From Pocillopora damicornis (Eukaryota), in the NCBI RefSeq assembly GCF_003704095.1, contig NW_020846062.1, positions 62,001 to 126,000 on the forward strand: 64,000 bases of DNA, read 5' to 3'. The notes under the pieces are model-generated. The model saw nothing but the letters and a program-made list of their open reading frames with translations. It searched no databases and was not told where the DNA came from. Positions 1 through 64,000 of this stretch are shown here, in pieces (the first letter of the stretch is position 1; every line of letters starts with the position of its first letter). Made by a program: the position numbers and the translations under genes.

Positions 1-135
1 CGTGACAGGGAAGACAGGTAAAGTCTTTGTTCGCGGATTTTTATCTCCAGGACATGGAAGTTTTCTTTGATCATGTCCAGCTTTTCTTGGACATCGCGTG
101 GGATGGCTTCACTCTCGGGTTCTCCGTTTGGTAAC
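1..135 (-). CDS. Spectrin-repeat exon, cut by window edge ([26 protein letters not shown]...)
   Basis: Acceptor catag|G, phase 2, open to position 1. Confidence 0.88.
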
Positions 136-3100
136 CTATGGCGGATAAGACAAGTAATGCTACGAAAACGGGGATGGAGAACAGCTTAAATCAAACATCA
201 TATTTTCATCAGTTTAAATGAATAAAATAATAGAATTATTCAAGTAACAGAGTCTTGGTGAACTTGAACAATATTTTATTCAATGTGTCCCAAGCGTTCC
301 GTTTTTTATAAATTCACAAAATATGGTTTTAGACTATTTGCACTAAGAAGTCATCTTGTTAATTGTTAAAACACTTTTTCCATCAAGTCGAGGGTTCATA
401 GCTTACTAAGAAAACGAAGGTGGATCTCCTTTGAATTCAAGCTAAGGAAATTAAGGTTTGGTTCACTTACAAGGCGCTTGATGTGTGCGCGTTCCTGATG
501 AGCCAATCACCAGTCAGAGTCGCTGTCGTAAGCAGTGGCTTGTGTTTACTGATCTCTTCGTGAAAAGTCTGTAAAAGAAAAGTAAGCAACGTCATATGAG
601 GCTATAAGAAAATGTTTACCAGCAGCAAATGTTTCCGAAGACATGTCATCCCTGATCTACTTTCTGGAACGTTCGGACAATATTTAGTCTGAGAGATTTC
701 GCGGTTATCGACGGCTGTACAGTACTCTCAGGGATTGTTTAAGCACAAGGTATGCGGACAAAATGGCGTGACTAACTGAGCGACTTGGAAATGCCAGTCA
801 AAGAGAGATATCGTCAGTATTTTATATCTTTTGACCTTCAACTCCCAAGCTCTGACAGTTAATTCTCCCCTCTAGCTGCCGACACATTTCTTTGTAAATT
901 AGTTTCGAAACTTTTGGTGTTAGACCAAGATAACTTCGACCTAATAAGTTTGAGTATTCTCGTCACCTGTTTGCTGGATAATGTATGGATGTTATAGGGA
1001 GAATTTACAAGCAAATCACTTGTGGGAGTTATAGGGTTAACACTAATTTAGTGTAGCTGAAAAAAGCGAAGAAAAAAACAATTTTCTTTGCCACTTTTCT
1101 TACAGCTGCAGGCGTCTTTGGGCGCCAAACAACATGTCAAAGAAGACTTGAAAATGTCTTCAGTTTAAGCGTAGCTTCGTAAAGTTTTGCGCCATTCTAT
1201 GTAAATCATATTTGAAATACTGTTATTCTAAAGTGAAAGTAAAAATTTTTTTCTTCCAATTAATATGGTTAAAGCAAAAGTGTTTACCTCCAGCTCCTCA
1301 AGTCGTTTCTTGACGGCCTGTCCATCTGTGGTGTCTATGTCTATTGCTAGAAGCTCCTCCTTTTTCCCGCCGAACTTGGCAAGAAGCCTTTCAACCGCCA
1401 ACTGAAACTCATTGGCTTTGCGCATGTGCTCGTCGTAATGTTCTTCAAACCGGGTCATCTTACCCTTAAGTGCATCTACCCGACTTGACAGCGCATCCAT
1501 TTGACTGCGCACCGCTGCCATGTCGGTGGAAGGATCTTGCAGACTCAGGAGGGCTTCCCCAGTTACGTGAGCTCTTTCCGCCGAATTGTTTAGTTCTGAT
1601 TGTAAGTTCTGGAAAGGAAGACGAGAAAACTATAAAAAATGATTGCTTCAAATTAAAATACCTCTTAATACTTCTGTGGTTAAGCACTCCAAAGTCCAAT
1701 ATTTATAATTTTCGTCAAAGAAACCAAGCATGAATACAAAAAGCGGAAAAAGTGTTTACAAAGAATTATTGCATGTTTAAATATGAAATATCAGGGTACA
1801 AATATTGCACCTGCGGGGTGAAGTTTACTTTCGAAAGTGTTGAAATATATTTCAGGTTTATAGAATTATGCGAAAAAGTTGTTTTTATTAACAGCGGGTA
1901 CCTGCCTAAAACGGGCGAAACAAACTGTTCTTTTTGCTCGAAATCGTTAAATTAATCGTTTCTTTGAACGAAAATACAATAAAACTATTTACTTTATGGC
2001 TCCTTTAGAACAACATAATTTAAGTGCCTGTCATTTGCATTTTGTTTGATTATTATTATCGTCCCAATCCGTGCGATGTTTGATAACGATCAAGAGCGAT
2101 TACCATTTGAAAAATAATAATCACATTCACTCGAATTTGAAATTTGAAATTCCAGTTAACGTATTTCCAAGTCAAATCACCACAATTAGTAAAACCATAC
2201 ACAAAACCTTGCCAATTTTGTCTTCAATATTTAAGGCGTACCAACTGCATCAGTACTAAATTTAGAAAATTCCTCGAAAGGAAAAGAACGGTGTTTCCAA
2301 GATTTTAATAACATCTCGGAGTCCCTACCTCCGGTTGAACACGATTTTTCGCTTTACTATAAAATTTCTTTTTCCCAGCCTGCAACTCGCCATTGCAATA
2401 AAAATATTCGGACGAAATACGATTTGCTCGCGGTAAAGATTGGCCAGACGATCTTCTCACACGGACATTTAAATGTTTGTTCAAACAGCCTTGCCAAATA
2501 GTTACGGCGCGAAAATATTCCTCTTTTCCACTTTCTGACACATCGTTAGCTTGTAAATTGAAGGCACGAGATTTTCCGTCCAAAGATTTTTCCAAGAAAC
2601 ATCCGCAAGTTGATCGGCTCTTTGAGTTGCTTATCATAACTCTAGCAGCGGGATTTACGGTGCTCTTATTCGTGGGTCCCGTAAATCTGATAAACGTTCC
2701 CCCATTCATTTGAGTACGGACTGAAGTCACCTCTTTTCTGTCGCATGAGCATTCTCCGAGCGATCGCCTCGTACGGAGTTTTAATCGCAGACTGCTAATG
2801 TCGGCGGCTTCATCAAATCTAGCGTTATTGCAATGCCCAAGGCGATCCGTCTTAATTTTGCAACCTCGAGATTCACATTCTGGAAGATTACTCCAATTTT
2901 CCTTTTTGTGCATTTTAAAACTTAAATAATTGTGTTGTAAGGTAAGATCTACGTGTTCCTCGGATGAACCGATGGATTTATCGTAAGCATGATTTTATAA
3001 ACAACTTCCTTCCATTCATTCGCTTGTTCGACATGAAATATCCAGAATAATCTTTGATGATAGGTTCCGATGATGAACAAATCCAGAAATTTTCCTTTTC

Positions 3101-4753
3101 ATTGTGTATAACACAGATCTTTGCTTGGTGTTTAGACGGTTGGTGATGACTCAGGTTTCTCAAAACAATCCAGAGAACCGTTGCGTCTACATAAATTTGC
3201 TATCCTAAACACTGCCACTTAATTATACATTCACGACACCGAATTTACATTTGAGACAAGGTCGCCGTCTTTGTTGTTACGGGCTGCGCGAGTTTAAACA
3301 AAGAAACAGCTTCTTTCTCACAGTGCACTACGTTAAACATACGATCTCAACAAAAAAGCCCTAATCCTGTGTTCCCACTGAGAAAGGAAACAGCGAAATT
3401 TTAATGTCATCTCTTGAATATACTGAGAAAAAAAATCATTTTGATTTTTGCAACCAAAAAAAATCAAGTGATGACGTGTTTCTAAGAATACATTTTACAG
3501 TAAATTCCATTTTAATAATGTTTTGAAAAGCACATTTGAAAAGTTTCTGATTCAAGATTTGTGAGGAAAGCGTAATTATCTAATCTACGAAAGTAACATT
3601 TTCCCTACATGATAGAAAAGAAATACAATAAATGTCACAACACAAGAACACTCATGATGAAATCATGCGGGACTCATCAGATTCCATCTGCAAATCTTTA
3701 AGAACGAAAGGACAGAAAAGGCAATTTCAAAGCAACAGTGACGCGCTGCAGGGATTTCAATGACGAAGAACTTTCGGAACAATGTGTTTTGAAAAAGAGA
3801 ATCTCTAAAGCAGATTTCATTTTAAGAGGCCTACAAATAAAAATACGAACAAAAGAATTATGCTTTTATTTCCTCGCTTGCTAACATCTCTTTTCACATT
3901 GGTCCGTCCTTTGTATTTTGATTCCAGTAATGTAAAATAATTAGCAAGGTTATTCTTTTGCCAAATATAACCAAACAAATAAAGCGCCTCGATGGAAACC
4001 ATGCTGAGCGGTCCGTGGGAATTAACCTCCAAAATTCAACAACTTTGATTCTATACCTTCACATCAAAAAATTACCAAAAACCAAATTAGCTTGTTTACA
4101 AGACTGTCTTCATAAATTAACACCATTGAATATTTTGTTGTAAAGAGAGCATGAAGTAGCATCGCTGTACGTGATGTTCGAATCATCTTTCCCTCTTCCA
4201 GTGTTTTTTAGACTTTAGTCGTGTATATTTACAGAAGAGCACTATAAGAAGGCCTTGACAGTTTCTTCCTTAACAACAAACGCAAACGTGAGAAAATACA
4301 TCAGTTCTTGACAAATCGAAATTTTGCCGGATTTCCCAAGGAAATGCCAGTTATATAAGGACACAATTAAAAAAACAAAACAAAACCAAAAAAACAACAT
4401 TTTCAGCATTATTTTCTGTTCATGGCCCCCCTCTATTTTCATGTATTTTATCCAAAAATTTGACCCTTGAAAAGGATCGGACAAAGATACAAGAAAAACT
4501 TTGGATCTAGTACAAGAGGAGAATGTAAGTGCACGTGCCGACTGGAAAACAGCAAAGTAAACAACTGATGTCTGATGGGTCAACATCACATTTATGTCAC
4601 CTCAAAATACGGAGACTTTGGCGTTTTTTTCTTTCCCGCTCGAGTACTAACCAAATGAGTTGACTTAAAATTCGAAATACTTACAATAATTGTAATGATG
4701 ATAATGATAATGAAAATAAGAACAATAATAATAATGGCAATAATAATAATGGC

Positions 4754-4787
<34 letters not shown>

Positions 4788-7700
4788 TCTCTAATAATAG
4801 TAATAATAATAATAATGATATCTCTCCTCTCCACACTTTAATATACTATTTATTGTATAATTTCTTTTTATTTCTCATAATACAACTGACGATGGATGAT
4901 ATTTCATCCGAAACATGTTTTGTTTTCATTAAAAAATTTAAAAAATGAACTTCAAAAGCGTCGTGNNNNNNNNNNNNNNNNNNNNNNNNNNNNNNNNNNN
5001 NNNNNNNNNNNNNNNNNNNNNNNNNNNNNNNNNNNNNNNNNNNNNNNNNNNNNNNNNNNNNNNNNNNNNNNNNNNNNNNNNNNNNNNNNNNNNNNNNNNN
5101 NNNNNNNNNNNNNNNNNNNNNNNNNNNNNNATGAAGTTGCAAAGTTTCACGCGGAAATGGAGTAACAAAGTGAAAGAATATTTTAAAGGCACTACATTAC
5201 GGTTTGTTTATCCTTAAAATTCAGCTTATCTTATTTTCACGCTCGTCAATTTCCATTTGCAATCCGTTTCAATCTTCTTCATCTTCAGCTTACCTACTTC
5301 TTTCAAGGTGTACTGCTGTCTCTTCTTTGTTCCTTATCTAACTGAACTAATACTTTGAAGTCACTGTAACGGCGCAAAAAATGTCCCATAGAATCTTACT
5401 TACAGAGGCCCCTTAGACTTCTAACTTTCTGTGAAAGCCTCACCTTTATCTTCTCAATCTCCTCCTGGATCTTTTCAGGCTCCGCTCCGAATGCACGCTG
5501 GGTATTCAGTTTGTCTTCAATTTTAGAAATCACTTCTGACAGGTTTTGTAAGGCATCATGGAAATCGTCCGCCAGAGGCGCAACATTTTCCAAGCTTCTC
5601 CGTCGGTCCGCGGTCCTATCCACGATGCTGCTCAAGGCTTCGGTCACGTGATTCACCTCTCTGGAAAGTTCCTCTTTGTCGCCAGGTTGCGCAGTTTCAA
5701 CCAGGACCTCGCTGACTTTGGTGAAGTTTTCAATGATTGGTGCTCGATCAGCGATTTCGTTTTCAATGTCCTACGAGAAAAAGGGAGGGATCTTTTTAAA
5801 AACTTGTGGTGTTTTTCTCACCTTAAAAATATTAGAAATTTTACATATGGAAATAAAAGGAATGAAAGTATTTCTATGCAGTTATCATTTCCCACGTAAG
5901 TGATTTAAGGATTCAGTGAAGTTAGACGCTAACAGGTAGAATTTTTATGAACAGATTAGAATCAAATGATCAATAACTGTGCATTTTGTTATTGCTCGTC
6001 CTAAAAGTTGTTTGTAATGAAAATATCAGATTGTAATCCTCATACTCGAAAAGGAATCCCGTTTTATGAACTTTTAAAAAGTTTAATTTTATCGTTGGTT
6101 ATGACTGTTACCCTCGTGAACGCGTTTAAAAATAAACACAGCCGAGTATCAGTCATTTAAACGCTACTATTAGATTCTCTCGTTAACAGCGACTGTATTT
6201 AATTCAGCTGCAAACAAATGAGGAAAGAAGTCGAAAAATAAATGAAATCTTGAAAATCACAGGTTCATATTAGATTTACAAAACTTTTACGAGTATGAGT
6301 TGGCTCAATAAGAAGATCAAGAAATGAATGATATTAGCTACGGTTAAAGCATATATGTAAAAAGGAAACTGATATAAACATGACAAACAAGATGTAACAG
6401 TAATAGAAAGGGATGTAAAGTGAAAATAATTTGTGATGTGAGAACAAAGTAAAAGATGAAGGTTGCACGAATACAAGCTGAAACCAAGTAAAAGAAATAA
6501 TTAGCTGCAAGGAAAAAAGTAAACATAGACGAAGCAAATACATGAAATGAGTAACTGAATTGAAAGTACGTGTAGCGGCAAGATCATAAACACGACTGCT
6601 AGAATTGGCCAGAAGTACGCGAGTAAGATGTGGAGGCTTCCTTAGAAGTGCACAGTGGAGGTATGATTCATCAGAAAACAATCACTACATAGCCGACATA
6701 CACTGATAACGGACAAAACAACAAGGTTATTACATATACATAAAACATCAGTATTAGATATGTGGTGCTAACATAACATGCAAATTGTGTAGTACATTAA
6801 TCAATTTTTGATCATCAATGGAATAGGACGCGTCAAATCACATTGCAGATACCTCAGAGTGAACTTTGAACTAACGCAACTACAGTGATAGATGGTGCGA
6901 TAAGCAAAAGGCATAGATGAACCAAGATAGCTTCAAATGAAGCCACAATTTACTTGCTCCTAATTTCATTTTTATCAAACGTCCATGCAAATTTTATTTT
7001 ATTAGCAATAAATAGGTTTTTATTACAGTCTATCTTGTTTACAGATTATCATATTTAGGATCGCATCTCAGTGTAGTTCCAAGTTTTTCCAAGGTTGACT
7101 TTCTCGTTACGCATGCAAGCAATGACAACAAATCTTGTTTAAAGAGGTTTAGCAGAGGTAGAGAGAAAAGAGCCAGAAATGGCCTCATGGCCGATATCCA
7201 CAAGCACCCTGCAAATTACTCGGCATACAATGTTCATGCAATTCCCATCATGCAAATCAACAAATATTCTGCGTGAGAGGAATACCTTGATTTCTTGCAA
7301 TTGCGTCTTGATTTCATCCACTTTCCACGAAACGGCCCTCATCCAGCTCAACTTTTTCAAAGTTGTGAGCATCCACTGCAGGAAATTCTCCAGAACAAAA
7401 TTAAACCGCATGTGTCTTGAGCTGTAGATGAAGATCAACGATTTGTGCTCCAATACATATTGATAAAGTGTTTCAATAACGACAAGGTAACGTTGTACGA
7501 CGGTTGTTTGGTATGGAATGGACACTCGCCGGGAAGATGTAAGCTCAGCTTGATTAAAGACAGCGGATTCAGGTGTGATTGTTTCCACAGTTTCAGTTTC
7601 CTCATATGGAACCACTTCCTCTACTGGCCTTTGCATTCCGATCGTCCCTTCAACACTTCCATGATGCACAGTTCTTGTCACTGTTCGTGTCACAACTCTT

Positions 7701-10700
7701 CTGATCCGTACACCGTGTTCGTCAACATACTCTTCAAATTCTTCTGGCGCGTCATGTTCTGTGTGGGATACAGGTAGCTCTATTGTTGTTGGTGCAACAT
7801 CTTCTGTCTCGAGATAAACAGGTGCCGCCGACTCAAATACCTTTGTACCCAAATCTTTTTTCTGTTCGTCGCCAGATTTACGTATTATACTTGTGGTTGT
7901 GACGGTGCGTCTCACACGAACACCATTTTCATCAACATATTCTTCAACTTCTTCTGGTGATTCACCTCCTGTTTGCGGTAAAGTAAGTCCAACCTCTATA
8001 GGTTCAATCTGTTGGCCTTTTCTTTTTATACTGGTTGTAGTGACAACACGTCTCACACTTCTCCTTACGCGAACTCCATTTTCATCAATATACTCCTCAA
8101 CTTCTTCTGGTGATTCATCTCCTGTTTGCGGTAAATAAAGTCCAACCTCTTCAGGTTCAATCTGCTGGCCTTCTCTATTTATACTGGTTGTAGTGACAAC
8201 ACGTCTCACACTTCTCCTTACGCGAACTCCANNNNNNNNNNNNNNNNNNNNNNNNNNNNNNNNNNNNNNNNNNNNNNNNNNNNNNNNNNNNNNNNNNNNN
8301 NNNNNNNNNNNNNNNNNNNNNNNNNNNNNNNTTTCATCGATATATTCTTCGACTTGTTCCGGTGATCCATCTCCTGTTTGCGCTATAGAAAACTCAACTT
8401 TCTCTGGTTCAAACTGCTGTCTCCTTATACCAGTTGTAGTAACATAACGTCTCACAATTCTCCTAACACGAACACCATTTTCATCGAGATATTCTTCAAC
8501 CTCCTCTGGTGACTCTTCCTCCGTTCTATCATCTGGTGAAGGGACCAAATCGTGATAGACAGGTGCCGCTGATTCAAACACTTGGGGTCCTCCGTCATCT
8601 TTATTTTCGTCAATCGCCTTTGGTGACTGGTCATCTGTTTTCGTTGGCAGTAAATTGGATTGTGGAATCTCCTCAAACGATGAACTCAACTCAGGAATTA
8701 TCACTTTTTTCTCGAAGTGCACAGAAAACACGTTTTCTTTAACTTCTGGCCTTTCTTCTGGCTCGCCTCTTTCATCCTCGTCTCCAACTTCCATTCCAGA
8801 CTCCGCAGGTAGTTTGGGTGACGGCATATCGGATTCTTCTTCCGACGGGAACGCAACGGTAACAGGTTGTAATGTTCCTTTCAACTGAGTCGTGAAAACT
8901 GATTTTCTGAGCTTCTGTGTGCGACGACCAGCATCGGAGGCAATCATCACTATCTGTTCTCCTTCCTCGGGATCTTCTCTAAGCTTGGAATCATCGACAT
9001 CATCAGGTTTCAGGACAACCTTCATTGATCCATCTCGCAGCACTGTTTTCATTGTAGTGGTATGAGAAGTGCGCATTACTCTTGTTATCCGTTGTCCGTG
9101 CTCGTCTGTGTACTCCTGTACCTCTTCTTTTGGCTCAGGAGGGATATCGACATCCATTTCCAAGTCGGGCATCTGACGTTCTACTCGTAGTATTGTCTTG
9201 GTGGTCGTTAATTTAGCAATTCTCTTTACCTGACGTCCGTCTTCATCAACGTATTCCTCGATGACTTCTTCATCAGGATCATCACTTTTATCTACCGAAC
9301 TCTGCAATGAAATACTTACCTCGCCTGGTTCCTCTTCCAAGTAAACAGGTTGTGCTGATTCAAACACGACCGTCTCCCCATCGTTGTCCTCGTAATCTTC
9401 TTCGTCAGAAGAGGCGCCAAGAAGAGGCCTTCCCCATTCAAATTCTTCCTGTTTAGTCTCTGGTCTAGATTTACTTGGGACTTCAAAGTTTAAACTTTCA
9501 ACGGTGCCCATTTCGACGGCTGTAACTCCAAAGGGAGACTTATCTTCCACTCTCCCATCACTATCAGAACTTTTTGCCACTGGTTTCCCTAATTCAAACG
9601 GTCTGGGTGAAAGGAGTACGTTAGTTCTTTCAGCAGCAGGTTCCGTTTTCCCAGATTTAGGAACTTCAAATGTATCAAGGAGATTCTTTTTGACTGTGGT
9701 GACCTTAAAGGGACGGGAAGAATCGCTCTCTGTTGGAGATTCATCATCCTAAAGATACAATGAAATACCGTGCGGGTCAATTAACTCCAAAGATGATAAA
9801 GCTACTTCGCTCAACTGATGGAGATATCTCTTTAATGACCGGCTAGTCAGGTGACCTAATGGTCACATCCAATTAATTGATGATGGTGTAAATTCTCACT
9901 GCCTGGCTGTTTGACAAACTATCAAACTTGTGAAGAGAATTTATGCCTCAATGATCACTTCAAGTCGTGAAAAGTCGATAAATTGTGAAGAAACTCTGCT
10001 ACATCCAATATTTTTATACTTTTTCCAATGTGTCCTTTAATTTCCGTCGCGATAGGTAAATAAAATTGCCTCTTCAGATTTAATTTGCATACAAAACTGA
10101 ATACAAATTAGCCCCACGACAACCTAGAAAAATTTCGCAAAGTTTAATAATAGGCCATTCAAATATGTGGATAAGCTGTTGATTGCTAAAAATTAAGTCT
10201 CATTAAGGTTTCAATTGTCCTCAAATACTGCATCTCAGATCAGTCCTCACAAGCAATTAGAATACAGCCGCGGGGCCAAAGCGACGCGTAGCAAACACAT
10301 GGAAGTGATAATTGTCCACATCTTTTCGCAGTTTTTCATGGGCAATACAGACGGAGTTGATTTGATGCTGTACATACATTACCTAACTATCAATATTACA
10401 CTGCGAAATATTACTACCATCAACATATTAAAAATTGGAAGTTCTCAGATATGTATCGCTTCTAATAGACCGAACAATATAGTTTTTCGAACAGTCTACT
10501 CACAACTACAGAGGTGATGGTAAATCAGTCGTAATAAATAGAATACTGGCAATTAAGAGACAGAAACTAGTACATTTTTTCCTGAATACGACATCACCTG
10601 ATCCTTGCCGCACTATAATTTGTGCATTGTTTGGGTTAGTGATATTAGCACTCGCACATACAAATTTCATTAACTCGCGTGTTCAAAATACAAACCAAGA

Positions 10701-13700
10701 ATTCAACCTACAAAATATCTTCTAAAAACAGGCCGAAAAACTAACCAGCCCCCTGATTTTCATCAGTCGATGTGCCAAGACACTAACTACATTTATGCTA
10801 AACATTCCAAGATAAACCATCCGTGTCTCAGGGTGTTAACATATCTGTCTCTTTAAGAATAAGTTTAGAGATCAACTCACATCTTGTTTGCGCCGTCTAA
10901 ACAAGCCAAAAACTCGTCCCACAGCAGTCACAACGGGATTCATTTGGACTGTGGCTAAGAAGCTGAATTCAGCGACCGATCATGCTTGTCAATAACGAAT
11001 AATTACCCCAAGAGATTCGTGCTAAATTGTTCAACCAGAACTGTTCCCGCACAATATTGCGGAGCGAGTGTTTACCGACACAAAGTGATTGGGCGTTTGA
11101 AAAAACAACAGAATTAAAATATTCGTCAATGTTCAGAAAAGTGTTCAAGGAAACGGACGATAAATGAACAAGCAGCTGACGGGCCTTAAATAACATTACA
11201 GTAACCTCGTAACACAAATTTATGCATTCCTTCTACACGTTCTTAAGACACCTTAAGAACAATAACAGCCAAAAGAAAACAGTGTCAATTGTAGTTTCTA
11301 ATCACGTTCATCTTTTCTCTCAATGACTAAAAATAGTCTAGATCCTTCCTTTTCGCGGAATACACGCAGAATACTAAGCAACCATGATCCTTTCCAGGCT
11401 CGTACCCAAGGGTTACTTCCCACCTTCAGAGGCCGAAAAAATCGATTTTTCTTCTATTTGACTAAACTGAAATTCAAACATTCAACCTAACGTTCCCGTA
11501 AAAAAAGGATCTGAAATCTATCTGAAAGTACCCAAGTTATTTATAAAAACGTATTTTCAAATCAGTTAATAAATCAGGAAGATGTCATAACTTGGGCGAG
11601 TGCCCTGGGGGAATTTTCGCGGCAACCGCTCATGTTGGGGCTCGATTTTCATCTTATTTCCATATATTGTTTACATCACGCACTTTACAAAATTCATACG
11701 TGGAAGCTCTTTGTTTATGGGAAAATCTTTGCTCGTGGAAAAATAAAAATCGGAAGAAAGTCCTTGGGAAAAAAAGAAAAAAAAACAGGCCCCAAGAAGA
11801 AAGAAAGGGTACCATTCTGTCAAGAAAAGAAAAAAAATCCTTTGTTAAAGTAACTGAGGGAACTCCACGCTGGCGTCCAGATTTCGAACAAAGAAGTCGC
11901 CGCCAAACCAAAATTTGCCATACATGAGGGTCATTATTGTGTCGTCCTCCTCAACGCTTCCCTGAGCGATCGAGAAAAAAAAGGGGGGCTTGAATGGGTT
12001 ACTTTTCCCACGAAATCTTTATCATCGTCATTGACGCCAGGAGGTCTCGTTGTCCTATTAGTTTGCGGTTTCAGGAGGCGAGATAATCTCCTAGCGTGGC
12101 GCGAGTTGTTGGCGAACCTTTAAAAACTAAAATCTCGTATATGATGTTGGGAGGATAACAACCACTTTAAGCAAATTTATAGGGTATATAGATTTGACCC
12201 ATTCTCGTAAAATTTCGCCGAAACATCCTAGGAGTAATGACAAACGAAAGTGTGTCGGAAAATTTTGATATTTGAAATATTTGTCCCGTAGCTTCCATTT
12301 ACGCAAAACGAGTCGCATATTTTTAGCTACTCCAACTTTAGATGCCGATATCTACACAACCAATCAGAATATCGAAAAAGCCTGACACACTTTGTTGGTT
12401 GATGCCTTGTGAATGAGAATATGTAGCCATTTTGCTCGTGCTGCATCATCCGATACCCAATAAATTCAATAGAACCTTCGGTCGTTTCACGCCTTACCGG
12501 CTCCTAACGCTTCCTTAAGAGAAAAGTCGCTTAAATTATATTTTTATGGTAAAATGTTTTATTAAGCTTTCTCCTGATATATAGTTTGCTAGGATTTTAG
12601 TAAAACTAGCGCGCGTACGAATTTTTTCCCGAAGGATACCCGCGAAGGTGGGAAGTAACCCTAAACTTTTACCCAGTGCTTTTCGATTTCAGAGAGACAA
12701 ATCTTTATTTATTCCTAGAACAAGAATATCATTCTCAAATTCCACTCGATCAGCTGATGCTACACACTAAGCACTATCAAATAGTGATCATACAGATCTG
12801 GGTAATGACACGATAAACTTAAGGGAGACACTCCTCCCTGGCACTTGGAAAGGAAGCTCACCTATGCCCGGCTCCACAAATTGGCATCAAACGTGACATT
12901 TCCAGCGTGACGTCCACTTCTCTTGGGCATCATTTCACTTCTCTATACGTTAATATGACAACTGCACTTACCTCGGCACGGTTGTTTTCGCTACAGGAAC
13001 AAGTTTACGTGAAAACGATAGTGTGAAATGTGAGACGTGGAGCATGAAACGTGAATAGAATGAAATGTGATGCGTGAACTGTGATGTGTGAACCGTGACG
13101 AGCGACGCGAAAGGAATTTCTTTCCGGACTTACCTTGAATTCAAAACGATTTTTTAGCTCCAGCAACTGAGTTTGGAGTTGATCCCACTGTTTGTTAACT
13201 CCGGTCACCTTATCGACGACACTCCTTGGGTCCTGTTCTGTATCCTCCAGATGTCTTATCACTTCCTGCCCTGACTCATTGGTGTTGGCCAGCTGGTATT
13301 TCAGACTGGATATTTCGTGATTTAAGGCCTATTTAAACAAAACAAACAAAAATTGAGTTAAACAATTTTAAAATATGTTTGGGATAATAAAAAACAGTAA
13401 AATAATGAAAAGGTGCATAGGTGCTTTAGACTGCGGAAAATGAGGAAATTTAGATTTCTTTGAACACATCAGTCGAAAAGCTCTCAAAAGGACTAAGTCG
13501 ATGACACAGATTACCATGAATGAGGTAGTTACAAATGTACTAGCCAATTATTTAGTTCTTAAAGCTAGTAACATAGCGACGGCTAAGAAACTGTTTAAAG
13601 TTTAACCACGTTTCCCCGGGAATTCAACTGCTCGCCACGTTTTTCACTTCCTTTGAGAAATAGTTCTTGAACCAATCTTGCTACTTCAAACCCTTCTTTT

Positions 13701-28700: not shown

Positions 28701-31700
28701 GCTAGAAATTACAGTCTAGTTATTTCTGGTTACCTGTATCACTTTCGTCTGATGCTGAATGTCTTTCAAGTTAGCAGTAAGTCCCGGCTGTTGAATGAGG
28801 ATCACTTCAACACGTCGCAAACTGTTTTCAAGATCTGTTACCAGTTCAGCAATGTTCAGCAAAAACACAAGCCTGTCGATTAGAAAAGAGTGCGATCGAA
28901 CAAATAAGTGATAAAAGATCTACTATGGCAAGAAGAGCTACTAACGTTAACTCGACGGCTAAGCGCGTTCAGTGGAGGCTTAGGAGAGCTCAGACGTGAC
29001 AATTTAGTTTTGCATCTGATTGGTTGAGAGAGAGGCGCGGGTTCTCTGGACCAATCACGGACCAAATTATAGAAGAAAAAAAAAAAGAAAGCAATCCTGA
29101 ATTACTTTCGACACTATTGAGAATTGCCCCAAGGATGAACGTTATTACGGGATTGACAGAACTCGAGAGATCCAAAGTAAAAGAACACCAGGCAACAGGA
29201 AGGCCATGGTATGGAAGTACTTATTTTTCTGTACAGAAATCCCTCATCAATATGTTATCGTTATTTTGGAGTCAACCCTGAATTAGTGTCAATAGGATTT
29301 TGAGCAACTCGTTTCAGGGTCCAAACGCTTCCTGGAACATGCATTAGCATAAAGGAATTTCGCCAGAAGAGTACGCGTTTAAGAATTGATTCAGCCTCAA
29401 CTCACATTTTGTGCCAACCGTTAGCTTCTTTCTTAACATTTCTCCATTTTTCTGACAGTAAACCTAATTTGCTCTGTAGTTGAGGATCCATCTGAGTCAC
29501 CACGGATTGTGTGAGGGAGTCGTACTGCGGTGTTCTCTGTTTCTGCTCCTCTTGCAATTTCTAAAATGCAATAAAGTACACCATGATTGTCAGGGAGCGA
29601 AAAAAAATTACGAGTTGTAAAAGATGTCACATGATGAATAAACGTTCTAAAGTTTGCTTATCGATACAGACAATGAGGTTGAATGTCTTCGAGCTCATAT
29701 ACGTGCAGCTCATTGGTTCAGTGTGATTGATTGTAATTGATGCGTTTTGAAATCCATTACTTGTATTTATGATAATCAAAACGCACCAATGAATGTATAC
29801 GGGAAAAAAAGCAGTGATAGTTTGCCGCTGCTCACATCTAACCATAAAAATTGTGAAACCTCATCTCACAGCAAACTATACCACGCAGGTTTTCTATAGA
29901 AAATTTTGGGATGTAGGGAGAACACTCCAAAAGTTTGAAAATCACGAGCCAGATTCACAAACTTTTCTCAAATTCTCTCAACATCCCGTGTGGGTTATTA
30001 CAACAGTAAATCGATAGGAAGAGCGGTCTATTGCTTCAATAACTGGTAGATGATTTTGTGCATTTTCATCACATGTTTGCGTAACAATATATCCACACTG
30101 TACAAGTAAAGACTAACTCACCTCAACTTGCTGAAGTGTGCTGGAAAGGCTTCTTTGGTTTAGTGTCTCAAGTGACTTTGTTTTCAAGACCTCTTCAGAT
30201 CTGTTCACCCACGCGAGAAGATCATTTAGTGTGCTCTGAGCACTTTGCTGAAAGGTAAAAAATCCAAAATTTAACTAACTTTAATAAGTTGTGTGTAGTG
30301 TGTGTTTTTTTTGGTGAGTGATTTATGTGTTTTACTTGTTCAAAAGAAGTTTAGAGTGCTTTTCGATTGAGTGTCGTAAAACGAAGAGCAAAGTAATCTA
30401 AAAGGCCAATCAGAAGAAGGAAAATACCCTGAAAAACCTATGCCAACTCAAAGTAAAACTGACCAAATTGCCTAAGGCGCGGGAAAACGCGACCAAGTCG
30501 TGATTGGTTTTAGTGTTGCATCTGATTGGTTGAGAGAGTGGAGCGAATTCTGTTGACCAATCACAGAACGAAAAAAAGCCAATCGAAAGACAATCCCGGA
30601 TTTCTCTCCACATAGTATTGAAATTGCTCCAAGAAGAACTTCTGAAAGTGAAAAATTATTGTTTCATTCTCTTCACCTTGTCAAGCGTTGGCACCGTTTG
30701 TGTTTCAAACATGGTCTCTGGTTCTATAGCATGTTCATTCAATGACACAGAAGCTGGTTCTAGCCGTTCTGTGATGCCAGCTATTTCCTGGTCATCAGGC
30801 ATTTGGATTTCTTTCCATAGTTGTTCCACATCTTTTGATCCAGTCAGAAGCGGTATCTTACCCTGAAAAGAATGAAATGATCACTGATTTTTACGCAAAC
30901 ACTTTTATCGAACACCTTCATATTCTGGTATCTGTTTGAAACCTGAGTTTTCAAGAAAATCTGACAAGACCCAAGTCATGTAGCACTTAGAAACAAAAGG
31001 TTTAGAACATACCTATAGAAAAAGAAACTGATGGCCAAGTAGTGCACCCAAAAAAAAAAAAAACATAATGATACTAACCCCGATTGTGTTACCAGCGTAG
31101 GTACAAACTTTATTTTTCAGTGCAATGAAAGGGAACCCAGCGTGATAGGCAAGCTAAACACCTAAATTTTTAACAAGCGATCTATGAATATTATCCATTC
31201 ACACTGTAGCCGGAGTTTTACAAAATTTGATCAGCTTTGATCCACGTTTTACTAACAAGGCAAGATTAAATTTTTGCGTGCGATTAACCCAGGATTGTTG
31301 TTAGTCCTTTAACTCCTAAAAAGTGACTAGCATCTAATTTCTCCCAACAATATCACCCCTGAATCAAACAATAGGGTCATGAGAATAAAGGAAATGATCA
31401 CCGACTAAACAAGCTCTTGATTGTTAAACAAATTCTCTTTGTCATCACCTTCACAAATGTACAGAGAACAGTATGGAGAATATGCATATTGATGTGACTA
31501 TGTAAAGGGTTAATGGGGAAAATGTCAACTCAGCCCTAAGTAGGGTGAAGTTCCAGGAGAGTGGATCATCGCTACCCATCATCCTTAGAGCCTAAGTCCC
31601 AGTCTCCTATCCTTCACTGCTCGTGATACCTGCACCAACTTTGTTATCCCTTCTAGCAAGAAACTGTACCAACTAACCTTCTCAGGAGAAGTGGATTTTA

Positions 31701-34700
31701 TGATCTTCACTTGCGTAAAAACTTGTTCTTTGCTTAGGGCTTGCTTTAAATTCCAGTGTCTTGTTCTCCACAATGTCAGTAAATGTTTATACTGAATTTC
31801 TAACCTGGTGAAATAGAAAAAAATAATACTGTAACAGTACTGGAGAAAAACCTATCTTTAAAGGCTGCCAAAAGTGATAAATGAGATTGAATTATTGATA
31901 TTTTATTCGTCTGTTTTAATTAAATTGTGATATATTTTTTTATAATTTCTTCTCAGACAATTTGTACAGACCACCATCAGGTTGATACAGAAATATTTCT
32001 TTCTACAGGTCAAATTCTTGGTTAGTCAGAAGGTAATATTTTCTGATCCAACACAAAGAGTCCACATGAATGAATGTGGCTGTGACCATAACCTTTCTAT
32101 ATTTTACATCTCAATACAAGACGCTCTTCCTTACCAAACAGAGCACATGCAAAATCCAAGTTTTTCTATGTTGAAGGTTAAAATATGTGACCATTACCTG
32201 GTGGAAAATTCTGTAGCTTCCACATCTGGAGCAGGAATAACAAAACATACGGATGGAACTTCACACTGTCTACTGCTGGCATTTGTAATCTGTCAAAGAG
32301 TACAACAATTTTCATTAAAAAAAGAACAGATATGGTGATCCATCTGTTTTTATCTACATGCCTTATTTGTCTTGTCTGTCTGTCTATTCAGGGTAGTCAT
32401 TAGAAAATGTAAAAGATGCACAATCTGAACTAAGTAGACAGCTGAATTGAATTCTGCTTGCCAAGCATTTGCATTGCACCTTTCTTTGAGGGGTTGAGGG
32501 GCATGCTCCACATTTTTTAGCAAGACATTGATGTTGCAATCAGTAAAATTTACTTCTTTTCAGTTTTTATCCAAATTCACAAGGTAGCCAGCAGGTTTTT
32601 GCCTCTGACCGCCTTCTAATGACAATCCTGCTGCCTGTACATCTGTCTGTGAACAATGTGTCCCTCTTGTTTATTTACCTGTTGATCATTGATTGTTTGT
32701 TGGTTTCTCTTACTGTCTACATACTTTGATTGTTGATTAGTCAGCCACACAGCTTGTATGTGTTTTACTGTTTGTATGTTGGTTCTCAGAAGATCTTGAT
32801 CACTGCTTTAGATTTAACTCAAAGTAGTTATTTCAGCAATAATACATACTTTCCAAGAATGATGCTCAGAATTATCCAGGAGTAGACATTCTTCACCTTT
32901 GTTGACAACATTCTGAAAAGCAAATTAAATAGCACACCATGTGTTAATAATAGGCCATCTAATGGCAAAAGAAATCCCAAATTTCTAACAAAATCAAGTT
33001 TATCACCAAATAGTAAGTGTTTGAGAAAAATACTTAATAACCCAGCTGTGTAGAACTTAGGCTAGGAACTTCAAACAGAAGTCACAAATTCCAATCACTG
33101 CATCAAAAAGTGCCCGCCATTCTTACCTGCATATTCTTGTAACTGCACACTGGATCAACCAAAACTTTGCCCTTCAATTTGGATTTTCTTTGTGGCAGGG
33201 GAACTACCTTTTTACTCAGAAGTTGCAATGAGCTAACAACATCTTTGAAGTCAACAAGTTCTTGCTTCATTTCCTACAAGAAATTTTAAAATAACTTTAC
33301 ATTTAATAAAGACCTAAGGAAACCCTGAGGAAAATAAAAAAAAATTGAAGGATCTTAGCACAATCAATTTGCATGGTAACTTGTTGCATAAAACATGACA
33401 ATACTGTCACATTTTGGAACATGCTATAGAATCCTGTGATCAATGAGTTGTCACAGGCAAAGTTGACTGAAGAGGTATACCTCTGCTTTGAGTAGGATTT
33501 TCCAGTTGAGACACCTGTATTAAATTAGTACCTTACATTTAAGGGCACACCAGGTTATTTTGTCATTAAGATTGTCACTTTGTCTGGACAACTGAGGAGG
33601 TTATAGACTTAGAACCTTCATAGCAGGACCCCTTCTCTAGTAGTAGTAGTAGCTCGTCAAAATACAACCAACATGTAAAATATTCTGCAATACCATTCAC
33701 CAAAATGTCTAATGAGTTTTTCTTTTTTAATCATTCAATTAATTTACTTCATATGTATTTCTCCTAAGATAGGGAGAGCAAAGCAATAGAGAAGTGAATT
33801 GTAGTCCTAATATTTGTACTTGATTTACACATTCTTTGTACTCTTAATTAAACAGTTGGCTAATAAAAGCTTATCGTAAAAATAGGCTAAACAGTGTAGA
33901 TATCTTAGGTGGAATTTAATTCTCAGAACCAGCATTACAAGTGAAAAGATAAAAGGTAAAATCACTCGGGATCAGATAAAACTGCAAGGAAAAATACTAA
34001 CAAAGAAATACTGAGGTGAATGTGTGAGATTAAGGCAAGAAAAGCAATAAATCAGTTATTGACAGACAACAAACTAGGGCCAGTAATAAGGGGACTGGAT
34101 TATATTGCTGATTGTCATCTATGGCACTCCACCCCCTCAGTCATTAATCTGACATGATCAAATATTCTTATATGATCAAACATTCTTGTATGATCAAATA
34201 TTCTGGAGTGATCAAATATTCTGGTATGATCAAATATTCTGATGAAAGCTAACATGTGGAAAGAAATCTGATAAAACTTGGTTATGTTAAAAGTGCAAAA
34301 GGAAAAGCTGTTCTTCTACTTATAAGATAACATAACATTCTTTGAGGAATTATCTTCAAAATGACAATAGGTAATATAATAATTGAGCAGAACTTTCTTA
34401 CTGCAGAACTTTCTTACTGCAGAACTTTCTTACTGCAGAACTTTCTTATTGCAGAACTTTCTTATTGCAGAACTTTCTTATTGCAGAACTTTCCTTTTGA
34501 AGTCATGCCTGATTAACTTTTGATATACAGAGGAAACATATGCCTGATGAAACATGAACAGAAGGTAGGAGGAGGGAATGATTGAGATGCTGACACTCTT
34601 GTTCAAGTCTGACACCATCTGTAATCCACTATTATCATAATTGTCAGTGATCATGCATATTGTGCACAGTTAACCCTTTGAGAGTGACTAGTATTTAATT

Positions 34701-37700
34701 TAGCCCCACAATATTGTTCTGCATCACATCAAATTAAAGTCAAAAGAGTAAACAAGATGATCAACACTGGAGGAAGCTCTTCATTGTTGAAAAAATTCTC
34801 CTAAACAGCACCTCGGGAAATGCTAAGAGAAATGTTCCTGAGGAGAAGTATATTGATGTAAGGATGTAAAGGGTCAAATGGCTGAGTGATTGCCATCAAA
34901 GGCTCTATCTGTAAGTATATGGTCTAAAGCATCATTAAAGAACCAGTAATATTATGTGCAGAATTCATTGTCTAAAGAAATGTTTCAGAATCAACCTAAC
35001 AGTAGTCTACACAAATTGTTGGCGAGAAATTATAAAAAAAATGTAAATTTGTGTGTTAACTATCACAGTTTGATTAAAACAAACAAATAAGATATCAATA
35101 CCAACCCTCTTCATTATGTTGATTTTCAAAAAGATATGCTATAAAAATATCAAATGCATAGTAGTGCACTTTGAAAGAAAGATTTACTAACAGTGTCCAC
35201 CTTAGGAAAACTTAGGCAGTAATTTTAGTGGATGACAGTGAAGTATTGAGACCATCTTCAAAAATATCACCTGGGCTTGTGTTTCCTTATCATTATGAAT
35301 AGAAATTTTGTTGTGGTTAAACCTAGTATTAGCTTGGTAAATTTCCAAACCAGTTATATTTATAATACTTCCACAACTTTGTAATAGTAATATATTTAAC
35401 TCATGCTGACATCTGATGCAAAACTTTTATGTGATGTGTACAACAAAGTCAACAGCTACAGCATAGTAAACAGATGATAGCACAAGTCATGCCAAAACAA
35501 CTCTTTAAAAAGTTTCCTTGTGAATTTGAAGTTTACTTTGTTTTCATCTATATTTTCAATTTATTTTGATACAGCAAACAATGGAAATTTTATTCATACT
35601 GGTGGCATGTCTAAACATTTCACACCAGAAATATGCATTTAAACTGAAATATATTTATTCCTTGGAAATTTCTTTAACCAACTGTAAACATTCAGGAAAG
35701 AAGAGGCATGATATTTATAACAAAATTTTTGCTTACCAACAGCACAAGTTTTGAGCTTAATTGTATTTTGCCATAATTAAATAATTTGAATAGACATACA
35801 CTATAATCCTCTGTGAAGGTCAAATTTTCTCAAAGAATATAGCTGTAAGTTAATCGGAGAGTGAAATAACGAAAGAAATAAAACTTAAAGATCTGTAAAC
35901 AAGACAGAGAAGTGAAGCGCATGATTCTCCCTTGAACTAGGCTTAAAAAAATGAAAGCTTCTTCGTGAGTATGACTCTTGCCAAATATTGACACAAATTC
36001 AACATTTATTTGACTTGTAACTTAATACCGCTTGCGGCTCTAGCAACGTCGACCTCGATCCCCTGAAGCTTCACCGCATGAAATTAACAACAGGCGAAAA
36101 TTGATCACGCGAGACATGTCGGGGTTTTTTTTTGTTTAAAAATAACCAGCTGTGGAAAACTACCAAACACAACTCCATAAATTTGTCTTGCAAATGGGCC
36201 AATTTACTTTCAGAACACTTCGTCAGACCGATATCAAGTATTTAAAAATTCCGCTCGAACAACATTTTCGAGTTAAAAGATCGAGAGATAAAGAAAAAAA
36301 AAAAAGCTGTCGGAAACTGGAGTCAGACATAAGCACACTATTCTAGAATGCAAATTAAGCACAGTGTTTGTCGCTAATATTAGTTCATTCGCCACGTTTC
36401 GACCTGTTCAAAACACTTAAAACAGTCTTTTTGGATGAACATCTTGGAAAACTGTTTACCTGCTTAAGTTGAAGCATGTCCGTAACGACGTCTTTAAACT
36501 TTGGCTCTAGATCCTTCTCACTTTCCGTCTTTGGTCCGCGCAGAAGCAACAAATAACGTTCTCTGGGTGCAGAAACACTTCTTTCTTCGATCTTTCGATC
36601 GAAAATATCGCGAATATATTCCAAAGAGTATGCGATAATCGTTCCCATTTGTGACTGTCTGACAACCGGGAAGTTTTCCAATGGAATTCCCGCCTGGACT
36701 GCCTGCTCCGAGGCAGGGAGAACTCTTTCTCTTAAAAACCTTTGCCAGCGAGAGTCGTGAATTAATTGATCGTGATCGAAGATCGGCTGCTGTGAAGTTC
36801 GCCATCTCACTACAGTAGCCGCGCTGTGTAGTGCTCGTCTGCATGCAAAATAAACACGAGTGCAAGAGCCCTTTATCATTTGAGTTACGAAAGAGACTGG
36901 ATGAAGAAGATTATGGAAAGATGCTCGCGACAAGCGCGCTGTTCTTATGGGAACCGCTGCAGATCTTCGTCCATGTAATTTGTTTTCGTTCCTTGATCGG
37001 TAAATGAAGTACAAAAGTGAAATTAACGCCACGAAAGCGACAGCCGCCGATGTAAATAAAATGAACAGGAGAAGTGGTATGGGATTCCAATGCAAAACTA
37101 CGCACATTTCTTAACTTTCGCGACGGCTAGCTTGCCAGGACTGTTTTGATAAAGAAATTAAGCCGTCTAGCACTTTCGGCATCTGTTTCGTCTAAAGCTT
37201 CGTCGTTGTCGTTTGCATATAAGTCATTGTTCGGAAAGACGGCTGGATCTGACGTTTGAGAAGCGTGCCTTTGCACGTGTAAACTGAACCTGCGTGGATC
37301 CAATTCATCAGTCACGAGTTCTCACTCCACAAATCAATCCGTCAGTTGCACTAATTAACTCTTAAAAAAATCAGTGGACAAGTGTTCCCAGTGATAGACG
37401 TCAATTCCCTCTGTACAATCAATACGCTTCCTGTTCTGGTTATGCAAGTGGACCTTGGAGCAATAACTTCCAAACAACTATTTCCACACTCGACAGGAAA
37501 TCCGATACGCGCGCGTAAAGTTCGAAACCAGACACTCACAAAGAGAGACAAATTTTGAATTTTAATTATCGAAATTAAATATTAATAACTTTAATGCTAA
37601 ACTACTCGCAATTTGTTTTTAATATCAGATTTCAATAGAGACCGGAAAGGATGTAAATAAACACCGAGAGCATTTTAAAATACCGCGAAGTAACGTCAGA

Positions 37701-40700
37701 GTAAGCAAGAATTACCGTGATATTGCGTGAAAATCATCTGGTCGACTTGCAAAAGTTTTTGGAAATAAAATATATTTTCTAAAAAGCCTATTATGCAATT
37801 TCTCGTAAATCGAATATACATGAGCAGCAAACAGCTAAGAAATGCACCACAGTTAAAATGGAAAAGGATAAAGGCTTTGTTTATCATGCAAATAGATAGT
37901 TCACAGTAGTTACTAAGAATACTAACCAACAATCAAATTTCGTAAGTCACTTGTTTAAACACCAGTGGACCTTTACGAAGACAAAAGCTATTCTAATGCA
38001 ACAGTTTTGTCCTTCTGTTACCGCCACGTCAGATGTGACCAACAGCACTTAAGCTAGAGACTTCTAGGTATTGTTAACCACCTGTCAACTTATAAATTCC
38101 AGACCAGCAAATCATCTTTTTCCAATAATAGAGTGTATTCTAGAGGGTTTTTGTTTTTCCATCTATGCCCACGTTCTTCGCGGGATATACTATTCTTTCA
38201 ACTGGTGCCGGAAATTATATGCAAATACTACGATATCAAAAATAGAACCAACGAGTTCCCTTTTACGATCATTTTGTGATTACAGATACTATAAGCATTC
38301 GCACAGAGCATGCTGGATGCAAGATACTACGATAGCGGTTTTAACGTGCGCGCTCTCTTTGGTGGATATGCGTGTTTGAAAGAAAGTAGTTGAGCACGGT
38401 TTACCGCTGTCACAGGTTCTCCCAGCCCACCTCGTGTTTAGATGGCGCTATATAAACACGGGAAAAATCCCCTTTACTCTGATAATTCGCTTGCTAAAGA
38501 AATCAGAGGAAGGTTTATAAAACCAACTATAGAAAATAATTAATGCAAAATGCAATCTGCATAATTGTCTGTGAAGATGGGTGGAAGGCGGACTCAGGGT
38601 GTAATAATTTTAATTGCTGTCTTGGAACAAAAAGTTGCGGTTGGCCATAGTGATGAACACATTTATTAGTGAAGTATGATCGTTTTTCTCACGAGCCACT
38701 CATTTTGATTCTATGAACTTTTTACTGGTAACAGAAAATGAACTGACCATTTTATTTCCTTACTGATTCTTTGCACACCCCACGATTGTCAAGACCCCAT
38801 TCAGACAATCAATTTCCTTATCAACTTGATTATTTTACCCCTCCATAGCTTCTTTAACAATTTTAAAAAAAACCTGAAGGTCTCCTGTTTTCGTAGCTTC
38901 CAGATTGTAACTAGAGTACGGGAGAGTATTACAGGATTTATTTCTTGATGAATCGTCAGTCAGGACTAAGTTGTAAGACAGATGGAGCGTCTCCCGTCAA
39001 GCGAGACTACATCCCAGTTGCTTTAGTCGCTGCTCGCGGTTAGAATGCCCAGAAAAAGAGACGAACGCAAATCGAATTGTTGTTTCTTTTTCTTGCCTAG
39101 CATGCCAGGTAAGAGAAAATTCGAGTCAGGCACGCGGAGGAAAGATACAGGCCGAATCCAAATGCAACATTTTTTTGATGTAGATATAGCTGACTCCGCC
39201 TCTGGGCATAGAGAGTGTTCTGATTAGCTACCCAAGCGAGGCATGTGAATATCTTGCTATATTCACCACACGCCGAGTCAATAACACATGGAAACCTGGG
39301 CTGTTTATTAACAACTCACCGTCAGATTATTCAGAGCTTGCTCGGCTGCGTCACGTGACGATATGTTTTGTACGTCATATTCACTGTTCAGTCGATCGAT
39401 CAACTGAATCATCTTTTTCTCTGTGGTATGTGCGTCTTGGAAATACTACACGCAATCAAGTAAAAGGAAAAGCAGGAAACTTAAGATGCATTTAAACCGT
39501 TTCAAAACTGATCCATGTCAGTATCTGATTAACTGCGCACCTACCGCTCCCTTATTCCCAAAATAATCAACTGATAACAAGTCAGGGTTCTTGTTGGATT
39601 AGGGGAGGGGTAGGTGCGCAGTTGCAGAGATACTGAACCGAAAGAATATAGATCAAGCAAAACGTGAGGAAAAGTAACGGAATGTTGTCAGTTTACTCTC
39701 GATAAGAATGCAAGATCTCACAAGGCTGGAAGAAACTAACATCAGAGGTTGAACAGATTATTATGGTAAAGAATAAACCACACCTGTTGGTACATCTCTG
39801 CATTTCTCACGTGCTGTTGGAAGGCGACGAGAAGTTGGGTAAGCCACCACCACTGACTGCGCATAGCATTCAGGTACGCCTGCATGGAAAAGATATCAGC
39901 CGAACACTCTCGTTACTAGATTTTTGAGCCGTTGTTTAGTTATCGTGATATATTTCCTCTGAATCGAAAACAACACAATGGCGAACGTGCTGGATTCCGG
40001 ATCGAGAGGTCTAGGCGCACGAAATAATCAGGTCGCTGCGTTATGTTCTTAGGCAAGACTCTTTGCATCCAAAGCAGGGAGCTCCTTCCGGGAATATGAT
40101 GTGTCTACGAATAAACTCAGAGAAAGCTGACGAAATTTTTGGGGGTAACCAGGGAAAAGACCATCATTCCATTCGGGGAAGAAGCAAACTCCGGCAGGGA
40201 TAAGTAGCTCCGTTCATGTTCGAACCTTCTCACAAATATTTGCCCCCACACCTTTCCACCTCATCACCCTAAAACGCTGAATTGTAAATTGCTAAACATT
40301 CAATTCTCTAGAAAAAAGTACGCTAATCACCGCTATTCTTTCACGTCACAGGGCCACCAGTGACGATCCCCGTCTTTTCTCTTAATGAATCTCACCTCTA
40401 TTGGTTCTGGCGCAGGGTGCCCACTCTGCACCAGGTTCTCTCCTTTAGTAAGCAGCATATTGTAGTGAGGTTCTCTGTCTCGAACATCAAATTCAAGATT
40501 CTAAGGGCATAAAAAATTTTACAAGTTTAACCCTTGAACTCCCAAGATCTGATTATTTTCATCCCCTATAGCTGTTACACATTTCCTGGTAAATTAGTTA
40601 GGAGAATTTGGCATTAGATCAAGATAAGAACCTCTCAGTAATAAGTTTGAGTATTCTCATTACTTTTTTGCTGGATGATGTATGATTACTATAAGGAGAA

Positions 40701-43700
40701 GTTACAAGTTAATCACTTCCGGGAGTTAAAGGGTTAAGCAACAGCGTCATTCCCTACTCTGCCCCAATCCCACTCCTCTCATAATTACAATACCTCTCCG
40801 TGTGCTTGAAGATCTTCAATGTCGTGATCTGTGATGGACCAGTCACGTGAGACCTCGGGCTCTTCCCGCTGGTTCATCCAGATCAATTCTTTGGTGGCTT
40901 CGCTCATAAACTCCACAAGACTCTTTAGATAATTAATGCGATTCACAGAACTTTTCTGCAAGATAAAGAGTTCATAATGTATCAATACACAATTCGAATT
41001 TGGACCCGCTGATCAACAACAAAAGAGAAAGAAGGCGTGTACGATCAAGCTGTCGCACCACAAGAGCAGCGTATTCTTCGTGGATTTCAATGATCTTCTC
41101 ACTAAGACTTCTGTCTTCAGCCTGCATCAAAACAGAATGATATATCAATAGATATCTACTGGATACACATGAAACATTTCACCCTTTCATCATCTAATCA
41201 TCATATCAATACTCCTTGACCAAGACAACGCTCAAAGGCACTCCTCGACCCCAGATCCCTCCCGACCTAGCTCCTTCAGGTATCGGAACTACAAGTGCAC
41301 TGGTTTTCCACGACACGTAACGATTTTCCTCATAGTTACGACGCCCTTAATTTATCAGTATTCTTACAACATTTTCCGCCCGGTTAGTAACACAAAACAA
41401 ATCTCACCTCCAGTTGTTTAAGTTTATCCAGTTCGTCTTTAAAGGCAAGCACAGCATCGTGTTGAGCATGGTGGTTTTGTTGGTGTCTCTGTGCAGATGG
41501 TAAATCCAGACCAAAGTCTTCCTTTTCGATGGCGTCCTGTGCAAAAAAAGACATCGAGATTGGAGGTCAATGGCTATCTACGTATAGGCTGTAAAAACAA
41601 GGGATGTGTAACTTAGTATCTGTAGCAGAAGCCACTAGCAACGTTAATACTATTATTGAAAGTATTGTTTCAGTTTCTGACTCTTCCATCAGAGTCCACA
41701 GTGGCTAGTCGAACAGAAAGAAGATTGTAATGACAAGAACACTACACTTTCAAACTACAAGCGCGTTTGACTCAGAGCTTCCTAATTCAAGAGAAAAAGA
41801 CATAGTTTGAAACATGGGTGCGAATTCACAGTTTCTAGACCTGCAAGTCAGAGGTAAACAATAACGAGCATAAATTGGCAATAACAGCCAGAATTGAGTG
41901 CAGGTCCACAAGAACATTAATGCAACGTCTTCTTGGATGAAGTTAAAGACCTGTCATAAATCATTCAAGCAACTAGAAGGAAAGTCTTTGACATTTTGAC
42001 ATCTAATTTACCTAATTTTAAGAAGACAGCAGAGAGCTCAATGTAAAGAAATGAGCTTCTAGAAAACATTGCTCGTATTTTTGGAAAATATTATTATGGG
42101 GGAGGTTAAATAACACCAAAAAATGTCTTTCTGACATTTTACATGAGGGAGAACATTTTGAAAACGCAATATTTTAAATACCTGATATTTACGAAACAAC
42201 ATTTTTCTATCCAATCGAGCCATATTTTAGGAGCGTTGTTCGACGTATCAGTTTTCTGACGAAGTTAATTTTTTGTCGCAAAAAAAGACAACTGCGTAAC
42301 GCTTCATATCAGCGAGAGCTTATTGCAAAAATTTATGCCTGCCTCTGACTGTGCCAGAACGGCAAATAAACATCAACAAATAAATGCAAAACGGAAAAAT
42401 AATGTGAAGTTTCTGGTACCTGCTAGATACGTATTATTTAATGAAGATAAACAACCTACTGAGGGTTACCACAAAGAGGTGAAATATCTATTTCTACTTT
42501 GCTCGAGTTTATCAATAAATTATGCCATGTCTCATTTTGAAATTTTGCCCATATGATACAAAAACAAGAAACACTTCTCACAATCACAAAACTATGAAAA
42601 CAACGAAAACCCTCTCCTTAAGTTTTGCTTTTGGTCTATACATGATGGTGAAACTGATTCACAATCAATTCCACGACAATTTAAACTTAGACAAGATGTC
42701 TAAAAATAACAGTGCATGGGGAAGTCGAAACTCAATACCGGTAATGAAAACATGGTGCAAGAGGCAGGATTCCACACGCTAAGAACTGATTGAGCCTGTG
42801 TTTAAAATTCTTTGGCCAGCAGTCGGACTGCATAAATCACAATGACGTCACGCTAAAAATGATATATGATTAAAATAGCCGAGGAGATATGAACTTAATT
42901 TAAAACCAAAAATCAAAAGTAACGTTATTATCAACTGCTTGCTAATCCTGTTCACGATTTAGTTTTCGACCAAAGTTAGTTTTTTAACGAACCTTTGTTT
43001 CTCTTATCCAAGTTAACATTGCATCCAATCGCTGTGATTTATCCCCAGCTCCATCCAGTTCTGCAAACTTCATTCTCACACGTGTGCGGCCCTGGATCGA
43101 GGTTGTACTGTCGCTTCCGTCTGGGGTAAATAAAATTTATAGGTAGAATCAAACTCAAAACAACTATTTACTCCATAGCCTAGGCGCCAAAAGACCACTT
43201 CTTTGCGCTAATAATCAATTGCAAGGAGATTTTTTAATTGACTGTTGTCATGCCAGATCAAAAGTAAACCCAACGGTCGATTAACCCAATTTGCACCCTG
43301 CTATCAGTATGCATATTCTCCATACTTTTATCAATACATTCCATGTGGAACTAACAAGGAGAATTTTTCAAACAATCAAGAGCTTCTTAAGCTAGCGATC
43401 ATTTCTCTTATTCTCTTGACTTTGACGTTTGATTCAGGGGCGATACCGGAAGGAGAAATAAAATGGCAGTCACTCTTTGGCGTCCAAGGGTATAAATCGA
43501 GAAGAATCAATCAGAATCAAAAGAAACGTAAATAATTTTAAGTGTGGAAAACATCTGATTGAAAAACAGGACAGCAAAAGTTTTTTAAGACAAACCACAG
43601 AGTTCTGTTTCTTTCTTACCGTCACTTAAACCCTCTGCGGACATGATCCGAGCAACAGTTGTCCTTGTTTCTGTGGGGGTACCCCCTGAGGAACGGTAGG

Positions 43701-46700
43701 TCCTTTTTGTGATGGTTATGACTTTTCTTCTTGTCGTGACCTCTTCCAAGTCTTCTAGGCTGGGCGTTGTTTCCTCCGTTGACACCACAGTTTTCTCCAC
43801 GGGTAATTCCAACTTCATTTTCTTGCCGTCAGTCGTGCTATAAGTCTGGTAAGTGAGTACTTTTGTGGAACGAGCTTCCAATCGATCCTTCATCTCAGAC
43901 CAGCGCCTTTCAATGGAGAGAACTCTAAAAAGGAAGGAAAAACGTGTTCGTGAAGTGGCCTACACGGCTGGAGCCTTTTTAACCGGTTTCTTCAGCATCA
44001 AAAGCCAGGAATGCTGCCACTTCTGTGGTCAGCTTGTATCCGTGAAAATATTTTCACATTAATTGAGGTAAAAGTTGGCCATAATTTGTATAATTTCCTC
44101 TTAACAAACTGTAGGTCATTAATCTTCTTATAAATGTGCGAATCGCTCAGTAAAAAGTCTCCCAGACTCACTTAATTCTTATTTCATCCGCTCTGGAGTA
44201 GCGGCCGGCGACAAGAATGTCCACGCCAGATAACATGTGCTTGATACTCGTCTCAAACATCTGCAGGAATGAAAAAAATATTATCAATCCAGACTATATC
44301 AAAATAATGCAGGGAAATTGCAAATTATTTTATATTAAATACATCAAAATCTCTTCCTCCTGGAACAATTATGACCCCGCTATCCAAACTACACCCTCTG
44401 TTTCCTAAAATTAGCCAAATGCAGTCTGTGTGAGTGCCTGTGTAGCAAAAAGACAACTTAAGGATGGCGCTTACCACAAGAGACTTTTCAATTTGGTAGA
44501 AGTGCTTTCGGCGTGTCTCGCTATCAATGGTATTACCGACTTCCTCTTCCTGCAAGGGACAAAATAAACATGACACACGTTTCAATTAATAAAATATTCT
44601 TATAGCCCGCCAACCAGTCAGGTGAAGGAGAACAAAAACTTGGAGTGAACTATTTAAGCAATAGCCCGCCTTTTTTGCCAGTTTACCACCGGCGTAATAA
44701 CCAATACGGATGTTAGGAGAACGCAAGAAAAGTTTGTAAATCACGTGCCGAAGGCTATAGGTTTACCAGTGCACTAAATGATAGGTTTTGGACCAATCAG
44801 GGCGCTCCTAGTATCTCAATTATTTCATATTTGTAAAAGTAATAGGACCGAGTGGAGTCCAGTTCGGTCTGTAATCAGACGGGTGATGAACGAGTAATAC
44901 GCGAGTCCGATTTGTTAATCACGAATATGATTACAGACCGAATTGGACGACATGATATCCTGTTACCAATTCATCAAATCTATGAGAGAATTTGAGAACG
45001 AAACTTAACATCAGTTATACGTTTTCAAAAAAAAAAACCAGTTAACTCGGCGAAATGCGAGGCAACAGCGCGCGCACATGATGCGTTCTGTCCACTTACA
45101 CCGGCATGACGTGTTAACTGTCCCTTTGTCCTATTACACTGTCCAATTACAAGCCTGACGCGTACACTGTCCTATTAGTGTTGAAATCGGGCTAGTGATA
45201 ACCAATCACGTTCGAGAATTTTGTTATAGTTTTGATTAAACATAGAACGCTGTTACTTCTGTACTTACTGATTTGATTCTTTCTTCAATGTCATCGAGTG
45301 AAGCGTCGACAAGAGTTGCCTGGTGATAGAGAGGAACACGTAAAAATGTTTATTTTCTATATTTTAAATTGTAAAATTAATCTTATGATTCAGAAAGCAA
45401 AGGAAGCATAAAAATGCATGTTACCAAATATAAAAGTTCAGAACGCAAAGTTAACAAACACACCATCAGAGTAGCTTACCATGACTCCGTACTCTCCTTT
45501 CATTGCAAATGGTTTGAACCCAGGGGTAACATGCGATAGTGCAGTCTGATTGTTCAGGTGAGTGTAGTCCTAAGATGTACTGTTGTCGGTAGTGGTGACT
45601 GAGCGGAAGTCCTCATCAGAGTCACTTGACTATGATGAGGACTTCCGCTCAGGTTGTCGAAGCGTCAGTCACCACTATCGACAACAGTCTTTCTTAGGAC
45701 TATACTCACCCGGATGATCAGACGACACCATCTCCTTTTATAATCACCTAAAATTGCTTGGATTTCTTGAAAATTCAACAGGTAAAAGGATTGCGCTACC
45801 GGTTTGAAAATTTATTTGTACCTGTCGTGTTTAAAATAAGGGAGAACGATGAATTTGCTCTTCGATCAGTCGATAGTCGCCTCTAATCGCTCAAATAAAG
45901 TTTTCAACACGTTGTTTACCAACATAACAGACAGTTCCAATCTGTATGGAGTTGCAAAGAAACTTAACCCTTTAATGCCGAGAGCGACATTACATAATAA
46001 ATATTTAATCACTTATTCTGAAATTTTCATCACCAAAAGGCCAGTAAAAGATCTGCATATTGAAGACATAAAATCATGGCCCCCTCCAATATAACTTGAT
46101 CTACCACCCCTACAACTTTTGGAACTTTTTGTCTTTGTACATATACTGTTTTGGTCCAGGCGATATCTCACCACAATCACCGTTCTGAGAGCTGCAATTT
46201 ACGCTATAGTTTAGTGGTATACCCTTGATTAAGAAGACAAACGAAAAATTTCAACGTTTTTTCTTTTTCGCTTTGGACTCCTTTCAGTCCTTTCAATTAG
46301 CTCCTCACACTTTTTGGTGTCATTTATATCATACCCCAGAAAACACTTTTAAAATTAAATATTAGACGTAGTCTGATGATTCATCGTTCTAATTTTTTAA
46401 AAAATTTGGCATTTCCTTCGGGCAGTCAAAGATTAAGGGCAGCTTTTACTTTATAAAGAAAGTATCTGCTATGTTTGATACTGACCTCCTTCTGGATTTT
46501 TTCTGCCACTTGATGCATCTGTTCAAGCCTGTAAAATATTTGGATTCAAGCAGAGGCATAAGATCCTTAATTAAACCAGGTATTCGAGACTCGATCTTTT
46601 GACTTTCACACGTAATCAGCGACTACCTTCTCCCAATAATCTACATACATTATCATGCAGACAGGTGATAAGTTCAAAGTGGATTATCAGTTAGCGCGTG

Positions 46701-49700
46701 TTATCTTGATGTCAGCCCAAATTCCTTTGTCTGGGGGATTAGGCGGGGTTAATGGTGAAATTTATATGTGGGAACATTTCATCCGTCAATTTAGATCCTC
46801 TGAGATTGAACTGAAAACTTTCTACACGGATTTCATAGTGCGCCCAGAAGCTGTCTGTGATTGGTGGAGGCATTTGGAAAGAATATATGACAGCTGATCA
46901 AAAGCATTTTCGTGGAGATGCATATCAAGAGACTGTGTAATCCTCTTAATCGTAAACTTTACCCTTTGATTCTCAAGGTCCCGTTAATGAAAAAGACAAC
47001 ACGATGGTCGTTCAAGACATATATTTAAATCATTCTGGATTCTTGTGGGCGGCATCTTCTTTTCAAATCATTACATTTTGCACTTTCATGAATACGATTT
47101 ACAGAGTACCGCTTGAGCTGTGCTCTAGAAGAGCCCGAGTGCCACTGGCGACCAATTTTTGAACTTTGGCCCTTGTCTTTCAAAAGTTGGCACCAAAACA
47201 ACGCCTTCAGTGACCTAGTGATTGTTCTAAGAGCACTGCTTTGGACGCATATCATCTTAACTAAATTCAGTCAGATTAACAGCTGAAGAGTGAAAACATA
47301 TATCTAACCTGGTAAGCTCAATTCTTAGTGACTTGTTGTAGTTGTCTTGGGTCTCTACAAGCTTTGTCCATGACTGTAAGGAAAAATGATGTAAGTCGCG
47401 ACTTTGAATTTTGAGAAGAAACACTCCCCACCCACCGCCCTGTACAAGCGAGAGTCCGAAATAGTGACAGTCCTCTTCGCATCCGTTTTAAATAGAGAGA
47501 GAGCACGTTGCGTGACGAGACCAAACAAAAGCTGCGAAAGAAATCTTCAATACCGAGAGATGATTAAAATGACCCAGGTTTTAGTTGAAAAATAAAAATA
47601 TTTAGCGCACAAAGAACACTGAGAGACTCTTTCAAGATGTTCAGTTTCTTTTCATAAGTAGAAAACACGTAAACACACTGAATGAGTCGAAATATCGTAA
47701 AAATGCAAACATTCCGGAACAACAGAAGACAACTTTGTCATTGAACTCGTCCAATTAATTCGTTGGAAGAAAATAGAACAATAAAAATGTTAGTTTGGAA
47801 CCAGATGAAGTGTACACGATTCCGAAATAGCATGAGCTGTATCATGGCATTTCCCTGTAGTTTTACCCGTCATTCAGCGCGGCTTGACTCTAAATATTTC
47901 TTATAGGAAGGCGAATTTAACTAGTTACTATTCAAGGGGTTTTCAATGAGAAAAACGCAGTTGCGTTATTAACCGCTGACAATCATGTCACATTTAATCT
48001 GTGTAAGCAACAGAGAAATCTCTATTAGTTAACGTTACAAAATAAACATTTCTTACCACTTCTAATTCCCTGGGACTACATTCAAAAGGAAACTCCAACC
48101 AGGTTGCCATAGGGCCATACAGTGCCTGGAAGATAAATAACAAAAGTTACTTAGCTCTTTAGTTGGCTTATTGCAAGTTTTCATAATTTTAAAGCTCAAA
48201 ACTATCTTAGTTTGAGGCCAGCAGATTTTAGCAGCAGGTAAACAACTTTCTCACGTAATTTTTTTCTTTTTTAAAGAACGTCGCGATCTCATTTTGAGGC
48301 TGAAGCCAAACGCCCTTATTTCGTCTCGCGATTGACGCCAGGAAACGTTCTTAAAATGTTCTTATAGTTATGTGGTACAGTATTCCAATGAATGAACTCT
48401 GACGTGAGATAATTATCCTGCTAGACCACAGTTTTACATTTCTTTTACCATTATTTACACTTCTCAGAAAAAAAAAACCGAGCGAAGTAGGGCGTTCTTA
48501 ACTGACTCTCAGTCTGAGTATATACTTAGTATGTTCTTAAAATTTTAGTTAATCTCGGCCTAAACGTTCTTATAAAAAAAAGGTTACTATAAAAGAAAGA
48601 AGAATTCTTGCCAATTTGTCAAAGTTCAAGACAAGCCCGAGGTCACTTTCCTTCCAAAGAAGATTCCAGATTTTTCCCTTGCTTTAGTTAAAATTGTCTG
48701 AGTTTCTTTCAAGCTGCATACTATTTTCATCTTTCTAAGATTCTCAGTAATGTTTGCCATATACTCCTATCATTCTAGCTGTCAGAATTTTAAAGCCACA
48801 TAAAACAATGTGGCTATCTGTCTTTCTTCTCCGCATCTTTCTGCTTGACAACATGTTGATATCGTAAGGAGACAAATTACTTCTTGGTGATAGAACCTGT
48901 GAAAACTCTGCCAGCGACATAAATTACTTCCTGGTGATAGAAGTTGTGCAAACTCTGGCAGTGAGGCGCCCATGGGAGTTTGGTACTGACTTTACTTTTT
49001 CATTACCTGTTTTGATTTGTGTGACTGACAACTCTCTACAATGGGGATTGCCTGTAATCTAATCCAATCTTTACAGAAATAGCTATTCTCCATAAAAATT
49101 CAGAAACACATTTAACTGTACCTGTAGTTCACGAAATACCATTTTTAAGGAATGTCTTGAGGCTTCCATCTCAGGAAATTCACTTATACGGTAGCGGTTG
49201 TACTCAACAATGAGCTCCTAAAAGTTAAAGAATAAATTCAAGATGTGTTCGTTTTCAAAGGATTATTTCAAGCAGAGGTGCTGCAGAATACATAAATCCA
49301 TCGAATTTGTAAATCAACATTTGGATCAATTAATGATGATTTTCTAGGACACTTTTCATAATCATACCCGTATCCCTTCCCTCCTTTACACAACTCTATC
49401 CTTGCGATAACAACTAACAACTTTACGCATTTTGTTGACTGTACCATTCAACTTTAGGGACGCTTTAGGAAATTAATGTTCACACAATTTTTGTCACCGG
49501 TTGTAGCAGGTGTAAGCCTCTCGTGGCTTGCTCTATATCAAGGGAAAAATCTAGGAAGTTTGGAATAACAGGATTCCTATGTTGAAGGGGTGTCACTGTT
49601 GTACTACAGAGGTAAAGCCACAGAGCAAGAGGAATTGTAGTCAGTCTGGCAGACATTTTAACTCAATGAACGTGAATTTAACATTTTGTATAAGCAAAAT

Positions 49701-52700
49701 CTGGGGAGAAACACTTGATCTCCTCAACTCCTACTACTTTGCTGCACACCATAACAAAAGAAAAGTCTCTTCAGTAAAAGTCGTGAACAAAAACATACAA
49801 ATGCTGAGTTTTGTTCCCCTCTATTTCCTTTGTGTTATTATTTACTTTTTTCCCCCAACATAAATGGTTGTAAATCAAAGGAAAGATGCTTAGTTGATAG
49901 TAAATGCACAAATTAACTTTTCCTCCAAACCTTTATTCCATGGATAGTCTTTGGGAATCTCTGTTTCTCCATTTTTTGCTCCACTTTGTTGATCTCCACA
50001 ACTAGAGCTTTTGCCAAGTTACAATATTCTTCAAACTTGAAAAGCTTTTCCTGAATATAGATAAATCACAGGAAATGAAATTTGACTCAAATAAAGAATA
50101 GATTAAAGCAAAAATACTTAAATGGTCAGCTTCGTTCATTTTTTCGGGTTCAAATCCATAAAAAAAATTAATAAGAAATTGAGAGAGAACTCGACATCAC
50201 ATTAACAAGGATGCTTACATTATCCTGCAATGACTCTTGTACTGTTGGCTCTTTTGGAAATACTTCATACAAGGAAGATACATATGTCATGATAGATTTT
50301 TCATCTGGTTGTTCGGTATTTGCGAGATCTAGAACAGAAATCATAACAGGTTCACAGTCATGCATACAGAAATTTACTTACAATGCATTCATATCCATAC
50401 GGTGTGCAATATTTAACGTAAAAGTTTAAGTTAAGTTTTTTCCCTTGCCCAGGAAAATACCCATTTGCTAGTTACCACAATCCATTCTGACAATTTGACA
50501 CAATTCATGTGGATGGACAAGTGAAGACAATAGCTCAATCTAACTATCTTCCAGTATCTTATCAGGATTTACCAGCAGTTCTCTGTTATCTCTTTATACT
50601 CCTGAGCTAAGGTGATCAGAGCATTGTTATCACTTACCCAAAGTTATGTGCGGCACTATGCAGCTTACCCTGAATTAGTGATGATTTAGTTTTAAACAAC
50701 TAAACTGAGAAGAACACAAGGAAAGTTCAGATCACAATGCTCTAGCCAGAACTCAAGCCCAGAGCTTTCATTCCCACAAATCCAACCAGCAATTCCCACC
50801 AATTCATCCAGCAAACTTCTCCAGCAACTGGTGCTTAACAACAATTCTGAGTGGTTGACCTTCCTGATAGCAAATTGAACCTGAACATTTAGTGATTTAT
50901 TTTACCTTCCACATCTAAGAGTCTTGGAACACCAAGTTCTTTCTCAGCCACATGAAATGAATACTCCAGGTTTTGATCAGGGCTTGCTTTATTCAACTTG
51001 GAGAAGTCTACAAGATCTGGCCTGTTGTTGGAAAAAACAATCACAATTCCATGATATTTCTATTAAAGACCATAAATTCACAAATCACATTTGACTGAAA
51101 TTTATGTGCCTGACAAAAATCAAACTAAACCCTCTTTGTTACACAAATTAAAACATTTAAGATACCTGTATCTGTGAATAATTGCATTGAAAGCCAGCCC
51201 ATCTCTCCATGAAGTTGTAAAGTTTCCAACATCAACTGAAGGATAACTGAAAACAGAAAGAAACACAATATATTCTTTTCACTTTGCTTCTCAGCAGCAT
51301 TTTAAGCTCAGCATCATAGAAAATGTTTTAGGGAAAGTTACATGTTTATCACTTCTGGGAGTTAAAGGATTAAGTAAAAGCAAGCAATTTGTATGATGCA
51401 CAGAATAACAATGGAAACTGAATGGCAGTTGCTCTTTTTCAGCTCATGATAACTAACTAGTTGGAAAAGGAATTTGTGTTTTAAGGAACAATAATGGAGC
51501 ATAGTAAAGCCAAATCAGTCTGTGAAATCCCACTTTGGACACTTAACCCTTTAACTCCCAGAAGTGATTCACATGCAATTTCTCCCTTCAATATCCATCC
51601 ACTATTCAGGAAACAGGTAATGAGAGTAATCAAATGTATTAGATAGAAGTTGTTATCTTGATCTAACACCAAATTCTTGCAACCAATTGACAATGAAACG
51701 GGAAGCAGCTAGAGGGGAGAATTAATAATCAGATCTTGGGAGTTAAAGGGTTAATTGCAAACTGCTCTTATCATCTCAGCACTTACCCCTGAGTTACTTT
51801 CTTTGCCCACAGAAGAAGAGCATCTTTAGCTGTCATCTGCTCCTGTTTTCCCACAACTTCCACCTCTGAAATCTGTAATTATACCATTACATAACAATAA
51901 TTGTAAAGAAACATGGACATACATGCATTTAGTCTGGAACTGGACTGAAATATAATTTTTCTGCTAAGATGTTCAAAAGAATCCTACAAGCTATCAACAA
52001 AGTAAGGGAAGCTTACTTTTTCAAGAGGCAATGGAACAGTTTTATTTTGAAACCAGTCAGAATTATTCAAATTTATTTACCTATTTAAGAATTAACAGAC
52101 ATAAAATAAATACATGGTTTATTGTCTGACCTGGTAGTGTAAGATAATTGTCCATATCAGACCCAGGGTAAGCTTGGGATTACCATCCACTATGTCCTCA
52201 CTACGAATGTTCACCAGTTTCACCTGAAACAAAATATTCGTTAGCTTAAGCTTTGTAGGACATGAGGGGTAACATTGGGTAAAGAAATCTTTCAAACCTG
52301 TTACTCCCTAACATCAGTATGCATATTCTCTATGCTGTTATATATCAATTTCCTAAGGTTCTGACAAGGAGAATTTGTTTAACTATCACAAGCTTCTTTT
52401 TTCCGGTGATCATTCCCTTTATTCTAATAAACTTGATGTGTGATTCAGGGGTGATATTATAAAGAGAACCTACAATAGATTTTTGCTACTCTTCAGGATC
52501 AAAGGGTTAGGAAACTTGCAGGAAAGATTGAGGTGTTCATGAAAACTGTGGTTTAGTTGGAGCTCAGTTTCAAACTAAGCAGGCAGATGCAGATCCATGC
52601 AATGTAGTTGAACAAACACACATCTTGTTTTAAGAATATATAGGCTGATTTACAGGGAGAAAATCATCCTCAAGACTTATGATTATAATTAATCCTCAAG

Positions 52701-55700
52701 ACCTATAAATATAATTTATCATTTCATGTGCTTTAAATTGGTAATTCAGTTCAGTACAACACAGATCCTAACATTTCTCTACCAAATACACCCTTGAGTG
52801 TCCCATGATTTTTAATTTCTACAGTATGTGATTGAAACTTAGGATACCTGCTGTGACTGAAGAAATTCTAAAGCAGTCTGAACATTCTGAAGTCTGTGAA
52901 ATCTTAACTGTCCTCTTTCTCTTGGCTAAATAGTAAATATCAAAAAAAAATAATGAGAAAATTATGAAAGATCATCTCATTACAAAAAACATTAAGTTTA
53001 CATTCATGTAAAACTTGCAGTTTAGGAAAAGAAGAAATCCCACAAAAACTTTACAAGACAAAAACATCTACAGTTGCAGAGAGATGGCAACAACTACAGA
53101 TATGCGAAACTAACTCGCATATCTGCCAGAGCTCATCCTCACTTAAATAATATGAAGTAACCAAGATTATTATCAATTCATCCGGATGCCATGCTACATT
53201 TAGTCAATAATGGTTACAACTGCATTAGAGAAAGTTTCTTGGACAATTTTCTGAAACTTAGTTACACTTTCCTGTGAAAGATGACTCCGTAAAAGTCGTG
53301 CACTATCCCTAACCAGACCTTTCCACCATCAGTTTAGCTTGCTAAGTATGTAGGCTACTAAATTAGCCACAAAGAAATTCAAAATGTTACTTCAGTTACT
53401 ATTTGTTTCAAGGGCTGGTGATTGCAGCATTATACCAATAGAAAGTGTCATTTACTAGTGCAATAAATGATAAGTTTTGGACCAAATAAGATGCTCATGG
53501 TATCTAGGTAATTTTATATCACACATTAGTGCAGTATTCCAAAACATCAAACACCAAACTTAGCCAGTGCTAAAATACAGAAATCTGGTCTATCCAAGGT
53601 CTACTACATACATTTTCTCAAACCACAACTTTTTACAAAATAATATACTTACCAAGTTGATCTTACAAAGAAGCTCTAGCAATAATAACAGATTGGTTCC
53701 ATCTCTTAGTTCCTCATATAGATCCAAAATTCGTACATTAACCTGAGAAGGAAACCATTTCAGTAGGTTAGGGTAAGATTCAAGTTAACAAAGGCAACAG
53801 TTATCAAGTTACTTTGTCAAAAAGAGTCTTACTTAGTGGATAATGGATAGGTAATTTATAAATAGGCAGCAAGAGGGCTAAATTGCATATTTACAGATAT
53901 ATAATATTACTTATAAAGTTTTAATCCCAAAAAAATACATATTATACGGATAATAAAATACTAAAATTAATTTAACACTGTGAAATTGGTAAAACAAATT
54001 CAATCTGTAATAAACATGTCAAAATACATTATTCTCTAAAAACAAGCCTAATAAAAATGTGTTTCTCTAGCAATCTTTTTTCCATTTTGGGACTCAAAAA
54101 TGCCTATTGCATCTGAGTGAGTCTACTGATTTATGTGCTGTAAGCAAAAGCTTATGAAAGTGGTTATCCTCATCAGTCTGATTTTATTCAGATCCTACTC
54201 ATTCCTAATCTTTCAATGACCAATTATAGCATTATTGAAATATTAGCAAATGTCCTGAACAAGCTCCTAAAACTGTATAAATCACATCAAGTTAAAGAGG
54301 CATGGCTTACAATTAGTTTGCTCTGAAGGATGATTCACCTTTTTAACTCCCTGATCATGAAATGTTTAATTTGTAACCTCTCTTTACAACATCAATACAT
54401 TATCCAGTAAACTGGTGATGAGAATTCTCAGACTTATCCCATAGAGGTTGTTATCTTGATCTAACAACAAATTTTTGTAACTAATTTACAAGCTTGACAT
54501 TCAGAACTTGGGAGTTTCAAGGGATAACCTTAGGAATAAGCTCCAGGTTTGTATATCATTTTTCTTGCAGGTTGTAAAGCTTTTTAGAAGTTGGTGTTAA
54601 GATAACTTCTCTGTGTTTTACCTTATAGTTCATAAATCATACAAATCATTAGCCCTTATATACTGTTTTAGAAAAAAAATAAAAACCAACTTTTTAAAAT
54701 CTTATCCTAGAAATGAATAAACTGCCTTTTGGACATGCGGCCCCTGATAGAGCTTAGTAGTTTTGTTAATGTGATTATCACTTCAGAATATAATCTCTCA
54801 GTTAAAGCTGTTCTGTTTGAGAAATAGAAGGGTAAAAACACACTGTGTAAACTTGGCATCGTTATAGGGCCAGCCTGAAACTAACTTATTCAAACTGAAA
54901 AAAAAATTGAATTGCATGCCTGATGAAAAAAATATCAAAGGGAACTCCCTTTTAAAACAAAAGGTCATACCTCTAGTTCCTGTTTAGTCACTAAATGCTA
55001 ACCATTATCCTTTTATGAATTCTACACCATTTCAATTTTTTTATTAGCTAACTGAGATACATGTACACCTTGTAAAAAATAAACATTTAAATTTTAATGT
55101 AAAATTGTACAAAGTCGGCAAAATTTTCCTATCCAGACATGATGGTCTCTTGAGACCCTTTGAGGTAATGTATCTTTTCAGCTCACTCCAACATGCCCGA
55201 GAAGGCAAGAGAATTAAATTAACTTAATCCTCTTGAGCACACCTTCTACTTTATAACCATTGCACTGTAAAGTGAATTCCAATACAAACTACAGACTCAA
55301 GCAATCATTAGATGCAATAGGCCTCTAATGATCGATGAGAGCGGAAATCCGTAATTTAACTTAGGGACAGCAGAGGAAAAACTTTGCACCATGTATTAAA
55401 ATGACAAAAAAAATTAATGAAACCGCACATTAAATTTCGTAACCTATATCTTACAGATAAGGCTTATGTTCTATTATTAGTAGCAACTAAACACACAGTT
55501 GAACCGCAATCGAGAACGAATGAAATTGACAAGCTTACTTTCTGAAGATGATTGTTAACCCACTTTGTGAAAGTTTTCTTCTGAACTGCATCTCTGTGAT
55601 CTGTAACGAAATGTAGCAATGGTTAGCGCAGATTCTTAGTGGTAAGCTTACAATGAAGTTTTAATAAAACTAACTATCCATCCGAGTTGTTATCTTTGAA

Positions 55701-57452
55701 TGAAAACAGTAATTAACACGGACTAATTTACTGCATAAATATACCTGCCTGAACACCGCAGTGTAGCAATGATGGAGGAAAAACTCTAAAGAATTCGCTT
55801 TCACTTTCTGTCGTTATATTGGTCAACTTCAGCGAAGCAAAGCTTCTCGACCGATAAGGAAGGTAGTTTAAGTGTTAAATCGACCACTATACTAAGTCGA
55901 GTACATAAAATATTCACAAGGCTACTGAAACAAGAAGCCAAGATTTTGAACGAACACTTTCTTCTTCAGTAGCAAAACACATGGTGTGGTTTAATTACCT
56001 GGCTCGCTCCGCCTTAACTCGATCATTAACTCATAAACATTGTCGTCTTCCTCATCCAATTCTTCCAACTCGTGGTCCGCCATTTTAAAAAATCTGTTGT
56101 CTCCAATCTTTAGGCCCTATTCATTAACCTAGACAAGTACGATTACTCCCAAGAGACTCGCTGCTTCACTCGAAGTCATTTCACAGTCAAACTCGTTTCT
56201 CGATCGTCAAATTTTGGTCACAGAGCGATTGATGACATTTACACTGGGCAAGAAAGGCAAGATGCGAGCTCTACCACAGCACCGAAGTAACCATTTGTAC
56301 TGGACGGTTCTCCGATGAGCAAGAATGCTGATAATTTTCATGCAAGACCTATGTTATCTTTAAATTCCGCCTTCTCAAAATATATTATCAAAATGAAGCC
56401 TGCACGCCTCGTCTTTAATAATGGCTGAGATGAATGCGTGATGCGATTAAAAGTTTTCACAGTCGTGTCCTGTCACTTCTTGCATTTATGCCAACTGGAA
56501 GTCCAATATAATTTTGTGAAATATGAGAGCGATTCTTGGGGTGTGGGGACAAACATTGTCTGATGTGACCTCCTCTTTGATAAGATGTAGCACAGCCCAA
56601 TAAATTCTTAATTTTATGCAAATGTTGGGCCGGATGGGAAAGTGGCGAAGGACTTTTCTACGTGTATTAATCTTGTAATTTACCCGTGTCTTTTCTTCCA
56701 ACAACTTTCACCTGATTTGGATTAATACTTTAGCCGACTGCGCAAGTTTGTTTTTGTTTTTCAGTGTTAATATTTTAATATCAAAGAAAATAAGCTTTCT
56801 AACTAACAATAAAATAAAAACAATGCATGTCTCGCAACTGCGACTGGAAATCATGTGCTCACTGACTGTGAAATAATGATACGATTCGAGAACTCGGCTG
56901 ACCGTGCATTTGTTAATGGAAAATTGCCAGTACTATTTCTATTTGTATCCTCGAACAAAGACAAATAAAGCAATTGACAGACAGCTCTGTACCTTGTCCT
57001 ATCTTTAGCTTTATGTAACTGGTTAAACGTCAAATTATTCCGCTAGCATAACTGTTGGCAAATTTTAAGTATAGCTGCCAGAAAGTTAATTCGAAACAGG
57101 TACTTTAGCGCTGCTTCGATCGTGAATTGAAGACATGGTAATATACCAATTTAGCTTTCCCATTGTTGAACAGGAGAGAAATTTCCACAAAACATAACAA
57201 GCAGACAGTTAGCCAAGCACAAGGTCAATCAGTTCTAAATGAAACTCTACTTCTCGAGATCTCTGCACGTCAACGCAAAGTAAACAAGTATATGATCCAA
57301 CGTAACCAACTTCTTAAAATAATGATGAAATTATGCAAAAGAGCGCGCTTACCAGCAATTTTACACACGGCTCTGTCGGCAACGTTCGATGGGCTTCGAG
57401 TCCCAGAACGAGACCTTGGTCTGCCGTGAATGGGAGTAGTTGGTCTAGACAT
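1..57452 (-). CDS. MACF1: Spectraplakin (MACF1/dystonin/Shot-like) gene, 5' portion: CH1-CH2 actin-binding domain, plakin domain with SH3, spectrin-repeat rod; truncated by the left window edge
   Basis: 54 exons with canonical GT/AG ends and matching phases. Hallmark peptides: [123 protein letters not shown]. The symbol denotes the family (pro-orthologue of MACF1/DST); paralogue identity cannot be resolved. Confidence 0.93.
471..568 (-). CDS. Spectrin-repeat exon ([33 protein letters not shown])
   Basis: GT/AG, phase 0-2. Confidence 0.9.
831..1040. mobile_element. MITE family A copy
   Basis: Alignable by eye to 40527-40737. Confidence 0.8.
1288..1608 (-). CDS. Spectrin-repeat exon ([14 protein letters not shown]...RLEELE)
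   Basis: GT/AG, 107 codons. Confidence 0.92.
2329..2913 (-). CDS. Candidate internal alternative first exon (195 aa, [13 protein letters not shown]...KNRVQPE)
   Basis: aaaATG start, long intronic sense ORF, donor GAG|gtaggg in phase 0 matching exon 1288-1608. Confidence 0.6.
4685..4820. repeat. Imperfect (AAT)n microsatellite
   Basis: Directly visible. Confidence 0.95.
4966..5130. other. Assembly gap (165 N)
   Basis: Run of N. Confidence 1.
5444..5770 (-). CDS. Spectrin-repeat exon ([11 protein letters not shown]...IEKIK)
   Basis: GT/AG, 109 codons. Confidence 0.93.
7286..9748 (-). CDS. Giant exon (about 820 codons including a 100-N gap): acidic low-complexity region with EEYxDExG-RVRR repeats, ending in a spectrin helix-A segment
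   Basis: Acceptor tctttag|GAT at 9748, donor AAG|gtattc at 7286, phase 0-0; contains most of ORF 7139..9580. Confidence 0.88.
7900..8520 (-). repeat. Coding 153-bp (51-aa) tandem repeat inside the giant exon, interrupted by an assembly gap
   Basis: ccattttcatcaa recurs at 7923 and 8076 (153-bp spacing); near-identical units flank N 8232-8331. Confidence 0.9.
8232..8331. other. Assembly gap (100 N)
   Basis: Run of N. Confidence 1.
11409..12662. mobile_element. Non-autonomous DNA transposon (~1.25 kb) with 19-bp perfect terminal inverted repeats
   Basis: agggttacttcccaccttc (11409-11427) and gaaggtgggaagtaaccct (12644-12662); no transposase ORF; no clean TSD. Confidence 0.8.
13015..13105. 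repeat. Degenerate 7-bp tandem repeat (cgtgaaa-like)
   Basis: Recurring gtga/atga at roughly 7-bp spacing. Confidence 0.6.
13134..13328 (-). CDS. Spectrin-repeat exon ([10 protein letters not shown]...VNKQWDQLQ...RFEFK)
   Basis: GT/AG. Confidence 0.93.
13805..14011 (-). CDS. Spectrin-repeat exon ([11 protein letters not shown]...LSRRVK)
   Basis: GT/AG. Confidence 0.92.
14418..14528 (-). CDS. Spectrin-repeat exon ([24 protein letters not shown]...EEIQ)
   Basis: GT/AG. Confidence 0.92.
14933..15271 (-). CDS. Spectrin-repeat exon ([10 protein letters not shown]...QISDHK)
   Basis: GT/AG, 113 codons. Confidence 0.94.
15693..16019 (-). CDS. Spectrin-repeat exon ([13 protein letters not shown]...QMKEQK)
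   Basis: GT/AG, 109 codons. Confidence 0.94.
16775..17053 (-). CDS. Spectrin-repeat exon ([10 protein letters not shown]...FEEKLQ)
   Basis: GT/AG, 93 codons. Confidence 0.9.
17467..17781 (-). CDS. Spectrin-repeat exon ([12 protein letters not shown]...QAQRFK)
   Basis: GT/AG, 105 codons. Confidence 0.93.
18258..18447 (-). CDS. Spectrin-repeat exon (LLLLISEQG...[10 protein letters not shown]...QITELK)
   Basis: GT/AG, phase 2-0. Confidence 0.93.
19044..19189 (-). CDS. Spectrin-repeat exon ([10 protein letters not shown]...[11 protein letters not shown])
   Basis: GT/AG, phase 0-2. Confidence 0.9.
19813..19896 (-). CDS. Spectrin-repeat exon ([28 protein letters not shown])
   Basis: GT/AG. Confidence 0.92.
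20862..20954 (-). CDS. Spectrin-repeat exon ([31 protein letters not shown])
   Basis: GT/AG; WL.KAE. Confidence 0.92.
21805..22050 (-). CDS. Spectrin-repeat exon ([14 protein letters not shown]...LEARWGRLQ...LHPFL)
   Basis: GT/AG, phase 0-0. Confidence 0.92.
25203..25343 (-). CDS. First rod spectrin-repeat exon ([24 protein letters not shown]...QIEEQK)
   Basis: GT/AG; LLDWL..TE motif. Confidence 0.93.
26402..26626 (-). CDS. End of plakin domain ([13 protein letters not shown]...NARYEKLL...[12 protein letters not shown])
   Basis: GT/AG; overlaps ORF 26312..26626. Confidence 0.92.
27020..27103 (-). CDS. SR9 exon ([28 protein letters not shown])
   Basis: GT/AG, phase 0-0. Confidence 0.9.
27878..28180 (-). 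CDS. Plakin SR8/SR9 exon ([11 protein letters not shown]...[15 protein letters not shown]...LDWLKRVEE...EELT)
   Basis: GT/AG, 101 open codons. Confidence 0.92.
28734..28872 (-). CDS. Spectrin-like exon ([25 protein letters not shown]...KVIQ)
   Basis: GT/AG, phase 2-0. Confidence 0.88.
29406..29560 (-). CDS. Spectrin-like exon ([14 protein letters not shown]...[18 protein letters not shown])
   Basis: GT/AG, phase 0-2. Confidence 0.9.
30122..30247 (-). CDS. Spectrin-like exon ([22 protein letters not shown]...QQVE)
   Basis: GT/AG; helix-A Trp. Confidence 0.9.
30352..30630. repeat. Interspersed repeat family; copies also ~27540-27820 (reverse), 28880-29130, 62250-62490, 63770-63950
   Basis: Shared gattgagtgtcg...gcgcgggaaaa...tctgattggttgagagag...gaccaatcac...ttgaaattgctc. 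Confidence 0.75.
30677..30862 (-). CDS. Plakin exon ([20 protein letters not shown]...PTLDK)
   Basis: GT/AG, open frame, phase 0-0. Confidence 0.85.
31678..31804 (-). CDS. Plakin exon ([42 protein letters not shown])
   Basis: GT/AG, phase 2-0. Confidence 0.92.
32198..32289 (-). CDS. SH3 exon ([31 protein letters not shown])
   Basis: GT/AG; VPSVCF.IP.P motif. Confidence 0.95.
32850..32912 (-). CDS. SH3 exon ([21 protein letters not shown])
   Basis: GT/AG; plakin SH3 motif. Confidence 0.94.
33127..33273 (-). CDS. SR5/SH3-start exon ([13 protein letters not shown]...[27 protein letters not shown])
   Basis: GT/AG, phase 0-0. Confidence 0.93.
34154..34241. repeat. 18-bp minisatellite (atgatcaaatattctkrt) x 5
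   Basis: Directly visible. Confidence 0.9.
34387..34494. repeat. 16-bp minisatellite (gcagaactttcttaYt) x ~7
   Basis: Directly visible. Confidence 0.95.
36460..37107 (-). CDS. Internal alternative first exon with N-terminal transmembrane segment (216 aa, [39 protein letters not shown]...DMLQLKQ)
   Basis: Long intronic sense-strand ORF, gaaATG start after an in-frame TAA, donor CAG|gtaaac exactly at a codon boundary (phase 0 = phase of exon 33127-33273), CpG-rich context. Confidence 0.72.
39320..39445 (-). CDS. SR5 helix-A exon ([23 protein letters not shown]...ALNNLT)
   Basis: GT/AG, phase 0-0. Confidence 0.92.
39518..39636. mobile_element. Short palindromic MITE; half copy at ~17065-17125
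   Basis: tcagtatct..aactgcgcacctacc / ggtaggtgcgcagtt..agatactga. Confidence 0.75.
39784..39879 (-). CDS. SR4 exon ([32 protein letters not shown])
   Basis: GT/AG; AY..AM..QW.W..QL motif. Confidence 0.94.
39978..40190 (+). mobile_element. Degenerate tRNA-headed SINE; weaker reverse copies ~18680-18790 and ~50570-50770
   Basis: tggattccggatcgagaggtc...gttcttaggcaagac...gggggtaacc resembles, from memory, cnidarian SINE2 elements. Confidence 0.5.
40396..40500 (-). CDS. SR4 exon ([35 protein letters not shown])
   Basis: GT/AG; HPA motif. Confidence 0.93.
40527..40737. mobile_element. MITE family A copy (opposite orientation to 51543)
   Basis: ttaacccttgaactccc...gggagttaaagggttaa. Confidence 0.85.
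40794..40955 (-). CDS. SR4 exon ([40 protein letters not shown]...)
   Basis: GT/AG; ATKELIW..EE...DWS plakin motif. Confidence 0.94.
41059..41121 (-). CDS. Plakin exon ([21 protein letters not shown])
   Basis: GT/AG, phase 0-0. Confidence 0.87.
41408..41536 (-). CDS. SR3 exon ([43 protein letters not shown])
   Basis: GT/AG; G-x-DLPS plakin motif. Confidence 0.93.
42182..42223 (-). CDS. Candidate internal alternative first exon ([14 protein letters not shown])
   Basis: aaatATGG start, 14 codons, donor CAG|gtattt, phase 0 like the next exon. Confidence 0.35.
42993..43120 (-). CDS. Linker/SR3-start exon ([14 protein letters not shown]...[13 protein letters not shown])
   Basis: GT/AG, phase 1-0. 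Confidence 0.88.
43620..43924 (-). CDS. Exon ending SR2 plus long Thr/Glu-rich linker ([19 protein letters not shown]...SAEGLSD)
   Basis: GT/AG, phase 2-1; overlaps ORF 43585..43893. Confidence 0.88.
44172..44260 (-). CDS. Plakin-domain exon ([30 protein letters not shown])
   Basis: GT/AG, phase 0-2. Confidence 0.88.
44475..44549 (-). CDS. Plakin-domain exon ([25 protein letters not shown])
   Basis: GT/AG, phase 0-0. Confidence 0.87.
44840..45238. repeat. Interspersed repeat with internal hairpin
   Basis: ttcggtctgtaatca ... tgattacagaccgaa inverted pair; right boundary approximate. Confidence 0.55.
45269..45319 (-). CDS. Plakin-domain exon ([17 protein letters not shown])
   Basis: GT/AG, phase 0-0. 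Confidence 0.85.
45543..45723. repeat. Fold-back element (long inverted repeat) with decayed hammerhead-like core; half copy at ~61840-61935
   Basis: gtctgat..ggtgagtgtagtcctaaga...gagcggaagtcctcatca pairs with tgatgaggacttccgctc...tcttaggactatactcacc..atcagac. Confidence 0.75.
46486..46528 (-). CDS. Plakin-domain exon ([14 protein letters not shown])
   Basis: GT/AG, phase 2-0. Confidence 0.88.
47309..47373 (-). CDS. Plakin-domain exon ([22 protein letters not shown])
   Basis: GT/AG, phase 0-2. Confidence 0.88.
48057..48125 (-). CDS. Plakin-domain exon ([23 protein letters not shown])
   Basis: GT/AG, phase 0-0. Confidence 0.85.
49122..49217 (-). CDS. Plakin-domain exon ([32 protein letters not shown])
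   Basis: GT/AG, phase 0-0. Confidence 0.88.
49931..50050 (-). CDS. Plakin-domain exon ([40 protein letters not shown])
   Basis: GT/AG, phase 0-0, SR1-like. Confidence 0.9.
50219..50328 (-). CDS. End of CH2 exon ([36 protein letters not shown])
   Basis: GT/AG, phase 1-0; overlaps ORF 50168..50365. Confidence 0.95.
50906..51021 (-). CDS. CH2 exon ([39 protein letters not shown])
   Basis: GT/AG, phase 2-1. Confidence 0.95.
51166..51246 (-). CDS. CH2 exon ([27 protein letters not shown])
   Basis: GT/AG, phase 2-2. Confidence 0.96.
51543..51754. mobile_element. TTAA-flanked ~210-bp MITE family A (piggyBac-like ends); other copies 40527-40737, 831-1040, ~26668-26860, ~54340-54530
   Basis: TIR ttaaccctttaactccc...gggagttaaagggttaa with internal sequence shared between copies. 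Confidence 0.85.
51787..51872 (-). CDS. CH2 exon ([29 protein letters not shown])
   Basis: GT/AG, phase 0-2. Confidence 0.95.
52131..52223 (-). CDS. CH1 exon ([31 protein letters not shown])
   Basis: GT/AG, actin-binding signature. Confidence 0.96.
52848..52925 (-). CDS. CH1 exon ([26 protein letters not shown])
   Basis: GT/AG, phase 0-0, plectin-like motif. Confidence 0.95.
53653..53742 (-). CDS. CH1 exon ([30 protein letters not shown])
   Basis: GT/AG, phase 0-0, CH motif. Confidence 0.95.
55539..55600 (-). CDS. Spectraplakin exon, start of CH1 ([21 protein letters not shown])
   Basis: cag/gtaag boundaries; invariant CH1 motif. Confidence 0.96.
55999..56083 (-). CDS. Alternative first exon B of spectraplakin ([29 protein letters not shown])
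   Basis: aaaATGG start, 28 codons + 1 nt, donor CAG|gtaatt, phase 1 matches the CH1 exon. Confidence 0.8.
57353..57452 (-). CDS. Alternative N-terminal exon A of spectraplakin ([34 protein letters not shown])
   Basis: Donor GCTG|gtaagc in phase 1 joins the CH1 exon. [10 protein letters not shown] matches the AERAVIRIAD|ERD motif before CH1 in plectin-1c/MACF1/BPAG1. The 5' boundary is either ATG 57452 or acceptor 57444. Confidence 0.8.
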
Positions 57453-58807
57453 AATAATTCGCAGTATCTTGTGACAACAAGTTCATCTTCTTCTCAGCCA
57501 AAAAGAGTCAGTTCTGCTCCACGGTCGAATCTTGGGTTTGGCATCACATCCGTAGACCAGAAATTTCCACATGCAAATAGAATTATTATGAGAACTTACG
57601 TTAGTCATTGCTGACACTCAAAAGCATAACAACAGGTATGTTCTCGCAGGGCGCTCTACTCTACCTTGCCGTACCGATCCAACGGATTAAACAAAGCAAC
57701 TCCAAGGTACTAAATTAAAATTCTGAAGAGATCGCACAATTTGCCTCTTCACAGACGAGCCACCATGTTTTCCTTTCTTTGAATATTCATTAAAGTTGCT
57801 TTTGTGCCGGTTTGTATCGTGATTGGCCGGGCGAGTATGAAAGCAAGTGATTAGGAGCCAAACGCAAAACGCGTGACACACTTTCTTTTTTGGCGCGTAA
57901 TCCCTCCTTCGCGTTTGAGGTTGTCTCGTCAATTTTATTACTTAATCTTTAGCTGTTGATTTTGCATTTAGCGGCCCCTATTCCGGACTCGGACAGATTC
58001 ACTTTAATAAAAACATGGGTGATATGAGAACGAGTGTAAATTTGATCCACTGAGCGATCACATTGAATATTTAAACTTCACGCTTGGCGACCAACCTGCA
58101 CGAGAAAAATCGGACTGCCTGTAGCGCACCTATGTCGCGCCTTCAATGGGTCAAGAACGAGTGAAATATAATCTTAAGCAGATCTTTCTTCTCTGAAAGA
58201 GGTAACGACGGATTTGAACCGATCTTCGGCCACAGGTTCAAAGCCTTGCCAAGAATTAGGCTCGGTCATGCAAAGGAAATTTTTTAATGCATGGTTCCTG
58301 TCTTCTGTTATATCATTATATTTTCGAAATAATAGGTGTATTTTTATTGTAATTATGTTAAAAAGTTGCGTGTTGCGTGCGTAATGAGGCGGATACTAAG
58401 TAAACAGTGACGAGTACTAAAGGAAAGACTAAACATTTAATATAGGAAGACCGACTCTCATGTGAAGTCGAAGTCCTTTGCTGAAAAAACTTGAACTCAT
58501 CAAAGTTCACAGGAATGTCCGCTTTCCTAAGATATTTTAGATGCGAAAGACCGCCATGTCGTCGAGTTTGAACTGCACCTAACTGTGACTATTTCCGGGA
58601 TTACAAAGCTCGAAATTTGCTGCCTTGAATCTCTTTGATCAAGTTACAATTCCATCGCGTGACAACTTGAAAATATGCGCATTATTTGTAGAAACTTTGT
58701 AAACAAATGCATAAAACTATTCTGGGGTCTCTGGGTTAAAAACAGAAATGACAATTAACATATCCATTGTCGAATTGTTGCTGACGCGGAAAATCAAATA
58801 TTCTTAC

Positions 58808-58848
58808 TTTTGACAGTCTTTTTGAGGATCTAATTTACGACCAGACAT
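58808..58848 (-). CDS. Candidate most-upstream coding exon (MSGRKLDPQKDCQK), phase 2
   Basis: ATG at 58848, donor AAAA|gtaaga. Phase-compatible with an acceptor gtctag|ACC at 57444 inside the next exon. Weak start context. Confidence 0.25.
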
Positions 58849-61672
58849 ATAATATCATCAGATATGTCTTCATTCCGAAGTCCAGACAACGTTGCGACGA
58901 AGGATGTGTTCTAATCATTGCTGACATTCCGTTACCGCAAAAACGCACAATATCAGCAGACATAATTCGATACTGAGTTAAAATTAAGGAAACAGCTTGC
59001 CATGACCTTATGTATATATTGTTCGTTATTTCGCCGATTGTCTCACTGGAGTCTGTGACCGGAGGGATTTCCAAAATGAAGCCCATTTAGAGTTGTATTC
59101 TCATTTGATCAACGTGCTTTTCTGGTGAGACAGAGAGAAACAACGAAGAGGGCCCTCGATTTCCTTCCCTTCCCAGCTTCTTCATTTTAGTCTTCCCTAC
59201 CCCTCCCCCCTCCTCGCCACCACCGGATAGTTGATTAGGATGCTATGTTTCAGAGGGGAAGACTATCGGCGATGTAGATAAATGCGGAATTCTATACTAT
59301 AGTTTGATAAATAAAAATCACCGACCTATCTTTACTTGATGCATTTATCGCGTGCAAGTCATCAGGCTCGTGCACCCTGCGGGTAGGAAAAGGAAACTTC
59401 GAGAAGGTTGGTTCCCACCCTCCACAAAGCTTTCTGTGAGCCACACCCTCCTCCGTCTGAGGAATCCGTAAGCACATTCTGCGCTTTACATGAGCTGCAC
59501 ATTATGGCTGTCTAAAAGCGAGATAAACGGTACGCCCCTCCTTTCCATTCTTGCCTATTCCATACTTAGATCTACAAATGAAAAAAAAAATGGTTTCGGT
59601 GCTTTCCGGGGAGAAATAAAATTAGGCAAGAGTTCACTAGACGAATTTTTGACCTTCCGCCGAGAGCGCGAGATCCCGCGAGAGTTTCTCTCCGAAATTG
59701 AAATTTCACGAACCTGCGTGTACTCCACGCAATTTCAGAGCAGTATATCACCTTGATTTAGGACGTAACAAACAAAAAACGTTTACTTCTAGCACTTAGG
59801 CAGGCGCACACTACCCCACGAGCTATTAAGCTTTAATCCCCATTGTGTGTTGATAAAGATTTTACTTATTTACTTAGTATTGCGTGCCTTGGCTTAGGGT
59901 TAAGTTGGAGGAAGTGTTTTTTTTTTTTTTTTTTTTTGCTCTTATTACAGCGTATATCCAGAATTTTCGTTGGGAGAAAACATTTCCGTTACTTGTTTAA
60001 TATTTCTAGTGGCGTTCTACTTCGACTCTATTGCCGTTTCTCAGAAATAATTATCTGTATCTGACTAACACAATTCATAAAAGTCTGCAACACAGTTAGA
60101 AAAAATAATTATGCAAATTGGCTGGCTGTACATTCAATATGCAGCCAGCAATTTGCATAAGTAATTCGAGCCAAGGTTTGACTCCTCTCGATGGCATGAG
60201 GTGTTCGCTGAACATTCCAGGACATCCGATAATCGTCACAAAAAAGTTTAAAAAGCTCTCCTCGTCCTTCAGTTTTTTCTAGAACATAGTTTCTTCTGTA
60301 GGAGCTGTGGGCGTCGTTGAACTTCACATAATTAGAAATTGCTGGAAAACTACATGCAGCTTTGAGCAGAGTCGTAAACTCCAATGTTGATCGCGGCGAC
60401 AAACTGCAGTATGATCGGGCAGTAATGGCAACTAGTTTTGCGCTGTGTAATGTTACAAAGATAATCATTGCATGAGTAAAGTGACCAAAAGCGCCTAGGT
60501 AAACAGGATCAATTTTTTTGTGTCGGCCACAAATATTAAAAAAAAAAAAATACCAAGGTTCAAGTTGAAAAAAAAAAGCAAGGTTCAAGTTAAAAAAAGG
60601 CTCAAATTAAAAATAGCAACCACGAGGTGCGACTACTTTGGAAGGGAACGGCTCGAGATGGGCAAAATTTTAGAGATGGCCCCCAAGGTACTGTTGGCCT
60701 TCTAATCCTCATTCCCGTCAATTCTCAACGCTTTCACCCCAGATTTACAACAGCAGAATTAACGACTCCTTTTTTATGCATAGACAGTCAACACTTTAAT
60801 TGTTATATTGTGAACATTTTGTATATTATTTCCTTGCGTTTTCAGTTTAAACTGTTATTTTCATAATCTTGATCACCAGAACGAACGCAAATTTGCTAAA
60901 AAGTGTCTAAAAAGTAGGGGTTTAACAGAATTTTCTGACGCATGATGGTAACGTATTAGCAGAGACCAAGAGATCATGATCTCTGGCTGGGACTTCTAAG
61001 TGTGAAAAATTTATCTAAGTTAAATGCATTTGAGAAAGAACTATATATGACCGAAGTACAGAGGTGAAAATAAAGTCGAGCTACTGACAGAATTTCGCTA
61101 GCGATACTAGAAATACAGGAAAAATGCCTTTTTATTCGATACTTGCGATTCATTGTGCTATTGAGTCAGTATATTAGCATGATCTGAGGTAGATATGCTT
61201 CTTTTAAAACTTACACTTATAATCACAATATGACTGAGTTTAAAAAATATCTTGTCATCAGCATCTTACGCGAAGCTATATTCACTTTAGATATACCCCC
61301 CACTGTATAAATAAAACCTCCTAAAACACCAACGTCAGCAAGAGTCAATCCAGTTAGCATTTGTCACGCAATCTTTCCAAAGATTGCGTGACCAATCAAA
61401 GGTTACGCCGTACACCATTTGCCAGCGAAGGATGAAGTGCAAGTAGACAAAGGTTCATTCCCAATTCAAGTGCCAAGCTTATTTCATTTTAACTTGCTTG
61501 TTTTTATTCCACTTTTTCTCTTCTTTCGCATGGTGCCTATGATTCGAGATGACTGGATCCCTCTTGCAGACGACCTTGCTTCGTCCTGGAGTAAAATAAT
61601 TAGATGTTAGTGAGATTATACACACTGCGCGTGTTATATGATGAACATGCAGAATTGGACGTTCTTACCTTA

Positions 61673-61786
61673 TTACTCGGGGTCCAGGCCCTCCTCGACA
61701 GCAGCCAGTTGATAATGTGCTTTCCTCAGTTCTCCTAGTTTTTGACGTTCTTTAGTCAGCTGGCTTTCAAGCTCTAGAACCCGAAC
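61673..61786 (-). CDS. HIP1: HIP1/HIP1R last coding exon (VRVLELESQLTKERQKLGELRKAHYQLAAVEEGLDPE*)
   Basis: Acceptor ttctag|GTT; near-identical to the HIP1 C-terminus VRVLELE..L.KERQKLGELRK.HY.LA; TAA TAA stop. Confidence 0.93.
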   Translation of the reverse strand, partial: VRVLELESQLTKERQKLGELRKAHYQLAAVEEGLDPE

Positions 61787-62967
61787 CTAGAAGAGAAGCA
61801 AATTTATGAAGTAAAAACACAAAGCTCTAGTGATAGTGTAGTCTGATCGTCGGGGTGAGTGTAGTCATGAGAAAGACTGTTGTCGGTAATGGTGACTGAC
61901 GTTGCGAAAACCTGAGCGGAAGTCATCATCTGACTTAAAACAAGGATAAAAGAACGAAAATCCGCCCTGGAAGATTAAATAGTACCTGCCTCTGTTAACA
62001 GTTTCTGTGGCGTCTTTTAGCTTCAAATGAGCGCAGGGGGGCGAGGGAAGGGGGTAATGCATTCAATACTACCGCTTTTGTTCGAGCTGATGTTACTGTG
62101 GAATGTTAAAACCGAACTGGTAAAGAGATTCAAGGCCTCTTTTCCCAATGTTGTCCACAGTTTGAAAGGTGGTCAGCTCGTTCCAATTTTTCATAAGGTG
62201 GGTAAATGGAGTTTGCCACACGTGCAACACTTTGGGGAGAGTTTTGGAATAAGGATTGCTAACTCAAAACCAAACTGGTCACGACAGCGAATCAGAACAA
62301 AAGGAAAATATCACGAAGTGCAAATAAGAGATCAAAGAAAATACAGGCAAATGCCAATTATGTAGTGAGTCGCGATTAGTTTGTATTTTAAACGTGATTG
62401 GTTGAAAGGGTGGAGCTAGTTGTATGGACCAATCACATAGCGAAGTTAATGCTGGGTTATTCTGACAAGTTACTTGAGAATTGTCCCATCAGATGTGTAT
62501 CCTTAAGATAATAAATTGGCAGCAAAACAGACACCAACAAGGAAGGAATGAACAAAACATGATATCTTGTTCTAGGATTTAGTTAGTAAAACAGAATGGT
62601 AAACGGCGCAATGGTTGCGACAGAGAGAGGCTTGGTTCGAGTCTCCTACATTACGCAACTCGACCCAAGCCTCCCTCGTTTTTTCATTCTTCCGCTGCTA
62701 TCGTGTTGTTTAATTTCACACTTCGTTTTACTGACCGAACTAGGAACAGGCAAAAATCATAAATAAAGATGGCTGAGATGAGAGAGATTAAAACAGATTG
62801 CTCATGGCGTACTAGAGAGATACAGCCTAGGCTTTTAAACATAAACGGGCCGTTCCGTAGCTCTTGAAAAACACGGGATTTGCATATAACAATAATGATT
62901 AACTCAAAACAGATGGATGCAAGAGATTATATCATTATTACTACATTCTCTTGACGGATGTAGATAC

Positions 62968-63032
62968 CTGTGACTCCATTTCAAATCTCTTAGCCTGGGT
63001 GAGACTTAGCTTGGTGTAATCTGGTACGGCTT
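62968..63032 (-). CDS. HIP1: HIP1/HIP1R (Sla2) penultimate coding exon (AVPDYTKLSLTQAKRFEMESQ), I/LWEQ (THATCH) domain
   Basis: GT/AG; matches D.S.L.LTQ.KR.EM.SQ of HIP1/HIP1R. Confidence 0.9.
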
Positions 63033-63142
63033 CTACGCAAATAAATCAAGAAAATGGAATTAACATATAAAACTTTTTTACTGGTTGTGTGTTACTGACA
63101 AGTAGGGGAGTAGGAATGGTTTAGAAATATCATACTACACTT

Positions 63143-63353
63143 TTAACCATTTAACCCCCAAGAGTGACCTGCCTCTTATTTCTCCTTACAATAACACCCC
63201 TAAATTCAACATTAAGGTCACGCGAATCAAGGAAATGATCACGAACTTATAAAGCTCTTGATTTTTAAATAAATTCTTCTTGTCAGCGCTTCAGGAAATT
63301 ATAGAGAGCAGTATGGAGAATATGCATACTGATGTTAGGGTGTAAAGGGTTAA
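63143..63353. mobile_element. TTAA-flanked MITE family B; other copies ~31301-31513, 34670-34876, 15315-15510, 18490-18630, and reverse copies ~52295-52510, 43290-43494
   Basis: Shared core agtgac..gcatctaatttctcc...gaaatgatca...agtatggagaatatgcata.tgatgt...tgtaaagggttaa. Confidence 0.8.
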
Positions 63354-64000
63354 CCCCTACGCTCTGGGTTAGAATCTTTCCCCCTTTTACCAACTGATTG
63401 ATTTTTGTCTATTAGCTCTAAATTCAACTCCTGGATCACATTAGTAATTCTCTTTACTGTCTGTTATACAATTCTTATCCTATTCGTTAGGAGAATTTGG
63501 TATTGGATTGACTAATAATCCCCTTATTGATATTTTCCTTTATTCTCATCACTCGTCTGCTTGATATTGTATTAATGTTGTGAGGAGAATTTCTGTCTTG
63601 GTCACTCATGGCTGTTACAGGGTAAATGATCGCAAAAAAATCAGCTTCAAAACAATTCATGGCTTGATGACTGGGTGTTCCTAACACAGTAGTGCTCATC
63701 GCCAATTTGTATTGTTAATATCTAGACTCTAATTCACGGATGACCACTAGCGGTATGCGTAAAGTCTACTTTGTGGAGCGTCGCAAAACCAAAACCAATG
63801 GAATTAAAAGAAGCAATCAGGAAAAAAAAATGAAAATATAACGAGGAGCTTAGGAGAACTCAAATAGAACCAAGCTACCGTCTGACGTGCGGCAAAACAA
63901 GAGTAACAAGTCACGATCTGATTGGCTTGGAGGGTGAGGCGCAGGCCATGCGCACGCGTCAATGAAAGCCTACTCGCAGGCACACTCACAGGCTGGGTGC

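Follow-up and report, generated by a model that had tools for sequence, protein, structure and literature searches.

Animals link actin to microtubules mainly through spectraplakins, and in the bilaterian members of this family a plakin-repeat exon lies where the plakin domain passes into the rod. The plakin-repeat region binds intermediate filaments and is, to our knowledge, the only large insert known at this position. What takes this place in a coral spectraplakin, and what function it may have, is the question raised by a 64-kb stretch of Pocillopora damicornis DNA (positions 62,001 to 126,000 of contig NW_020846062.1; hereafter the window, numbered from its first letter), the minus strand of which carries a long exon with a recurring charged motif.

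Structure and expression of the repeat exon

PolyA RNA contigs from four runs of three studies cover positions 7285-9750 except for the tandem array of motif copies, and their loose ends match the window from 13136 onwards and at 5746-5767, which are the flanking spectrin-repeat exons. The repeat exon is an expressed coding exon, spliced into polyA mRNA beside spectrin-repeat exons, a point on which the initial annotation had beforehand let its reading stand or fall. The exon extends beyond the span of 7660-9280 proposed there, its limits being those given by the RNA contigs. The exon and its surroundings are arranged as follows:

13134..13328, minus strand: upstream exon, 3' end, with donor GTAAGT at 13134; reached by the loose RNA end at 9750, with only the 3' end fixed
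7286..9748, minus strand: repeat-bearing coding exon; assembled length 2463 nt with the 100-N gap counted in, 821 codons, phase 0/0
7286..7510, minus strand: last ~75 codons of the repeat exon, covered by RNA contigs without an intron; the same tail is found in P0002-P0031
5399..5770, minus strand: downstream exon, starting at 5770 after TCGTAG; the start is fixed, and 5746-5767 is matched by the loose RNA end at 7285

The splice sites of the repeat exon are TTTAG/GAT (acceptor) and AAG/GTATTC (donor), and the frame is open from 9748 over all 821 codons as assembled. An intron at about 7450 inside this open frame was considered and is ruled out, since the RNA contigs run uninterrupted through the region. 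The upstream exon matches Spectrin (PF00435, E 0.0011, at 13008-13328) and is assigned to the plakin domain, and the downstream exon encodes a spectrin repeat (PF00435, E 3.8e-7). The tail of the repeat exon is conserved in all orthologs; it has no match in Pfam and may represent the start of the first spectrin repeat of the rod. Of the residues encoded by the exon 21% are acidic and 12% basic, with zero cysteine and few aromatics, and proline, glutamate, valine and lysine together make up 38%.

Host gene

The host gene is a spectraplakin, as had been proposed, with CH domains, a plakin SH3, spectrin repeats and a GAR domain encoded on the same contig and strand. The domain searches were run exon by exon and not on the joined spliced protein, and the two CH matches (PF00307; 52122-52307, E 1.2e-5, and 50892-51059, E 2.5e-4, minus strand) are exon fragments that score just under the whole-protein cut-off. 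They are accompanied by a plakin-type SH3 (SH3_10, PF17902, E 7.6e-4, 33106-33273), by plakin-domain spectrin repeats at 15681-16019 and 13008-13328, and by a minus-strand GAS2 match (PF02187, the GAR domain) of 67.6 bits at G000:C2697:7508-7627; this match lies some 54 kb downstream of the start of the window and was assigned to the gene by shared contig and strand. Within this architecture the repeat region follows the plakin domain and precedes the spectrin-repeat rod.

This arrangement resembles that of the bilaterian plakin-repeat exon (MACF1b, Drosophila Shot, C. elegans VAB-10A), which is likewise a large repeat segment inserted at the junction of plakin domain and rod in a CH-plakin-spectrin-GAR protein. 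The repeats themselves differ, as the bilaterian plakin repeat has 38 residues and is folded into a globular domain, whereas the coral unit is a charged motif of 22-30 residues, and the coral repeat segment is a single exon with no match to Plectin (PF00681). The plakin repeat also found no match in the entire 234-Mb assembly, which is a weak negative because the search controls stayed silent too. The result agrees with the literature, in which the plakin-repeat module originates in Bilateria (PMC9145010), and with the earlier observation that, unlike known giant spectraplakin exons, this one carries no plakin repeats.

Motif copies and the tandem array

The motif has the consensus EEVEE[YF][VI]DExG[VR]RV[RK]R[IV]V[KR]RTxTT and is built, over 22-30 residues, from an acidic stretch (EEVEE[YF][VI]DE), a turn centred on glycine (xG) and a basic, beta-branched stretch ([VR]RV[RK]R[IV]V[KR]RTxTT). 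As assembled, the exon holds six complete copies, two half copies cut by the assembly gap (..EEYIDE, gap, GVRVRR..) and one degenerate copy, all in one minus-strand frame, which confirms the motif copies noticed earlier. The regular expression [EQ]E[YF].DE[NHDQ]G has six matches in the six-frame translation of the 64-kb window, every one of them in this frame, between 7735 and 9259. A second motif, VFESAxPVY, recurs three times. From the N-terminal end of the exon, the features are:

9341..9367, minus strand: VFESAxPVY copy 1, conserved in orthologs
9167..9277, minus strand: motif copy 1, isolated, orthologous across corals; own-genome profile match E 1.5e-13
9026..9136, minus strand: motif copy 2, isolated, orthologous across corals; own-genome profile match E 1.4e-13
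8873..8962, minus strand: degenerate motif copy, a conserved block in the alignment of orthologous N-terminal regions
8555..8581, minus strand: VFESAxPVY copy 2
8405..8515, minus strand: motif copy 3, the first and more diverged array unit; own-genome profile match E 4.1e-16
8333..8365, minus strand: motif copy 4, N-terminal half, cut by the gap; 17.9 bits
8232..8331, no strand: assembly gap inside the tandem array, a placeholder of 100 N
8114..8230, minus strand: motif copy 5, C-terminal half with linker, immediately after the gap; 28.6 bits
7917..8231, minus strand: assembled part of the 153-bp tandem array below the gap, at which it ends
8006..8116, minus strand: motif copy 6, a complete array unit of 51 residues, with the best match in the own genome (E 2.8e-17)
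7865..7963, minus strand: motif copy 7, the last array unit, with a basic strand four residues shorter
7814..7840, minus strand: VFESAxPVY copy 3
7643..7753, minus strand: motif copy 8, isolated and terminal; own-genome profile match E 2.1e-14

The central 153-bp array noticed earlier was recovered by Tandem Repeats Finder with 2.1 copies and 92% matches, and a more diverged unit lies beyond the gap at 8332-8518. On its upstream side the gap cuts the Asn codon of ..D-E-N-G.. behind the first base, and on the downstream side the sequence resumes with the third base of this codon; the flanks therefore share repeat register and codon phase, and the frame needs a true gap length of 1 mod 3, which the 100-N placeholder happens to fit. 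Among the RNA contigs listed no contig bridges 8232-8331, and those from two runs extend into the gap from the 8332 side. Going by the register of the flanks, in-frame continuity across the gap is plausible. Relative to the exon sequence on either side, RNA word depth over the array is raised roughly 3- to 16-fold, which suggests that the array copies are more numerous than assembled.

Distribution and conservation of the motif

Searched against 1.84 billion proteins, the motif profile gave 42 matches at E<=1e-3, 41 of which are cnidarian or cnidarian-like. The other (P0037) is a chance match and was rejected as a false positive, a repeated QEFFDEHGRRP in a homing-endonuclease-associated repeat protein. 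Those matches that were placed belong either to the same spectraplakin exon region or to a small paralog family. Many coral assemblies, and Nematostella as well, have this exon together with its C-terminal tail. In Nematostella, A7SF37_NEMVE has 27 motif copies followed by spectrin repeats; copies per sequence range from one or two in some ORFs to more than 30. In two more distant orthologs (L023 and L025), which are collinear with the upstream exons of the window, the motif is spread across several exons. In 253 distinct copies the information content of positions -3 to +18 is 2-4 bits per position, and E, [YF], D, G and V hardly vary; the alignment shows orthologous conservation of the isolated copies 1 and 2 across corals. 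The small paralogs, which are not spectraplakins (C3436:464122-465615 in the same genome; also P0032, P0033 and P0035), begin with a cysteine cluster. They contain two motif copies, which argues for a portable interaction module.

Pfam has no match for the repeat exon. The matches obtained with orthologs (Hormone_3, EspA and others) are spurious summed repeat scores with 0 stretches each, and beside them there is a 'faint' precomputed match, PF27288 (Alr2735). A search of PDB sequences with the motif profile gave nothing below E 0.9, and a full-text literature search for motif strings gave chance matches only. On the sequence evidence, the motif, which corals and sea anemones share in conserved form, belongs to no described family, and the exon encodes a previously undescribed, cnidarian-specific repeat module. 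Cnidarians fill the bilaterian plakin-repeat position with a different repeat module, which offers a handle on what non-bilaterian spectraplakins connect to.

Relationship to the ankyrin obscurin-binding motif

The initial annotation had proposed kinship of the motif with the obscurin-binding motif of ankyrins, quoting two ankyrin 19-mers which we take to be obscurin-binding peptides. Both share with the coral motif the core E-E-[YF]-x-D-E-x-G-x-x-V, and the ankyrin obscurin/titin-binding-related domain (in sAnk1.5 and in the C-terminal domains of ankyrin-B and ankyrin-G) is, like the coral motif, short, acidic and then basic, and made of tandem duplicated modules in a cytoskeletal adaptor. 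Its host, however, is the C-terminal regulatory domain of ankyrins and not a spectraplakin; its basic half is K-rich (..VVKKVTRK.. in a quoted peptide) where the coral motif has RVRRIVKRTITT; and it is reported to be vertebrate-specific, whereas the coral motif is cnidarian. The ankyrin-binding tail of obscurin is, as far as we know, also confined to vertebrates. According to a review, the ankyrin domain is a tandem of two to three duplicated modules, and the module appeared in the vertebrate line once the urochordates had branched off (PMC2942773).

That the coral motif is homologous to this domain, or works like it and docks an obscurin- or titin-like partner, is improbable, even though the resemblance itself has some substance. 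Against the coral profile the two 19-mers score 15.1 and 8.1 bits, values reached by none and by five of 5000 same-letter shuffles, respectively, and the title of a 2011 paper cited in PMC11774597 has the ankyrin domain binding plectin, a plakin. The same scores nevertheless correspond to about E 0.4 and 56 per human-sized proteome, the lower one being noise. Not one ankyrin was found among the 42 profile matches at E<=1e-3 in 1.84 billion proteins, nor among the 22 matches of a word search with the P0029-family alignment at E<=10, all of which are relatives of the query family. In the ankyrin-like gene of the coral itself (on C211, with ZU5 and UPA_2 matches), the 30 kb that follow the UPA and death-domain exons contain no motif, the best score being 6.7 bits. 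Under the refuting condition set in the initial annotation the ankyrin link fails on significance, although the resemblance exceeds what composition would give. Judged in this way, kinship with the ankyrin motif is not supported and docking of obscurin by the repeat region is unsupported, so that the attractive link to muscle ankyrin-obscurin biology is removed. We likewise consider it doubtful that the motif is an ancient, portable cnidarian cytoskeletal docking hairpin sharing ancestry or binding mode with the vertebrate ankyrin module that binds obscurin, titin, plectin and filamin C; if it were, the 'vertebrate-specific' module would have a pre-bilaterian relative in a plakin-family protein.

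Predicted structure and possible function of the repeat region

The acidic-strand/turn/basic-strand hairpin that had been suggested is drawn by AlphaFold2 at every motif, with confidence that depends on the sequence modelled: the window's own units reach pLDDT 30 with a shallow alignment of 14 rows, and a 96-residue unit of a relative forms a beta-hairpin meander at pLDDT 73, a moderate confidence. The motif is most likely a beta-hairpin, a prediction that for the P. damicornis units is weakly modelled. Foldseek found no match for the relative's model in the PDB (TM<=0.21), and look-alikes of P0029 in the ESM Atlas, scoring 0.77 at best, fell in arthropod clusters and gave no lead.

We lean towards the reading that this cnidarian-specific repeat region of the spectraplakin serves as a multivalent beta-hairpin platform for docking or self-association. 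Each motif would be a hairpin-prone unit within an otherwise flexible chain, and the array would add binding sites to the cross-linker, their number shifting easily through unequal exchange within the 153-bp array. A passive mechanical role is possible but appears unlikely, in which the region would be a block-polyampholyte, that is, an extensible, electrostatically zipped spacer from plakin domain to rod, functionally akin to the PEVK/poly-E segment of titin, in which copy number would determine length and compliance and not how many binding sites there are. Acidic and basic blocks do alternate in each 51-residue unit, and this block-charged make-up, with no cysteine and few aromatics, suits an elastic spacer as well as a docking platform; the low AlphaFold confidence for the window's units, the highly variable copy number among species and the position in series with the spectrin-repeat rod are also in its favour. 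Springs, however, need composition and not near-invariant residues at fixed positions, and just two motif copies are present in the small paralogs, which are not rods. The comparison with the PEVK/poly-E region of titin leads in the same direction, as that region is also a repetitive, charged low-complexity segment of variable length in series with a modular rod, but consists to ~70% or more of P, E, V and K in modules of 26-28 residues and forms a polyproline coil, whereas the coral region, far from this make-up, has an R- and T-rich unit of 51 residues, predicted beta-hairpins and strongly conserved motif positions.

A neutral repeat expansion in a tolerant linker, devoid of specific function, seems very improbable to us. 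The central array is young, its units being 92% identical, it lies at an assembly gap, and its copy number varies widely between species, all of which such an expansion would produce; but conservation between stony corals and the sea anemone extends to the exon's non-repeated blocks as well as to the motif, which is conserved in the paralogs too, the frame stays open throughout and the exon is found in mRNA. For the docking or self-association that we favour, the 51-residue unit represents a defined peptide for binding and structure studies.

Lineage-specific repeats in a coral spectraplakin

Domain searches carried out exon by exon bear out the assignment of the host gene to the spectraplakins in the initial annotation, with CH, SH3_10, spectrin-repeat and GAS2/GAR matches on one contig and strand. 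What is new is that, where bilaterian spectraplakins carry plakin repeats, this one holds a repeat module specific to its lineage. The 234-Mb assembly yielded no plectin repeat, a weak negative in keeping with a published survey that recognises a true spectraplakin in Stylophora, a coral, and traces the plakin-repeat module back to an origin in Bilateria (PMC9145010).

Features of the spectraplakin gene and its repeat exon (positions in the window)
50.9-52.3 kb, minus strand: CH-domain exons (domain match)
33.1 kb, minus strand: SH3_10, plakin-type SH3 (domain match)
Both sides of the repeat exon, minus strand: spectrin-repeat exons (domain match)
Same contig and strand, ~54 kb past the start of the window: GAS2/GAR domain (domain match)
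13134, minus strand: end of the upstream exon (..NRFEFK, then GTAAGT)
9748-7286, minus strand: repeat exon, starting after TTTAG and ending before GTATTC; splice sites fit the RNA contigs
9341-9367, 8555-8581 and 7814-7840, minus strand: second motif, VFESAxPVY, three copies, not listed in the initial annotation
8873-8962, minus strand: degenerate motif copy in an ortholog-conserved block
5770, minus strand: start of the next exon, after TCGTAG

RNA contigs from four polyA RNA-seq runs of three studies, labelled coral or marine metagenome, cover 7285-9750 except for the tandem array, and their loose ends match the window from 13136 onward and at 5746-5767. Splicing of the exon into the spectraplakin mRNA, on which the earlier reading had been made to depend, is thereby documented at both flanking exons. 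As assembled, the exon comprises 2463 nt with phase 0 at both ends, in a minus-strand frame that stays open from 9748 down to 7142; an intron initially suspected near 7450 was ruled out by the RNA contigs. One contig from run X2 continues past the exon boundary into the intron upstream (9734-10115) at a depth of 3.2 vs 15.8 for the exon, as would unspliced RNA or carried-over DNA.

The repeated motif, an acidic stretch, a glycine-centred turn and a basic stretch, was recovered as previously described. The pattern [EQ]E[YF]xDE[NHDQ]G has six matches in the exon frame, which are all the matches in a six-frame translation of the 64-kb window; to these are added, on the same strand, two half copies abutting the assembly gap, one on either side, and the degenerate copy, recognisable because its block is conserved in orthologs. 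Tandem Repeats Finder likewise returned the 153-bp array (2.1 copies, 92% matches, 7917-8231), which ends at the gap, and the array unit across the gap (8332-8518) is more diverged. The final ~75 codons of the exon, kept in all orthologs and without a Pfam match, presumably form the start of the rod's first repeat. Outside the repeats, the block FEWGRPLLG[GA]SSDEEDY (9400-9480, minus strand), near the exon start, is strongly conserved and found in every coral ortholog.

Relatives among cnidarians and small paralogs

A word search with the exon returned 15 exon-sized ORFs from coral-type assemblies, which have the motif copies as well as its N-terminal blocks and C-terminal tail. A search of 1.84 billion representative proteins with a 37-position profile of 21 motif copies yielded no more than 42 proteins at E<=1e-3, which, apart from one chance match (P0037), fall into four groups. 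The first represents the same exon region, with two proteins of Nematostella vectensis among its members: A7SF37_NEMVE (3258 residues) has 27 matched stretches and then spectrin repeats, and in EDO29015 plakin-domain repeats are followed directly by the motif region. The second consists of distant orthologs on cnidarian-type contigs (loci L023 and L025), in which the motif region is divided among several exons and window exons 17071-14924 have collinear counterparts upstream. Members of a small paralog family (P0032, P0033, P0035) and short unnamed ORFs with one or two motif copies each form the other two groups. Motif counts range from one or two in some ORFs up to 20. The annotation of the Nematostella protein does not go beyond predicted or uncharacterised, no Pfam family covers the repeat, and no published description of it was found in the literature searched.

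In the coral's own genome there is one other profile match, a 498-codon exon on contig C3436 (464122-465615, minus strand; L017:1122-2615) that combines two motif copies with a ..PEWM.. module and an acidic ..EEEIVVLEVRRKPR.. module, both of which lie inside the spectraplakin exon in other corals. A neighbouring, divergently oriented gene (C3436:471326-472264, plus strand; L017:8326-9264) contains the same modules. The exon begins ..CLRWCCPCCLRG, and the paralog ORFs of other corals (P0032, P0033) start with MKAC[LI]RWCCPCC, which resembles a lipid-anchoring cysteine cluster at the N-terminus.

Conservation and predicted structure

The 253 distinct copies compared show 2 to 4 bits per position from -3 to +18, counted from the aromatic residue, and about 1 bit in the linkers; their consensus reads V-E-E-[YF]-[VIT]-D-E-[NQ]-G-[VR]-R-V-[RK]-R-[IV]-[VI]-[KR]-R-T-[IV]-T-T. 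This conservation far exceeds the needs of a charge pattern.

The beta-hairpin proposed initially stands in part. AlphaFold2 drew a hairpin at each motif of the window's post-gap stretch, with a mean pLDDT of 30 and no confident fold (14-row alignment), and modelled a distant ortholog's 96-residue unit at a mean pLDDT of 73 (>80 over the motif) as a three-stranded meander of a short acidic strand, a turn, a 17-residue basic strand and a second long strand, for which no matching PDB chain was found. With 30 in the window vs 73 in the relative, the hairpin is plausible for Pocillopora damicornis, not established.

Function of the repeat and its likeness to ankyrin

The initial annotation related the motif to the obscurin-binding motifs of ankyrins, whose obscurin/titin-binding domain, by the title of a 2011 paper, reportedly also binds plectin and filamin C. 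Two 19-mers, which we take to be the ankyrin-B and sAnk1.5 peptides as quoted there, scored 15.1 bits (0/5000 shuffles reach the score) and 8.1 bits (5/5000), respectively. Residue order, not composition alone, underlies these scores, and this speaks for ankyrin-type docking by the motif; they are however not significant at proteome scale, with E ~0.4 and ~56 per 1.1e7-residue proteome by our own arithmetic from HMMER P-values. Moreover, the proposed comparison of a repeat HMM with known proteins brought up no ankyrin among the 42 matches, nor did another word search (E<=10) with the subfamily that most resembles ankyrin as query, and the motif was not found within 30 kb downstream of the UPA and death-domain exons of this coral's own ankyrin-like gene, whose ZU5 and UPA_2 exons lie on contig C211. 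The resemblance is real but short, homology is unsupported, the results are silent on obscurin and muscle, and ankyrin-type docking is improbable. According to a review, the obscurin/titin-binding domain of ankyrins itself comprises 2-3 duplicated modules of vertebrate-specific origin (PMC2942773).

An elastic spacer or spring has perhaps a one-in-four claim on the data, as it would fit the charge blocks, the varying length and the low confidence of the predicted fold, and mere neutral expansion of the repeat seems very unlikely. We lean slightly towards a docking platform, of which the descriptive part is near certain; as to mechanism, we infer that the motif would be a transferable interaction module, present in many copies to allow multivalent binding, because of its strong positional conservation, the orthologous single copies and its reuse in small non-rod paralogs.

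Array length and other observations

The upstream flank of the gap (8232-8331) breaks off one base into the Asn codon of ..D-E-N-G.., the downstream flank picks up at the third base of that codon, and both therefore share one position in the repeat unit. The frame is kept only if the true gap length is 1 mod 3, which the 100-N placeholder fits. RNA contigs from two runs extend into the gap, and none among the contigs listed bridges it. Summed RNA-contig word depth over the array is ~3 to 16 times that over unique exon parts (X1, 125-240 vs 12-17; X10, 55-158 vs 11-12), which, these depths being coarse and the runs possibly from other individuals, roughly suggests more units than the 3-4 assembled.

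P0002 (457 residues, ENA), an ORF 97% identical to the post-gap stretch, begins inside the array and exceeds the window's post-gap unit count by at least two units of 51 residues. At L030:3001-8652, the P0001 locus of another coral, the 51-residue array runs across three successive ORFs with >30 units; the breaks between the ORFs may stem from misassembly of a long-read contig. In a distant ortholog (L025:12265-14343 and P0025), the unit is 96-102 residues long (motif plus ..KNGVKTVTKEPKEEVVYVIDGKPVEPE..) and present in at least 13 copies. VFESAxPVY usually lies upstream of a hairpin-motif group; other corals have it within a higher-order unit of ~140 residues that also includes ..DVVPSVQTREVVLPEWMVE.. 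and ..ESVTATTLNREIVIPEI.. blocks, which the Pocillopora damicornis exon lacks. A second assembly gap (4966-5130, 165 N), probably intronic, closely follows the spectrin exon at 5399-5770 on its downstream side, and an A/T-rich simple repeat at 4595-4837 reads as poly-Ile.

Follow-up and report, generated by a model that had tools for sequence, protein, structure and literature searches.

A conserved intronic exon that may provide a membrane-anchored start for an anthozoan spectraplakin

Exon 36460-37107, located on the minus strand of the 64,000-nucleotide stretch of the Pocillopora damicornis genome analysed here (the window, to which all coordinates refer unless another locus is named), is confirmed as a genuine coding exon. 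It is situated in an intron of a gene that is most likely a spectraplakin. An intronic promoter probably gives rise there to a transcript with this membrane-anchor exon as its first coding exon, spliced in frame onto the exon coding for helix B of SR5 and the first strand of the SH3 domain. Spectraplakins are known for the diversity of their N-terminal isoforms, and isoforms derived from alternative promoters have already been identified; the exon described here has so far been seen only in Anthozoa. Genome annotations appear to miss it, or to call it as a separate gene as in Xenia, and its annotation bears on the reading of nested 'orphan' genes in introns.

The exon and its host gene

The host intron (33274-39319; 6,046 bases) lies between the SR5 helix-A exon and the first of the SH3 exons. 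It contains a 240-codon ORF on the minus strand (36385..37107), which starts at gaaATG (ATG at 37107-37105) and is preceded by an in-frame TAA two codons 5' of the ATG. The longest ATG-initiated ORF in 300 shuffles of the intron comprised 145 codons, against the 240 observed, which places this frame above chance expectation. The coding exon ends in phase 0 at a GT donor. The canonical upstream exon likewise ends in phase 0 (..ACG/gtgagt), and the acceptor exon opens with a whole codon (tag/GAA). The exon coordinates, the gaaATG start, the donor and the phase 0 match with exon 33127-33273 had all been proposed in the initial annotation and are correct on the sequence. A search for paralogues returned none, and the exon is thus present as a single copy in this genome. 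The features of the locus are:

39320..39445, minus strand: canonical upstream exon, SR5 helix A (weak Spectrin_3 match; conserved in the hexacoral loci L001-L004)
37552..37620, minus strand: short conserved non-coding block, candidate element of the promoter or leader (L003 shares 72 bases with 78% identity)
37108..37871, minus strand: transcribed leader upstream of the ATG (contig 36459-37871 of RNA run X1; X9 to 37607-37898; X5 to 37485)
36460..37107, minus strand: coding exon of 216 codons with a phase 0 end, probably an alternative first exon (ORF, homologues, dN/dS and RNA contig)
37000..37083, minus strand: predicted transmembrane signal-anchor segment, residues 9-36 (hydropathy, flank charges and AlphaFold helix)
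36460..36750, minus strand: conserved module, predicted to be cytoplasmic and beta-beta-alpha-beta-alpha, residues ~120-216 (invariant motifs and AF2)
36458..36459, minus strand: splice donor (GT) of the alternative exon, CAG/GTAAAC after codon 216
33127..33273, minus strand: acceptor exon, SR5 helix B and first plakin SH3 strand (Pfam SH3_10 positions 1-24)
32850..32912, minus strand: second SH3 exon (SH3_10 positions 28-46, 24.8 bits)
32199..32289, minus strand: third SH3 exon, 3' boundary approximate (SH3_10 positions 48-65)

Exon-by-exon scanning against Pfam revealed that the plakin SH3 domain (SH3_10) is split over three consecutive exons, and because of this division a six-frame search of the whole genome with SH3_10 returned no match. 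The same scan gave weak matches to Spectrin_3 on the exon preceding the SH3 exons and to Spectrin on two rod exons. Pieces of the CH domain (PF00307) were found on exons 50892-51059 and 50171-50377, with E values of 2.5e-4 and 0.011, which as single-exon pieces fall under the whole-protein cut-off. A GAS2/GAR domain (PF02187) is matched with 67.6 bits at G000:C2697:7508-7627 on the minus strand, ~55 kb past the low-coordinate end of the window; it shares both contig and strand with the gene. The presence of CH, SH3_10 and GAR on one contig and strand suggests that the host is most likely a true spectraplakin gene of ~110 kb, as the initial annotation had supposed.

Conservation, placement and predicted protein

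A word-based protein search identified 28 homologues of the exon product, sharing 41-99% identity and originating from Logan, ENA and JGI assemblies. Overall, thirty-odd homologues were found, spread over stony corals, related hexacorals and soft corals. The 28 sequences resemble one another from the initial Met (M-C-V invariant) to ..FKDVVTDML.[LF]KQ and diverge immediately thereafter, with the read-through tails past the donor being unlike in sequence and ranging in length from 3 to >100 codons. In every read-through homologue the codon following the conserved Q is V (GTN), the other models being spliced at this point, and this fits a GT donor. The donor itself could be read directly in the window, in the hexacoral loci L001-L005 (5/5) and in Xenia. 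When 1.84 billion representatives were searched with a profile, 14 matches emerged, all of them short, and a second, more distant group of octocoral type was added that includes a RefSeq protein from the soft coral Xenia. The octocoral-type copies stop at ..RQ/HQ, with V (GTN) as the next codon or a splice at this point, and the motifs FP..R, AYS, RY.L.L and F..V..D.L..Q are common to the hexacoral and octocoral copies. Neither the word-based nor the profile search found homologues outside Anthozoa, although such searches cannot prove absence.

For the five species pairs with unsaturated dS, the dN/dS ratio of the exon is 0.13-0.27; it is lower across the C-terminal two-thirds and reaches ~0.09-0.15 in the C-terminal part. 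The initial annotation had anticipated a ratio below one in the same intron of related species, and this is borne out together with the retention of the ORF and its donor. In DNA comparisons with three other genomes, similarity is limited to the stretch from the ATG to donor+4 (37107-36456), a behaviour also displayed by the flanking constitutive exons, and no further conserved block was revealed from the alternative exon down to the SH3 exon. The only conserved stretch of the intron besides the exon is the candidate promoter or leader element at 37552-37620. The protein searches returned read-through ORFs only, and no spliced or giant protein with this exon, which constitutes weak evidence. 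The word-based search covered lengths of 132-420 and 184-585 residues, representatives are clustered at 50% identity in the library searched, and contigs of the unitig type break where splicing creates a branch, so that the absence of giant proteins is uninformative.

The position of the exon is conserved along with its sequence, with intron, strand and phase (0) unchanged in six other genomes or scaffolds. In the hexacoral assemblies L001-L004, the helix-A exon, the alternative exon and SH3 exons a, b and c occur on one strand, and each copy of the alternative exon, with 50% to 78% identity to that of the window, has a GT donor and whole-codon boundaries (phase 0). On a marine metagenome scaffold (L006), a further copy precedes the SH3 exons by 1.9 kb. 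The SH3 exons of this scaffold look nearest to those of Xenia. The Xenia copy falls within an orthologous gene model carrying CH, SH3_10 and Spectrin domains, and the SH3 exon follows 550 bases downstream of it. In the NCBI model LOC124451677 the copy is treated as a separate protein of 159 residues, which splices from the conserved donor to an acceptor at L008:10957, 140 bases upstream of the Xenia SH3 exon with its acceptor at L008:11097, and stops two codons later. Those loci from the profile search that could be placed are upstream of, or within, the plakin exons of coral-type spectraplakins. The shared placement in hexacorals and Xenia suggests that the exon arrangement, as far as it can be read from these assemblies, appears to be older than the Hexacorallia/Octocorallia split.

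The hydrophobic run followed by basic residues with which the frame was originally noted to open is present in residues 9-36 and the stretch after them. Residues 1-8 are uncharged, the hydrophobic run reaches a Kyte-Doolittle 19-residue maximum of 2.6 (2.3-3.0 in 13 homologues), and the 15 residues that follow carry a net charge of +4. This charge bias is not particular to the window, as the N-flank has a charge of 0 to -3 and the C-flank of +2 to +6 in all 13 homologues examined, and the pattern holds in the octocoral copies, where the anchor sequence is unrelated. AlphaFold predicts a confident helix in the anchor (pLDDT 87-92) in an otherwise poor model of the whole exon (AF2, mean 54.5). 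Under the positive-inside rule, a basic C-flank directs the C-terminus to the cytosol, where a cytoskeletal linker must be. The segment is therefore predicted to be a reverse signal-anchor with N-out/C-in topology. A cleaved signal peptide is unlikely, as the hydrophobic core spans 27 residues and no basic N-region precedes it.

Downstream of the anchor, a variable and poorly conserved basic linker leads to the best conserved part of the exon, a module of ~95 residues located directly at the splice junction. When modelled alone with AF2 (mean pLDDT 62.8, core 75-79, pTM 0.52), this module is predicted to form a pair of short strands, then a helix and a further strand, and finally a long helix terminating at the splice site. 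The module was absent from the initial annotation. No relatives of it were found in Pfam, the PDB sequence set, the ESM Atlas or by Foldseek against the PDB; the profile search of PDB sequences gave 0 matches, and the Foldseek comparison of the module model with the PDB produced nothing at E <= 0.001. Several candidate relationships were discarded. The Pfam matches of the ORF to AMA-1 and Hemotin (E 0.09-0.7) are noise, and the sole neighbour in the ESM Atlas, a P450 fragment cluster, has a low score (0.76) and does not represent homology. An origin of the module as a duplicate of the canonical SR5 helix-A exon was rejected on an hhalign probability of 0.13%, and the 'FKDVV' string that the alternative exon shares with the exon after it is taken as coincidence.

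Transcription, splicing and alternative readings

The RNA runs were examined as contigs only, with a minimum likeness of 90%. In the polyA metatranscriptome X1, a contig of 1,413 bases covers 36459-37871 with 0 differences and a depth of 31, and stops exactly at the donor. The constitutive-exon contig of this run has a depth of 43, and most of the intron a depth of 0-11. X1 also contains a joint from 33272 to 36459 (with the cut moved by +1, 33273/36460) at a depth of 13.6, bounded by CT..AC on the plus strand and hence by GT..AG on the gene strand. The junction from 36460 to 33273 that had been predicted from the sequence was thus observed in RNA, in one contig of one run, with 28 letters on its shorter side. 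Joints in which this side has <30 letters call for caution; 28-30 letters are probably the most that a k=31 unitig between two branch points would show, and such a length would be expected of a genuine alternative junction. The canonical junction occurs as a loose end at 33274 which matches the end of exon 39320-39445 over 28 letters in X1 and 52 letters in X9, and its 28 letters in X1 fit the branch-point reading of the short side. The joints 32912/33127 and 32289/32850 are present in both X1 and X9. Coverage in X15 is even over every bin and DNA-like, and the lack of joints in this run indicates that the joined form is not seen as DNA.

Unspliced RNA also exists. Contigs 35713-37485 in X5 and 36373-37607 in X9 cross the donor, and in X1 an unspliced continuation past the donor has a depth of 11.5; contigs cannot separate pre-mRNA from a separate message. 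The transcript probably starts within about 37.5-37.9 kb; contigs cannot fix a 5' end. The leader of ~400-760 bases contains several upstream ATGs.

The contigs that cross the donor unspliced also fit a small nested gene, coding for a single-pass protein of ~160-240 residues from an unspliced message or one with a short terminal exon, with the junction to the SH3 exon as a minor by-product. X5 has no depth on the constitutive exons, the Xenia model LOC124451677 ends two codons past the conserved donor and the database proteins carrying the exon are all short read-through ORFs, which are in keeping with such a gene. The last of these is, however, to be expected of gene callers that are blind to introns. 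Conservation furthermore ends exactly at a conserved GT and the tails beyond it differ, from 3 to >100 codons, while the second conserved exon that a nested gene might have before the SH3 exon is absent in the DNA comparison. Stony and soft corals alike retain phase 0 and the site just ahead of the SH3 exon, and the depth of the X1 junction (13.6) is of the same order as that of the unspliced form (11.5). A nested gene, the strongest of the alternatives, is an unlikely explanation of the exon, and the anchored isoform and a short product may coexist.

An intronic promoter that mostly yields non-productive or regulatory transcripts, with a peptide that has no function of its own, would account for the long leader with its several upstream ATGs and for the frequency of unspliced forms. 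It is difficult to reconcile with the strong purifying selection on the protein, with the invariant residues kept from hexacorals to octocorals or with a transmembrane topology signal that is kept despite the unconserved sequence, and is considered highly improbable. Nothing besides the intronic location speaks for a chance open frame or the relic of a mobile element. The 240 codons of the frame exceed the shuffle maximum of 145, no repeat or transposon family was matched in Pfam, and the exon occurs once in the genome, in a syntenic position and under purifying selection, such that the conservation data refute this origin and its probability is negligible. A first exon spliced in frame to the SR5 helix B/SH3 exon is the preferred reading.

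The proposed isoform and known systems

Under the preferred reading, an internal promoter in the plakin-domain region would drive the alternative first exon, which would be spliced in frame onto exon 33127-33273, coding for SR5 helix B and the SH3 start. Such an isoform would come without the calponin-homology actin-binding head, without those spectrin repeats of the plakin domain that precede SR5, and without SR5 helix A. In their place it would present, in order, a short non-cytosolic N-tail, a single signal-anchor, a basic linker and the ~95-residue alpha/beta module, the last helix of which would continue into SR5 helix B. The anchor would presumably be inserted at the ER during translation. 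If the transcript continues through the rod to GAR, the protein would tie the membrane to the microtubules without actin.

The initial annotation had envisaged a direct linker from membrane to rod, and presumably to microtubules, with a constitutively exposed SH3 domain. Its interpretation holds in part, namely as regards the conserved and expressed exon, the splice, the anchor features and the spectraplakin host. For the SH3 domain, a module that completes the truncated SR5-SH3 unit, or caps it where SR4 and helix A would otherwise be, is more likely than a bare SH3, as the final helix of the module would run into SR5 helix B. The module may stand in for SR4 and SR5 helix A and thereby re-mask the SH3. 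The complete architecture, namely an integral-membrane spectraplakin without the ABD and SR4, in which a module-SR5-SH3 fusion is followed by the rod up to GAR and the autoinhibition of SH3 by SR4 is removed or replaced by another partner, is put forward tentatively, as less likely than not.

If correct, this architecture would provide a direct membrane-to-microtubule tether, and the exon would define a new protein module. A start in the plakin domain that is conserved over Hexacorallia and Octocorallia would make a membrane-bound, actin-independent form an old and selected solution. An anchored isoform without the SH3-covering repeat would also constitute a natural test of SH3 as a force-released switch.

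Among the known spectraplakins, vertebrate dystonin-a2 (BPAG1a2), with the one membrane anchor reported so far, is similar in that an isoform-specific first exon provides a giant cytolinker with an N-terminal transmembrane segment. In dystonin-a2 this transmembrane domain is located ahead of an intact actin-binding domain (PMC3352950; 10.1101/122010), and its membrane localisation is itself disputed (10.1101/122010). While BPAG1a2 retains the ABD and the whole plakin domain, the coral exon joins at 33273, past the CH exons and SR5 helix A. No sequence relationship to dystonin-a2 was found, on the basis of the profile search of 1.84 billion representatives, in which all matches were anthozoan. 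Forms lacking the ABD also arise through alternative starts in BPAG1e, MACF1c and Shot D (10.1101/122010; PMC3352950), with Shot D probably also lacking the plakin domain (10.1101/122010). The coral isoform resembles these in the removal of the actin-binding head by an alternative start. According to the reviews, however, they start before or outside the plakin domain, and none is reported to be membrane-anchored or to start just before SH3. No description of a spectraplakin isoform starting inside the plakin domain just before SH3, or of the ~95-residue module, was found in the open-access literature.

The predicted insertion of the coral protein is comparable to that of type III anchors such as that of microsomal cytochrome P450, which combine a short uncharged N-terminus and a long hydrophobic segment with basic residues after it, a likeness in the kind of signal only and not one of homology. 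As in the SR4-SR5-SH3 unit of plectin, desmoplakin and VAB-10, the coral SH3 is inserted in SR5. In these known proteins the preceding repeat covers the SH3 binding face, which force may set free (PMC5601466). The coral isoform differs from this plectin-type unit in that it is predicted to lack the covering repeat and to carry an unrelated, conserved module instead.

Leader and upstream sequence of the alternative exon

The transcribed leader (37108-37871) of the alternative exon (36460-37107, minus strand) is long and contains several upstream ATGs and short ORFs, including the following:

37127-37315, upstream short ORF in the leader, 62 codons

Translation of the main ORF of the alternative exon may be regulated. 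The sole conserved non-coding block of the 6-kb host intron is located at 37552-37620, approximately 450-510 bases upstream of the ATG of the alternative exon. This A/T-rich block shares 78% identity over 72 bases with the homologous locus in another hexacoral assembly, and may represent a promoter or leader element.

Variation among the RNA contigs

The intron contig of the polyA metatranscriptome X1 (35546-36444), directly downstream of the donor, differs from the window at 24 positions and by 8 gaps, with many of these differences common to a contig of a second sequencing run (X5). The adjoining X1 contig over the alternative exon shows no differences. The occurrence of a divergent intron contig beside a difference-free exon contig suggests that X1 includes two haplotypes or closely related corals. 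A tandem repeat is also present in the intron (34118-34315), one frame of which reads repeated R-I-F-D-H units. An X1 contig near this repeat omits 48 bases (34386 to 34435) with non-canonical ends, which looks like a length polymorphism rather than splicing.

Gene extent and the Xenia locus

A GAS2/GAR domain match occurs outside the window (G000:C2697:7508-7627), on the same contig and strand as the spectraplakin gene. Should the two form one transcription unit, the gene would extend over roughly 110 kb. Two N runs are present in the window:

4966-5130, N run, 165 bases
8232-8331, N run, 100 bases

In Xenia sp. (GCA_021976095.1), the homologous exon is annotated as a separate 'uncharacterized protein LOC124451677' (L008:10001-10965), and the surrounding spectraplakin (L008:3089-20965) as two gene models:

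Model 1, 1,363 aa, CH/SH3_10/Spectrin domains
Model 2, at least 4,168 aa, Spectrin domain
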